A stretch of DNA of 64,000 nucleotides from an uncultured Pelagibacteraceae bacterium. GTDB lineage: Bacteria; Pseudomonadota; Alphaproteobacteria; Pelagibacterales; Pelagibacteraceae. The translations under genes and the position numbers were made by a program. The notes under the pieces are model-generated. The model saw nothing but the letters and a program-made list of their open reading frames with translations, did no database searches and had not been told where the DNA came from. Below, one piece after another: positions 1-64,000 of the stretch. Every line of letters begins with the position of its first letter. The first letter of the stretch is position 1. The stretch covers positions 41,077 through 105,076 of the forward strand of contig CACBMY010000001.1 in assembly GCA_902540545.1 (NCBI GenBank), given 5' to 3'.

Positions 1-134
1 TCTTCTGGACTTTTGGGGTCACCTTGTTTAGCTATTTTTTTTGCTCTTTTTTCAGCAAGCTTTTTTTCTCTTTTAGCCTGCTTCTCCATAGCCTTAGCTC
101 CTCGGGTTGATTTATAATCGTAGTGAATTCCCAT
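1..134 (-). CDS. Small basic hypothetical protein, runs off the window edge (partial)
   Basis: Read by hand: ATG at 134-132, open to position 1, MGIHYDYKSTRGAKAMEKQAKREKKLAEKRAKKIAKQGDPKSPE...; divergent from tRNA-Thr; not in the ORF track. Confidence 0.6.
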   Translation of the reverse strand, partial: MGIHYDYKSTRGAKAMEKQAKREKKLAEKRAKKIAKQGDPKSPE

Positions 135-229
135 ATCATTTACCAATTTTAGATATACCTGATTTTTGTAAAAAATTAAGGCAATTATTTGAAAAAAACA
201 ATTTTATACACTAATTATAATTAAATTAT

Positions 230-303
230 GCCCTCATAGTTAAATGGTATAACACATCCATGGTAAGGATGAGTTTCCAGTTCAATTCTGGGTGAGGGCA
301 CCA
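230..303 (+). tRNA. tRNA-Thr(GGT)
   Basis: GCCCTCA/TGAGGGC acceptor stem, anticodon arm CATCC-ATGGTAA-GGATG, T-loop GTTCAATTC, encoded CCA. Confidence 0.95.
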
Positions 304-305
304 GT

Positions 306-1022
306 TTATTTGTAGAATTTTTCTCTGATTATAAATCCAATTAAAACCAGGATTATCATACCAATTATTGGTACATAAATATCTGGAGTTAAAATTATAT
401 CAAATATACTTGGGAGTTCTTGATTGGTTTCAATAACTTTATTTAAGCCTGCTCCAAGTGAAGCTCCAACAAATAACTGAGGTGTCATTCCAATAACAGA
501 TCCAAAAAAGAAGTTTCTAATCTTAACATTAAATAATGTTGGCAAAATGTTCGATATAAAAAAAGGTATCCCGCCGACAAATCTATATATCAGAAAAAAA
601 GTAAATTCATTTTTTTTAAATTTTTCGGTAAGATTAGAAAACTTTGATGAAAATTTTTTTTCAATTAAATCTTTAAAAAAATAATTTGCACAAATATACA
701 AAAGTGTTGCGCCAATAGATAAACCAAATACTATAAGAATTGTCCCTATCCATTTCCCAAATACAAATCCTCCAACTAAAAAAACTGGTGAACCAAATCC
801 TAAGAGCATAACCCAAATAATCACTCCAATAAAAAATAATATGCTAGCAATTAAAAGATTGGAATTTTTGATATCATTTAGTTTATCTCTATTATTTTTT
901 ATAAGTTCAAAACTTGAAAAGTCATCAAATGAGAAATAGCTAAAAAAAAGCAACAAAAAGCCAGTAACTATGGAAAGGTATATAATACCGAGAATAATTT
1001 TTAATTTATTTTCATTTTCCAT
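306..1022 (-). CDS. TVP38/TMEM64 (VTT/DedA superfamily) membrane protein
   Basis: Hydrophobic; motifs GGFVFG, GATLLY, RFVGGIPFFISN, FFFGSVIGMTP. Confidence 0.85.
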   Translation of the reverse strand: MENENKLKIILGIIYLSIVTGFLLLFFSYFSFDDFSSFELIKNNRDKLNDIKNSNLLIASILFFIGVIIWVMLLGFGSPVFLVGGFVFGKWIGTILIVFGLSIGATLLYICANYFFKDLIEKKFSSKFSNLTEKFKKNEFTFFLIYRFVGGIPFFISNILPTLFNVKIRNFFFGSVIGMTPQLFVGASLGAGLNKVIETNQELPSIFDIILTPDIYVPIIGMIILVLIGFIIREKFYK

Positions 1023-1106
1023 TTTGTTCTAATTTATTAAAAATCGCTGTACTTATATACATTAAATTGTATAACTACCGAAATTTAACAAAAAAGAAGC
1101 CTTAAT

Positions 1107-1241
1107 ATGAAACGTACATATCAACCTAGTAAAAAAGTGAGAAAAAGAAGGCATGGTTTTAGGTCTAAAATGAAGACTAAAGGTGGAAGAAAACTAATTA
1201 GAAGAAGAAGAAGTAAGGGTAGAAAAAAACTCACTGTTTAA
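1107..1241 (+). CDS. rpmH: 50S ribosomal protein L34
   Basis: Read by hand: [44 protein letters not shown], 44 aa; TAATG overlap with rnpA. Confidence 0.98.
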
Positions 1242-1582
1242 TGCAGGTTAAATTAAAAAGTTTATCCAAAAATGAGGATTTTAAATTTATTTTAAATGGT
1301 AAAAAAATTTCAAATAGATATTCAACAATTTTTTACAGGAGACTAGAAAATAAAAGTAATAAATTTTTTAATATTAGCTTTATAACAAAAAAAAAGATTG
1401 GTACAGCCGTTATAAGAAATAAAATTAAAAGAAGATTAAGAAATATGATGAATGAAGCTTTAAAAAAAATTAAAATTAATCTTAACTATAGTTATTTATT
1501 AATTGCTAGAAAATCTGTTTTAGAGGATGAGTACAATTTTATTAAAATAAAACTTTTTAGTGAGTTAAAAAAAATTAGATAA
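1241..1582 (+). CDS. rnpA: Ribonuclease P protein component
   Basis: RNR-type motif KKKIGTAVIRNKIKRRLR; position after rpmH. Confidence 0.95.
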   Translation: MQVKLKSLSKNEDFKFILNGKKISNRYSTIFYRRLENKSNKFFNISFITKKKIGTAVIRNKIKRRLRNMMNEALKKIKINLNYSYLLIARKSVLEDEYNFIKIKLFSELKKIR

Positions 1583-1584
1583 TT

Positions 1585-1824
1585 ATGATTAAAAAAGGAT
1601 TAATATATTTAATTAAATTTTATAAATATTTCATTTCACCGGTTCTGGGTAATAATTGCAGGTATCTTCCAACCTGTTCAGAGTATTTTATTGATAGTTT
1701 AAATGAATTTGGTGTTTCGAAAGGTTGTTACAAAGGCATAAAAAGAATTTTATCTTGTCATCCTATAAAACTTTTGGGCGGAGGACATGGGTATGATCCT
1801 GTAAAGAAAAAGAATATTAAATAA
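1585..1824 (+). CDS. yidD: Membrane protein insertion efficiency factor
   Basis: YKYFISP, CRYLPTCSEY, RILSCHP, GYDPV. Confidence 0.95.
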   Translation: MIKKGLIYLIKFYKYFISPVLGNNCRYLPTCSEYFIDSLNEFGVSKGCYKGIKRILSCHPIKLLGGGHGYDPVKKKNIK

Positions 1825-3506
1825 TGGACACTAGAAACGTAATAGCAGCAATTTCATTAAGTGCAGCAGTAATAATTCTCTATGGATTATTTTTTGCTCC
1901 GCCTAGTCCTGATCCAAAGCAGGTAACTAATAATGATCAAAATAAGAACAACCTTCAACTAAATGAAGCACCAAAAATAGAGCAAAATATTGAGAATAAC
2001 AAAATTTCTAGATCAGAAGCAATCAACAAAGTTGAAAGAATACTTTTTGAAAATGAAAATATTAAAGGTTCTATTTCTCTAGAGGGTTCATTAATCGATG
2101 ACCTGATTTTTAAGAAATACACTGAAACTTTAGACTCTGATGAAAATGTAGTTTTGCTTAATCCTAAAGAGTCTGAAAATGGTTATTATATAGAAACAGG
2201 TTGGGCTATAAATAATAAAAACATCGAAGTTCCTAATTCAAATACAAAGTGGGAAGTGGTGGGCAATAAATTGCTAACACCGAACAGTCCAATTAAATTG
2301 GTATGGAATAATGAGCAGAATATAACTTTTGAGAAAGAAATAAGCATAGATGATAAATTTTTATTTACTGTTAACCAAAAAATTACCAATAATACTCAAA
2401 ATACTTATAATTTTTATCCCTACGGACAGATTATTAGAAATCTAGCTCCAGATGTAACTGATTTTTATATATTACACGAAGGTTTATTAGGTGTTTTTGA
2501 TGATAATCTTGTTGAAGAAGATTACGATGACATTAAAGACAAGAAGTACTCCGTAAATGCTAACAAAGGATGGATGGGTATTACAGATAAATATTGGATA
2601 ACAAGTTTAATCCCAGAAAGTAACAAAAGTTTTAGATCAGATTTCGATTATAAAAATAAATTTAAAGCTAACTTCATAGAGACTGCCGCAACAGAAGTTA
2701 GAGCTAATGAAAGTAAAACTAATCAGGTAAAAGTGATTATTGCAGCAAAAGAAGTGGATGTTGTTGATGGTTATGCAGAAAAACTAAATATTAATAAATT
2801 TGATTTAGCAATTGATTGGGGCTTTTTGTACTTCCTTACAAAGCCAATCTTCCTAATCTCCGATTATTTCTTTAAATTAACTGGTAACTATGGAATTGCA
2901 ATTATACTGATTACCGCTTGTATAAGAATATTATTTTTTCCTCTCGCTAACTACTCGTTTAGATCAATGGCGAAAATGAAAGTTCTTCAACCTGAAATGG
3001 TAAGGCTTAAAGAACTACACAAGGAAGATAAAATGAAGTTACAGCAAGAAATGATGGCTCTTTACAAAAGAGAGAAGGTGAATCCTGTAAGTGGATGTTT
3101 GCCTATTTTAATTCAAATACCATTCTTTTTTGCAATTTATAAAATGTTATTTGTTACAATTGAAATGAGACATCAGCCTTTTTTTGGTTGGATACACGAT
3201 CTAAGTGAAAGAGATCCTACAAGTTTATTTAATCTATTTGGTTTGTTACCATATGATGTTCCATCATTTTTAATTATCGGAGCTTGGCCAGTAGCAATGG
3301 GTGTAACAATGTGGATGCAACAAAAACTTAATCCAACACCACCAGACCCGATTCAGCAAAAAATATTTATGTTTTTTCCTGTATTCTTAACAGTGATACT
3401 TGCACCTTTTCCATCAGGGTTAGTTATATATTGGACAATTAACAACGTGCTTACAATGGCACAACAGTATGTAATTATGAAGAGAACTTCAGTTAAAACA
3501 GTTTAA
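1824..3506 (+). CDS. yidC: Membrane protein insertase YidC
   Basis: IDWG, NYGIAII, GCLPILIQIPFFFA, GLVIYW. Confidence 0.97.
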   Translation: MDTRNVIAAISLSAAVIILYGLFFAPPSPDPKQVTNNDQNKNNLQLNEAPKIEQNIENNKISRSEAINKVERILFENENIKGSISLEGSLIDDLIFKKYTETLDSDENVVLLNPKESENGYYIETGWAINNKNIEVPNSNTKWEVVGNKLLTPNSPIKLVWNNEQNITFEKEISIDDKFLFTVNQKITNNTQNTYNFYPYGQIIRNLAPDVTDFYILHEGLLGVFDDNLVEEDYDDIKDKKYSVNANKGWMGITDKYWITSLIPESNKSFRSDFDYKNKFKANFIETAATEVRANESKTNQVKVIIAAKEVDVVDGYAEKLNINKFDLAIDWGFLYFLTKPIFLISDYFFKLTGNYGIAIILITACIRILFFPLANYSFRSMAKMKVLQPEMVRLKELHKEDKMKLQQEMMALYKREKVNPVSGCLPILIQIPFFFAIYKMLFVTIEMRHQPFFGWIHDLSERDPTSLFNLFGLLPYDVPSFLIIGAWPVAMGVTMWMQQKLNPTPPDPIQQKIFMFFPVFLTVILAPFPSGLVIYWTINNVLTMAQQYVIMKRTSVKTV

Positions 3507-3509
3507 TTG

Positions 3510-4358
3510 ATGGAATTAGATAAGATTATTCCAAAAGATGGGCCAAATATTAATGAAGTTGAAAAATATATAAATAAATACCAGTCTGAGGTCATAGTAA
3601 TTAAATGTGGTGGATCAGTTTTATTAGATAAAAAACTATTTAATCAGTTCATAGAAGATATTTCAGTAATAAACAAAATCGGTTTATCAGCAATAGTAGT
3701 ACATGGTGGAGGTAAAAATATTAAAAAAAAATTAGATGAAAATAATATTGAAACAAGATTTATCAAAGGACTTAGGGTTTCAGACGACAAAACAATAAGA
3801 TACATAGAAGAGGCTTTACTAGAGCTTAATTTAGAGATTTTGAATGAATTAAAATCTAAAAACACTAATGTTTGTTCAATATCACCTAAAGAAAATAATG
3901 TAATTAATATTATTCCTGAAAGTAAAGAATTGGGATATGTCGGCACACCAAAAAAAATTAATAAAGAGAAAATATTAAATTTTATTCACAATAAACAAAT
4001 TCCAATTGTTGTCCCTTTAGGAGTGGGTGATGATGGTAAAATTTATAATATTAATGCAGATGTTGCGGCAGGTTCAATTGCAAAAGAGATCGATGCTAGA
4101 CGACTTCTTTTAATGACAGATGTTGAGGGAGTTCTTGATGAAAATCAAAAACTTATATCTGAAATTAATCTCAATAGAGCCAACGAGATGTTAAAAAATA
4201 ATATTATATCTGGAGGCATGATACCAAAAATAAACACTTGTTTAGATGCAATATCTAATGGTGTTAGGGGTGTTGTTATTGTTGATGGGAGAAAACCACA
4301 TTCAATACTATTTGAGTTATTTTCTGATAAGGGCGCAGGAACATTAATAAGAAAATGA
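3510..4358 (+). CDS. argB: Acetylglutamate kinase
   Basis: VIKCGGS, VVHGGG, GLRVSD, NINADVAA, GGMIPKI, GAGTLI; ATG at 3510 (TTG at 3507 is an alternative). Confidence 0.95.
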   Translation: MELDKIIPKDGPNINEVEKYINKYQSEVIVIKCGGSVLLDKKLFNQFIEDISVINKIGLSAIVVHGGGKNIKKKLDENNIETRFIKGLRVSDDKTIRYIEEALLELNLEILNELKSKNTNVCSISPKENNVINIIPESKELGYVGTPKKINKEKILNFIHNKQIPIVVPLGVGDDGKIYNINADVAAGSIAKEIDARRLLLMTDVEGVLDENQKLISEINLNRANEMLKNNIISGGMIPKINTCLDAISNGVRGVVIVDGRKPHSILFELFSDKGAGTLIRK

Positions 4359-5026
4359 ATAATCTAAAAAATATAAAGAATATTTTGTTCGACTGCGATG
4401 GTGTTTTATATAGTGATTTAGAAGCAGTTTTTGGCCAAGTTAGTAAGAGAATGACAAAATATATTTCGAATAAACTTAACCTAGACCTTACAAAAGCCAA
4501 AGAATTACAAAGAGATTATTTTCACAAATACAACACAAGTTTAAATGGATTGATGATACATCATGATATACCGCCAGAAGAATTCTTGGAGTATGTTCAT
4601 GATATTGATCTTTCATTTATGGAAAAAGATCTTGTTTTAAGAAATGAGCTTGAAAAGATGAATTTAAATAAATTCGTATTCACAAACGGAAGTAGAGCGC
4701 ACGTAAAAAATATAGTTAAAACCCTTGGTATAGAAGACCAATTTAAAGATATATTTGATATAGTAGACGCAAAGTATTACCCAAAGCCTGAAGCCAAAGC
4801 TTTTGATCTTATGGTTGATAAATTTAAGATTAATCCAAAAGAAACTCTTTATATTGAGGATATAGCTAAAAATTTATCAATAGGTAAAGAGCGGGGTACT
4901 ATAACAGCTTGGCTTATCAATAATGAATACTGGGGTAAAAAAGAGTCTGATAAAGATTACATCGACTATAAAATCGAAAATCTCTCTTTATTTTTAAAAG
5001 AAATAAGGTTATTAAAAAACTCATAA
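4355..5026 (+). CDS. HAD-family pyrimidine 5'-nucleotidase-like hydrolase
   Basis: DCDGVLY (DxD motif), FTNG, PKP, IEDIAKNL. Confidence 0.85.
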   Translation: MNNLKNIKNILFDCDGVLYSDLEAVFGQVSKRMTKYISNKLNLDLTKAKELQRDYFHKYNTSLNGLMIHHDIPPEEFLEYVHDIDLSFMEKDLVLRNELEKMNLNKFVFTNGSRAHVKNIVKTLGIEDQFKDIFDIVDAKYYPKPEAKAFDLMVDKFKINPKETLYIEDIAKNLSIGKERGTITAWLINNEYWGKKESDKDYIDYKIENLSLFLKEIRLLKNS

Positions 5027-5030
5027 AATT

Positions 5031-5858
5031 ATGAGTATTGAAAAAATTATAAATGAAGCTTGGGAAAATAAAGACCAAGTAAACCAAAATTCAGATAAAT
5101 CTTTAAAGGATGCTGTTGATCAAATTATTAATGATCTAGACAGTGGAAAAGCAAGAGTAGCTGAAAAGATCAATGGTGTATGGGTTACTCATCAACATCT
5201 AAAAAAAGCTATCATGTTAAGTTTTCGAATGCATGGAATGGATATCATGGCGGGACCATATTCAACATGGAGAGATAAGAGTCACTTATTAAAAGGTAAA
5301 ACTGCTGGCTGGACGAATGAAGATTTTGAAAAAGCTGGGTTCAGAATGGTCCCCAACACAGCAGCAAGACGTGGTTCCTTTGTTGCAAAAAATGCTGTTC
5401 TTATGCCATGTTATGTAAATATTGGAGCGTACATAGACGAAGGTACTATGATGGATACATTCAGTCGTGCAGGAAGTTGTTGTCAGATTGGAAAAAATTG
5501 TCATATCTCGGCCGGAACTGGAGTTGGTGGAGTATTAGAACCAGCCCAAGCATTACCAACAATTATTGAAGATAATGTTTTCTTAGGAGCAATGTCAGAA
5601 GTAGTAGAAGGTGTAATAGTTGGAGAAGGCTCTGTTTTAAGTATGGGAATGTATATTGGGCAATCAACAAAAATTGTTAATAGAAAAACTGGTGAAATAA
5701 CTTATGGAAAAATTCCACCTTACTCAGTAGTAGTTCCAGGATCCTTACCAGATAAAAACAATCCACAAGCACCATCTTTATATTGTGCAGTAATAATTAA
5801 ACAAGTTGATGAAAAAACTAGATCAAAGACATCTGTTAATGATCTTTTAAGAGAATAA
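5031..5858 (+). CDS. dapD: Tetrahydrodipicolinate N-succinyltransferase (divergent)
   Basis: LKKAIMLSFR, VNIGAYIDEGTM, GGVLEP, SLYCAVIIKQVDEKTRSKT. Confidence 0.93.
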   Translation: MSIEKIINEAWENKDQVNQNSDKSLKDAVDQIINDLDSGKARVAEKINGVWVTHQHLKKAIMLSFRMHGMDIMAGPYSTWRDKSHLLKGKTAGWTNEDFEKAGFRMVPNTAARRGSFVAKNAVLMPCYVNIGAYIDEGTMMDTFSRAGSCCQIGKNCHISAGTGVGGVLEPAQALPTIIEDNVFLGAMSEVVEGVIVGEGSVLSMGMYIGQSTKIVNRKTGEITYGKIPPYSVVVPGSLPDKNNPQAPSLYCAVIIKQVDEKTRSKTSVNDLLRE

Positions 5859-5862
5859 ACTA

Positions 5863-7005
5863 ATGAAAACTTATAATGAACTAAAGTTAGCTCAGGAGCT
5901 AATAAAATTTCAAACCATTAAGACTGAAGATAAAGGGATTATGAAGTTTCTTTCAAAGAAACTTTCCTCATTAGGTTTTAAATGTCAGATAATAAAATCA
6001 AAAGGCACAGGTGCTAAACCTGCATTAAATTTATATGCAAAATTTGGTAAATCAAAACCTAACATTAATTATCTGGGTCACACAGATGTTGTTGCTAACC
6101 TTAATAATTGGGAGTTTCCACCATTTAAAGCATTGATAAAAAAAGGATATTTATATGGTAGAGGATCTCAAGACATGAAGGGTAGTGTAGCGTGTTGGAT
6201 AAGTGCTGTAAGTGATTTTATTAAAAATAAAAAATTTAAAGGTTCTATATCAATAATAATTACAGCTGATGAAGAAACTACAGGTCATGGTTGTCCAGCA
6301 GTTATGAAATATTTAAAGAAAAAAAAAGAAAAAATTGACTTTTCAATAGTAGGCGAACCGTCTTCAAATAAATCAGTTGGGGATGAAATCAGGATTGGAA
6401 GAAGAGGTTCTATGAATGCAACAGTAACAGTATATGGAAAAAGTGGACACTCTGCATTTTATGGGACATATATAAATCCATGTACTGCTCTTGCTAAAAT
6501 AATATCTAAACTGAAAAGTGTTCCGCTAGACAAAGGAACAAAGTATATGCCAGCATCAAATTTAGAATTTACAAAAATGAATGTAGATAATATATCTGAA
6601 AATGTAGTCCCGCAATCTGCAAGTGCTAAATTTAATGTTAGATTTAATACATCTTATAAATCAATATCTTTAAAAAAAAAACTTAGTAAAATTATTAATG
6701 CAGTTGCAAAAAAAGAAAATTGCAAAACAAAAATAGAATATAAAGTAAGTGGAGAAGCATTTTACACAGTACCAAATAAAGAAATTTATATGGTAAAAAA
6801 AGTTGTAAAAAAAGTTACAGGGAACAATGCAAAATTAAATTGTAGAGGTGGCACAAGTGACAGCAGATTTTTAGGTTCGATACCACGTCTTGAGCTGGGA
6901 TTAAGAAATAATACTATTCATATGGTTAATGAGAGAACATCGATCTCAGATTTAAAAAAGTTAACTAAAATTTATAAGAATATCTTACACAATTATTTCA
7001 CTTGA
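5863..7005 (+). CDS. dapE: Succinyl-diaminopimelate desuccinylase (M20 family)
   Basis: GHTDVV, GRGSQDMKG, DEE, GEPS, GRRGS, GGTSDSRF, TIHMVNE; follows dapD. Confidence 0.9.
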   Translation: MKTYNELKLAQELIKFQTIKTEDKGIMKFLSKKLSSLGFKCQIIKSKGTGAKPALNLYAKFGKSKPNINYLGHTDVVANLNNWEFPPFKALIKKGYLYGRGSQDMKGSVACWISAVSDFIKNKKFKGSISIIITADEETTGHGCPAVMKYLKKKKEKIDFSIVGEPSSNKSVGDEIRIGRRGSMNATVTVYGKSGHSAFYGTYINPCTALAKIISKLKSVPLDKGTKYMPASNLEFTKMNVDNISENVVPQSASAKFNVRFNTSYKSISLKKKLSKIINAVAKKENCKTKIEYKVSGEAFYTVPNKEIYMVKKVVKKVTGNNAKLNCRGGTSDSRFLGSIPRLELGLRNNTIHMVNERTSISDLKKLTKIYKNILHNYFT

Positions 7006-7931
7006 AAACTGCAATTATAACATCTGAATCTTCAGAAAAACATATAACAGGCGATGGTCATCCAGAGCAACCGAAGAGAGTGGTTTCAATAATTGATACT
7101 TTAAAAAAAAATAAAAAACTGCTTTGGGATAAGCCAGATGTTGTTCCTAATGATATTCTTAATATGACACATTCTGAAGATTATATTAATAATTTAAACA
7201 ATTCATTTCCTAAAAGTGGCTTAAATTTTTTAGATGGTGATACAGTTGTATCGCCTGGAAGTAAGGATGCAGTATTTCAGGCTGCAGGATCATCTATAAG
7301 TGCAATAGATGGAATTGAGAGTAAAAAATATAAAAATGCATTTTGTGTTGTACGACCGCCAGGACACCATGCTGAAAAAAATAAATCGATGGGCTTTTGC
7401 TGTATTTCTAATGCAGGTGTTGCAGTTAATTATTTAATAAAAAAATATAAGTATAAAAGAATTGCATGTGTAGATTTTGATGTTCATTGGGGAAATGGAA
7501 ATTATGATGTTATGTATGATAATAAAAATTCACTCTATATATCAACACATCAATATCCATTTTATCCAGGTGGTGGCTCAGAAAAAGATAAGGGAAAGTA
7601 TAATAATTCTCTTAATATACCTCTTCCTGCAGGCACAAATTCTGAAGAATATTTTAATGCTTATGATAGAGTTTTAGATAGGTTAATTGAATATAAGCCT
7701 GATTACTTAATCTTTTCTGCTGGCTTTGATGCACACAAGAACGATCCACTAGCTCAATTTGAACTTTCATCCAAAGATTTTTATGAAATAACAAGAAGAA
7801 CGCTAAAAGCCACCAATAAATTTACTAATGGAAAAGTGATATCTTTACTAGAAGGTGGATACGACCTGAAAGCACTTGCTGAAAGCGCTAATTATCATGT
7901 AAATGCATTAATCGAGTCGGAAAATAAATAA
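7002..7931 (+). CDS. Histone deacetylase-family Zn amidohydrolase
   Basis: GHPEQPKR, LDGDT, RPPGHHA, GFC, DFDVHWGNG, SAGFDAH, LEGGY; TTG start overlaps the dapE stop. Confidence 0.93.
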   Translation: MKTAIITSESSEKHITGDGHPEQPKRVVSIIDTLKKNKKLLWDKPDVVPNDILNMTHSEDYINNLNNSFPKSGLNFLDGDTVVSPGSKDAVFQAAGSSISAIDGIESKKYKNAFCVVRPPGHHAEKNKSMGFCCISNAGVAVNYLIKKYKYKRIACVDFDVHWGNGNYDVMYDNKNSLYISTHQYPFYPGGGSEKDKGKYNNSLNIPLPAGTNSEEYFNAYDRVLDRLIEYKPDYLIFSAGFDAHKNDPLAQFELSSKDFYEITRRTLKATNKFTNGKVISLLEGGYDLKALAESANYHVNALIESENK

Positions 7932-7933
7932 TC

Positions 7934-8395
7934 ATGAAGTTATATAAACAAAAATCATCAAATATTGATAACAGGGGACTGTTTGCATCTAAAAATATAA
8001 AAAAAGGAACTAAGATTATTTATTACACAGGTAAAATAATTACAAAAAAACAGACTGAAAATAATCCAAAATTCGATAATGATAAAGCGATTTATCTTTT
8101 TAACTTAAATAATAGATATGATTTAGACGGTGATTTTGCTTACAATACTGCGAGACTTATTAATCACTCTTGTGATCCAAACTGCGAAGTTGAAGGCAAA
8201 GGTTTAAAATTATGGATTAGTTCCATTAAAGATATAAATAAAAATGAGGAACTAACTTATGATTATGGGTTTAGTTTTGATGAAAACTATAAGGATTTTC
8301 CTTGTAAGTGTGGCTCCAAAAATTGTTGTGGTTATATAGTCAGAGAAGGATCAAGATGGAGAATAAAAAAGAAAAAAAAGAAATCTAATAAATAA
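7934..8395 (+). CDS. SET-domain protein-lysine N-methyltransferase with post-SET Cys motif
   Basis: GLFA, RLINHSCDPN, ELTYDY, post-SET CKCGSKNC. Confidence 0.93.
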   Translation: MKLYKQKSSNIDNRGLFASKNIKKGTKIIYYTGKIITKKQTENNPKFDNDKAIYLFNLNNRYDLDGDFAYNTARLINHSCDPNCEVEGKGLKLWISSIKDINKNEELTYDYGFSFDENYKDFPCKCGSKNCCGYIVREGSRWRIKKKKKKSNK

Positions 8396-9125
8396 TTTTC
8401 TCAAGATATAAGCCATATGCAGGGGCAATAGGAGCACAATTTTTTCTAGATTTTGATTTAAATATACTGGTAAATTTTTTTAAGTTCCATTTTTTTTCAC
8501 CAAGGTATTTAAGTGAACCAACCATGGATCTAACCTGACTCTTAAGAAATGATTTTGACACAAATTGAATTTTTATAACATTTTTAACTTTGGTTATTTT
8601 TACTTTTTTCATGGTTCTTACCGGACTTTTTGCAGCACAATTAGATGCTCTAAAAGTTGAAAAATCATGAGTTCCAATTAATTTTTTTGCTCCCTTTTTC
8701 ATCAATTCAACATCAATTTTTTTTTTAATATGCCACTCTCTGTTAAAATTGATAACTGAAGGAGAAGCATCATTTCTAATTAGGTACGTATACCGTCTTT
8801 CTTTTGCAGAATATCTTGAATGAAAAAGTTTATTTTTTTTCTTTATTTTTAAAATAGATATTTTTTTTTTATTTAAAAAGAAGTTTAGTGAATTCAATAG
8901 TTTATCTTTTTGAATAATTTTGTTTGTAGTATCAAAGTGAGCTGATTGCTCTTTAGCATGAACTCCTGTATCTGTTCGTCCAGACCCGTAAATTTTTATT
9001 TTTTCTTTTAATAGTTTAGATAAGACAATCTCAATATTTTCCTGGATTGACTTACCTTTTTTTTGAATTTGCCAACCATTGTATAAAGTGCCTTCGTATT
9101 CTATTAGAATCTGATATCTATTCAC
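8385..9125 (-). CDS. truA: tRNA pseudouridine(38-40) synthase
   Basis: YEGTLYNGWQ, GSGRTDTGVHA, GTHDFSTF, APAYGLYL. Confidence 0.96.
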   Translation of the reverse strand: MNRYQILIEYEGTLYNGWQIQKKGKSIQENIEIVLSKLLKEKIKIYGSGRTDTGVHAKEQSAHFDTTNKIIQKDKLLNSLNFFLNKKKISILKIKKKNKLFHSRYSAKERRYTYLIRNDASPSVINFNREWHIKKKIDVELMKKGAKKLIGTHDFSTFRASNCAAKSPVRTMKKVKITKVKNVIKIQFVSKSFLKSQVRSMVGSLKYLGEKKWNLKKFTSIFKSKSRKNCAPIAPAYGLYLEKIIY

Positions 9126-10032
9126 TTGTAATTATTGTTCCTTTTCTAACCTTATTCCCTAATAAAAATTCCTTAATTAATTGAGGATTCTTGCCCTCTT
9201 TTTGTATCTCAATAATATTTATTGAATTTTCACCACATGCTATTGTCATTTGTTCATCGATTACTTCACCGATTTTTGCTGAATGCTTGTTTATTTCGGC
9301 TTTTAATATTTTATGTCTTTTGTTGTTAAGCTCAAACCATGCACCAGGTTTTGGATATAATCCATTTATTTGAGCAATTATTTTACGAGCACTATTATTC
9401 CAATCTATTTTTCCCTCTATTTTTTGAATTTTCTTTGCGTATGTAGCTTTTGTATGATCTTGCTCTTTAAATATTGCCTCTCCGTCTAAGACTTTTTGTA
9501 CATTTTCTAAAATTTTTTCTGTACTCAAATAAGATAATTTTTCTGATAAAATTTCTGCGTTATCTTGATCAAGAATATCTATTGAATATTTATTACATAC
9601 TGGCCCAGAATCTAATTTTTCATCAATTTTCATAAATGATATACCAGTTTTTTTTTCATTGTTTAGAATCGATCTCTGGATTGGTGCCGCACCTCTCCAT
9701 TTTGGTAATAATGAAGCATGAATATTCAAAAAACCTCTTTTACTCAAATCAAGAATTTTTTTTGAAATTAATTGTCCGTATGCAACAACAATTACAAGAT
9801 CTAAATTTAATTCTTGAAGATATTCAAATTCTTCATCAATTTTTTTTGGAGTTTTAACTTCTAGATTTAGTTCCTCTGCACATATATGAATTGATGATTT
9901 CGTAAACTTTTGACCTCTATTTGATTTACTTGGAGGCTGAGTAAATACACAGTTAATTTTATATTTTTGATTAATTTTTTTTAGGATAGGCACAGCAAAC
10001 TGCGCTGTGCCCATGAATACAATATTTGACAT
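9118..10032 (-). CDS. fmt: Methionyl-tRNA formyltransferase
   Basis: VFMGT, VVAYG, NIHASLLPKWRGAAPIQ. Confidence 0.97.
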   Translation of the reverse strand: MSNIVFMGTAQFAVPILKKINQKYKINCVFTQPPSKSNRGQKFTKSSIHICAEELNLEVKTPKKIDEEFEYLQELNLDLVIVVAYGQLISKKILDLSKRGFLNIHASLLPKWRGAAPIQRSILNNEKKTGISFMKIDEKLDSGPVCNKYSIDILDQDNAEILSEKLSYLSTEKILENVQKVLDGEAIFKEQDHTKATYAKKIQKIEGKIDWNNSARKIIAQINGLYPKPGAWFELNNKRHKILKAEINKHSAKIGEVIDEQMTIACGENSINIIEIQKEGKNPQLIKEFLLGNKVRKGTIITSE

Positions 10033-10554
10033 TTAAACAACGACTCTATTAGAAGTTTTTTGTTTAGACAATTTTTTTATTATTAAATCTTTTTTGATTT
10101 TTGATAAATAATCAATTATTAGTTTTCCATCTAGGTGATTTATTTCATGTTGTAAACATGTTGAGAGTAATCCATCGCATTCCATTTCTTTCTTATCTCC
10201 ATTTTCATCTATATAAGATACGGTACAAATTTCTGGTCTCTCTATCTCAATAAAGGTATTAGGTATTGACAAACAACCTTCCTCATATGTAGACATTTTT
10301 TCACTTAAAGTTTTTATTTGTGGATTAATAAAGCATAAAGGTTTTTTTTCATTTTCATTTTTTGAGACATCTAAAACAACAACTCTTTTAAGGATTCCAA
10401 CTTGAACAGCTGCTAAACCTATGCCATTGTAATGGTACATAGTTTCAAATAAATCTTTTATGAGCTTTTTTTCATTAACATCAACTTTATTTAATGGCTC
10501 AGATTTTTTTCTAAGAATATCATCAGGTACTGTTATTAATTCTTTTACTGACAT
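10033..10554 (-). CDS. def: Peptide deformylase
   Basis: GIGLAAVQVG, EEGCLS, QHEINHLDG. Confidence 0.97.
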   Translation of the reverse strand: MSVKELITVPDDILRKKSEPLNKVDVNEKKLIKDLFETMYHYNGIGLAAVQVGILKRVVVLDVSKNENEKKPLCFINPQIKTLSEKMSTYEEGCLSIPNTFIEIERPEICTVSYIDENGDKKEMECDGLLSTCLQHEINHLDGKLIIDYLSKIKKDLIIKKLSKQKTSNRVVV

Positions 10555-10568
10555 AGTTTATTTATTGT

Positions 10569-12308
10569 TTAGACTTTTAAAGGCAAGACTTCTATTAGAA
10601 TTTCGTTTCTTAAATCTACATTTTTTAGCTCATTCATAGTTGAAACTAATATATTCACAGTGTTTATATCTAGATCTTCAAGGTTACTTTCACCAACAAT
10701 ATCTACTATTTTAATTAATAATAAGCCTAGCTCTCCATTCGATAGCATTTGTTTTATATCAGTGGAAAATTGAAAGTTATATTCATAAAGGTTTGAGTAT
10801 TTTTTATCTATTTTTACACCATCTGATTTAAGCGACTCAATAAGAATCATATCTTTTGTAGAAAAAACATATTTTTTATTTCTTTTAATTTTTTTCAAAA
10901 TATCGTTTGTTTCCTTTTCAGCTTTAGGCAAACTAGTTTTATTTAAAAAGTAATTTAATAATTTTGACTGATGTATTTTTTTATTATTAAATTTTATCTT
11001 TCTCTCTTTTTTTAACTTAGTATCGGTATGATTTTCATAAAAGGTAGTAAAATTTGAGGGAACATCGTTTTTTTTTATTTTTTTTAATATTACTTTGATT
11101 TCATTATCAAACGCATTATCTAATTTTTTTTTTTGGAAAGATTTATATAATTCAGACGCCATACTTAATCTTTGCTCGACATCAACAGATAAAAGTAATC
11201 TTTGATATAATAAAGCTCTGCCCTCATAATCCGGAAGTAGCTTATAAGCATCTTTGGCATTTAATAGCTGTGTTATGTTAAATTGAAATTTTTTATATGT
11301 ATCCAATAGTTCTCTCTCATCAAATACATTTTCATGGGTTGCTCTTTCTAATAATCTTAAATCTTCTGGATTTTCAATATCAAAGGAATTTGCATTTTTA
11401 AGAATATTCGATGACGACAAATAACTCCATATATATCTAGGTGAGTCCATTTGTGGCTCGTAATTAAAATCATTATTTGTTTTATGAGATAAGTGAAAAT
11501 ATAAAATATTTTCGTCTGAAATTATTTCATCTTTGCTTGCATAACCCATTAATATATTAAATTTATTTTCAAAAAAAGTGTCAATCTCATCCAACTCTTT
11601 TGACAAATCAAAGAGTAGTTGAGCTTGTTCTTTTTTATCTTCTTGAATTAAACAATAAATTTTAAAATTATTTAAATATTTATCGGTAATAGCACCACTA
11701 ACATCAAATATTTCACATGCTTTTTTTACTTCGGAGTTTGAAAGAAAATATTCCGAATAAAATTTTATCAATTTATTTTTATTTGAAACTTCAGAATTAT
11801 TGATTAAAAATTCTTTAATTAATTCAAAATCTTTTTTGTTTATTAAATGATTAAATTTAAACTCTAAAAATTCCTCTTCAGTAATATTATTTGTTGGAAT
11901 ATATGAATTTGTTAGTAAAGCTATATCTAATATTTTTTTTGAAAATTCAGATAAATTTCTATTTAAATTTTTATTTAATATGCTTTTAATTAACTCACCA
12001 TCACTGTTCGACCACATGTCAATTTTTAGGCCATTCTGCGCAGGATCATATAATCCAGCTAATTTTATAGTGGATGACTCGATTTCTTTATTTATCACTA
12101 TCTCGGAACTAGATTGAACCGATAATGTTGTATTAGTATTTAGATTATTACTTACGTTTATGTTTGAGGTTGAATTTTCTTTGTTAATAATGTCTTTTTT
12201 TTCAATTTTCCAGATATCGATTGGTTCATTTGCAAAAGAAAAATTATAAAAAAATAAAATTAAGGTTATTTTGAAAATTATTTTACTTAATTGTTTTAAA
12301 ATTTTCAT
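10569..12308 (-). CDS. Hypothetical exported protein, probably helical, 579 aa
   Basis: Long ORF with a signal-peptide-like N-terminus (...FYNFSFA-NEPIDIW); no catalytic motif recognised. Confidence 0.75.
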   Translation of the reverse strand: MKILKQLSKIIFKITLILFFYNFSFANEPIDIWKIEKKDIINKENSTSNINVSNNLNTNTTLSVQSSSEIVINKEIESSTIKLAGLYDPAQNGLKIDMWSNSDGELIKSILNKNLNRNLSEFSKKILDIALLTNSYIPTNNITEEEFLEFKFNHLINKKDFELIKEFLINNSEVSNKNKLIKFYSEYFLSNSEVKKACEIFDVSGAITDKYLNNFKIYCLIQEDKKEQAQLLFDLSKELDEIDTFFENKFNILMGYASKDEIISDENILYFHLSHKTNNDFNYEPQMDSPRYIWSYLSSSNILKNANSFDIENPEDLRLLERATHENVFDERELLDTYKKFQFNITQLLNAKDAYKLLPDYEGRALLYQRLLLSVDVEQRLSMASELYKSFQKKKLDNAFDNEIKVILKKIKKNDVPSNFTTFYENHTDTKLKKERKIKFNNKKIHQSKLLNYFLNKTSLPKAEKETNDILKKIKRNKKYVFSTKDMILIESLKSDGVKIDKKYSNLYEYNFQFSTDIKQMLSNGELGLLLIKIVDIVGESNLEDLDINTVNILVSTMNELKNVDLRNEILIEVLPLKV

Positions 12309-12423
12309 TAGGCAAAATCACTTCAATTTTTTTGTTAGGGGATGGGAAATCAATCTGACTCAAAACAACAATAGACAAAATTAATATAAAAAAAATAATT
12401 CCAGCTTTAATTGCAAATTTCAT
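12283..12423 (-). CDS. Small single-pass membrane protein, 46 aa
   Basis: Read by hand: MKFAIKAGIIFFILILSIVVLSQIDFPSPNKKIEVILPNENFKTIK; AAAGGA upstream; overlaps the next gene's start. Confidence 0.7.
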   Translation of the reverse strand: MKFAIKAGIIFFILILSIVVLSQIDFPSPNKKIEVILPNENFKTIK

Positions 12424-12519
12424 ATTATGTTATATTCCTTTGTAGTATAATGTTTTAAAAGCATATAATTTTGTAAAATCAAAATAAGACATATTTGTGT
12501 TTTTTCAACTTAGAAATAT

Positions 12520-13044
12520 ATGGAATCAAATAAAAATCTAGTTTTAGTAGGTATGATGGGCTCGGGAAAGACATTAATAGGAAAATTGATTTCTAAACAA
12601 ACCAAACTTAAATTTATTGATATAGATAATAAAATTGAAGAAAAAGAAAAAATGAAAATTGCAGAAATTTTCAAAAAAAAGGGAGAAAAATACTTCCGTG
12701 AATGTGAAGAAGAAATAACATTATCATGTTTAAAAGGTGAAAAACAAATTTTATCACTAGGTGGAGGCGCATATATTAATACCAATATTAGGAAAGAATG
12801 TAAGAAAAGTTCTTTTAGTTTTTGGTTGAACTGGAAAAAAGATATAATAATTAAAAGAATAAATGGTAGCAAAAAAAGACCTCTAGCCATGACATTAAAT
12901 GAAGCAGATCTAGAGAAACTAATAAATGAAAGAGCTAAAATATATAGTTTGGCAGACTTCACAATTAATTGTGATCAACTAAATAAAAATGAAATAGCAA
13001 ATAAAATTATAAAAAAATATGAAATCAAAAATAATAAAGGTTAA
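12520..13044 (+). CDS. aroK: Shikimate kinase
   Basis: GMMGSGKT, GEKYFRECE, SLGGG, RPL. Confidence 0.95.
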   Translation: MESNKNLVLVGMMGSGKTLIGKLISKQTKLKFIDIDNKIEEKEKMKIAEIFKKKGEKYFRECEEEITLSCLKGEKQILSLGGGAYINTNIRKECKKSSFSFWLNWKKDIIIKRINGSKKRPLAMTLNEADLEKLINERAKIYSLADFTINCDQLNKNEIANKIIKKYEIKNNKG

Positions 13045-14134
13045 AACTAAAAGTAAAAATTACGAAGTTCATATTGGTACCAATCTAATTTCAAAATTAA
13101 GTAATATTATAAAAAAAAATAAATTATCATTTTCAAAATGTTTAATAGTAATTGATAGCAAGATACCAAAAAAATTTAGAACAATACTCTTAGGAAATTT
13201 AAAAAATCAAAAAATCTATACTTTAAATTTTAGTGCAAATGAGAAAAATAAAAGTAACTTAAGTATCGATAAAATACATAATGTTTTATTTAAAAATAAT
13301 TTTTATAGAGAAGACTGTATAATTTCATTTGGTGGAGGAATTACTGGAGATGTAGTTGGATATGCGGCCAGCACATTTAAAAGAGGAATAAAATTTATTA
13401 ACATACCCTCTACTTTATTAGCTCAAGTCGACTCTTCTATAGGTGGTAAAACAGGTATTAATAATAAATTTGGAAAAAATCTTATAGGAAGTTTTTATCA
13501 GCCAGATTTAGTAATTTCAGATATTAATTTACTACGTACCCTCCCCAAAAGAGAAATTATATGTGGATATGCTGAAATATTAAAAAGTAGTTTAATTGAT
13601 AGCAAAAAAAATTTTATTTTTTTAGATAAAAATTTTAATAAGATTTTAAATCTCAAAGGAAATTTTATAATTAATGCAATTTTAAATAGCTGTTTATTAA
13701 AAAAAAAAATTATTGAAAAGGATGAAAAAGAAAAAAATTTAAGAAAATCTTTAAATCTTGGCCATACTTTTGCTCACGCATATGAGGCTAGTCTTGGTTA
13801 CTCAAAAAAATTAAATCATGGAGAAGCTGTTATATTTGGTTTAATGAATGCTGTAAATTTTAGTAGAGAAAAAAAAATTATTTCAAATTCAAATTCAGAA
13901 TTAATAAACAATCATATTAGAAAGATAGAGATTAAAAATAAATATAAAGACCTTTTTAATAAAAGGAAAATTAAATCAATTCTTAATTTTATGAAAAGTG
14001 ACAAAAAAAATAAATCAGACAATATAAATTTAATTTTAATAAGGAATTTTGGAAAAATAAACTTAAATTATCAGGCCAAATCTGGTGAATTGAACAAGTT
14101 TTTATTAAAAGAATTAAGTAAAGCTTATTTGTAA
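13019..14134 (+). CDS. aroB: 3-dehydroquinate synthase
   Basis: GGGITGD, PSTLLAQVDSSIGGKTG, LNLGHTFAHA, HGEAV. Confidence 0.97.
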   Translation: MKSKIIKVKTKSKNYEVHIGTNLISKLSNIIKKNKLSFSKCLIVIDSKIPKKFRTILLGNLKNQKIYTLNFSANEKNKSNLSIDKIHNVLFKNNFYREDCIISFGGGITGDVVGYAASTFKRGIKFINIPSTLLAQVDSSIGGKTGINNKFGKNLIGSFYQPDLVISDINLLRTLPKREIICGYAEILKSSLIDSKKNFIFLDKNFNKILNLKGNFIINAILNSCLLKKKIIEKDEKEKNLRKSLNLGHTFAHAYEASLGYSKKLNHGEAVIFGLMNAVNFSREKKIISNSNSELINNHIRKIEIKNKYKDLFNKRKIKSILNFMKSDKKNKSDNINLILIRNFGKINLNYQAKSGELNKFLLKELSKAYL

Positions 14135-14374
14135 AGAATGAATATCAGTTTTCAATTCTTCGCTTAAAATTTTGTAGATTACTTTATTAGACTGAATTCT
14201 ATTCGTTTTTTTTAATATTTCAGAATTTATTTCTAATTTAATATGATATTTACCTTTCTGATGTGAATTGTGTTTTAAATGCTTATAAGTGTTATCAATT
14301 ATCTTTACATTTTTTATAGAACTGTCATTCAAAAGTTTATTTTCAATTTTTTTTGAAAGTTGATTAATATCCAT
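14114..14374 (-). CDS. bolA: BolA family protein
   Basis: Likely start MDINQL at 14374; DNTYKHLKH, HIKLEI, IHSLQI. Confidence 0.8.
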   Translation of the reverse strand: MDINQLSKKIENKLLNDSSIKNVKIIDNTYKHLKHNSHQKGKYHIKLEINSEILKKTNRIQSNKVIYKILSEELKTDIHSLQISFT

Positions 14375-14394
14375 TAAACTTGATATTATATTAT

Positions 14395-14928
14395 ATGAAA
14401 AATATTTGTGAATGGAATAATTGCAATGAGGAGGGACTTTACAAAGCTCCAAAAGAAAAGGATAACAGCAAAGAATATAGGCTTCTATGTCTAGAGCATG
14501 TAAGAGAGTTTAATAAAAGCTGGAATTATTTTTCCGGTATGAGCGACGAACAAGTAATCAACTTTTTAAAGTCTGACATGACATGGCATAAGCCAACGCA
14601 GAGTTTCAGCTCTTCAGACAATTTTTTCAAAATATTGTGGAATAATACTTTAAAAGATGAAAATGGAAAATTTAAAGATTTTAGTAATTTGAATCATATG
14701 AATAAGTTTAATTTTAATAGTAATGATCTTAAAGCCTTTGAAATTTTGGGTGTTGGGGTTGGTTTAAAATGGGCCAAAATACAAGAAAAATTCAAAAGAC
14801 TTGTGAAAAAATTTCACCCTGATATGAATGCTGGCAATAAAAAATTTGAAGATAAGCTTAAAGTGATAACTTTAGCTTATACCCAATTAAAAAATACTTA
14901 TAAGGACAAAATTGACAACAAATATTGA
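14395..14928 (+). CDS. J-domain protein with N-terminal Cys/His motif
   Basis: CEWNNC...[15 protein letters not shown], then a C-terminal J domain with KKFHPD; start MKNICEW at 14395. Confidence 0.88.
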
Positions 14929-15886
14929 ACAGACCCCGGATATTAAATTATCAATTAAACAAACATTCGGTATAGATTCTGATATGGAAGTGGACGCATT
15001 TTCAAAAAAAACTGATTATGTGCCAGATATAGATAAAACTTATAAATTTGATAAAGATACAACTTTAGCAATCCTCTCTGGATTTTCATTTAACAAAAGA
15101 GTCTTAGTGCAAGGTTATCATGGAACAGGTAAATCCACACATATAGAACAAATTGCAGCCAGATTGAATTGGCCATGTATCAGAATTAACTTAGATAGTC
15201 ATGTTAGTAGAATAGATTTAATTGGTAAAGACTCAATTGTAATCAAAGATGGAAAACAAGTGACAGAATTCAAGGAGGGAATTCTTCCTTGGTCGATACA
15301 AAATCCAGTAGCTTTAGTATTTGATGAATATGATGCTGGTAGACCAGATGTGATGTTTGTAATTCAAAGAGTTTTGGAAGCTGAAGGAAATTTTACTTTA
15401 TTAGATAAGAATAAGGTCATTAAGCAAAATAAATATTTCAGATTATTTGCAACCTCAAATACTGTTGGTTTAGGAGACACAACTGGACTCTATCATGGAA
15501 CACAACAAATAAACCAGGGACAAATGGATAGATGGAATATCGTAACAACATTAAATTATTTAGCTTTGGAAAAAGAAATGGAAATTATTTTAGGAAAAAA
15601 TAAATCTTTAGATAATAATAAAGGTAAAGAGAAAGTCACAAACATGATAAAAGTTGCTACACTTACTAGAAAAGGATTTATGGCTGGAGATATTTCAACT
15701 GTTATGAGTCCTCGGACGGTACTACATTGGGCAGAAAATTCAGAAATATTTAAAGATGTGGGTTATGCGTTCAGAGTAACTTTTTTAAATAAATGTGATG
15801 ACGTAGAAAAGAATACAATCGCAGAATATTATCAAAGATGTTTTGGAGAAGAACTGCCAGAGTCGATGATAAATATTCAGGTTTAA
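14912..15886 (+). CDS. cobS: CobS-type MoxR-like AAA+ ATPase
   Basis: Walker A GYHGTGKS, Walker [31 protein letters not shown]. Confidence 0.93.
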
Positions 15887-17676
15887 TGAACAAAGATGAT
15901 CTTATAAAAGAGCAATTTAAACAAGCTTTAAATTCAACGATTAAAGCCATTTCAGGAGAAACATATCCATTAAAAGACAAAAAAAATTTAAAAGAATTTA
16001 ATATTTCTAAATTTGATAATTTAAAAGATAAAGAAAACTTTATAAAATTAAGAGCTGAGGCAGACTCGGAGGCATTAAGAAGAAAATTTTCTGATAATTC
16101 TACATTGGAACAAAATATTCCAAAAACACCTACTTGCCATACGCTGTATAAAATTTCTGAAAAAATAAGATATGAACTTTTAGGATCACAAATGATGAGA
16201 GGAATTTCTAAAAATTTAATAGCTAAATATAACAATAAGATTGGTATGGCAAAATCTGAAAATATAAAAAAGAAAGAGGAATCTAATGTTTCTGAAGCTT
16301 TTGAATATTACATGCTTAACAAACTAATGAATATAAGTTTATCAGAAAGTGCTGAAAAAATTTTATCATATTGGAAAGATGATTTTGAAAAATCTTTAGA
16401 TAAACACATAAATTTTTTAAAAGAAAATGCAGAGAATCAAGATATATACAATTCCAAAATATCAGAAATTCTTCAGAGCATGGAAATCTTCGAGTCGGAG
16501 GAAGAAAATAAAAAGGAAGAGCAGAAAGAAGATGATCAAGATAATAACAATTCAAAAGATGATCAAAAAACAGACAGTGGAGACTCTCAGGAAAGAGAAG
16601 AAGAAGACAGTATCAATGAGGGTGTCGATAGTTCTGACGAAATGAATGAATTTAGACTTGATGAACAACTAGGAAATGATGATGCTGAAAATAATGATAT
16701 AGAAAATATTGTTCAAAAAAAAAATTTAGGAATAAGTAATAAAGAATATAAAATATACACTTCAGAATTTGATGAAACTGCAAAAGCAGAAACATTGGAA
16801 AACTCTGATGAAATTTCTAAACTAAGAAAAAATTTAGATCAACAACTAACTAGTTTCCAAGACATAATAACAAAACTCGCGAATAAATTACAAAGACAGT
16901 TACTTGCAAAACAAAATAGATCTTGGGAATTTGATCTTGAAGAGGGTTTATTAGATAGTTCAAAATTGCCACGAATAATAATTGATCCATATAATTCTCT
17001 TTCTTTTAAAAAAGAGAAAGATTTAGAGTTTAAAGATACAGTTGTGACTTTACTCATAGATAATTCTGGATCGATGAGAGGGAGACCAATTACTATTGCA
17101 GCTCTTTGTGCAGATATATTATCAAGAACACTAGAAAGATGTTCGGTTAAAGTAGAAATTCTTGGTTTTACAACAAAAAATTGGAAGGGTGGTAAGAGTA
17201 GAGAAAAGTGGAATAAACTTGGGAAATTAAAAAATCCAGGACGTTTGAATGACTTAAGACATATAATTTATAAATCTGCTGATACTCACTGGAGACAATC
17301 AAAAAAAAATTTAGGCTTAATGCTAAAAGAGGGTTTGCTTAAAGAAAATATTGATGGTGAAGCTATTACTTGGGCTTTCAATAGACTTAAAAAAAGAAAA
17401 GAAGAAAGAAAAATTCTTATGGTTATTTCAGATGGAGCTCCAGTTGATGATTCAACATTATCCGTTAACTCGGGTGATTTTTTGGAAAAACATCTAAAGC
17501 AAACTGTAAAATTAATCGAAAACAAAAGTGATATCGAAATTCTTGCAATAGGTATAGGCCACGACGTTTCGAGATATTACAAAAAAGCGATAAAAATAGC
17601 TGATGTTCAAGAGTTAGGGGATGTAATGATTGGTCAGCTTAGTGGTTTGTTTGAAAATAACAAAAAATTACACTAA
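15886..17676 (+). CDS. cobT: CobT-type vWA-domain protein
   Basis: Acidic linker, [44 protein letters not shown]; start MNKDD at 15886. Confidence 0.93.
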
Positions 17677-18948
17677 TTTTTTTAAATTTTTATTTTCCCA
17701 CTCTATTTTTACTTCAGCTCCACCTCTGGTTTCTGAGTTTCTAATTGTTATTTTAGCAGAATTTTTTTCTAATAGAGTTTTGCCTATAAAAATCCCTAGG
17801 CCTAATCCAGTTTTTTTATTATCTTTAGGTTTAAGTGTCTTAATATATGGCTCTCCAATTTTGTTAAGTATATCTTTTGGTATACCAGTACCATCATCCT
17901 CTATTGTTATTTCACTTTTTTGACTGTCGCTTTTGATGGCAATATAGATATTTTCATTTGAAAATTTATTAGCATTTCCAATAAAATTCCTCAAACCATA
18001 AACAATTTCAACAGATTTTAGTATTTCAAACGAGTTAGAATCTTGCTCTTTATCAATATTGAAATTCTTATTAGAAATTTCTTTGAATGAGTTAACTATC
18101 TCATTAATATAATCGTAAAGCGTTTTATTTTTGTCAATAAAATCATCTTCTATAGTAGGATTTAATGTTAGTTTTTTTAAAATATCGTTACACCTATTAA
18201 CTTGACTAATTAATAGTTCGAGATCTTTTTTTACATCGTCATTGTCCTTAAATTGATCAAATAAATCGTGAGAAATAATTTTAATTGTAGACAGGGGAGT
18301 GCCAAATGAATGAGCAGCAGCAGCGGCTTGTCCCCCAAGTGAAACAAGTTCGTGTTCCTTAGAAATTACTTCTTGAATTTTATCTAATGCATGTTTTCTA
18401 AGTTTTGTTTCTTGTCCAAAAATAAATGCAAAATAGTTCAAAAAAAATAATGCAATTATCAATGCTAGAGGAATTGCATAGTAATAATACAAGCTAATAC
18501 TATATTCATCTAATGGTTTAGGCATTTCAGAATGATAGAAAGTTAAAAATATAATCGATGCTAAAGTAATAAAAATCAATGCAATATTTGTTCTAATATT
18601 CAAATTTGATGCAGCAAATACACTTGGTATCAAAAGAAATATTGAAAATGGATTTAAAATACCTCCAGATAAGTAGAGTAAAGCACTCAATTGAAGAATA
18701 TCTAAAGATAAAAAATTAAAAGAGGTTACATTTGAAAGTATTGGTTTTTTATAAAAAGACATTAAGTATAAGTTACTTAAAACTCCAACAAAAATAATCA
18801 GATTAGATAAAATAAAATTGAACTCAAAATTAAAAACAAATTTTACTGTGTTTATAGTTATAAATTGACCTAAAATTCCTATCCATCTTAAATTGACATA
18901 AGTAGACTTATTTAATGATTCTGTTTTGACAGATTCTTTTAAATCCAT
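17668..18948 (-). CDS. regB: RegB/PrrB/ActS-family redox-sensing histidine kinase
   Basis: LRW, quinone-binding [20 protein letters not shown]-box, redox Cys in RCNDIL, N/G boxes. Confidence 0.9.
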
Positions 18949-21012
<2,064 letters not shown>

Positions 21013-21176
21013 TTAATATGGAAGAAATTTTTATAACATTTTTACAAAAAATTTAAAAATGGTAGAGGTGCAAATGCTTAAATAAGTGTTGAATACCAAC
21101 ATTTATTTGATGTTTTTTAGATTTTTTTTCTATTTTAGTAAAACCCGTTAAAAAGATCAATTTTCTAATTAAAATA

Positions 21177-21266
21177 TGGCGGAGAGAATGGGATTCGAAC
21201 CCATGATAGAGTTTCCCCTATACACGCTTTCCAAGCGTGCGCCTTCAACCGCTCGGCCACCTCTCC
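21177..21266 (-). tRNA. tRNA-Ser(GGA)
   Basis: Reverse complement GGAGAGG...CACGC-TTGGAAA-GCGTG, long variable arm, GGTTCGAATCC, ...CTCTCCGCCA. Confidence 0.96.
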
Positions 21267-21273
21267 AAAATAC

Positions 21274-23082
21274 CTACTCTTTGTTTATCCTTAGAACACC
21301 TATAAATGCCTCTTGTGGAATCTCAACTTTTCCAAATTGCTTAGCTCTAGCTTTACCTTTTTTCTGTTTTTCGATTAGTTTTCTTTTTCTATCTGTCGCT
21401 CCACCTCCATGAATTTTTGTTAACACATCTTTTTTAAAACCTTTGATAGTTTCTCTAGCAATAATTTTACCACCAATAGCAGCTTGGATTGGTATCATAA
21501 AGTTGTGCCTTGGAATTAAATCTTTTAATTTTTCACATACTTCTCTACCTGTAGTTTGAGCAAAATCTTTATGTATCATCATTGCAAGAGCATCAACAGG
21601 TTCAGAGTTTACAAGTATATTCATTTTTACAAGATCTCCTTCTTTGTGATCAATAATATCATAATCAAAACTAGCATAACCGCTTGTCATAGATTTAAGA
21701 CGATCATTAAAATCAAATACGACTTCATTTAAAGGTATCTCATAATTAATTACTGCACGATTTCCTGAATAACTTAGATTAGTTTGTATACCTCTTTTAT
21801 TTTGACACAACTTAATAATTGATCCCAAATACTGATCTGGAGTGATGATTGTAGCTTTAATCCATGGTTCTTCTATTAATTTTATATAAGTAGGGTCAGG
21901 CAAATTTGAGGGATTTTGAAGTTCAATAATTTCACCATTATTTAAGTGAACTTTATAAACAACGCCAGGTGTTGTAGTTAATAAATTAATATCAAATTCT
22001 CTTTCAAGCCTTTCTGTGATTATTTCAAGATGTAAGAGACCTAAAAATCCACATCTAAAACCAAGTCCTAAGGCAGATGATGACTCTGCTTCATAAGAAA
22101 AACTTGCATCATTTAATTGTAATTTAGCAAGTCCATCTTTTAACTTTTGATATTCTGAACTATCTACAGGAAATAAACCACAAAAAACTACCGGTTTACT
22201 AGGTTTGAAACCTGGTAATGCATCTTGGAGAGGGTTTTCTGCATCGCATATAGTGTCTCCAACTTTAGTTTCTGATAAAATTTTAATACCAGTTGTAATA
22301 AAACCTATTTCTCCAGCATTAAGTTCCCTTACATCTTTTGCCTTAGGAGTAAAAACACCAACTTTTTCTACAATATATTCTTGATTTGTAGACATCATTT
22401 TTATTTTCATATTTTTTTTTAGTTTTCCGTCTATAATTCTCACTAATATAACTACTCCAAGATACGTGTCATACCAGCTATCAACTAATAAACATTTTAA
22501 TTTGCTATTTTTTTCGCCTTTAGGTCCAGGCAAAGAGTTAATAATTTGCTCAAGAATTTCATCTATTCCTTGTCCAGTTTTTCCAGAGCAAGGAACAGAA
22601 TTAGATGTATCTATCCCAATAACATCCTCGATTTGATTATTTGTTCTCTCAAGATCAGATGCTGGTAGATCAATTTTATTTAATACTGGAATAATCTCAT
22701 GATTTATATCAAGCGCTTGATATACATTTGCAAGCGTTTGAGCTTCTACCCCTTGAGTACTATCTACAATTAATATTGAGCCCTCACACGCATAAAGGCT
22801 TCTACTAACTTCATAACTAAAATCTACATGTCCTGGGGTGTCTATAATATTTAAAATATAATTTTTACCATTTTTAGCTTTATAATTTAATTTAACTGTT
22901 TGTGCTTTAATTGTTATCCCCCTCTCTCTTTCTATATCCATGGAGTCAAGCACCTGAGATTTCATTTCTCTATCACTCAAACCTCCACATTTATGAATTA
23001 TTCTGTCAGCTATAGTTGATTTACCATGATCTATATGAGCTATAATTGCAAAATTCCTAATGTTGTCTATTGTATCACCCAT
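21274..23082 (-). CDS. lepA: Translation elongation factor 4
   Basis: [40 protein letters not shown]. Confidence 0.98.
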
Positions 23083-23084
23083 TT

Positions 23085-25490
23085 TTAGGATCTAATTTTT
23101 GCGCCAGACTTTGACTCAACCGAAGAGATAATTAGTTTATTAATTTTGTCCAGGTCATTTTCATTTAATGTTTTTTCATCTGACTGAATAGTTACATTGA
23201 CAGCTATAGATTTTTTTCCCTCTGGTATATTTTCTCCCTCGAATACATCAAATACTCTTACTGACTGAATTAATTTGTTGTCAACAGATTTAATTATATT
23301 AACTAATTCTTGAGATTTAAAATTTTTATTAATAATAAATGCAAAATCTCTCTCTGATTTTTGGAAATCAGAAAATTTATATTCAGATTTTAGATCTTTT
23401 ATCTTTTGTTTTGACTCTTTTATATAATCAAGACAAATTTCAAATATTACTAAACCTTCTGTTTTTATATCTAATTTTTTTATTAAGTTTGGATGTATTT
23501 CACCAAAATATGCAACAGCATTTTTTTCGTTTTTATTTTGGTACACTCCTCCAGATTTTCCTGGGTGATAGTAAGTAGGAGTTCTATCATCTATAAAGAT
23601 ATCATCTTTATTAATCCCTGCTTCACAAAGAGTTTGTATTAAATCTTTTTTTACATCGAATGTATCTACAATTCTCTCTTTATCATTCCAAGACAATCTT
23701 GAAACCTTTCCTGCTCTTACGGCACCTATCACTGTAAGTTGATCTCCAGGATTTTTTCCTTTAAAAGCTGGACCAATTTCAAATAAAGAAATATCTTTAA
23801 ATCCTCTATCTAAATTTTTCTTCAAATAAAACAATAAATTTGGAAAAATAGAATTTCTTAAAACATTTAGATCTGAACTAATCGGATTTACAATTGGTAT
23901 TTCTTCATCATTTTCTTTAAATAATTGATTAATTTTAGAGTCAGTAAATGACCATGTCACAGTCTCTAAATAACCTTTGGATGCGACAGATCTTTGTAAA
24001 AAATGAAATAATTTCTGATGATAATTAAGTGTTGGCTTTAATCTTGTCTTAACAGGTTCTGAAGTATTAATATGTTCATAACCTTTTATTCTCACTATTT
24101 CTTCAACAATATCTATTGGTTGAGTTATATCAGGTCTCCATGAAGGTATTGCTAGTTTTAAAATTTTTTTATTTTTAGATACATTAAAACCTAGCTTTTC
24201 TAGTATTTTGATTAATTCTTTATTTTCAACATTAAATCCAGTCGTTTTTTCAAAAAGAAATGGATCAAAATTTATTGTTGTTTTTTTATAAGTTTCAATT
24301 TTTTTTACATCTAAATTGCTTATTTCACCTCCACAAATTTGTTTTATTATCTCAGAAGCTTTTATTAATCCTTCTTCAATTGAAAGGGGATCTATGCCTC
24401 TTTCGAATCTGAATTTTGCATCTGTATCTATATTTAATTGTTTAGAGGTTTTTCTTATTGAACGCGGTAAAAAATAAGCAGATTCTAATAATATGTTTTT
24501 AGTAGAATATTCTGTTCCAGATCTTGTCCCACCAATTATGCCGCCAAGACCAAGGACTCCAGATCTGTCAGAAATAACACACATATCATTTTCTAAAATA
24601 TATTTTTTATTATCTAAGGCTTCGAAGCTTTCTCCTTTAGAAGAACTTCTAACAATAATTTCATTATCTATTTTATCTGCATCATAAGCGTGTAATGGTC
24701 TATTTAAATCAAACATTACATAATTAGTAATATCAACTATCGCAGATATTGGTTTTTGTCCTAAAGACAGAATTTTATCTTTTAGCCATTTTGGACTCTC
24801 TTTATTTGTTACACCTTTTATTAAACAACTTCCAAATATTGTGCATCCTTGAGCTTTTTCTTTTTTTATTGTTACATTTATATTTTGATTACCTCTATAT
24901 TTTAAATTGGATTTTTTATTAATTTTTAATTTACCAGCACCAGCAGCAGATAAATCTCTAGCAATTCCTCTTACACCTAAACAATCTGGTCTATTAGGCG
25001 TAATTGATAAATCTATTACTTTTTCAGAAGTGTTTTTAAAATATTTTTCTCCAATTTTATTTGCATATTTGTTGTTTAATTCTATAATTCCATCACTTTC
25101 ATTGGATAATAGTAATTCTGACTCAGAACAAAGCATTCCATATGATGTTACACCTCTTATTTTACTTACAGATAGTTTCATCCGATTTTTAGGAATAATT
25201 GATCCTGGAGGTGCATAAACAGTCAAAAGACCATTTTTTGCATTTGGGGCTCCACATACTACTTCAATTGTTTTGTCGCTACCTATATCAACATCACATA
25301 ACTTCAATCTATCTGCATTTGGATGAGTTTTGGCATTTATAATTTTTGCAACAATAAATGTATCTAATTCAGATGTAGTACTCTCAAAACTTTCTACTTC
25401 TAGACCAATATTAGTTAATTTATCCATTATTTGATTATTGTTAAATTTTGTATCAAGATGGTTTTTTAACCAGTCAACTGTGAACTTCAT
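23085..25490 (-). CDS. pheT: Phenylalanine-tRNA ligase beta subunit
   Basis: [36 protein letters not shown]. Confidence 0.97.
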
Positions 25491-26554
25491 CTACTTAGTC
25501 CTCTATAATTTGAAGGGACATCCAATGGATCAAAGCCAAAGTGACTTAACCATCTATAATCAGTCTCAAAAAAGGCTCTTAAATCATTAATTCCATATTT
25601 TAACATTCCAAGTCTGTCTATGCCAATTCCAAAGGCATATCCTTGATATTTACTTGGATTAACTTTTACATTTTTTAAAACATTTGGATGAACCATCCCA
25701 CAGCCTAGAATTTCTAACCATTTATTACCTTCACCAATTACTATCTTTCCATTTTTAATTTCATATCCTATATCCACTTCTGCTGAAGGTTCCGTAAATG
25801 GAAAATGACTTGGCCTGAATCTCATTTTAATTTTATCAACTTCAAAAAACTCCTTAATAAAATAATTTAAACATCCTTTTAAATGTCCCATATTTATATT
25901 CTTATCTATATGAAGTCCCTCAACTTGATGAAACATCGGAGCATGGGTTTGATCACTATCTGATCTGTAAGTTCGTCCTGGAGCAATAATTTTAAAAGGA
26001 GGTTTACCTTTTAGCATAGTTCTTACCTGAACTGGAGATGTGTGAGTTCTCAAAAGTAATTCCTTATTATTATCAAGATAAAAAGTATCATGCATATCTC
26101 TAGCTGGATGGTTATCTGGTGTATTTAATGCTGTAAAATTATTATATTCATTTTCTACATCTGGGCCTTCCTCAACACTAAATCCTATTTCAGAAAATAT
26201 AGATGAAATTTCATCTATTACCTGGGAGACTGGATGAATTTTACCAATTTCAATATTTCTTTCTGGAAGAGTTACATCAATTTTTTCTTTCTCAAGCTTT
26301 AAATTAATTTCTTTAGTTTCAATTTCTTGAATTTTGATTGATATTTTATTTTGAAGTTCATCTTTAATATTATTTAAATCTGAGGCTAATTTTTTTCTCT
26401 CCTCTACAGAAATCGAACCTAATTTTTTAAATTCGTTCGATATAATTCCATTTTTTCCAAATAGTTCTGATTTGATGTTATTTACTTTTTCAATGTTATT
26501 TTCTGTATTAAGCTTATCGATATAATCATCTTTTATTTTTTTAATATCAGACAT
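25487..26554 (-). CDS. pheS: Phenylalanine-tRNA ligase alpha subunit
   Basis: [34 protein letters not shown]. Confidence 0.98.
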
Positions 26555-26597
26555 TTTAATAGAATATTTGTTAAAGGAAGAAAAACAATAGTCTTGA

Positions 26598-26954
26598 TTA
26601 ATTTAATGCTGCTTGAGCCCTTTTAACTATAGTTTTGAATGCTTCGGGGTTATCGTAAGCAATTTCTGCAAGAATTTTTCTATCTAATTTAATTCCTGAT
26701 TTGCTTAAACCATTAATAAACTTTGAATATGTTATACCTTCAGATCTGACACCAGCATTAATTCTTTGTATCCACAGTGATTTGAAATCCCTTTTTTTAT
26801 TTCTTCTATCTCTATAAGCATACTGCATAGCTTTTTCCATTGCTTGTCTTGCAACTCTTATGGTATTTTTTCTTCTGCCCCACTGACCTTTAACAGCTTT
26901 TAAAACTTTTTTGTGTTTAGCTCTGCTTGTAACTCCTCTTTTAACTCTTGCCAT
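26598..26954 (-). CDS. rplT: 50S ribosomal protein L20
   Basis: [23 protein letters not shown]. Confidence 0.98.
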
Positions 26955-26955
26955 T

Positions 26956-27162
26956 TTATCCTCTTAAGCTGTAAGGCATATAAGATTTTACTATCTTACC
27001 ATCTTGTTTGGATAAAACAGTTGTGCCTCTTTGTTTTCTAATTTGTGAATTCGTTCTTTTAATCATGCCGTGTCTTTTTCCAGCCTGTGGGGTAATAACC
27101 TTACCTTTAGCTGAGATTTTAAATCTTTTTTTAGCTGAACTTTTTGTTTTTAACTTAGGCAT
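26956..27162 (-). CDS. rpmI: 50S ribosomal protein L35
   Basis: [15 protein letters not shown]. Confidence 0.97.
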
Positions 27163-27214
27163 AATTTTCGGGGTTATACAAATATTAAATTAAATTTACA
27201 ACTAGAAATATGGC

Positions 27215-27760
27215 TTATAAAGGCTGGATTACCATAATCATTTGCTTTCCATCAAATTTTGGCTGAAGCTCTACCTTCCCAATAGTCTCCATGTCTGCCT
27301 TAATTTTATCCATTAATTCATTGCCAAGATTTGAATGTTGCAACTCTCTCCCTTTGAATCTTATTGTAAATTTGACTTTATCACCTTTTGCCAAAAATTT
27401 CTGAGCATTTTTAATTTTGAAAGTGTAGTCATGAACTTCAGTAACTGGCCTTAATTTTATTTCTTTTAATTCAATTTTCTTTTGTTTTTTTTTTGCTTTG
27501 TTAGCTTTTTTTTGTGCGTCGTATTTATATTTACCCATGTCCATAATTTTACAGACAGGGGGTTTTGCATTCGGAGCAATTTCAATTAAATCTAATCCTT
27601 CATTTTTTGCTTTATTGATAGCTTCATTTAAATTTAAAATTCCTAAATTTTCTCCATCACTTGCAATAACTTGAACTTCATTTGATGTAATCCTGTTGTT
27701 AGACCTTGGGCCTCTTGCTTTTGTTCTTTTTTGAAAATAATTTTGTTTAAAATCTGCCAC
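27215..27760 (-). CDS. infC: Translation initiation factor IF-3
   Basis: GLDLIEI, PPVCKIMD, KEIKLRP, GDKVK, FKGRE; GTG start abuts the thrS stop. Confidence 0.97.
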   Translation of the reverse strand: MADFKQNYFQKRTKARGPRSNNRITSNEVQVIASDGENLGILNLNEAINKAKNEGLDLIEIAPNAKPPVCKIMDMGKYKYDAQKKANKAKKKQKKIELKEIKLRPVTEVHDYTFKIKNAQKFLAKGDKVKFTIRFKGRELQHSNLGNELMDKIKADMETIGKVELQPKFDGKQMIMVIQPL

Positions 27761-29680
27761 TTAGATTGAAGGGGCTTTATTTAGATCGGAGTATTTTTTT
27801 ATAAATTCTTTCAAAGCCATATTTTCTTGTTTATTAGAATCCAATCTTCTAATAGTTACACTGTTGGAGTCAACTTCTTTTTTTCCACAAATCAATAACA
27901 TTGGTACTTTTGTTAAAGAATGATCTCTTATTTTATAATTTAAATTGTGATTTTTAAGATCTACCTCGACAATCAAACCAATCCGTTTTAATTCCTTAGC
28001 TACACTTTTAGCATATTCATCAAAATCACTAGAGATTGGAATAACTACTGCCTGTAAAGGTGATATCCAAAATGGCAGCTTGCCCGCATAATTCTCTATA
28101 AGGATACCAATGAACCTTTCTAAAGATCCAAATAATGCTCTGTGTAACATTACAGGTACTTTTTTAATTCCGTCTTTATCAACAAAAGAAGCTCCTAATC
28201 TACCTGGTAAATTTAAATCTACTTGCAAGGTTCCACACTGCCAATCTCTACCTATTGCATCTCTTAAAACAAATTCAATTTTTGGTCCATAAAATGCACC
28301 CTCACCTTTATTAATTGAGTACTCTAGCTTTGTCGCTTTGATTGCCTCTAACAACGCAGACTCTGATTTATCCCAAACTTTATCGTCGCCAACTCTTAAA
28401 TCTGGTCTATCTGAATATTTTAAAATAACATCTTCAAAACCAAGATCTTTATAAATTTCTAAAATTAAATTTGTAACACTCAAACATTCTTCGGTAATTT
28501 GTTCTTCTGTACAAAAAATATGTGCATCATCTTGAGTAAAGGCTCTTACACGTAATAATCCATGCAATGCACCTGATGGTTCATATCTATGAACTTTTCC
28601 AAATTCTGACATCTTTAAAGGTAAGTCTCTATAACTTTTAAGTCCTTGATTGAATACTTGAACACACCCAGGACAATTCATAGGTTTAATTGCAAATACT
28701 TTTTCATCTGGTGTAGTTGAAGTATACATATTAGCTCCAAATTTTTCCCAATGGCCAGATTTTTCCCACAAAGATCTATCAAGTATTTCTGGCGTATTTA
28801 TCTCTTTGTAACCATCGTGATCTTGTTTCATTCTCATATAAGAAACTAATTTTTGGAACAAATTCCATCCTTTCTGGTGCCAAAACACAGATCCAGGACT
28901 TTCTTCTCTAAAATGAAATAAATCCATCTCTTTTCCAATTTTTCTATGATCTCTTTTTTCTGCTTCCTCAATTCTCTGAAGGTAAAGGTCTAATTCTTTT
29001 TGAGTTGCCCAACTAGTACCATATATTCTTTGAAGCATTTCATTATTAGAGTCACCACGCCAATAAGCTCCAGATACTTTTGTCAGTTTAAAAGCCTTAC
29101 CTATTTTACCAGAAGATACTAAATGTGGACCTCTACATAAATCATGCCATGTTTCGCCATGATGATAAACCGTAAGTTCTTCGTTTTTAGGAATGCTCTC
29201 AATTATCTCAGCTTTGTATTTTTCTCCAATTTTTTTAAAATGACTTATTGCTTTATCTCTCTCCCAAACTTCTTTTCTTGTTTTTACATCTTTATCTATT
29301 ATCTCTGACATTTTTTTTTCAATTTTTTTTAAATCATCACTAGTAAAAGGCTCTTTTCTTGCAAAATCATAGTAAAATCCATTTTCTATAACTGGCCCAA
29401 TTGTTACCTGTGTGCCTGGGTATAGTTCTTGAACGGCCATAGCCATTACATGTGCAGTGTCATGTCTAATGACTTCTAAACCCTCAGGATCTTTAGCTGT
29501 AAATATTTCAATAGAACAATCTTGATCAATAACAGTATATAAATCTTTAAGTTCACCGTTTATGCTCATCACCAAAGCTTGCTTACCTAAAGACTTGCTA
29601 ATTTTTTCAGCAACCTCTGTGCCTGTTATATTTTTTTCAAAGTTTAATTTTTTTCCATCAGGTAATGTAATATTTGGCAT
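27761..29680 (-). CDS. thrS: Threonine-tRNA ligase
   Basis: DLCRGPH, RDHRKIG, KPMNCP, AFYGPK, WQCGT, GSLERF. Confidence 0.98.
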   Translation of the reverse strand: MPNITLPDGKKLNFEKNITGTEVAEKISKSLGKQALVMSINGELKDLYTVIDQDCSIEIFTAKDPEGLEVIRHDTAHVMAMAVQELYPGTQVTIGPVIENGFYYDFARKEPFTSDDLKKIEKKMSEIIDKDVKTRKEVWERDKAISHFKKIGEKYKAEIIESIPKNEELTVYHHGETWHDLCRGPHLVSSGKIGKAFKLTKVSGAYWRGDSNNEMLQRIYGTSWATQKELDLYLQRIEEAEKRDHRKIGKEMDLFHFREESPGSVFWHQKGWNLFQKLVSYMRMKQDHDGYKEINTPEILDRSLWEKSGHWEKFGANMYTSTTPDEKVFAIKPMNCPGCVQVFNQGLKSYRDLPLKMSEFGKVHRYEPSGALHGLLRVRAFTQDDAHIFCTEEQITEECLSVTNLILEIYKDLGFEDVILKYSDRPDLRVGDDKVWDKSESALLEAIKATKLEYSINKGEGAFYGPKIEFVLRDAIGRDWQCGTLQVDLNLPGRLGASFVDKDGIKKVPVMLHRALFGSLERFIGILIENYAGKLPFWISPLQAVVIPISSDFDEYAKSVAKELKRIGLIVEVDLKNHNLNYKIRDHSLTKVPMLLICGKKEVDSNSVTIRRLDSNKQENMALKEFIKKYSDLNKAPSI

Positions 29681-30834
29681 TAGTTTATTAATTTTTTATA
29701 CTCTGAATAAGTAGAAAAACACATTTTTTCAACATTAAATTTTGAAACGACATTTTTTCTACCTTCTATGCCCATTTGCTTGATAGTCTGTTCATCTAAA
29801 TTCATAATTTCTATTAATTTTTTTGAAAGATCGTCAGAGTTATTTGCTTCAAATAAAAATCCTGTTTTATTTTCATTTATAGTCTCTTTTGATCCCCCAA
29901 TATTACTTGCAATAATTGGTTTTTTCATTGCCTGAGCCTCAACAGATATTCTTCCAAAGGCTTCTGGTTCTATAGATGAAGAAACTATAATGTCTGAAAC
30001 TTTGTAAGCTAGAGGCATATTTTTACAATGATCTATAAATTTTACTTGGCTAGTTAATCTGTACTGTTCAACTAACCTAATAAGTTTCTTTTTGTAAAGT
30101 TCTCTTCCTTGATCGCTCCCAAGGATAATTACATTAAATACCTCGTGTCCTAAATTAATATTTACTTTATTAATAGCATCTAAAAACATTTCTTGGCCTT
30201 TCCATTCTGTTAATCTTCCGGGCAATAGGACAGTTTTTCTCTCAATTTTAAGTCCCCATGATTTAAATAATTCATCTTCCTCTGTTTCTATAGTAGTTGA
30301 TGGATCAAAATAATCAGTATTAATACCTCTAAATATCACCAAGAATTTTTTTTTATCATTAAGGTATTCAGAGTAGTTTTCTTTAATATGTGAAAATATA
30401 AAATTAGACCCAGCAATAATTAAATCTGATCTCAACATTACAGAATTATATAATTTTTTTAATTTACTTTTAAAATTATATGTTCCATGAAATGTAGTTA
30501 CAAATTTACGTCGTGTGATTTTGGTAGCTAGCAAACAAGACCATGCAGGTGCTCTACTTCTCGCGTGGACAATATTAATTCCATAAAATAAAATTATTAA
30601 AGAAATAATTATTGAATTAAAAAAAACCAAAATGGGGTTTTTGGAATTAACAGGTAACCATATATATTTAACTTTTTTTTTATCTATAAACTTTGTTAAT
30701 TCACCACCGTTGCAAATTAAAAAAGATTTACAATCATTTTCATATAGATAGTGTGCGATATCATAACAACCTGTTTCTGCGCCACCGTATCCAAGTTTTG
30801 GTATAACTTGCAGAACTTTCAATTTTGGATGCAT
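29680..30834 (-). CDS. Glycosyltransferase family 4
   Basis: GGAE, VHARSRAPAW, TTFHG, PGRLTEWKGQ, EAFGRISVEAQA. Confidence 0.9.
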   Translation of the reverse strand: MHPKLKVLQVIPKLGYGGAETGCYDIAHYLYENDCKSFLICNGGELTKFIDKKKVKYIWLPVNSKNPILVFFNSIIISLIILFYGINIVHARSRAPAWSCLLATKITRRKFVTTFHGTYNFKSKLKKLYNSVMLRSDLIIAGSNFIFSHIKENYSEYLNDKKKFLVIFRGINTDYFDPSTTIETEEDELFKSWGLKIERKTVLLPGRLTEWKGQEMFLDAINKVNINLGHEVFNVIILGSDQGRELYKKKLIRLVEQYRLTSQVKFIDHCKNMPLAYKVSDIIVSSSIEPEAFGRISVEAQAMKKPIIASNIGGSKETINENKTGFLFEANNSDDLSKKLIEIMNLDEQTIKQMGIEGRKNVVSKFNVEKMCFSTYSEYKKLIN

Positions 30835-30876
30835 ATGGTAGAGTTATAATATTTCAAATCAATTTTAATACTTTAT

Positions 30877-31638
30877 ATGAAAAAATTTAAATTTCTAAAA
30901 ATTTCTAAAACAAAAAAACTAAGATATATAAGCAATTATTATAAGAAAAATCTTTATATTATATTTTTACCAGGTTTTGCATCCGATATAGAAGGAGATA
31001 AACCTAAAAGATTTTTAAACTATGCTAAAAAAAATAAATTGGGTTTTTTGGCACTAGAATATTCTGGATACGGAAAATCTTCAGGTGAGTTTACAAAAGG
31101 TAATATTTCCATTTGGGCAAATGATGCAAAACAGACTATTAAGAATATAGTTAAAAAAAATGATATAATTTTAATAGGTTCTAGTATGGGTGCTTGGATT
31201 TCCTTATTATTATTTAAATCAATTAAGAAACAGATTAAAGGCTTTATGGGAATTGGCTCTGCCCCAGAATTTTTAACAAGAATAATGTGGAAAAAATTTT
31301 CAAAAAAGACAAAGAGTGAAATTATCAAAAAAGGTATTAGTAAAATTAAAAATGGTGGGTATGAGTATCTCATAACTAATCAATTAATTAAAGATGGAAG
31401 AAAAAAACAAAATAAAGTTTTGAATGTTAATATTTCAATGAAAATACCTGTTACTATGGTTCATGGTCAAAAAGATGAAGTTGTACCAATTAAATACTCA
31501 AGAGAAGTCTTAAAAATCTTCAGCAAAGCAAAAAAAAAATTAAATATAATTAAGAAGGGTGACCATAGTCTCTCGTCAAAAAAAAATCTAAATATTATTT
31601 GTAAAGAGTTAGATAATATTATTAAAAATACTAACTAG
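30877..31638 (+). CDS. Alpha/beta hydrolase
   Basis: YSGYGKS, nucleophile elbow GSSMG, HGQKD, GDH. Confidence 0.88.
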   Translation: MKKFKFLKISKTKKLRYISNYYKKNLYIIFLPGFASDIEGDKPKRFLNYAKKNKLGFLALEYSGYGKSSGEFTKGNISIWANDAKQTIKNIVKKNDIILIGSSMGAWISLLLFKSIKKQIKGFMGIGSAPEFLTRIMWKKFSKKTKSEIIKKGISKIKNGGYEYLITNQLIKDGRKKQNKVLNVNISMKIPVTMVHGQKDEVVPIKYSREVLKIFSKAKKKLNIIKKGDHSLSSKKNLNIICKELDNIIKNTN

Positions 31639-34600
31639 CTTGACCGACTAATTTTTTGTTTGATATAGGATTTTCTAACTTATCTAACATTTCTTTTGGA
31701 CAAACTTGGACGAAATTATTTATTTCATTTTCAAAATTCTCAACAATTTTTTTCGAGATTGTTGAATTTGTTTCTATCGCATGATCTTGAATTAATTTCC
31801 TTAGATGCTCAATCCAAAATTTAGTTTCTGGAGTTTGCCAAACTACACTTTCAGGATTTACTTTTTTATCAAATTTATTTTCAGGGTCATAAATAAATGC
31901 CATACCTCCTGTCATGCCAGCTCCAAAATTATCGCCAATATCTCCTAATATAATGATGTTTCCGCCTGTCATGTATTCACAACCATTTGAATCACAACCT
32001 TCTACTACTGCAGTTGCACCTGAATTTCTAACAGCAAATCTCTCTCCTGCTTGTCCTGCAGCTAATAATTTTCCTGAAGTAGCTCCATACAAAACAGTAT
32101 TTCCAATAATAGTATTTTCATTTGAAACAAGGTTGCTTTCATCTTGTAATTTAATAACAATAGTTCCACCTGATAATCCTTTGGCAACATAATCATTTGC
32201 ATCCCCTTTTAGAATTAGTTTTAATCCTTTAATAGCAAAAGCACCAAAGGATTGGCCTGCTGAACCTTTAAAATTTAATTCGATCGAATTTTCATCAAGA
32301 TTGTTATTTCCAAATTTTTTGTACAAATGATAAGAAATTCTAGTACCAACTGCTCTATCGGTATTTTGAATTTCAAATTCTTGATTTATTTTTTCTTTTT
32401 TATCTATTTTGTCTTCTATTTCTAACCATAATTTTTGATCTAAAGTATCTGGAACAGAATTAATTTCAGGTTTCTCACAATATCTTTTATTTTTTCCAGG
32501 ATCCGCCTGAACAAAAAGAGGATTTAAATCTAGATCATCTAAGTTTGGCGATCCTTTGCTTACTTGTCTTAGCAAGTCAGTTCTTCCAATTACTTCATTT
32601 AAAGATTTGAAACCTAGATCAGCAAGTATTTCTCTTACTTCCTCTGCTATAAATGTAAAAAGGTTTACTACTTTTTCAGGAGTTCCAGTGAATTTCTCTC
32701 TTAATTTATCATCTTGTGTGCAAACACCCACTGGACATGTATTTGAATGACATTGTCTGACCATTATACATCCCATTGCTACTAAAGCAGTTGTTGCTAC
32801 GCCAAATTCTTCTGCCCCCATCATGGCTGCAATTACAACGTCTCTTCCTGTTTTTATTCCACCGTCAGTTCTAAGCGTCACTTGATGTCTCAAGTTATTT
32901 AAAGTCAATACCTGATTTGCTTCTGTTAATCCCATTTCCCAAGGGACTCCAACATATTTAACGCTAGTCTGTGGAGTGGCTCCTGTACCTCCTGAGTGCC
33001 CTGAGATTAAAATTATGTCTGCTTTAGCTTTTGCAACTCCAGCAGCTATAGTTCCAATTCCTGATGAAGCAACTAATTTAACTCCAACCCTAGCCTTAGG
33101 ATTTATTTGTTTTAAATCATAAATTAATTGAGCTAGATCTTCTATTGAGTAAATATCATGATGTGGTGGAGGTGATATTAAAGTAACTCCTGGTGTGGAG
33201 TGTCTCAATCTCGCAATTTCATCCGTTACTTTAAAACCTGGTAATTGTCCACCTTCACCTGGTTTAGCGCCCTGTGCAATTTTGATTTCAATCTCATTAC
33301 AATTATTTAAGTAATTAATGGTTACTCCAAATCTAGCTGATGCAATTTGTTTAACCCTTGAATTTGCACTATCTCCATTATCCATAATCTTAAATCTTTT
33401 TTCATCTTCTCCACCTTCACCACTACAAGATGCACCTTTAATTCTGTTCATGCCAACAGCAAGAGTTTCATGTGCTTCTTTAGATAAAGCTCCATGAGAC
33501 ATACTTCCACTTCCAAATCTTTTTAATATATTGGATGCAGGCTCAACATTAGATATATCGATAGGATTTTTAGATTTAAAATCTACTAAATCTCTTAAAC
33601 TTATTGGATTTAGATTATAAATACCTTTTGTATATTTTTTATATATTTCATAGGATCCTTGTCCAACCGCAGTTTGTAGTAAATGAATTAGTTTACCTTG
33701 ATACTGATGTGTTTCGCCATTTTTTCTATATCTGTAAATACCTCCAATAGGTAAAATATTTGAATTATTGAAAAATGCTTCTTCGTGTATAGTTCTAATT
33801 TTCTTTTCTATTCCTTTTAAACCAATTCCAGAAATCTTTGATAACATCCCAGGAAAGTAATCTTTCACAATTGTTCTGCTTAGTCCCACAGTTTCAAAAT
33901 TACATCCGCCTCTGTAAGAACTTAAAACAGAAATTCCCATTTTAGACATTATTTTAAGAAGACCGAGATTGACTGATTTAATGTATCTTGAAATACATTC
34001 ATCAAAAGTGAAATTTCCAAATAATTTCTTAGAATGTCTTTGATATAAGCTATCAAAAGCTAAATAAGGGTTCACTGTAGTAGCACCAACACCAATTAAT
34101 GTTGCAAAAGAGTGAGTATCTAAAGCGTCTCCAGTTTGAACATTAATAGAAACATAACCTCTTAAACCTAATTTAACTAAGTGTGTATTTATTGCCCCTA
34201 TACATAAAAGCATCGGCATTGGCATTCTATTTTCTGAAATATTTTTATCTGATAATATTATTTGTTTAATTCCCTCTCTAACAGCTTGTTCAGATTTAAC
34301 TTTGAGTAAATTTATTGATGTCTCTAAATCATCATCTTTGCTGAATGTACAATCTAAAACTTTATTATTATTTCCAAAGAATTTCAAAAATTTTTCAAAT
34401 TGTGCATTTGATAATATTGGACTATTTAAGACATAAATATTATCTTTAGTTAATTTACTAAAATCTAAAATATTACCAAGGTTTCCAAATCTTGTCTTTA
34501 AACTCATAACTTTATTTTCTCTTAGAGAGTCTATTGGTGGATTTGTAACCTGACTAAAGTTTTGTCTAAAGTAATGATATAGTGGTCTATATTTGTCAGA

Positions 34601-36127
34601 TAAAACTGCTAAAGGCGTGTCATCACCCATTGAGCCTGTTGCTTCTTTAGCATCTTCTGCCATTGGATGAAGAATTAATTCTAAATCTTCTATGCTATAT
34701 CCAAAACAATGTTGAAAATTTCTCAAACTTTGGCCTTCTAGCTCTACTTTTTCAGTTTCTGCCTCTAATTTTTTATCAAGATCAATAATCTGATTGTTGT
34801 AATGCTTATATTCTTTTGAAAGGTAGTTTTTTATTTCATCGTTTGAATATACTTTGCCTTTTTCTATTCTTACTCCTAATATTTCTCCAGGTCCTAATCT
34901 TCCTTTAGATACAATTTTTTTCTCATTTAAATCTATCATTCCTGTTTCACTTCCTGCAAAAAGAAGTTTGTCTCTTGTCACTGTATATCTAAGTGGTCTT
35001 AATCCGTTTCTGTCGGTTGCAACAATTACCCATTCATTATCTGTTGCAGCTATAGCAGCTGGTCCATCCCAAGGCTCCATGGTACTATTTAAAAAATTGA
35101 ATAGTTGTTGATGATCTTTTTTTAACACCTTATTTTTTTTTGACCAAGCGTCTGGTATTAACATTAATTTTGCTAGAGGAGCCGGCTGTCCAGAAATATT
35201 TAATAACTCAAAAACATTATCTAATGATGCAGAGTCAGAATTTCCAGCTGGTATTACAGGCTTAAGATTCTCTATATCTTCGAAAACAGGACTAAACATC
35301 TCTTCTTCGTGGACTTTCATCCAATTTACATTTCCTTTAAGAGTATTTATTTCACCATTATGCGCTATAGATCTAAATGGTTGCGCTAAGTCCCAACTTG
35401 GCGCAGTATTAGTTGAAAATCTTTGGTGAAATATTGCATACCTAGATATAAATCTTTCATCTTTTAAGTCAGTATAAAAATCTGACAAAGCTTCTGCTAA
35501 AAACATTCCTTTATAAATTATAGATTTAGAACTAAATGAACATATATAAAAATTATTTAATTGATTATTGAGAGCTTCTTTTTCAATTACTCTTCTAGTT
35601 TCATACAATTTTTGTTCCAAAGATTTATTAACAACTTTTTTGTCATCGTATGTGAACAATACTTGAGTAATTTCAGGTCTTGTTTGTTCAGCTTTTTCTC
35701 CTAAGACAGAGGGATCAACAGGAACTTGTCTCCAGCCATAGATGCTAAAATTTCTCTTTGTTAGTTCGCTTTCAACAATAGTTCTGCATTGCTCTTGAGC
35801 GCTATAATCATTTCTTGGTAAGAAAATCATACCCACACATAGTTCAGAATTATCATGTTTATGACCTGTGACTTCAATTTTTTCCTCAAAGAAATCTTTA
35901 GGAATTTCAATATGGATTCCAGCACCATCTCCTGTTTTTCCGTCTGCATCGATTGCACCCCTATGCCAAACAGCTTTTAAGGCATCTATTCCATATTCTA
36001 CGACTTTTCTTGATTTTAGACCTTCGGTAGATGCTACTAATCCTACGCCACATGCATCATGTTCCATTTCTTCTGAGTAAACATGATTACTTTTTAAAAT
36101 TTTTAAATTTTTATTTCTTAATTTCAT
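31631..36127 (-). CDS. gltB: Glutamate synthase large subunit
   Basis: HDA-CGVG Ntn start, HQRFSTNT, AQGAKPGEGGQL, CIMVRQCHSNTCPVG. Confidence 0.98.
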   Translation of the reverse strand: MKLRNKNLKILKSNHVYSEEMEHDACGVGLVASTEGLKSRKVVEYGIDALKAVWHRGAIDADGKTGDGAGIHIEIPKDFFEEKIEVTGHKHDNSELCVGMIFLPRNDYSAQEQCRTIVESELTKRNFSIYGWRQVPVDPSVLGEKAEQTRPEITQVLFTYDDKKVVNKSLEQKLYETRRVIEKEALNNQLNNFYICSFSSKSIIYKGMFLAEALSDFYTDLKDERFISRYAIFHQRFSTNTAPSWDLAQPFRSIAHNGEINTLKGNVNWMKVHEEEMFSPVFEDIENLKPVIPAGNSDSASLDNVFELLNISGQPAPLAKLMLIPDAWSKKNKVLKKDHQQLFNFLNSTMEPWDGPAAIAATDNEWVIVATDRNGLRPLRYTVTRDKLLFAGSETGMIDLNEKKIVSKGRLGPGEILGVRIEKGKVYSNDEIKNYLSKEYKHYNNQIIDLDKKLEAETEKVELEGQSLRNFQHCFGYSIEDLELILHPMAEDAKEATGSMGDDTPLAVLSDKYRPLYHYFRQNFSQVTNPPIDSLRENKVMSLKTRFGNLGNILDFSKLTKDNIYVLNSPILSNAQFEKFLKFFGNNNKVLDCTFSKDDDLETSINLLKVKSEQAVREGIKQIILSDKNISENRMPMPMLLCIGAINTHLVKLGLRGYVSINVQTGDALDTHSFATLIGVGATTVNPYLAFDSLYQRHSKKLFGNFTFDECISRYIKSVNLGLLKIMSKMGISVLSSYRGGCNFETVGLSRTIVKDYFPGMLSKISGIGLKGIEKKIRTIHEEAFFNNSNILPIGGIYRYRKNGETHQYQGKLIHLLQTAVGQGSYEIYKKYTKGIYNLNPISLRDLVDFKSKNPIDISNVEPASNILKRFGSGSMSHGALSKEAHETLAVGMNRIKGASCSGEGGEDEKRFKIMDNGDSANSRVKQIASARFGVTINYLNNCNEIEIKIAQGAKPGEGGQLPGFKVTDEIARLRHSTPGVTLISPPPHHDIYSIEDLAQLIYDLKQINPKARVGVKLVASSGIGTIAAGVAKAKADIILISGHSGGTGATPQTSVKYVGVPWEMGLTEANQVLTLNNLRHQVTLRTDGGIKTGRDVVIAAMMGAEEFGVATTALVAMGCIMVRQCHSNTCPVGVCTQDDKLREKFTGTPEKVVNLFTFIAEEVREILADLGFKSLNEVIGRTDLLRQVSKGSPNLDDLDLNPLFVQADPGKNKRYCEKPEINSVPDTLDQKLWLEIEDKIDKKEKINQEFEIQNTDRAVGTRISYHLYKKFGNNNLDENSIELNFKGSAGQSFGAFAIKGLKLILKGDANDYVAKGLSGGTIVIKLQDESNLVSNENTIIGNTVLYGATSGKLLAAGQAGERFAVRNSGATAVVEGCDSNGCEYMTGGNIIILGDIGDNFGAGMTGGMAFIYDPENKFDKKVNPESVVWQTPETKFWIEHLRKLIQDHAIETNSTISKKIVENFENEINNFVQVCPKEMLDKLENPISNKKLVGQAS

Positions 36128-37560
36128 TAAGCAACTCTAAGTTTTTGTTTACTTTGTAAATAATTGTCAATTGATGTTGCGGCATCTCTTCCGTCTTTAA
36201 TGCCCCAAACCACTAAGGATGCTCCACGAACTATATCTCCAGCTGCAAAAACTCCCTCTATACTAGTTTCCATTGTATCAAAATCCGCTTTTATTGTTCC
36301 CCATCTTGATACTTTTAATTTTTCTTCATTAAATAATTTTGGAAGATCTTCTGGATCAAATCCAAGTGCTTTGATTACAAGATCAGCTTTAATTTCAAAA
36401 TCTGAATTTTCCTCAACAACTGGTTTTCTTCTACCGCTATCATCTGGCTCACCCAATTTCATTTTATTAACAACTACACTTTCAATTTTATTTGTTCCCT
36501 TAAACTCTTTAGGGCTTGTTAACCAAATGAATTCAACACCTTCTTCTTCTGCATTACCAACTTCTCTTGCTGATCCTGGCATATTTTCTCTATCTCTTCT
36601 ATATAAACATTTTACAGATTTAGCATTCTGTCTCACTGAAGTCCTTAAGCAGTCCATTGCTGTGTCACCACCTCCAATTACTACAACATCTTTGCCTTCA
36701 GCATTTAAAGTTCCGTTATCAAACAGCTCAACTTTATCACCTAGTCCTTTTTTATTTGATGCTGTCAAAAATTCCATTGCAGGGAAAATATTACTCAAAT
36801 CGTTACCAGGTAGATTAACTTCTCTAGCTTTATAAACTCCTGTAGCTATTAAAATTGCATCATGTTTTTCTCTTAACTCCGTCAAGCTGGAGTCTTTTCC
36901 AACTTCAAAGTTTAAGACAAATCTAATTCCACTTTCTTCTAAAAGTTTTATTCTTCTTTGAACAACATGCTTTTCTAATTTAAATCCTGGGATACCGTAA
37001 ATTAGTAACCCTCCAGCTCTGTCATAACGATCATATATTGTTACCTTATATCCTTTTTTTCTGAGTTGTTCTCCACAAGCAAGTCCAGCAGGTCCAGAAC
37101 CTATAATTCCTACACTCTCATTTTTTTCACTATTTATCTCAATTGGTTTAACCCAACCATTTTCCCAAGCTTTCTCTGTAATATATTTTTCTATTGATCC
37201 AATAGTTACTGTTCCGTGACCCGATTGCTCTATTACACAATTTCCTTCACACAGCCTATCCTGGGGGCAAATTCTTCCACAAACTTCTGGCATGTTGTTT
37301 GTGCTTTGTGACAATTGATAAGCTTCCTCATACCTTCCCTCAGCAGTTAGTTTAAGCCAATCTGGTATATTGTTACTTAATGGACAATGAACTTGGCAAA
37401 ATGGTACTCCACATTGGGAACATCTGCTTGATTGTTGAACAGCTCTATCTTTAAGAAATTCTTTATATATTTCATCAAAATCCTCTTTTCGGTCTGATAT
37501 ATCTCTTTTAGGTGGATTTTGTTGACCTATATCAACAAACTTAAGCATTTTTTCTGACAT
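36127..37560 (-). CDS. gltD: Glutamate synthase small subunit
   Basis: RCSQCGVPFC, CGRICPQDRLCEG, GSGPAG, GGGDTAMD. Confidence 0.97.
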   Translation of the reverse strand: MSEKMLKFVDIGQQNPPKRDISDRKEDFDEIYKEFLKDRAVQQSSRCSQCGVPFCQVHCPLSNNIPDWLKLTAEGRYEEAYQLSQSTNNMPEVCGRICPQDRLCEGNCVIEQSGHGTVTIGSIEKYITEKAWENGWVKPIEINSEKNESVGIIGSGPAGLACGEQLRKKGYKVTIYDRYDRAGGLLIYGIPGFKLEKHVVQRRIKLLEESGIRFVLNFEVGKDSSLTELREKHDAILIATGVYKAREVNLPGNDLSNIFPAMEFLTASNKKGLGDKVELFDNGTLNAEGKDVVVIGGGDTAMDCLRTSVRQNAKSVKCLYRRDRENMPGSAREVGNAEEEGVEFIWLTSPKEFKGTNKIESVVVNKMKLGEPDDSGRRKPVVEENSDFEIKADLVIKALGFDPEDLPKLFNEEKLKVSRWGTIKADFDTMETSIEGVFAAGDIVRGASLVVWGIKDGRDAATSIDNYLQSKQKLRVA

Positions 37561-37608
37561 GGTGGACGCTGTATATACGATAAAAATTTAATAATAAACA
37601 ATTACAAG

Positions 37609-37623
37609 GTCATAAATATTGAC
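37609..37623. promoter_or_regulatory. Palindrome GTCA-N7-TGAC upstream of gltD, candidate operator
   Basis: GTCATAAATATTGAC, about 50 nt upstream of the gltD start in the divergent gltD/uppP spacer. Confidence 0.3.
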
Positions 37624-37738
37624 TAATATTTCACAAAACTTAAGTAAATCAGAGGTTTTTTCTTATTATGCATAGATGATATGCAAATATGTAATTGCTT
37701 TAATTTGGTTACAATTTCATTATGAAGTATTGGATCTA

Positions 37739-38506
37739 ATGATTTCAAAATATGTAGAGACGCTAATTTTATCAATTATTCAAGGAATATCTGAGTTTAT
37801 TCCAGTTAGCTCTTCTGCGCATCTTTTAATTATATCAAGATTAAGTGACTTCAATATTAGCAACCTACAATTAGATATTAGTCTGCATTTAGGTTCTTTG
37901 TTAGCAATTATTTTATATTTTAGAAAAGAGTTAATAAATATCATTAATAATAAAAATATATTTCTACTAATAATTCTTGGGTCAATACCATTGGTTATTT
38001 TTGGTTATATTTTTTACTCCACAAATTTAATTGATCAATTTAGAAACTTAAAAGTTGTCGCCTGGACAACTTTGATTTTTGGAATTTTATTATACTTTTC
38101 AGATAAGTTTGAACTGAAAAATAAAATTTCTTCAGAATTAAATATTAAAAGTATTATTATAATAGGGTTATTTCAGATTTTAGCTATTATTCCAGGAGTC
38201 AGTAGATCAGGAATAGTAATTACAGCTTCAAGATTTTTAAAATTTGATAGAGTTGAATCATCGAAGATAGCTTTTTATTTGTCTATTCCAGCTTTATCAG
38301 GTGCAAGTGTTTTGGGATTTAAAGATGTTATTGATGATCAAATAAATTTTGATACTATTTTTATTTTTTCTACTTTAGCTTCATTTTTATTTTCTTATTT
38401 TACAATTAAATATTTTCTTATTTATGTTAAAATGTTTAGTTTAAATTTTTTTGTTATTTATAGAATAGTTTTAAGTATTATTCTTTTTTTGATTATATAC
38501 TTATAA
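37739..38506 (+). CDS. uppP: Undecaprenyl-diphosphate phosphatase
   Basis: QGISEFIPVSSSAH, LHLGS, PGVSRSG; likely start MISKY at 37739. Confidence 0.95.
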   Translation: MISKYVETLILSIIQGISEFIPVSSSAHLLIISRLSDFNISNLQLDISLHLGSLLAIILYFRKELINIINNKNIFLLIILGSIPLVIFGYIFYSTNLIDQFRNLKVVAWTTLIFGILLYFSDKFELKNKISSELNIKSIIIIGLFQILAIIPGVSRSGIVITASRFLKFDRVESSKIAFYLSIPALSGASVLGFKDVIDDQINFDTIFIFSTLASFLFSYFTIKYFLIYVKMFSLNFFVIYRIVLSIILFLIIYL

Positions 38507-39388
38507 TTTTTTTGAAGTTGGAGCAACTTGAGAAAATATTACAGCAATAAGAATTAATATGCATCCTATAATATTATTTATGTTAAGAACTTGACTTAAA
38601 ATAATCCATCCAGCAATTGTTGCAAAGACGCCTTCAAGGGAGTAAATTATTGCTGCAGGAGCTTCTTCAATATTTTTTTGTGCAAACATTTGTAAAGTAA
38701 AAGCAATTCCTCCAGATAATACTCCTGCATATAATATTGAACTGTATTCAGTTAAAATTTTTGTAATAACTACTTCCTCTAAAATAAAGGCAAATAGAAG
38801 AGATAAAACAAAAACAAGAGCTGCTTGTAATGCTGCATAAAAAATCGGTATATTAAATTTCTCCATAAATTTTCCAGCGAAAATTATATGTAGTGCCCAA
38901 AATAGTGAGCATAGAATAACTAAAGCATCACCTATCATAATTTCTGAGTTTGAAAAATCACTTAATAGGTAAACACCTATTATACATAAACCTATTGAAG
39001 GCCACAGACTCCAATGGACTTTAATAGAATAAATAAAAAATAATAAAATTGGAACTAATGGAACGTAAAAAACTGTAAAAAAAGCTGCATTAGCTATATT
39101 CGTGTATTGTAATGCGGCTTGCTGCAAGTAAGTGCCCAAAAATAATGATATACCCATTAAAAATAAATATTTTAAAAATAATTTTTTATTAGAATTGATT
39201 TCATAATTAATTTTTTTTCTTTCTAAAATTAAAGCAATGGGTAGGACTGTAAGAAAACCAACAAAAAATCTAGATGCATTAAATGTTAATGGACCAATAT
39301 TGTCCATGCCTGTGTCTTGAGCAATGAAAGCAGTGCCCCAAATAAATGTTGTTATCAAAGCGCATATAAGCGATGTAGTTTTGGACAT
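38501..39388 (-). CDS. DMT/EamA-family transporter
   Basis: About 10 hydrophobic segments in two repeats; FIWGTAF, RF, GDAL, LEGVFA. Confidence 0.88.
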   Translation of the reverse strand: MSKTTSLICALITTFIWGTAFIAQDTGMDNIGPLTFNASRFFVGFLTVLPIALILERKKINYEINSNKKLFLKYLFLMGISLFLGTYLQQAALQYTNIANAAFFTVFYVPLVPILLFFIYSIKVHWSLWPSIGLCIIGVYLLSDFSNSEIMIGDALVILCSLFWALHIIFAGKFMEKFNIPIFYAALQAALVFVLSLLFAFILEEVVITKILTEYSSILYAGVLSGGIAFTLQMFAQKNIEEAPAAIIYSLEGVFATIAGWIILSQVLNINNIIGCILILIAVIFSQVAPTSKKL

Positions 39389-39402
39389 TAATTTAATTAA
39401 AT

Positions 39403-40500
39403 TTAGATAATATTATTCATTCTACAACAGCTATCAAAATCTTCTTTATTGATATAGCAACCAGCCATTTTTCTTATACCTGAAAATGCACCTCTACCAT
39501 GCATTACTCTCCAATTATTAAAAATTAGTAATTCACCAGGTTTTAAAATATGCCTCCACTGATATTGCTTTTGGTTTGCCATCGTATCAAATACTTTAAT
39601 TGCTTTATAAAAATTAATTGTTTTCTTATTAGTTTCTCTAAAAGGAGCTCTATCATAATTGTTAAAACTAATTTGATCAAAATTATTTTTTTCATTTAAT
39701 TTTATTATTGGTCTTTTTGCTTCAAGGCGAACACCATCACCAATATAAGAACCTTTAACTTTTGTATTTGTTAAAGTTTTAAAATGTTTTTTATATTTTT
39801 GTTTGATTTCATTTGCCAATTTAAATCCATCTACAATTATAGAATCTCCACCTTTAGCATCATACTTACAACAAAGCAGTAATTGTAAACCCGGAGCATC
39901 ATTACTATATGTAGAGTCTGTATGTGGTCTCAGTTCTTGGTTTGAATATGCACTGTCTGCTTTTTTATTATTTGATTCAAAAGTCCACAATCCTCCAAAA
40001 ATTGAATTTCTGACATAACCTATTTTTTTAGCTATATATTCAACAGAGTTTAAATTCTTTGAACAATTTCTTACGACTGCAAAACCATATATGTGGATTT
40101 TTTTTAATAAATTTTTAAATCCAACTTTAGTTTGTAATTGCTTATAGTTAATGAAAATTTGATTTTTTATGTCTTTATCTTTCCAAAATTGAGTATCACT
40201 TTTAGTTTCTTCTTTTTTTAAAGAATTTTTTTTTAAAAATTCATATGAATATTTGGTTGGTTTATTTTCATCAGACCATAATATTTCAATGAATTTCCCT
40301 TTTTTTAATAATTTTGCTTTTTTAACTTTTATATTAATGTCTAAATTTGCGGTATAAGTTATTCTTTGATTGGTTTTAAAATCCCAGTTTTCTTTATTTT
40401 TAATATGATCTCTTAACCAAATATTAGGAAATGTTTCAAATTTGTTGTCATTAAAGTAAAATATAGTTTTATTATTTAAAAGTTTAAAATTTTTAATCAT
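39403..40500 (-). CDS. TauD/TfdA-family Fe(II)/2-oxoglutarate dioxygenase, gamma-butyrobetaine/trimethyllysine hydroxylase-like
   Basis: N-terminal WLRDH, facial triad PHTD...HGR, PGLQLL, VDGF, NNYDRAP. Confidence 0.85.
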   Translation of the reverse strand: MIKNFKLLNNKTIFYFNDNKFETFPNIWLRDHIKNKENWDFKTNQRITYTANLDINIKVKKAKLLKKGKFIEILWSDENKPTKYSYEFLKKNSLKKEETKSDTQFWKDKDIKNQIFINYKQLQTKVGFKNLLKKIHIYGFAVVRNCSKNLNSVEYIAKKIGYVRNSIFGGLWTFESNNKKADSAYSNQELRPHTDSTYSNDAPGLQLLLCCKYDAKGGDSIIVDGFKLANEIKQKYKKHFKTLTNTKVKGSYIGDGVRLEAKRPIIKLNEKNNFDQISFNNYDRAPFRETNKKTINFYKAIKVFDTMANQKQYQWRHILKPGELLIFNNWRVMHGRGAFSGIRKMAGCYINKEDFDSCCRMNNII

Positions 40501-41780
40501 TGCTTAGCTAATTTGTAGGCAAAGTTTTTACCAAGGTTATTTTTTAATTCATTATTAAATCTTGAACCCTCGGCACCGTCAATAATTCTATGATCGTAAG
40601 AGAGAGATAAAGGCAACATTGTTCTAGGTTTAAATTGTCCATCAATATAAACAGGTTTAATATAAGTCCTTCCAATGCCTAAAATAGCAACCTCAGGATA
40701 ATTTATTATAGGAGTAAAATAAGTTCCTCCAATGCCACCTAGGCTTGTTATAGTTATGGATCCTCCATAAAACTCTTTTTTATCTATCTTCAAATTTCGG
40801 CAATCATCACTAACTTTTTTTAGATCCTTGCTTATTTGATCTATATTCTTTTGATTAGCATTTCTTATTTTTGGCACCATTAAACCATTGGGAGTATCAA
40901 CTGCAATTCCTACATGGAAGTATTTTTTTAATGTTATTTTTCCATTTTCAATATTGTCAATAGAACTATTAAATCTTGGAAAAACTTTCAAAGTTTCCAC
41001 AACTGCCTTTATAATAAATGCCAATGGAGTAATTTTCTTTTTTTCTCCAGTAAAAGTATCAGTCAAATTTTGTCTAAATTCTTCTAACTCAGTAATATCT
41101 GCTTCATCACAACTAGTAACATGCGGTATTGTTTGCCAAGAATTTGATAAATGTGGAGCAGCAATTCTTTTAATTCTTGGTATATCTTGAATTTCTACAT
41201 CTCCAAAATCAGCGTGGTCATATTCTGAGGGCTTTATAGATGGAGCCTTCTTTTCTTCCTGAGGTTTATTAAAATTAGAAGATACAAATTTTTTTATATC
41301 CTCTTCTATAATTCTTCCTGATCTTTGTGATCCAATAACATTATTAATATCAACACCAAGTTCTCTTGCAAATTTTCTAGTTTTTGGGCTAGCAAGCGCT
41401 TTGCTTGATTTGAATACACTAACTTTATTATTTTGTAATATTTCTTTTGGTTTAGAAGTTACTGTTTCAAGAGGTTTTTGTATAATAGTTTCTTTTTTAA
41501 CTTCTTTCATCTCTTCTTCGATTTGAACATCTGGTTTTTGTTCCTCAGAACCAATTATTAATATTGAAGAACCCTCTGAAACCTTATCACCAACTTTTAA
41601 ATTAACTTTTTTAACACTACCTGAGTATGGGCTTGGGATCTCAACACTTGATTTATCGCTTTCTATTGTAATTATCGGATCATCTTTATTAATATTTGAT
41701 CCTGCCTCTATTAATACCTCAATTACTTCAACATCTTTAAAATCACCAATGTTAGGAACTAATACTTCTTTCTCGCTCAT
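40497..41780 (-). CDS. aceF: Pyruvate dehydrogenase E2, dihydrolipoamide acetyltransferase, one lipoyl domain
   Basis: Lipoyl ESDKSSVE, binding domain ASPKTRKFARELGV, catalytic YDHRIIDG. Confidence 0.93.
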   Translation of the reverse strand: MSEKEVLVPNIGDFKDVEVIEVLIEAGSNINKDDPIITIESDKSSVEIPSPYSGSVKKVNLKVGDKVSEGSSILIIGSEEQKPDVQIEEEMKEVKKETIIQKPLETVTSKPKEILQNNKVSVFKSSKALASPKTRKFARELGVDINNVIGSQRSGRIIEEDIKKFVSSNFNKPQEEKKAPSIKPSEYDHADFGDVEIQDIPRIKRIAAPHLSNSWQTIPHVTSCDEADITELEEFRQNLTDTFTGEKKKITPLAFIIKAVVETLKVFPRFNSSIDNIENGKITLKKYFHVGIAVDTPNGLMVPKIRNANQKNIDQISKDLKKVSDDCRNLKIDKKEFYGGSITITSLGGIGGTYFTPIINYPEVAILGIGRTYIKPVYIDGQFKPRTMLPLSLSYDHRIIDGAEGSRFNNELKNNLGKNFAYKLAKQ

Positions 41781-44700
41781 TATAATTTTGTAGGCATAGG
41801 CTTATCTTTATCAATTTTATATTTTTTAATTGCATCTACCGCATGTTTAGAAGCAATTAATTGTTCATTTGATAAAATACTTAAGCCATATGCAACTATA
41901 TGCTCTTTATCGACTTCAAAAAATTTTCTTAGATTTTTTCTTGTATCACTTCTGCCAAATCCATCTGTACCCAATGAATAAAAACTTTTATTTATGTAAG
42001 GTCTAATTTGGTCAGAATTCATTCTCATGTAATCTGAAGCTGCTAGAATAGGACCTTCGGTTTTTCCAAGGCATTTTTCAACGTAAGAGATTTTTTTCTC
42101 TCCTCCTGGATTAAGCAAATTATACCTTTCTGTTTCAAGTCCATCTCTTCTTAATTCATTAAAACTGGTAACACTCCATACTTCACTATCAACTTGATAT
42201 TCATTTTGTAAAATTTCTGCTGCTTCAATCATCTCTCTTAAAATTGTTCCTGAACCCAATAATTGAATCTTATTTTTTTTATTCTTGCTGAAATCTTTTA
42301 TTTTATACATCCCTTTTAATATGCCTTCTTCACAATCTTTGGGCATCTGTGGATGAGAATAATTTTCATTCATTGTTGTAATATAGTAAAAAATATTTTC
42401 ATGTTTTTCATGCATTCTTCTTAAACCTTCTTTAAAAATTGTAGCTAATTCATAATGAAAGGTTGGATCATAAGAAACACAATTTGGAATTGTTGATGCT
42501 AATAAATGACTGTGACCATCTTGGTGTTGAAGGCCTTCTCCAGCCAAAGTTGTTCTTCCAGCTGTAGCTCCAATTAGAAATCCTCTTGTTTGACTGTCTC
42601 CAGCCGCCCACGCAAAATCGCCAGTTCTTTGAAAACCAAACATAGAATAAAAAAGATAAATTGGTATCATTTCTATATCATGATTTGAATACGATGTTCC
42701 TGCAGCTATCCATGATGCCATGGATCCAGCCTCATTTATTCCTTCCTCTAAAACTTGACCACTTTTCTCTTCCTTGTAAGAGCTTAATTGAGCTGAGTCC
42801 TCTGGCTCATATTTTTGACCTTCATGCGCATATATACCTATTTTTTGGAAAAAACCTTCCATACCAAATGTTCTTGCTTCATCAGGGATTATTGGAACAA
42901 GTCTTGGAGCAACATTTTTATCTCTTAGCAAATTGGTCAACATCCTAACAAGTGCCATAGTAGTTGACATTTCTTTTTCACCGGTTGATTTTTTCATAAA
43001 GTCAAAAATATCGTTATTTGGTGTTTTGATTGGTTTCGAAAAAGACGATCTCTCAGGAATATATCCTCCTAAAGCCAGTCTTCTTTTTTTTAAGTATTTT
43101 ATTTCCTCTGAATTTTCATCAGGTCTAAAGTATTCTATATTTTTGACTTGTTCATCTGTTAATGGAACATCAAATCTATCTCTATAATATAGCAAATCAT
43201 CTACACCTAATTTTTTTTGCTGATGGGTTGTATTTATACTTTCACCAGATTTTCCCATACCGTATCCTTTAATTGTTTTAGCTAATATGACTGTTGGTCT
43301 GTCTTTTGTATTAATAGCTTTATGATAAGCAGCATAAACTTTATGCGGGTCGTGACCGCCTCTATTTAATTTCCAAATATCGCTATCCGTATAACTTGCA
43401 ACTAGATTTTTAAGTTCAGGGTATTTCCCAAAGAAGTTATCTCTAACATATAAACCGCCTTTTGCTTTAAAGGCTTGGTATTCTCCATCAACTGCTTCGT
43501 TCATTCTTTTTACAAGTAAACCTGATTTATCATTTGCGAGTAAAGGATCCCAATATGATCCCCAAATGACTTTTATTACATTCCATCCAGCTCCTCTAAA
43601 AATTCCTTCTAATTCTTGAATAATTTTACCATTGCCTCTTACTGGACCATCTAATCTTTGTAGGTTGCAGTTCACAACATAAATCAAGTTATCTAACTTT
43701 TCTCTTGCTGCTAAACCAATAGATCCTAGAGCTTCTGGCTCGTCTATTTCACCATCTCCTAAGAAAGACCAAACTTTTCTATTCTCATCTTTTATTAATT
43801 TTCTATTAATAAGATATTTCATAAATCTTGCCTGATAGGTTGCCATCATTGGTCCAAGACCCATAGAAACAGTTGGAAACTGCCAAAACTTAGGCATCAG
43901 CCATGGATGAGGATAAGATGACAAACCTCCTGGGTAAACTTCCTGTCTGAATCTATCTAATTGCTTCTCGTCAAGTCTTCCTTCCAAAAAAGCTCTAGCG
44001 TAAATACCTGGCGCTGAATGTCCTTGGAAATAAATTAAATCTCCACCAAATTTATTGCTTTTAGCTCTCCAAAAATGATTCATTCCTATATCATAAAGAG
44101 TTGCTGCTGAAGCAAATGTCCCAATGTGACCTCCTAATGAAGGATCTCTCATGTTTGCTCTGACAACCATCACTGCTGAATTCCATCGAATTAGTGCTCT
44201 GATTTTTCTTTCGATATTTTGATCGCCTGGAGATTTTATCTCTTCATCTGCTGGTATAGTGTTTATGTATGGTGTATTTTGGGTGTAGGGTATATTTGAT
44301 CCTTCTTTATATGCCTGATCAATTAATTGTTTAATTAAAAAATGAGCTCTCTCAGGTCCTTCGGAATGTACTACAGCAGACAAAGATTCTAACCATTCTT
44401 TTGTCTCTTGAGGATCAATATCATTATTATTTTCAACTATTTCTAATCTTTCATTATGTTCATCTACTTGTGTATTTTCTACTTTGATCTCTTTATGTGC
44501 ACTCGTATCTAATTCAGAATTATTATATCCATTAGAATTTTCCGCTTCGGCAATTATTTTTTCCGTTGCAGGTGGTATCTTTTCAATAGTTTCTTGTTTT
44601 TGCTGAGTTCCATTCTCAGAGGATAATGTTAGTATCAAATCTCCTTTAGAAACTTTATCACCAATCTTTATGTTAATACTATCTACAACGCCCTCGAAAG

Positions 44701-44848
44701 CAGATGGTACTTCAACACTTGATTTATCACTTTCTAAAGTTATTACAGGGTCATTTTTACAGATTTTATCTCCTTCTTTTACAAGAATTTCTATGATTTC
44801 TACTTCTTCAAAATCTCCAATATCTGGAACTAGTAATTTTTCACTCAT
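41780..44848 (-). CDS. aceE: Pyruvate dehydrogenase E1, homodimeric type, with N-terminal lipoyl domain
   Basis: DIDPQETKEW, YFQGHSAPG, FPTVSMGLG, GDGE TPP motif, GEGLQHQDG; extra N-terminal ESDKSSVE domain. Confidence 0.96.
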   Translation of the reverse strand: MSEKLLVPDIGDFEEVEIIEILVKEGDKICKNDPVITLESDKSSVEVPSAFEGVVDSINIKIGDKVSKGDLILTLSSENGTQQKQETIEKIPPATEKIIAEAENSNGYNNSELDTSAHKEIKVENTQVDEHNERLEIVENNNDIDPQETKEWLESLSAVVHSEGPERAHFLIKQLIDQAYKEGSNIPYTQNTPYINTIPADEEIKSPGDQNIERKIRALIRWNSAVMVVRANMRDPSLGGHIGTFASAATLYDIGMNHFWRAKSNKFGGDLIYFQGHSAPGIYARAFLEGRLDEKQLDRFRQEVYPGGLSSYPHPWLMPKFWQFPTVSMGLGPMMATYQARFMKYLINRKLIKDENRKVWSFLGDGEIDEPEALGSIGLAAREKLDNLIYVVNCNLQRLDGPVRGNGKIIQELEGIFRGAGWNVIKVIWGSYWDPLLANDKSGLLVKRMNEAVDGEYQAFKAKGGLYVRDNFFGKYPELKNLVASYTDSDIWKLNRGGHDPHKVYAAYHKAINTKDRPTVILAKTIKGYGMGKSGESINTTHQQKKLGVDDLLYYRDRFDVPLTDEQVKNIEYFRPDENSEEIKYLKKRRLALGGYIPERSSFSKPIKTPNNDIFDFMKKSTGEKEMSTTMALVRMLTNLLRDKNVAPRLVPIIPDEARTFGMEGFFQKIGIYAHEGQKYEPEDSAQLSSYKEEKSGQVLEEGINEAGSMASWIAAGTSYSNHDIEMIPIYLFYSMFGFQRTGDFAWAAGDSQTRGFLIGATAGRTTLAGEGLQHQDGHSHLLASTIPNCVSYDPTFHYELATIFKEGLRRMHEKHENIFYYITTMNENYSHPQMPKDCEEGILKGMYKIKDFSKNKKNKIQLLGSGTILREMIEAAEILQNEYQVDSEVWSVTSFNELRRDGLETERYNLLNPGGEKKISYVEKCLGKTEGPILAASDYMRMNSDQIRPYINKSFYSLGTDGFGRSDTRKNLRKFFEVDKEHIVAYGLSILSNEQLIASKHAVDAIKKYKIDKDKPMPTKL

Positions 44849-44959
44849 TTCGCTATTTGTATATATATATATTATTTACTTTTAATAGATGTATATTTTT
44901 GACCATTATTAAAATTTAGTAAAATTAATAATAAATGTTAAAAGAATAGATTAAATTTA

Positions 44960-45036
44960 GCGCCTGTAGCTCAATTGGATAGAGCGCTTGGCTACGGACC
45001 AGGAGGTTCTGGGTTCGACTCCTAGCAGGCGCACCA
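44960..45036 (+). tRNA. tRNA-Arg(ACG)
   Basis: GCGCCTG/CAGGCGC acceptor stem, CTTGG-CTACGGA-CCAGG, GGTTCGACTCC, CCA. Confidence 0.96.
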
Positions 45037-45132
45037 AAAAGAAGGAAAAATGAAAATATCTTTGCAAAAATCTGTAATTTATTTTTTTGTAATAGTGTTA
45101 ATAATATTATTTTTAATAACTTTAATAATTTA

Positions 45133-45552
45133 ATGAAAAAATTTAAACAAATTAGTGTTAAGAAAGGTTTCATGAGACACAATGGTGGTTTGCTACTAAG
45201 AGATATCTCAAAAACTAAATATGAATTTAAAACTAAAATAAAAAAAAACCATCTTAACAGAGCTGGCATAACTCATGGTGGGTATATAGCATCGATCATA
45301 GATACCGGGTGTGGATCTGGAGCACATAGAATTTCGGGTAATCAGCCTTGTGTAACTATAACACTTAATATTAATTTTATCGGACCTTCAACTATTGGTG
45401 ATGAAATTTTTGGATATGTAAAAATTAAAAAAAAAACAAAAAGCATGGTTTTTTTAGAGTGCTATTTAGAATGTAAAGGTAAAATAATTGCATCTGCTAC
45501 AGGTATTTGGAAAATACTTCAACGTAAGTTACCTCATGCAGGTCTAAGCTAA
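45133..45552 (+). CDS. PaaI-family thioesterase
   Basis: HLNRAGITHGGYIASIID hotdog-fold motif. Confidence 0.9.
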   Translation: MKKFKQISVKKGFMRHNGGLLLRDISKTKYEFKTKIKKNHLNRAGITHGGYIASIIDTGCGSGAHRISGNQPCVTITLNINFIGPSTIGDEIFGYVKIKKKTKSMVFLECYLECKGKIIASATGIWKILQRKLPHAGLS

Positions 45553-47870
45553 ATTCTTCTTCTTATATTTAAATAACCAAAGATTGATAAAAGAATAAGA
45601 GCGATAGGATAAATTATTTCTTTTTTTGGTCTATTCTGATTTTCAATTTTAAATTCATTAATAATATCTCCCATATCTAAACCAGATTTTTTTGCAATTC
45701 CATTCCATTTTAAAGTATCTATTATGGTTTTATTATCTTCTACAACTAAGCTCATTCCATAATCATCTAAACTGAAATTTTCATCAAAACTATTTTTTTC
45801 AATTACAAATAATTTATATCTTTCGCCGTACTCTGTAAGTCTGGTAATTTTAATTCTTATCTCTTTATTATAATCAAACTGTTTTTTGTTTATTTCTTCA
45901 ATACTTAAATGGTTATATTTTGGGTAAAATTTATTTAAAATGAATTCTGGAGATAATAATGATATTGAAATTATTAAAAAAATAATAATCTCATACCATC
46001 TCAATTTATTTATAAACCATCCCTGAGTGGCAGAAGTAAATACTAAAATCCCAATCAATGAGGTTACTATGACCATTAAGCCATGCCATATACTTTTAAT
46101 ACCAATTAATAATAACTCGCTGTTAAATAAGAATACAATAGGAAGTATTCCTGTTCTCAGACTATACCAAAATGCCTGGGCTCCTGTTCTTAATGGATCT
46201 CCCCCAGAAATAGCAGCAGCTGCGTAAGATGCTAAGCCAACTGGAGGTGTTACATCTGCCATTAAACCAAAATAGAATACGAATAAATGAACCGCAATTA
46301 AAGGAAAAATAAATCCTGATGCATTTCCAACATCAACAAGAACAGTTGCCATTAGAGACGCTACAACAACATAGTTTGCCGTAGTTGGTAAACCCATACC
46401 CAATAGTAAACACAAAATAATGGTTAAAAATAAAAGAATAATAACATTATCTTTTGCAATCGACTCGATTACAATTATTAAATTAGTGCTCAAACCTGTA
46501 GATCCAACTGCACCAACTATAATCCCTGCTGTTGCAATTGCTATTCCGACACTAACCATATTCAAGGCGCCCTTTTCGAAACCAACAACAGTTTGGTTAT
46601 ACCAATATATTAAAGCATTCTTAAAGTTCTTTTCTTTAAAAAATTTATTTAAAAGATTGACTATAATTAATGTTATTGTTGCAAAAAAAATAGAGTAAGA
46701 AGCTGTAAGCCTCATATAAACTAGTAGATATATGAGAACGAATATTGGAACTAAAAAATGTATTCCTTCAAAAAATGTTTTTTTTAATTTTGGAATATCG
46801 TTTTCATCCATACCTTTTAAATTTAATTTAAGTGCTTCAAGGTGAGATATATAAAATAGTGCAATGTAAGAAATAATAGCTGGTAAAAAAGCATGTTTGA
46901 CAACTTCAAAATATGTAACTCCAATAAAACTTGCCATTACAAAAGCTGCTGCTCCCATAACTGGAGGCATTATTTGACCATTAACTGATGAAGATACTTC
47001 GATTGCACCCGCTTTTTCTTTTGAAAAACCTGTCTTTTTCATAATTGGAATTGTAAATGTTCCAGTTGTAACTGTATTAGCAATTGATGATCCTGAGATT
47101 AATCCTGTCATACCAGATCCAAGAATAGCTGCTTTGGCAGGACCACCTCGCATTTTTCCAACCATTGCAAAAGCTAAATCTAAAAAATATTTGCCTCCTC
47201 CAGCAGTTTCTAAAAGTGCTCCAAAAAGTACAAAAAGAAAAATGAAATCAACAGAAACACCTATTGGGATTCCAAAAATTGCTTCTTGATCAAACCATTG
47301 AAAACCAACTAGACGTTTTAATGATAATCCACCATGTGAAATTATATCTGGTGCATATTGACCAAAATAAGAAAATAACAAAAAACAAACCGCAATAACG
47401 ACTAATGGGATGCCTATTACTCTACGGGTGGCTTCAAGAAGAATTAATATTCCAATTATTCCGAGTATTAACTCAATTGGAATAGTAAAATTATCGGAAA
47501 GATTTATTTTAAGTAATATTCCACTCCTATCTACTAATTGATCATAAAAAAAATAAATATATAAACAACAAACCGCACCTGTTATCGCAATTAATATATC
47601 TATAAAATTTACTTTTTTACCCCGTGCATATGGAAATATTAAAAAAGCTAACAAAAGTGCAAAACCAAGATGAATTGCTCTAGCAGGTAAACCTTTAAAC
47701 ATTCCAAAATTAAGCCAAAATGGAAATGGAGAAGCATACCAGAGCTGAAACAAGGACCAAGTTATTGCAATAATTGCAACTAACTTTAAATGAAATCCTG
47801 ATAGGTTTCTTGTAGGAGAAAGATCTTCTTTAATCTTATTTTCAATTTTTTTTTCTATGTCTGCTGACAT
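45549..47870 (-). CDS. TRAP transporter fused 4TM/12TM permease (TAXI type)
   Basis: LLEATRR, RGGPAKAA, GQIMPPVMGAAAF, LGMGLPTTANY, DVTPPVGLA. Confidence 0.95.
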   Translation of the reverse strand: MSADIEKKIENKIKEDLSPTRNLSGFHLKLVAIIAITWSLFQLWYASPFPFWLNFGMFKGLPARAIHLGFALLLAFLIFPYARGKKVNFIDILIAITGAVCCLYIYFFYDQLVDRSGILLKINLSDNFTIPIELILGIIGILILLEATRRVIGIPLVVIAVCFLLFSYFGQYAPDIISHGGLSLKRLVGFQWFDQEAIFGIPIGVSVDFIFLFVLFGALLETAGGGKYFLDLAFAMVGKMRGGPAKAAILGSGMTGLISGSSIANTVTTGTFTIPIMKKTGFSKEKAGAIEVSSSVNGQIMPPVMGAAAFVMASFIGVTYFEVVKHAFLPAIISYIALFYISHLEALKLNLKGMDENDIPKLKKTFFEGIHFLVPIFVLIYLLVYMRLTASYSIFFATITLIIVNLLNKFFKEKNFKNALIYWYNQTVVGFEKGALNMVSVGIAIATAGIIVGAVGSTGLSTNLIIVIESIAKDNVIILLFLTIILCLLLGMGLPTTANYVVVASLMATVLVDVGNASGFIFPLIAVHLFVFYFGLMADVTPPVGLASYAAAAISGGDPLRTGAQAFWYSLRTGILPIVFLFNSELLLIGIKSIWHGLMVIVTSLIGILVFTSATQGWFINKLRWYEIIIFLIISISLLSPEFILNKFYPKYNHLSIEEINKKQFDYNKEIRIKITRLTEYGERYKLFVIEKNSFDENFSLDDYGMSLVVEDNKTIIDTLKWNGIAKKSGLDMGDIINEFKIENQNRPKKEIIYPIALILLSIFGYLNIRRRI

Positions 47871-47884
47871 TCAGCTTAATATAT

Positions 47885-47916
47885 AAAAAAAAAGGCCCAA
47901 TAGATATATTGGGCCT
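47885..47916 (-). terminator. Intrinsic terminator-like hairpin between the TAXI binding-protein and permease genes
   Basis: Minus strand AGGCCCAATA-TATC-TATTGGGCCT, a perfect 10-bp stem followed by a U-run. Confidence 0.85.
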
Positions 47917-47937
47917 CAATTTTTTATATAGATTTAA

Positions 47938-48945
47938 TTACATTAAACCAGCTTCTTTATAATATTTAACAGCTCCAGGATGAAGTGGTGCTGATAAACC
48001 ATCAGCTATCATATTTTTTTTCTCTAAAGGAGCAAAAGCTGGATGTTGTTTTCTAAAATCATCAAAATTTTCAAAAACAGCTTTTGTAACCTGGTAAACT
48101 AAATCTTCAGATACATCCACACTTGTTACTACAGTAGCTTTAACACCGAATGTAGTTACATCTTTTTTCTGTTTAGTATATGTACCTTTTGGAATTGTTG
48201 CAGATGCATAATAATCAGCTCCACTTATAATTCCATCAATTACATCTCCTGTTAAATTGATTGGCATAGCTTTAGCTGCACATGTTGCCGCTTGTTCCAT
48301 TGCCCCATTTGGAAAACCTACTGAATATCCAAACGCATCAATTTTACCATCACATAGAGCTTTTACTTGCTCTGAAGATGTTAGCTCAGTAACAGATTTA
48401 AAGAAACTGTTATCAACGCCCATAGCTTTCATTAATTCTTCCATTGTTCCTCTTTGACCAGAACCTGGATTTCCAATGTTTACTACTTTTCCTTTAAGAC
48501 CCATAAAATCTTTTACTTTTGCTTTTTTTCTTGCCCAGATTTGAAATGGTTCATTATGTACTGAGAAAACGGCTCTTAAATTTTTAAATTGTTTCCCTTC
48601 CCATTTGCTTGATCCATTGTAAGCATGATATTGCCAATCAGATTGAGCTACACCAAATTGAAACTCACCATCTTTTATTTGCCCGATGTTATAATTTGAG
48701 CCTCCAGTTGAAGGAGCGGTACATCTGTAAGCTTTATCTTTCATGCCTTTTTTTCTACCATGTTCAGCACTAATTGCTGATTTGTGTAACATTTTACAAA
48801 TGGCGTTACCTGTCTGAAAGTAAACTCCAGTTGGTCCTCCTGTGCCTATAGTAAAAAACTCTGCTGATTTTGCTATTGATCCAAATGAAAATATGGCAGC
48901 AAAAATAATCAGAGAGCTTGATATTGTTGATAATATTTTTTTCAT
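47938..48945 (-). CDS. TAXI-family TRAP solute-binding protein
   Basis: Signal peptide, IGTGGPTGVYF, STGGS, QSDWQ, GNPGSGQR, PLHPGA; SD AGAGAGGG. Confidence 0.95.
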   Translation of the reverse strand: MKKILSTISSSLIIFAAIFSFGSIAKSAEFFTIGTGGPTGVYFQTGNAICKMLHKSAISAEHGRKKGMKDKAYRCTAPSTGGSNYNIGQIKDGEFQFGVAQSDWQYHAYNGSSKWEGKQFKNLRAVFSVHNEPFQIWARKKAKVKDFMGLKGKVVNIGNPGSGQRGTMEELMKAMGVDNSFFKSVTELTSSEQVKALCDGKIDAFGYSVGFPNGAMEQAATCAAKAMPINLTGDVIDGIISGADYYASATIPKGTYTKQKKDVTTFGVKATVVTSVDVSEDLVYQVTKAVFENFDDFRKQHPAFAPLEKKNMIADGLSAPLHPGAVKYYKEAGLM

Positions 48946-49054
48946 ATACCCTCTCTAAAGTTTTAAAATCAAATCTAACTATTTATTACTTCGAGTGTCT
49001 AGTAAATTCACTAAATATTAAGTATTGCTAATTAAGGAATTTTTTAAATAATTA

Positions 49055-50278
49055 TTATTTTTCAACCCAAGATTTTAATTTATTTACTCCTTCTACAACA
49101 TTTGGAGCATACAATTTTATTATATCATCATTAATATCGGTTTTTTCGTTAATATTTTTCATAAATGTATCTCCATCAAAGTCTGTAAAACTTAAACGAA
49201 CTATCATCCTTTTTTGATCAAATCCAAAATCACTTCCTGGAAGTAAAGCAATATTTAGATTAGTTAAAATTTCATCACATAACATAGAGGAACTATCAAA
49301 TTTTTTGTTCAAAAATTCTGGCAATAAATAAAAGCCTCCCATTGGTTTATTCATAATAATATTATTAGATGATAAATTTCTATATACATACTCTCCAACA
49401 GCTTTGAGAATTTTTTTTGATTTTAAAATGTAGTCATCATGATTGACATTAAAAGCGGATATTGCAGCAAACTGGATTGGTGAACTTACTGCAGAAAATG
49501 TTTCACTTGCTAAAACTTTCATAGATTTAAGTAATTCGATTTTTTTCTTTGGTATTATAAAGTACCCAAGTCTCCATCCTCCAGCACCACACCATTTACT
49601 AAGTCCATTACTTATTACAACATTATCAGGGCAGTGTTCAAAAATAGAAATATAATTTTCATCAAATGTTAGTTCAGAATAAATTTCATCTGATAAAACT
49701 AAAATATTATATTTTTTTACAATTAAAGAAATTTCTTTTAAATTTTTGCATACTTGTCCTGATGGGTTATTTGGAGAATTAAGAAATAAAAGATATTTTT
49801 TATCCGGTTTTTTTAAAATGATTTTTTCTATTTGTTGAGCTTTAGGAAACCAATTATTTTCAGCTGATGTTTGCATCCAGTGGTAATTATTTTTAGCTAT
49901 AATTGATTGTGGTTTGTAGGATACCCAACTTGGAGCTGATAACAAAACTTCACCTTCAAATGCTAAATGCATCAAGAACATTAACTCTTTAGTTCCAGGA
50001 CCTACAATGACCTGATCTAATTTAATTTTGCAATTTTTCTTTTTTGACTCATATTTTGCGATTGAGTCTCTTAATTTATCTAATCCCTGGATAGGTAAAT
50101 AACTTTTCTGATGTGCATTTTTTTTTAATTCTTCAACAATAGTAATTGGAACTGGGAATGGTGATTGTCCAAATCCAAACTTAATAATATTTTTTCCTTC
50201 ATTTTCAATAACTTTTGATTTTTCGTTTATTTTTAGAGTTGCAGATAAACTTAGGCTTTGAATAGTATCTTTGATCAT
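49055..50278 (-). CDS. PLP-dependent aminotransferase class I/II
   Basis: FGFGQSPF, NSPNNPSG, SDEIY, GLSKW...GWRLG. Confidence 0.9.
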   Translation of the reverse strand: MIKDTIQSLSLSATLKINEKSKVIENEGKNIIKFGFGQSPFPVPITIVEELKKNAHQKSYLPIQGLDKLRDSIAKYESKKKNCKIKLDQVIVGPGTKELMFLMHLAFEGEVLLSAPSWVSYKPQSIIAKNNYHWMQTSAENNWFPKAQQIEKIILKKPDKKYLLFLNSPNNPSGQVCKNLKEISLIVKKYNILVLSDEIYSELTFDENYISIFEHCPDNVVISNGLSKWCGAGGWRLGYFIIPKKKIELLKSMKVLASETFSAVSSPIQFAAISAFNVNHDDYILKSKKILKAVGEYVYRNLSSNNIIMNKPMGGFYLLPEFLNKKFDSSSMLCDEILTNLNIALLPGSDFGFDQKRMIVRLSFTDFDGDTFMKNINEKTDINDDIIKLYAPNVVEGVNKLKSWVEK

Positions 50279-52233
50279 TATGATTTTAACTCAATAAGAT
50301 TTTTATATTCATTTAAAGCAGATGGATTTGATAATGCCTCAATATTATTTATTTTATTACCATCTATTACATTTTTAACAGCCACTTCTACAATTTTACC
50401 ATTTTTAGTCCTAGGAATATCTTTTACTGCAATTATTTTAGCGGGTATATGTCTCGGAGAAGCCTCATATCTAATCGTTGTTTTTAGTTTAGCAATTAAA
50501 TTTTCATCTAATTTATTGTTTTTTGATAAAACTACAAAAAGTATTATTCTTACATCGTTATCCCAAGATTGGCCTACTACAATAGACTCTTTTACTTCTT
50601 TAAATTTTTCTACAACAGAATAGATTTCGGCTGTACCAAGTCGAACACCACCTGGGTTTAATGTTGCATCTGATCTTCCATAGATAATATAAGACCCATT
50701 ATTTTTTCTCTCAGCATAATCCCCATGATGCCAAATATTTTTAAATTTTGAAAAATAAGCTTTTTTATATTTAATTTTTTCAGGATCATTCCAAAATTTT
50801 AAAGGCATTGATGGAAAAGGTTTTCTACATACTAATTCTCCTTTTTTGTTTAAAATTGATTTACCTTTTTCAGAAAATACTGCTGTATCCATACCAAGAC
50901 CATTGTTTTGTATTTCTCCACTATTAACTTTTGAATAAATGTTTCCATTTACAAAACAGGAAACAATATCTGTCCCTCCAGAAATAGAGGCTAGATGAAC
51001 ATTTTTTTTTATATTTCTATAAATAAATTCAAAACCATCTTTAGAAAGTGGAGACCCTGTAGAACAAATAGTTTTTAAGGACTTGAGTTTAATTTTTCCT
51101 TTAACCCTAACATTCTGCTTAATAAGTTGATCAATATATTTTGCGCTTATACCAAATAGGGTAACTTTCTCTTTATTTGCGATTTTTAACAATAGCTCTG
51201 GAGATTTATGCATAGGAAAGCCATCAAATAGCAATATTGATGCTTTGGATGCTAAGGCTGTAACAAGCCAATTCCACATCATCCATCCACAAGTTGTAAA
51301 GTAAAATACATTATCATTTGGTTTTATATTGCAATGTAATTGATGCTCTTTCAAATGTTGCAATAAAACACCACCAGATCTATGGCAAATACATTTTGGT
51401 TTACCTGTTGTACCACTTGAGTATAAAATTGCTAATTCGTGGTCAAAATCAAATTTTTTTAATTTATTTCTACTTATTTCAAGTTTTCCAATCTCAGAAA
51501 AATGATAAATTTTTATGTTTTTAATTTTATTTAACTTTCTTAATTTTTTTCCAGGGTAATTTAAGACTAATACAGATTTTATACTTTTTATTTTTTTTAA
51601 TATTTTAGGCAATCTCTCGATAATATTTATTTCTTTTCCGTTGTAATAGTATTTATCAGTAATAATTAATAATTTAGGTTTAATTTGGGAAAAACGTTCT
51701 ATAACTCCAGGTACACCAAAATCGGGTGAACATGAGCTCCAGATTGATCCTATAGCGCTAGCACTTAAAAAGCACTCAACTGTTTCTATTTGATTTGGAG
51801 TATATGCAGCTATCCTATCTTTTTCAGAAATATTTATTTTTTTATAAAATGTAATTATTTTTTTTACGTCAATATTAAGTTCTTTCCAGGACTTTCGTTC
51901 TCTGTAACCATTTTCACTAATAAATGTTATAGCCTTTTGATTAGAATTTTTAACTAAAAGATTTTCTGTAAAATTTAATTTTGAATTAACAAAAAACTTA
52001 CTATTAATAAGATCCTTGGTTAGTTTGAATGTATTAGTTTTAATTCCTATTACTTCAAAATATTTCCAGATGGAATTCCAAAAATCTTTAGGATTTTTTA
52101 TACTCCATTTTAACAACTTTTTATAATTTCTTGAAAAATTATATTTATAATATTTTGAAATAAATTTTTCATATGCAAATAAATTCGAATTTTTTATATC
52201 TGCTTTAGACGGTTCCCAAAGTTTTTTTGGCAT
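50278..52233 (-). CDS. Acetoacetate-CoA ligase
   Basis: WSSCSPDFG, YSSGTTGKPKCI, TTCGWMMWNW, SGGTD, GRSDATLNPGGVRLG. Confidence 0.93.
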   Translation of the reverse strand: MPKKLWEPSKADIKNSNLFAYEKFISKYYKYNFSRNYKKLLKWSIKNPKDFWNSIWKYFEVIGIKTNTFKLTKDLINSKFFVNSKLNFTENLLVKNSNQKAITFISENGYRERKSWKELNIDVKKIITFYKKINISEKDRIAAYTPNQIETVECFLSASAIGSIWSSCSPDFGVPGVIERFSQIKPKLLIITDKYYYNGKEINIIERLPKILKKIKSIKSVLVLNYPGKKLRKLNKIKNIKIYHFSEIGKLEISRNKLKKFDFDHELAILYSSGTTGKPKCICHRSGGVLLQHLKEHQLHCNIKPNDNVFYFTTCGWMMWNWLVTALASKASILLFDGFPMHKSPELLLKIANKEKVTLFGISAKYIDQLIKQNVRVKGKIKLKSLKTICSTGSPLSKDGFEFIYRNIKKNVHLASISGGTDIVSCFVNGNIYSKVNSGEIQNNGLGMDTAVFSEKGKSILNKKGELVCRKPFPSMPLKFWNDPEKIKYKKAYFSKFKNIWHHGDYAERKNNGSYIIYGRSDATLNPGGVRLGTAEIYSVVEKFKEVKESIVVGQSWDNDVRIILFVVLSKNNKLDENLIAKLKTTIRYEASPRHIPAKIIAVKDIPRTKNGKIVEVAVKNVIDGNKINNIEALSNPSALNEYKNLIELKS

Positions 52234-52395
52234 CAAATATTTATATTTATATTGTAAAATTTATGCTAACCTTAGATGATATAAATTGAAAATGAGAACT
52301 TTTTTCTATCTGATTCGGACTAGTTTTAGTCTATTTTTGTTCTTTTTGAGTAACAAAATATAGTAGGCTCAAAAAAGATCATACTAAAAGTTGAT

Positions 52396-54876
52396 ATGTC
52401 AAAAAATAAGATTACCGCAGTTCTTGGACCTACAAATACTGGTAAAACTTTTTTAGCTATTGAAACAATGCTTTCATTCGACTCGGGAATGATAGGTTTT
52501 CCTCTCAGACTCTTAGCAAGAGAAGTATATGACAAGATTGTACAAAAGATAGATGCATCTAAAGTTGCTCTTATTACTGGTGAAGAAAAAATTATACCAA
52601 TTAATGCAAAGTATTTTTTATGTACTGTAGAGTCAATGCCAGTAGATAAAGTTTTAGATTTCGTAGGCATAGATGAAATTCAAATGTGCTCAGATAATGA
52701 ACGAGGCCATATATTCACCGATAGATTATTAAATCTTAGGGGTGAAAAATTAACAATGCTTATGGGTTCAAATACTATAAAGAATATTATTCAAAAACTT
52801 GATGATGATGTTGAGTTTTTAAATAAACAAAGATTATCAAAACTCTCATTTGGTGGACACAAAAAAATTTCACGTATTGAAAGAAAAAGTGCAGTAATAG
52901 CTTTTTCTACGGAAGAGGTATATGCAATTGCAGAGCTTATAAGGAGACAGAAAGGTGGCGCAGCGATTGTTATGGGATCTCTCAGTCCTAAAACTAGAAA
53001 TGCTCAAGTAAGTTTATATCAATCAGGAGATGTTGATTATCTTGTTGCTACTGATGCTATTGGAATGGGAATAAATATGGATTTGGATCATATTTATTTT
53101 TCAAATATAAGAAAGTTTGATGGAAAAAAAATAAGAAGGTTGAAAATCTCTGAAATTGGGCAAATTGCGGGAAGGGCTGGTCGATACTTAAACGATGGCA
53201 GCTTTGGTATTACTGGAGATTGTGATGAAATTAATCCAGAAGAGATCGAATTTTTAGAAAATCATAATTTTCCAGAAATACAAAATATATTCTGGAGAAA
53301 TTCTAATCTAGATTTTAAAAATAAAGAAACTCTTATAAAATCGTTGGATGAAAAACCTAACAAGGATTGGTTGAAAAGAGTAGGAGAATGTGAAGACGAG
53401 AAAGTTTTAAAATATTTTTTAAGAGAAAATAATAATTATATAAATGACAATTCACATATTTTGAAAATTCTATGGGAATGCTGTCAAATCCCTGACTTTG
53501 TCAAAAAAACTTATGGTCATCATTTGGAAGTTGTACACAAAGTATTTAACTTTTTGACCAATTCAGATGAAAAAATACCGAACTATTATATGAAAAAACA
53601 ACTTTCAATGCTTGATAAACTTGATGGAAATGTGGACTCAATATCAAATAGAATATCTAATGTTAGAACATGGTCATATGTTTCTAACAAGTCAAATTGG
53701 GTTGAAAACCAAGATTACTGGATAGAAAGAACTAAAAACTTAGAAGATAAATTATCAGATAGACTCCATGATGAATTAACAAAAACATTTATAGATAAAA
53801 GAGCAAGTGTTTTAGCGAAAGGTTTGAAACAAGATATAGAATTAAAAACTGAAATCATTGAAAAAGAAAGGGTGCTGATTAATAATCAATATATTGGGAA
53901 CTTAAAGGGATTAAAATTAAAACTAGATTTAAAAGTTGGTGCATTAGATGCTGATATAAAATCTTTAAAAAAAGCCGCAAGACATAATGTGGGTCCAGAG
54001 ATAATTAATCGAATTCAACAAATAATAGATACAGGTCTTATAGAACTAAAAGATGATTTTAAAATTTATTGGTTCAATGATCCAATAGCAAAATTAACTG
54101 CTGGACCAGATTATCTTAAACCGAAAATTGATTTAATTATTGACGAGATGATTGAGAATGATGAAAGAAGTAAATTAAATGAATATTTAAATAAATGGAT
54201 AAATAAAAAAATAGAAACTGAGCTCAATAGTCTGATCGAGCTAAAAAATATTAAAGAAGAAAATCCTGAACTTAGAGCTTTGGCCTACAGACTATACGAG
54301 AATAATGGAGTAATTAAGAGGGCAAATATTTCTGAATATTTAAAAAAAATTAATCAAGATGATAGAAAAAAATTAAGAAGATTGGGTGTAAAGTTTGGAA
54401 GATATCATATTTTTTTATTTAAATTGTTTAAACCAAGTTCAGTTTCTTTAAGAATATTGTTATGGAAGAGTTTCAATAACAAGTTTCTTACTTTTTCTCC
54501 TCCAACTTTCGGATTAAACTTTTTAGATGGAATGAAATCTGCAAATAAAGATTTTATGTTACTTTGTGGTTTTGAAAATTTTGATGATATTTATGTTAGA
54601 ATAGATATTCTTGAAAGACTATTTTTACTAATATTTAATTCTGAAAAGGATGATAAGAAAGAGGTAAAGGTAATTCCCGAAATGTTAAACTTACTTGGTT
54701 GTTCAAAAGAAAACTTTAAAAAACTGCTAAAAAAAATGAATTATAAAATATATCAAAAAGAAAACGAACTTTTTATAAAATATTTTCCTTTAAAAAAGAA
54801 TATATCAAAAAAACAAGACAAAAAAGACTATTCTAATAATCCTTTCAATGTATTAAACCAATTAAACTTAAAATAA
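52396..54876 (+). CDS. SF2 helicase, Suv3/MgpS-like
   Basis: GPTNTGKT, PLRLLAREVY, DEIQ, VATDAIGMG, QIAGRAGR. Confidence 0.92.
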   Translation: MSKNKITAVLGPTNTGKTFLAIETMLSFDSGMIGFPLRLLAREVYDKIVQKIDASKVALITGEEKIIPINAKYFLCTVESMPVDKVLDFVGIDEIQMCSDNERGHIFTDRLLNLRGEKLTMLMGSNTIKNIIQKLDDDVEFLNKQRLSKLSFGGHKKISRIERKSAVIAFSTEEVYAIAELIRRQKGGAAIVMGSLSPKTRNAQVSLYQSGDVDYLVATDAIGMGINMDLDHIYFSNIRKFDGKKIRRLKISEIGQIAGRAGRYLNDGSFGITGDCDEINPEEIEFLENHNFPEIQNIFWRNSNLDFKNKETLIKSLDEKPNKDWLKRVGECEDEKVLKYFLRENNNYINDNSHILKILWECCQIPDFVKKTYGHHLEVVHKVFNFLTNSDEKIPNYYMKKQLSMLDKLDGNVDSISNRISNVRTWSYVSNKSNWVENQDYWIERTKNLEDKLSDRLHDELTKTFIDKRASVLAKGLKQDIELKTEIIEKERVLINNQYIGNLKGLKLKLDLKVGALDADIKSLKKAARHNVGPEIINRIQQIIDTGLIELKDDFKIYWFNDPIAKLTAGPDYLKPKIDLIIDEMIENDERSKLNEYLNKWINKKIETELNSLIELKNIKEENPELRALAYRLYENNGVIKRANISEYLKKINQDDRKKLRRLGVKFGRYHIFLFKLFKPSSVSLRILLWKSFNNKFLTFSPPTFGLNFLDGMKSANKDFMLLCGFENFDDIYVRIDILERLFLLIFNSEKDDKKEVKVIPEMLNLLGCSKENFKKLLKKMNYKIYQKENELFIKYFPLKKNISKKQDKKDYSNNPFNVLNQLNLK

Positions 54877-55301
54877 TGTTTAATTTATTTTCAAAAGAAA
54901 AAGAAACAAATAAAAATGAAAGCCACTTATCTTTAATTTGTGTTGCGGCACTTTTAATTCATTCGGCAAAAATTGATGAAAATTATACAGAAAAAGAAAA
55001 GATTATTATAAGAAAAGCTTTGATAGAAATGGGAGCAGATCAAAATTATTTAGATGGAATATTAAAGGATGCGGAAATAAGAGAAAAAGATTCAAATCAA
55101 ATTTTAGAATTTACTAAAGAAGTGAAAAATAAAAGTATTGAAGAAAAAAAGACAGTTGTAGAGGCATTATGGAATATTATCTACTCGGATGAGAATGCTG
55201 ATATGTATGAAACTAATTTAATGAGAAGGTTATCAGGTTTATTATATATAGATGCAAAGACTGTAGGGGATATAAAAGAAAAAGTTAAATCAAAAAAATG
55301 A
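54876..55301 (+). CDS. TerB-like family protein
   Basis: [12 protein letters not shown]...E, LWNIIYSD...YE..LMRRL. Confidence 0.8.
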
Positions 55302-55624
55302 CTTACTTGGTAAATGAGAAATGTATAAAATGTAAGCACACTACATGTGTGGATGTTTGTCCAGTTGATTGTTTTTATGAGGGCAAAAATATGCTTGTAA
55401 TTAAACCTGATGAGTGTATAGATTGTGGCGTTTGCGAGCCTGAGTGTCCAATTGATGCTATAGTTTCAGATACTGAACCAGGTAGTGAAAAATGGTTAGA
55501 AATAAACAAAAAATATTCTGAGATATGGCCAAATATCTCAGAAATAAAAGATCCTATGCCTGACCATGAAAGATTTAAAGATGAAGAAAATAAATTTGAT
55601 AAATACTTTAAAGAAAACTTTTAA
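55298..55624 (+). CDS. fdxA: Ferredoxin, FdxA type
   Basis: [18 protein letters not shown] and [12 protein letters not shown]. Confidence 0.95.
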
Positions 55625-56444
55625 AACTAAAAAAAGTGTTAATAAAAAAAAGAAAATCAAAAATATTTCTAAACAAAAAAAAATAAAAAAAATTGCAAAG
55701 ATAAAAAAATCAGATTCACTTAATAAAATAAAAAAAATCACACAAAAAAAAAACGTTAAATCATCACCAAAAACAAAGAATATAAAATCAGAAAAAAAGG
55801 AGTCAGCAGACAATAATAACTTACTTCGTATTCCAAAAAATAATGAACAAAAACCTGAAATTAAAAAAGTAAAAAAACAAGATACTGAGAAAAAAGAGTA
55901 TAAAATAAAAGACTACGTTGTTTATCCTAAACATGGAGTGGGACAGATTACTGAATTTAAAAAAATGAATATAGGTGGAATTGACATTGAGGCATATATT
56001 TTAAAATTTGAGAAAGATAAAGCTAACGGGATGGTGCCAGTAAATAAACAATCTCATCTAAGACCACTTGCAACAATTAACCAAATAAATAAATGTATGA
56101 GTATATTAAAAAGCAAGCCAAAAATTAAAAGAAGCATGTGGAGCAGAAGAGCTCAAGAATATGAAGCGAAAATTTCATCAGGTAAAATTTATGAACTAGC
56201 AGAAGTAGTAAGAGACCTAAACAAAGGAGATGATCTTATGGTAGATCAATCTTACAGTGAAAGGCAACTTTTTGAAAAAGCGTATGATAGAATACTTACG
56301 GAGTTTCAAATTGTTTTAAATATAAGTTTAGAGGATACACAAAAAAAATTAGATAAAGCTTTAAAACGGAACCTTGAAAAGCAAATTCAGAAAATTGAAA
56401 GCAAATCAACTGAAGAAGAGGTATCAGAGGATATTGCTAAATAA
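55566..56444 (+). CDS. carD: CarD/CdnL-family RNA polymerase-binding regulator with Lys-rich N-terminal extension
   Basis: [39 protein letters not shown]; start uncertain (55566 or 55581). Confidence 0.92.
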
Positions 56445-56480
56445 AAAAACGCTCCCCACGCAAGCGCCATGAGAAGCGTT
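56443..56480 (-). terminator. Intrinsic terminator of the basic micro-gene
   Basis: Minus strand AACGCTTCTCATG-GCGCTTG-CGTGGGGAGCGTT followed by TTTTT; 13-bp stem with three G-U pairs that are mismatches on the plus strand. Confidence 0.85.
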
Positions 56481-56502
56481 ATTTAATAAAAAGAATACTA
56501 AA

Positions 56503-56586
56503 CTATTTTCTTCTTTTCTTCTTAGCTTTTTTCTTAGCTTTTTTCTTAGTTTTCTTTTTAGCAGCTTTTTTTCTTCTTTTAGCCAT
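56503..56586 (-). CDS. 27-aa Lys/Arg/Ala-rich basic peptide (histone H1-tail/protamine-like composition)
   Basis: Read by hand: MAKRRKKAAKKKTKKKAKKKAKKKRRK-stop; SD AAAGGGAG upstream; promoter and terminator flank it. Confidence 0.85.
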   Translation of the reverse strand: MAKRRKKAAKKKTKKKAKKKAKKKRRK

Positions 56587-56602
56587 CTTTAGCTCCCTTT
56601 TT

Positions 56603-56633
56603 TAATTACGAATCTTTTTGATTCGTTTAATTA
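56603..56633 (-). promoter_or_regulatory. 5' leader hairpin of the micro-gene
   Basis: ACGAATC-N5-GATTCGT (56608-56626), extended by TAATT/AATTA; lies between the predicted start site and the SD. Confidence 0.6.
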
Positions 56634-56637
56634 CCTT

Positions 56638-56666
56638 TTTGTAATTTTTTTGAATAGTTATGTCAA
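56638..56666 (-). promoter_or_regulatory. Sigma70-type promoter of the micro-gene
   Basis: Minus strand TTGACA-17 nt-TACAAA. Confidence 0.7.
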
Positions 56667-56771
56667 TTACATAATTTTTTGTGTTTTTTTAATTTTTTTT
56701 TTTTTAAAATAAAAAAATTAATAATTAAAAAAAGTTAAGTAAAATAGGGATTATTAAACAAATTTTTCAAG

Positions 56772-58481
56772 TTAATTGTAAAGATTTTCAAAATTATTTT
56801 TATATTTATTTATAATTTTATATCTTTTTAACTTTAATGTCGGTGTTAGCATTCCATTTTCAATTGAAAATTTTTCATTTATTAAAAAAAACTTTTTTAT
56901 ATTTTCAATTTTTGAAAGGTTTTTATTCAAACTATTTATTGCATTATGAATTTTTTCATTTGTAATATTACTGTATTCGTCATTTAAAACTATTAGAGCT
57001 ACTAAATATGGTTTATTATCTCCATACACCACCGCTTGATCTATGAATTCTAAATTTACTAATTCATTTTCAATTTTTAATGGAGAAATATTATCTCCTC
57101 CAGGAGTAATGAGAATATCTTTTTTTCTATCAGTGATTTTTAAAAAATTATTTTCAAATACACCAATATCTCCTGTGTGAAGCCAGCCATCTATCAGAAC
57201 TTTATCAGTTTCTTCTTTATTATTCCAATAGCCCAACATAACATTTTCACCTTTAACAAGTATTTCACCATCTTCAGCTATTTTGACCTTATTTCCCTTA
57301 AACGGTGGGCCAACAGTGTCTATTCTAATATCGTCTATTGGATTACAGCTAACAACTGGGGATGTCTCAGTTAGGCCATATCCTTGAAGAGTTGGTAAAC
57401 CAATCGCATTTAAAAAATATCCAACCTCTTTGTCCAAAGCACCTCCACCAGAAACAAATGTTTTGAGAGAACCACCGAATTGTGATTTTATTTTTTTTCT
57501 TACTAATTTCTCAAGAATGTTATCTTGTAGTTTCTCAAAAAAAGTTAAATTTTCTTTTTTTATTTTTTTTAGACCTATGTCTAACATTTTATATATTAAT
57601 TTTTTTTTCAATCCTGTCGCTTTTTTAAAACTTGCATTAATTTTTTGATAAAGGTTTTGGTAAAATCTTGGTACAGCAGTCATAATTTCTGGTGAACAAT
57701 CACCCATATTCTTAACTAATTTGTCGATACTCTCAGCATAAAAAATTCTAGCTGCTACAGTGATTTGTACAAATTGGACGGTGTGCTCGTAAGAATGTGA
57801 AAGTGGAAGCCAAGTAAGAAACTTGGGTTGTTGTTTAGTTAATAATGGTTTTAGAATATCTATTGCGCCCTCGCAATTATTTAATATGCCTCCATGACTT
57901 AAAATAACTCCCTTAGGATTTCCTTGAGTACCTGAAGTATAAATTATGCAAGATGGATCTTTTCTTAAGGCTAAAGATTTTTGAATTGGTAAATTTTTTT
58001 TATTATTATTTTTTTCTAAGTCTTCTAAATTAATATAATCAAATTCAACATTTGGTAATTTTTCAAAGGAAAATATTTTTTTGATAAATTTTTTGTCCTT
58101 AATAATGTTTTTTAATTTATTGAATTGTCCAATATTTGAAACAAAAATTATACTTGGAGTGCAATCATTGATAATATAATTATAGTCATTTTCTGCATAA
58201 GTTGTGTAAGCTGGAACAGTTATCCCATCTGATAGCATAATAGACAAATCTGCAATAAACCATTCTGGTCTATTTTCAGAAATTAATAAACATCTATCAC
58301 CTTTTGATATTACTTTTCTTAATTCATTGGAAACTAAATTAATAAAATCGTAGGTTTCTTGCCAAGAGTAATTTTTTCTTTTATCACCTAAAGTTGATAA
58401 TAAAATTTTATTTTTATCAATTTGTTTATTAAATTGATAAAAAAATAATTCAGTTAAGTTACTAATTTGTTTTAAGTCCAT
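56772..58481 (-). CDS. Long-chain fatty acid-CoA ligase (FadD15/ACSL type)
   Basis: IYTSGTQGNPKGV, LPLSHSYE, SGGGAL, QGYGLTE, GWLHTGD, DRKKD; likely start MDLKQ at 58481, because the track start lies inside the tRNA. Confidence 0.92.
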   Translation of the reverse strand: MDLKQISNLTELFFYQFNKQIDKNKILLSTLGDKRKNYSWQETYDFINLVSNELRKVISKGDRCLLISENRPEWFIADLSIMLSDGITVPAYTTYAENDYNYIINDCTPSIIFVSNIGQFNKLKNIIKDKKFIKKIFSFEKLPNVEFDYINLEDLEKNNNKKNLPIQKSLALRKDPSCIIYTSGTQGNPKGVILSHGGILNNCEGAIDILKPLLTKQQPKFLTWLPLSHSYEHTVQFVQITVAARIFYAESIDKLVKNMGDCSPEIMTAVPRFYQNLYQKINASFKKATGLKKKLIYKMLDIGLKKIKKENLTFFEKLQDNILEKLVRKKIKSQFGGSLKTFVSGGGALDKEVGYFLNAIGLPTLQGYGLTETSPVVSCNPIDDIRIDTVGPPFKGNKVKIAEDGEILVKGENVMLGYWNNKEETDKVLIDGWLHTGDIGVFENNFLKITDRKKDILITPGGDNISPLKIENELVNLEFIDQAVVYGDNKPYLVALIVLNDEYSNITNEKIHNAINSLNKNLSKIENIKKFFLINEKFSIENGMLTPTLKLKRYKIINKYKNNFENLYN

Positions 58482-58489
58482 ATATTTTT

Positions 58490-58576
58490 TGGTGGGCAAA
58501 GAGAGAATCGAACTCTCACAGTATTGCTACTATTGGATTTTGAGTCCAACGCGTCTACCAGTTCCGCCATTCGCCC
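58490..58576 (-). tRNA. tRNA-Leu(CAA)
   Basis: Reverse complement GGGCGAA...TTGGA-CTCAAAA-TCCAA, variable arm, GTTCGATTC, TTTGCCCACCA. Confidence 0.95.
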
Positions 58577-58641
58577 GTTTATTTTTAGTTTCATAGAATA
58601 TAAATAATAGTATTAAAACACTATTTATATTAAAAGAAAAT

Positions 58642-59250
58642 ATGTTTAAGGAACTATTTAATAAAACAATTAAACTTGCAGGACATAAAAATTCAAAAAA
58701 AATTTTAGGTTTTATTTCTTTTATTGAGAGTTTCATATTCCCTATTCCACCAGATGTTCTTATTATTCCAATGACTATTGCCGACAGACAAAGATGGATG
58801 AAGATAGCAATTATTGCTACGACAGGATCCGTCTTAGGTGCATGTTTGGGATATTTCATAGGATATGTTTTTTTCAATGAAATTGGAATTAAGATTTTTG
58901 AGCTTTACGGTGTAGATAATACTTCATTTTTAAAAGATAAGATTTCATCAGATGGAGGGGTTTTTGCATGGGCAACGTTGCTGGCTATAGCGGGTTTTAC
59001 ACCCATCCCATTTAAATTACTCACAATAACAAGTGGGTTTGTTCAATTTAATATTGTCTATTTTATAATTGTCTCCTTGATAACAAGAGGATCTAGATTT
59101 TTTATAATAGCTTTCTTGGTTGGAAATTTTGGTCCAGCTATGAAAACAATAATTGAAAAAAAGCTGCTTAAAGTTTCAATTATAATTTCAATTGTATTAA
59201 TAGTTTTTGCTTTTTTAATTTATAAATTTTTACAAAACTTTATGAACTAA
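58642..59250 (+). CDS. YqaA/DedA-family membrane protein
   Basis: SFIESFIFPIPPD, GSVLGA, GFTPIPFK, RGSRFF. Confidence 0.88.
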   Translation: MFKELFNKTIKLAGHKNSKKILGFISFIESFIFPIPPDVLIIPMTIADRQRWMKIAIIATTGSVLGACLGYFIGYVFFNEIGIKIFELYGVDNTSFLKDKISSDGGVFAWATLLAIAGFTPIPFKLLTITSGFVQFNIVYFIIVSLITRGSRFFIIAFLVGNFGPAMKTIIEKKLLKVSIIISIVLIVFAFLIYKFLQNFMN

Positions 59251-59251
59251 A

Positions 59252-59725
59252 ATGAATTTTATTTTTAAAAGAAAAAATATTTATTTACTAATTTTAATAT
59301 ACTCTATTATTGCTATATTATCCGCGATCTATATTGAAAAAGTTCTAGGGTATTTACCTTGTAAATTATGTATTTATCAAAGAATTCCTTTTTTAGTAGC
59401 GATCTTCATTTGTTTTTTGGGATATAACTATGTTAAATCTGATAGAATACTAATTGCTTTAATCATTACATTCACACTGAGCACTGCTCTTGCAGGATAT
59501 CATTTTGGTATAGAAAATGGCATTTTTGATGAATATGCTGGTTGTACAAACATAAATATAGATATCACGAATAAAGAAAAAATAATCGAAAGTCTTGGAA
59601 TGGTTAAAAATTGTAAAGATGTAGATTTTACTATTTTAGGCATATCTTTATCTGGATTGAATTTTTTAACATCTTTACTAATTGTATTATTTTCGCTAAG
59701 AGCTCTTGTTTATGAAAAAGACTAA
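59252..59725 (+). CDS. dsbB: Disulfide bond formation protein B
   Basis: PCKLCIYQR, YHFGIE, second Cys pair. Confidence 0.9.
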   Translation: MNFIFKRKNIYLLILIYSIIAILSAIYIEKVLGYLPCKLCIYQRIPFLVAIFICFLGYNYVKSDRILIALIITFTLSTALAGYHFGIENGIFDEYAGCTNINIDITNKEKIIESLGMVKNCKDVDFTILGISLSGLNFLTSLLIVLFSLRALVYEKD

Positions 59726-60245
59726 CAAGAAAAAATTAGAAGAATTTATTAGAGTTGATCACGCAGGTGAAAGAGGTGCAATTAAAATATATGAAGGTCA
59801 ACTTTTAGCACTGAAAACATTTAAAAAAGATCCTGAACTATTAAAATTGGTAGAAGAAATGAGAGAACATGAGCAAGAACATAGTGAATTTTTTGAAAAT
59901 GAAATCAGAGAAAGAAATATAAAACCAACTAAATTTTTACCACTATGGGATTTATTAGGAGTAGGTTTAGGTTTCAGCTCAACAATATTAGGAAAAAAGG
60001 CAGCAATGCTATGTACAGCGTCTGTTGAGGAAGTTATTGATAAACATTACCAAAGTCAAATAGATCAATTACAAGATGATGAGAAAAAACTTAGAGAAAA
60101 AATTAAAAAATTTAGAGCTGATGAATTGGAACATAAAGATATTGCGTATGAGCACGGCGCAACAAAAAAAGGATTATATTCAGTGATGGATAAAATTATT
60201 AAAACTGGCTCAAAAATTGCTATAAATATCTCTGAAAAAATTTAA
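59712..60245 (+). CDS. coq7: Demethoxyubiquinone hydroxylase (di-iron)
   Basis: RVDHAGERGA, EQEH, VEEVIDKHY, DELEH. Confidence 0.93.
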   Translation: MKKTNKKKLEEFIRVDHAGERGAIKIYEGQLLALKTFKKDPELLKLVEEMREHEQEHSEFFENEIRERNIKPTKFLPLWDLLGVGLGFSSTILGKKAAMLCTASVEEVIDKHYQSQIDQLQDDEKKLREKIKKFRADELEHKDIAYEHGATKKGLYSVMDKIIKTGSKIAINISEKI

Positions 60246-60814
60246 CTAGGATCTAATTCTACATCCCAATATAAATAATCCATCCAACTGCTGTGTAGAA
60301 AATTAGGAGGAAAATTCTTCCCATTTCTATGAAGATCTTCTGTTGTTGGTTGAAAAGGCCATTGATTTAACTTCATTCCAGAATTTTTTAGCAATCTTCC
60401 ACCTTTTTTTACATTACATGCTGAGCATGCAGTAACAACGTTTTCCCAATCAGTTTTCCCACCTTTTGATCTTGGAAGAAGATGGTCAAAAGTTAGTTCA
60501 TCATTACTTCCACAATATTGACAACTAAACTTATCTCGTAGAAAAACATTAAATCTTGTGAAATTTGGATTTGAACGAGGCTTTATAAAAGATTTTAATG
60601 CAATAACACTTGGTAACTGCATAGAGAATGATGGGCTTCTTATCATTCTATCATAATGACTTACAATTGAGACTCTATCTAAAAATACAGATTTAATAGC
60701 GTCTTGCCATGACCATAATGATAAAGGATAATAACTTAACGGTCTATAATCTGCATTAAGGACTAGAGCTGGACATTTTTCGAGTGAAAGGTTTTCATTG
60801 ATCATCATAGTCAT
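60242..60814 (-). CDS. HNH endonuclease-family protein
   Basis: LVLNADYRPL, RDKFSCQYCG, TFDHLLPRSKGG, WENVVTACSACN; start could be 60814, 60808 or 60805. Confidence 0.9.
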   Translation of the reverse strand: MTMMINENLSLEKCPALVLNADYRPLSYYPLSLWSWQDAIKSVFLDRVSIVSHYDRMIRSPSFSMQLPSVIALKSFIKPRSNPNFTRFNVFLRDKFSCQYCGSNDELTFDHLLPRSKGGKTDWENVVTACSACNVKKGGRLLKNSGMKLNQWPFQPTTEDLHRNGKNFPPNFLHSSWMDYLYWDVELDPS

Positions 60815-60872
60815 AACTGTTTAATATATTATATATTATTATTAATCAATGTAACAAAAAAGTTAATTCTCT

Positions 60873-61529
60873 TTAAATATCAAAATTATCTTTGATAAAT
60901 TTTAATGCATTACTTGAAGCTTCAACTGGTATATGATGGTCGCAGTCTTTGATCATTAAAGTTTCTATACTAATATTATTCCGTGTAAAAAAATCTTTTG
61001 CTTCCAATAAATTGTAGGGTGGAACGATTTCATCTTTTTCACCATGAATTAATAAAGTTTTTGTTTTAGAAATTAACCTTAAACTAAGATCCTCTCTATC
61101 TATAATCTTTCCGGAAAATCCAACAATACAATTAAAGGGATCTTTAGAAGTTAAGCCCAAGTTTATTGACATCATGCAACCCTGACTGAATCCAGATAAA
61201 CATATCTTTGAATTTTCCAAATTATATTCTGTTTTAACTTCTTCAATATATTTTCTTAATTTATCTTCAGCTTTTTTTGCTTCGTCTAAAATATAATTTT
61301 TGTCATTTGTTTCTAAATCAAACCATTGATAACCAATTGGATTAATTTTACATGGTTCGTGCCCATTTGGACATAAGAATACTGTATCAGTTAAAAATCT
61401 TTTCCAATTAAGAGTTAACATGCTTATATCTTTTCCATCTCCACCATATCCATGAAGTAAAATTACTGCATTTTTGATGTCGGACCCATTTTCAGGTTTT
61501 ATAATTGTTGATTCAAGGCAAAATGTCAT
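60873..61529 (-). CDS. Phospholipase/carboxylesterase
   Basis: LLHGYG, YQWF, GFSQG, HGEKD. Confidence 0.9.
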   Translation of the reverse strand: MTFCLESTIIKPENGSDIKNAVILLHGYGGDGKDISMLTLNWKRFLTDTVFLCPNGHEPCKINPIGYQWFDLETNDKNYILDEAKKAEDKLRKYIEEVKTEYNLENSKICLSGFSQGCMMSINLGLTSKDPFNCIVGFSGKIIDREDLSLRLISKTKTLLIHGEKDEIVPPYNLLEAKDFFTRNNISIETLMIKDCDHHIPVEASSNALKFIKDNFDI

Positions 61530-61578
61530 AGATAAGTAATTATGTTTTTTTATTTTAAAAAGAAACTAAAATCAAAGC

Positions 61579-61779
61579 ATGATTTCTGAAATATTTGTCA
61601 AAATTGCAGCAATTGTTTTGCTTGCAGCTGTAGCTGTAGTCTTAATTCTTGGAATTAGAACTCTTTTTAAAGGAGACGGAGATAAAAAAACATCTAACAA
61701 ATTAATGCAGCTTAGAGTATTACTACAATTTGTTGCTATAATTGTGCTTGTAGCATTAGCTTACTTTTATAAAAACTAA
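61579..61779 (+). CDS. Twin-transmembrane-helix small protein (HIG1-like)
   Basis: Two TM helices joined by SNKLMQLRVLLQ. Confidence 0.85.
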   Translation: MISEIFVKIAAIVLLAAVAVVLILGIRTLFKGDGDKKTSNKLMQLRVLLQFVAIIVLVALAYFYKN

Positions 61780-62306
61780 TTTAATTCATTTAACCAATTT
61801 AAAAATTCATCACTGTTAAAATCTACTGAGCCAACAATTCTTGCAAACTCATAACCATCTTTATCAATGAATATTGTTGTGGGTATTCCTCTTAATTTTA
61901 AATTTTTTGCAATTCCAGCACCATCACCAACAAAAACTTGTAATTCTTCTATGAGCAGTTCATCAAAAAACTTCTTAGATTTACTAATATTTTCTCCACC
62001 TATATTTATTGGGATAATCTTTAATTTTTTTTCATCCTTAATTTTTTGAAGACTACTTAAAGATGGCATTTCCTCTCTACAAGGCGCACACCAGGTTGCC
62101 CAAAAATTCAGAATAATTAATTCGGATTTAAAATCTTTCAAATTAACTTTATTTCCAGCCTCATTTAAAAAGTCAAAAAACTTAATTTTTTGTTTTTCCT
62201 CATAAATTATTAGATTTTTTATATTTGGCGCTTCTATTGAATATGAAGAGCTAAATGATATGAAGTAAAGAAATATTATTTTAATGGATATAAATATAAA
62301 TTTCAT
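61776..62306 (-). CDS. TlpA-family thiol:disulfide oxidoreductase
   Basis: LNFWATWCAPCREEMP, GIPTT; likely start MKFIF at 62306. Confidence 0.92.
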   Translation of the reverse strand: MKFIFISIKIIFLYFISFSSSYSIEAPNIKNLIIYEEKQKIKFFDFLNEAGNKVNLKDFKSELIILNFWATWCAPCREEMPSLSSLQKIKDEKKLKIIPINIGGENISKSKKFFDELLIEELQVFVGDGAGIAKNLKLRGIPTTIFIDKDGYEFARIVGSVDFNSDEFLNWLNELN

Positions 62307-62325
62307 AAATTTGTAATTGAATAAC

Positions 62326-63714
62326 ATGAGTAAAAATAAAAACAATAAACCAATTTGGGGTACAAGAATTAAGAAAAATGCCTCAACTTTATTTAAAAAA
62401 GTTGGTGGTTCATTACCGGTAGATAAAAGACTATTTAAAGAAGATATCGAAGGATCAATTGCCCATGTTGAAATGCTTCACAAACAGAAAATTATAAATT
62501 TCAGAATAAAGAATAAAATAATCTGGGGATTAAAAAGAATTAAAAATGAAATTGTAAAAAAAAAATTCAATTTTGATTATGATTTAGAGGATATTCATAT
62601 GAATATAGAAAACAGATTATTTGAACTGATTGGTGATGATGCTGGATATGTTCATACTGCTAGATCTAGAAATGATCAGGTAATTACCGATCTAAAATTG
62701 TGGTTAAAAGAAGCAACAAAAAAAATAATAATCTTATTAGATAATACAAATTCAAATATTTTAAATCTTGCACAAAAAAATATCAGAACAATTATGCCAG
62801 GATTTACGCATTTAAAAAATGCACAACCATTATCTTTAGCACATTATTTACTAGCATATGTTGAAATGTTTAAGAGAGATAAGAAAAAATTTAAGAATAA
62901 TTTAGAGTTTTTAGATGAAAATCCTTTAGGCGTAGGTGCTTTATCTGGCACTTCTTTTAAAATTGACAGAAATTACACCACAAAAAAACTTAAATTTAAA
63001 AAACCAACAAACAATTCTGTAGATACTGTATCTGATAGAGATTTTGTATTAGACTTTTTGTATTCTTCTCTAGCTTGTTCTTTACACATTTCTAGAATTG
63101 CTGAAGAACTCATAATTTGGAATTCTGATGCATTTAACATGATAACTTTAAATGATAAATTAGTAACTGGTTCGTCTATAATGCCCCAAAAAAAGAATCC
63201 TGACCCATTGGAATATTTAAGAGGTAAAACTGGAATATTTATAGGAAATATCAATTCTATGATTTCAATATTAAAAGGGTTACCTTTATCATATTTTAAG
63301 GATTTGCAGGATGACAAAGAAATTGTTTTTAAAACAAATGATCAATTAAAAATATCATTGTCATTGTTGAATGATGTAATAAAAAATTTGATAATAAATA
63401 AAAAAAGTATGCTATCTCTTGCGGGAAAAGGTTTTACTACAGCGACAGATTTATCTGATTTTATTGTAAGAGAGCTTGGATACCCATTTAGAAAGGCATA
63501 CATACAAACAGCAAAAATAATTAATTTGGCAGAAAAAAAAAACAAAAAACTTCACGAACTAGAATTGAAAGAAATAAATCAAATTGAGCCAAAACTTACA
63601 TTAAATGTTTATAAAATACTTGATCTAGAAAATTCAATTAATTCAAAAAAATCTTATGGTGGAACCTCTTTTGAGAACGTTAAGAAAATGATAAAAAAAG
63701 CAAAAAATGAGTAA
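62326..63714 (+). CDS. argH: Argininosuccinate lyase
   Basis: EDIH, HTARSRNDQ, MPGFTH, GSSIMPQKKNPD. Confidence 0.97.
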   Translation: MSKNKNNKPIWGTRIKKNASTLFKKVGGSLPVDKRLFKEDIEGSIAHVEMLHKQKIINFRIKNKIIWGLKRIKNEIVKKKFNFDYDLEDIHMNIENRLFELIGDDAGYVHTARSRNDQVITDLKLWLKEATKKIIILLDNTNSNILNLAQKNIRTIMPGFTHLKNAQPLSLAHYLLAYVEMFKRDKKKFKNNLEFLDENPLGVGALSGTSFKIDRNYTTKKLKFKKPTNNSVDTVSDRDFVLDFLYSSLACSLHISRIAEELIIWNSDAFNMITLNDKLVTGSSIMPQKKNPDPLEYLRGKTGIFIGNINSMISILKGLPLSYFKDLQDDKEIVFKTNDQLKISLSLLNDVIKNLIINKKSMLSLAGKGFTTATDLSDFIVRELGYPFRKAYIQTAKIINLAEKKNKKLHELELKEINQIEPKLTLNVYKILDLENSINSKKSYGGTSFENVKKMIKKAKNE

Positions 63715-63823
63715 AAAAATTTTAATTATTATACTTTGTTTATATTTTGTAGTTGCTTGTGGGCGTAAAGATGATCCAGAATACAAATCTGAATTAATTA
63801 AGAATATTCAAAAAGTATTATGA
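63707..63823 (+). CDS. Small lipoprotein, LptM/YifL/LppL-like, 38 aa
   Basis: Read by hand: MSKKILIIILCLYFVVA-CGRKDDPEYKSELIKNIQKVL; lipobox VVA-C; overlaps the argH stop and the lysA start. Confidence 0.8.
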   Translation: MSKKILIIILCLYFVVACGRKDDPEYKSELIKNIQKVL

Positions 63824-64000
63824 GATATATAAACAATAAATTTTTTATTGAAGGAAAAAATATTGAGAGTCTAACAAAAAAATTTAATACACCTCTATAC
63901 TGCTACTCTTATAAAAATTTAAGAGAAAATGTAGCGAATTTTAAAAGAGCTTTTAAGGAAGTTAAACCTCTAGTTTGTTTTTCCGTAAAATCTAATTCAA
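63820..64000 (+). CDS. lysA: Diaminopimelate decarboxylase, partial (N-terminus)
   Basis: Read by hand: MRYINNKFFIEG...FNTPLYCYS...VCFSVKSNS (PLP lysine motif). Confidence 0.9.
   Translation, partial: MRYINNKFFIEGKNIESLTKKFNTPLYCYSYKNLRENVANFKRAFKEVKPLVCFSVKSNS

Follow-up and report, generated by a model that had tools for sequence, protein, structure and literature searches.

Does the short interval opposite carD in SAR11 genomes, where an array of expression signals surrounds a minute open reading frame (ORF) that has never been called as a gene, encode a protein, and if so, what might such a protein do? We addressed this question in a 64,000-nucleotide stretch of DNA (the window) from a Pelagibacteraceae (SAR11) genome whose assembly comprises 816 kb and is 67% complete. 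A sequence-only reading had placed a micro-gene on the minus strand, with a -35 element, a -10 element, a hairpin, a Shine-Dalgarno (SD) sequence, an ORF, and a terminator, and all of these were found where it had put them and in that order, between a fadD-like ligase gene and the convergent carD (Table 1). Its remark that few genes are equally equipped also held, as a GGAG SD combined with TTGACA within 130 nt was detected for only 1 of the 816 ORFs of at least 100 aa in the assembly. An Rfam scan of the window returned tRNAs only.

Table 1. Features of the micro-gene locus (positions in the window)
Feature	Position	Strand	Remarks
carD/cdnL	55566-56444	+	PF02559, PF21095; convergent neighbor of the micro-gene
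Intrinsic terminator and U-tract	56441-56480	-	hairpin 56448-56480
Lys/Arg/Ala polycationic microprotein gene, 27 aa	56503-56586	-	84-nt ORF
18-nt complement of the rhtB RNA (RF01814) core	56580-56597	-	SD, spacer, AUG, codon 2
Shine-Dalgarno GGGAG	56593-56597	-	
5' leader RNA hairpin	56608-56626	-	kept in every lineage, with differing 3' arms
Second GANTC site, AGATTCG	56609-56615	-	TGATTCG in many relatives; forms the 3' arm of the leader hairpin
CGAATCA (TGATTCG on the other strand), CcrM GANTC site	56619-56625	-	~+7 to +13
Putative -10 element TACAAA, without -7 T	56638-56643	-	predicted transcription start site (TSS) ~56631
Sigma70 -35 element TTGACA	56661-56666	-	17-nt spacer to the -10 element
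AMP-binding (fadD-like) acyl-CoA ligase	56772-58499	-	upstream neighbor; synteny kept in Pelagibacteraceae

The neighboring CarD protein carries a Lys-rich N-terminal extension of ~110 aa (55566-55895, plus strand) that begins within the ferredoxin gene, as well as an acidic C-terminal tail. An N-terminal extension of similar kind occurs in the sister family.

Coding potential and orthologues of the micro-gene

The micro-gene product comprises 27 aa (16 K, 5 A, 4 R, 1 T, and 1 M); ~74% of the codons specify Lys or Arg, and the peptide has a charge of about +20. Its composition and mass (3.28 kDa, or 3.15 kDa without Met) are as had been claimed, and with a longest tryptic peptide of 3 aa it would indeed be invisible to tryptic proteomics. 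We scanned the 816-kb assembly for ATG-initiated ORFs of 15 to 70 aa in which K+R make up at least 55% and no more than one residue is acidic, and recovered only the micro-gene and one other locus. The latter, located outside the window (C3:27837, minus strand), is a basic micro-ORF, also of 27 aa and with an SD, that includes G, Y, P, H, S, and N and could encode a small ribosome-associated protein.

The ORF is widely conserved. Contig ends truncate 5 of 110 carD loci. The ORF is intact and convergent on carD in 104 of the 105 readable relatives and frameshifted in 1. This exception, in a complete genome (L086; NZ_CP172844.1), has a 1-nt deletion in an A-run that may be a homopolymer/sequencing error or a real loss. 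As predicted for the region downstream of carD in SAR11, the frame, SD, and terminator are conserved and the repeat number is variable. The SD and start pattern was detected, essentially in single copy, in 125 of 140 Pelagibacteraceae genomes from five genera, and synteny is maintained in the genera other than Pelagibacter. None of our conclusions depends on the unpublished genome G266. No viral copy was found in IMG/VR, where the nine matches are unrelated sequences with a similar ribosome-binding site (RBS). These viral contigs (L282 to L290) have 16 to 18 nt in common with the RBS, mostly before unrelated genes, three of them capsid-like, and the resemblance is probably due to chance.

The pattern of variation is that of a protein-coding gene. 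ORF lengths in Pelagibacteraceae range from 21 to 50 aa in whole-codon steps, whereas length changes in the flanking leader fall in all three phases. Because the gene is built of slippage-prone A-runs, these whole-codon steps count in favor of coding. A frame-blind length test made 10 off-frame calls, of which 9 were anchor artefacts in intact ORFs and 1, that in L086, was real. Within the 27-aa class there are 16 DNA alleles, and AAA/AAG changes, Lys/Arg exchanges, and TAG/TAA stops account for all differences among them; the wider set of alleles varies additionally at Ala and Thr third positions. The short forms contain only K, A, R, T, P, and S plus one G and one V, and the C terminus is Arg-rich in nearly all alleles. 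Thus, frame, start, stop, and SD are conserved, silent or conservative change dominates, and selection acts on the frame. We conclude that 56503-56586 (minus strand) almost certainly encodes a real protein, which is presumably transcribed and translated. A noncoding RNA or repeat with an incidental ORF would suit the low-complexity sequence, the lack of any gene call, and the one frameshifted copy, but is very improbable given the silent-site variation, the K/R and TAG/TAA exchanges, the length steps of whole codons, and the conserved SD.

The gene has so far been overlooked. In strain HTCC1062, its copy, at 410,512-410,601, lies within a 356-bp interval (410316-410671) given as intergenic (PMC2704228). 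An exact look-up of five peptide variants found none in a collection of 15 billion proteins, and neither the 27-aa form nor an 85-aa form (see below) matched any Pfam or NCBIfam family at an E value of ≤1 or any PDB entry. The gene is not described in the literature searched on SAR11 small proteins and psRNAs; coverage of ocean psRNAs in that search was partial, and the gene may have been detected earlier as an unnamed transcript.

A longer orthologue is present in the sister family within Pelagibacterales, where a gene of 76 to 91 aa occupies the same place and orientation in 8/8 readable loci. KKAAP-type repeats make up the encoded protein apart from a short cap at its N terminus. The -35 element and the CGAATC of the micro-gene recur at this locus, together with an SD and a terminator. 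Seven of the eight loci (L111 to L120) have a tRNA gene immediately 5' of the long orthologue, and in L111 rpoH follows. A homologue search with the 85-aa form returned two low-complexity matches only. In the Atlas this form falls in unnamed clusters, and the nearest named cluster has HC2 on 23% of its members, a link that we treat as a lead only. A search of 28 carD loci from non-SAR11 Alphaproteobacteria found no such ORF downstream of carD. The H1-like character that the sequence-only reading had seen in the 27-mer gains support from these longer KKAAP-repeat orthologues. Based on sequence and position, the 27-mer may be placed at the short extreme of a family of H1-tail-like polycations that spans the order and is encoded opposite carD in both families examined; one orthologous locus displays an H1-like tail that ranges from ~90 to 21 residues.

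Promoter, GcrA/CcrM-type box, and RNA structures

The -35 element reads TTGAC followed by A or T in 128/128 distinct upstream regions, and the -10 element is mostly TAAAAA (76/128) or TACAAA (29/128). The promoter had been described as complete, which stands for the -35 element, kept in all 128 regions, and fails for TACAAA, which lacks the -7 T and was missed by a promoter scan. Promoters of Alphaproteobacteria often lack this T, and its absence marks CarD-activated promoters (PMC7703639); so common a trait provides no special evidence for a link to the adjacent carD.

The sequence CGAATC is invariant in the same 128 regions, 38 to 42 nt after the -35 element, and is kept also in those genera whose leader hairpin leaves its first bases unpaired. 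Read on the opposite strand, the site gives TGATTCG, the highest-ranking consensus for GcrA (PMC4647560). GcrA/CcrM boxes act between +5 and +30 (PMC9976885), and GANTC is methylated in Pelagibacter (PMC9516812). The micro-gene has a YGAKTCK box within this range, its two GANTC sites lying at ~+10 and ~+20, counted from a predicted start. A gene for GcrA is present in 5/5 genomes, and all complete genomes (4/4) have one for a CcrM-type methyltransferase, with NCBIfam scores below the cutoff on partial sequences; no such methyltransferase was found in the present partial assembly (67% complete). TGATTCG occurs 13 times in the assembly and 6 of the occurrences are intergenic (binomial P ~0.001 excluding the micro-gene site).

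Two other intergenic or upstream sites deserve mention. A second intergenic TGATTCG (52311-52317), 85 nt before the helicase start, lies between a divergent acetoacetyl-CoA-synthetase-like gene and the helicase-ferredoxin-carD run. Elsewhere in the assembly, outside the window, TGATTCG precedes an ORF by 39 nt (C26:1914). The N terminus of this ORF looks like that of RecA, and the ORF may belong to a GcrA regulon of SAR11.

The arrangement resembles GcrA/CcrM promoters of Caulobacter, such as PmipZ, in having YGAKTCG-type boxes between +5 and +30 (PMC4647560, PMC9976885), with two boxes in most Pelagibacter and both GcrA and CcrM encoded. It differs in that the micro-gene boxes also form an RNA hairpin, that the TSS is a predicted one, and that the GcrA consensus is not derived from SAR11. 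From this combination of motif, position, and gene content, we consider the GcrA box to be probably functional, and the micro-gene would then be under GcrA control.

The leader RNA (56580-56640) folds with a predicted energy of -11.8 kcal/mol (z = -4.4), and all 80 distinct leaders fold at -4.4 kcal/mol or better. G-U pairs and replacement of the 3' arm in these leaders indicate that the hairpin is under RNA-level selection. At the other end of the gene, the terminator has a z score of -3.7 on the micro-gene strand versus -1.7 on the carD strand. The sequence-only reading had held that this structure does not serve carD. It is indeed weaker on the carD strand here (-6.5 versus -17.1 kcal/mol), but the terminator is often bidirectional in relatives, and a carD-strand hairpin of -10 kcal/mol or better with a U-tract was predicted in 26 of 61 distinct relatives.

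Complementarity of the initiation region to the rhtB RNA

The rhtB RNA motif (RF01814) was published in 2009 by Meyer et al. without a target or function, its hairpin being reported also before proC, livM, and livK (PMC2704228). No target or function was given in the papers since 2009 that we searched. Based on the published alignment and Rfam RF01814, the core of this RNA is the exact reverse complement of 56597-56580. The sequence-only reading had noted neither this complementarity nor the invariant CGAATC. The RNA in relatives is RF01814 itself, with scores of 73 to 90 bits in five relatives versus a cutoff of 55; what differs from the published motif is that here its conserved core exactly complements the initiation region of the micro-gene. 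In the HTCC1062 genome the 18-mer occurs at two places only, the micro-gene RBS and the rhtB RNA at 1,297,616-1,297,698, and this RBS is the second-best genome match of the RF01814 model. A search of the present assembly for complements of at least 14 nt to the rhtB RNA gave the RBS alone. The predicted duplexes have energies of about -39 to -46 kcal/mol, compared with -16 to -18 kcal/mol for the fold of the RNA itself.

The complementarity is thus unique over 18 nt, and it is codistributed with the rhtB RNA. Of 100 near-complete Pelagibacter genomes, 93 carry one copy of the RNA core, and a search of 31 genomes from other genera did not detect it; nor was the RNA found in the present assembly, which is 67% complete. 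The 11 nt preceding the AUG are identical in 121/122 Pelagibacter loci, with a G-U pair retained in the exception, and the 8 nt upstream of them take 22 forms. In other genera, in which the RNA was not found, the spacer between SD and AUG varies freely. The flanks of the core vary with codon-2 type. In Pro2 genomes, which have one C-C mismatch, the RNA has the flank that extends pairing in 52/52 cases (a hand count over lineages that are not independent), and the short-pairing flank occurs only in Ala2 genomes (18/22, likewise a hand count over nonindependent lineages, with an invariant core).

The relatives therefore have a separately encoded RNA loop that is complementary to an initiation region, with specificity and codistribution, as expected of antisense control. 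Judging from these sequences, the rhtB RNA very probably pairs with the initiation region of the micro-gene. We infer that such pairing takes place in vivo and, since the RNA usually lies just upstream of rhtB, also infer the direction of control. Hfq was not found in the five genomes checked, which fits a long, perfect RNA pairing.

In 28 of 31 loci the hairpin immediately precedes the rhtB start, usually by 10 to 20 nt, and in the remaining 3 it stands before other genes; the RNA may accordingly be a cis leader rather than a free small RNA. The rhtB start follows the hairpin without an SD. A conserved TAATGC and an extended -10-like element are present just upstream of the rhtB RNA in the loci compared (L227 and L232 to L261), and a divergent gene for a 98-aa hypothetical protein is located at the other side in all of them.

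Possible function of the peptide

An unstructured peptide with a charge of about +20 and a freely varying repeat number can act by charge only. Our preferred reading, to which we assign a probability of about 55%, is that it would be an unstructured, nucleoid-coating polycation whose translation is restrained by an antisense RNA, analogous to Hc1 and IhtA without homology to them. A stand-alone gene of ~190 nt would give rise to the peptide, which would most likely act by its charge, coating and compacting the nucleoid. Transcription would probably depend on an activator, as suggested by the weak -10 element and the GcrA/CcrM box just 3' of the start, and this dependence would link expression of the micro-gene with growth and S phase. 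Translation would be limited, in Pelagibacter, by the rhtB hairpin RNA, which is encoded at a separate locus and would pair over the SD and AUG without Hfq. DNA, as part of the nucleoid, is favored as the main ligand, at slightly better than even odds, given long forms that resemble H1 tails, a box of the GcrA type, the Hc1 parallel, and the failure to detect GapR in three complete Pelagibacteraceae genomes. By a rough estimate, ~13,000 copies (<0.1 fg) would neutralize a tenth of the phosphates of a 1.3-Mb chromosome.

Hc1 (HctA) compacts the chromosome of Chlamydia and is lethal in Escherichia coli without the small RNA IhtA, which blocks its translation by pairing over the start codon (PMC4355289). 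Compared by sequence alone, the two systems are alike in a very basic, H1-like product and a trans-encoded RNA loop over the start codon (PMC4355289). Unlike Hc1, to which no homology was found, the SAR11 peptide of 21 to 50 aa is a pure tail, and whereas the complementarity of IhtA covers ~7 nt around the AUG without the SD, that of the rhtB RNA covers 18 perfect nt including the SD. Additionally, SAR11 bacteria are free-living oligotrophs with no known developmental cycle. By analogy, the micro-gene may act like Hc1 under IhtA control; in the literature searched, neither the gene nor the rhtB RNA target has been described.

Other Lys/Ala(/Pro) repeat proteins, namely, Hc2 (HctB, PF07382), AlgP, and PhaF, resemble the sister-family orthologue with its KKAAP repeats. 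Repeat number varies between strains in Hc2-type repeats (PMC2848022), and Lys/Ala-rich repeats with strain-variable copy number, a trait of chlamydial Hc1 and Hc2, were also found here. Hc2 differs in its length of 165 to 237 aa and AlgP and PhaF in their folded domains, and the SAR11 forms have no Pfam match. Membership in the Hc1, Hc2, or H1 families was rejected, as there was no sequence or profile match. Specifically, a linker histone H1 was discounted, as there is no globular winged-helix domain in 27 aa made up of K, R, A, T, and M only.

The same gene and control could instead serve a peptide that binds mainly RNA or ribosomes and perhaps makes up for the lack of Hfq, acting as a polyamine-like counterion, an RNA chaperone, or a translation modulator. 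Since polycations bind any polyanion, the precedents of PhaF, whose KPAA repeats bind RNA and activate translation (PMC12818456), and of AlgP, which acts on polyphosphate, weigh against a DNA-specific reading. Hc1 also binds RNA (PMC4355289), and the apparent lack of Hfq and the Arg-rich C terminus would suit an RNA ligand. Set against this, although indirectly, are the GcrA-type box, which points to a replication-linked regulon that includes chromosome organization (PMC4647560), and the resemblance of the long orthologues to H1 C-terminal tails. We view binding mainly to RNA or ribosomes as the strongest rival, less likely than DNA coating but plausible.

Another possibility is that the mRNA itself is the regulator, pairing in trans with the leader hairpin of rhtB, which encodes a LysE-type exporter. 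The transcript would serve as an amino acid sensor in which ribosome occupancy on Lys and Arg codons gates the pairing, and the peptide would be secondary. Both the position of the hairpin directly 5' of most rhtB starts, with no SD after it, and the richness of the ORF in Lys and Arg codons are consistent with such a role. However, the hairpin also precedes other genes, among them proC, livM, and livK in the original description (PMC2704228), the micro-gene is kept in genera where the RNA was not found, and the extension to 91 aa with Ala/Pro spacers would be unnecessary for an attenuator. We therefore regard this scheme as improbable.

The small ribosomal proteins eL41, bS22/mS38, and bS31 are tiny, K/R-rich, and of fixed length, with conserved nonbasic residues. 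The sequence-only reading had entertained a site-specific protein of this type, for which size and basic composition speak, but the micro-gene product gains and loses repeats (21 to 91 aa), has neither a conserved nonbasic residue nor a conserved hydrophobic or aromatic anchor, matches no Pfam, NCBIfam, or PDB entry, and is encoded outside any ribosomal operon, all of which makes a ribosomal protein very unlikely. Least likely is an AlgP-like binder of polyphosphate granules, also raised earlier: AlgP acts on such granules (PMC9239181) and PPK1 is present in the one sister-family genome checked, which bears the long form, but three complete Pelagibacteraceae genomes with the micro-gene yielded neither PPK1 nor PPK2.

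Returning to the nucleoid-coating polycation, we tentatively propose, as a possibility that we hold well short of even odds, that the locus is an overlooked core chromatin module of SAR11, in which a minimal histone-tail polycation of 21 to 50 residues would be under methylation-sensitive GcrA control and throttled by the rhtB RNA independently of Hfq. Even in SAR11, the standard example of a streamlined genome, a gene present almost everywhere was missed, and an Rfam RNA with no function in the papers since 2009 that we searched gains a precise, testable target. The parts are small (a 3-kDa synthetic peptide and a 50-nt RNA), making each step cheap to test. The micro-gene is a candidate for DNA packaging and RNA-level regulation in cells without detectable GapR or Hfq. 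If the chromatin module is real, SAR11 would have arrived convergently at an Hc1/IhtA-like switch that compacts the nucleoid of a streamlined, free-living cell.
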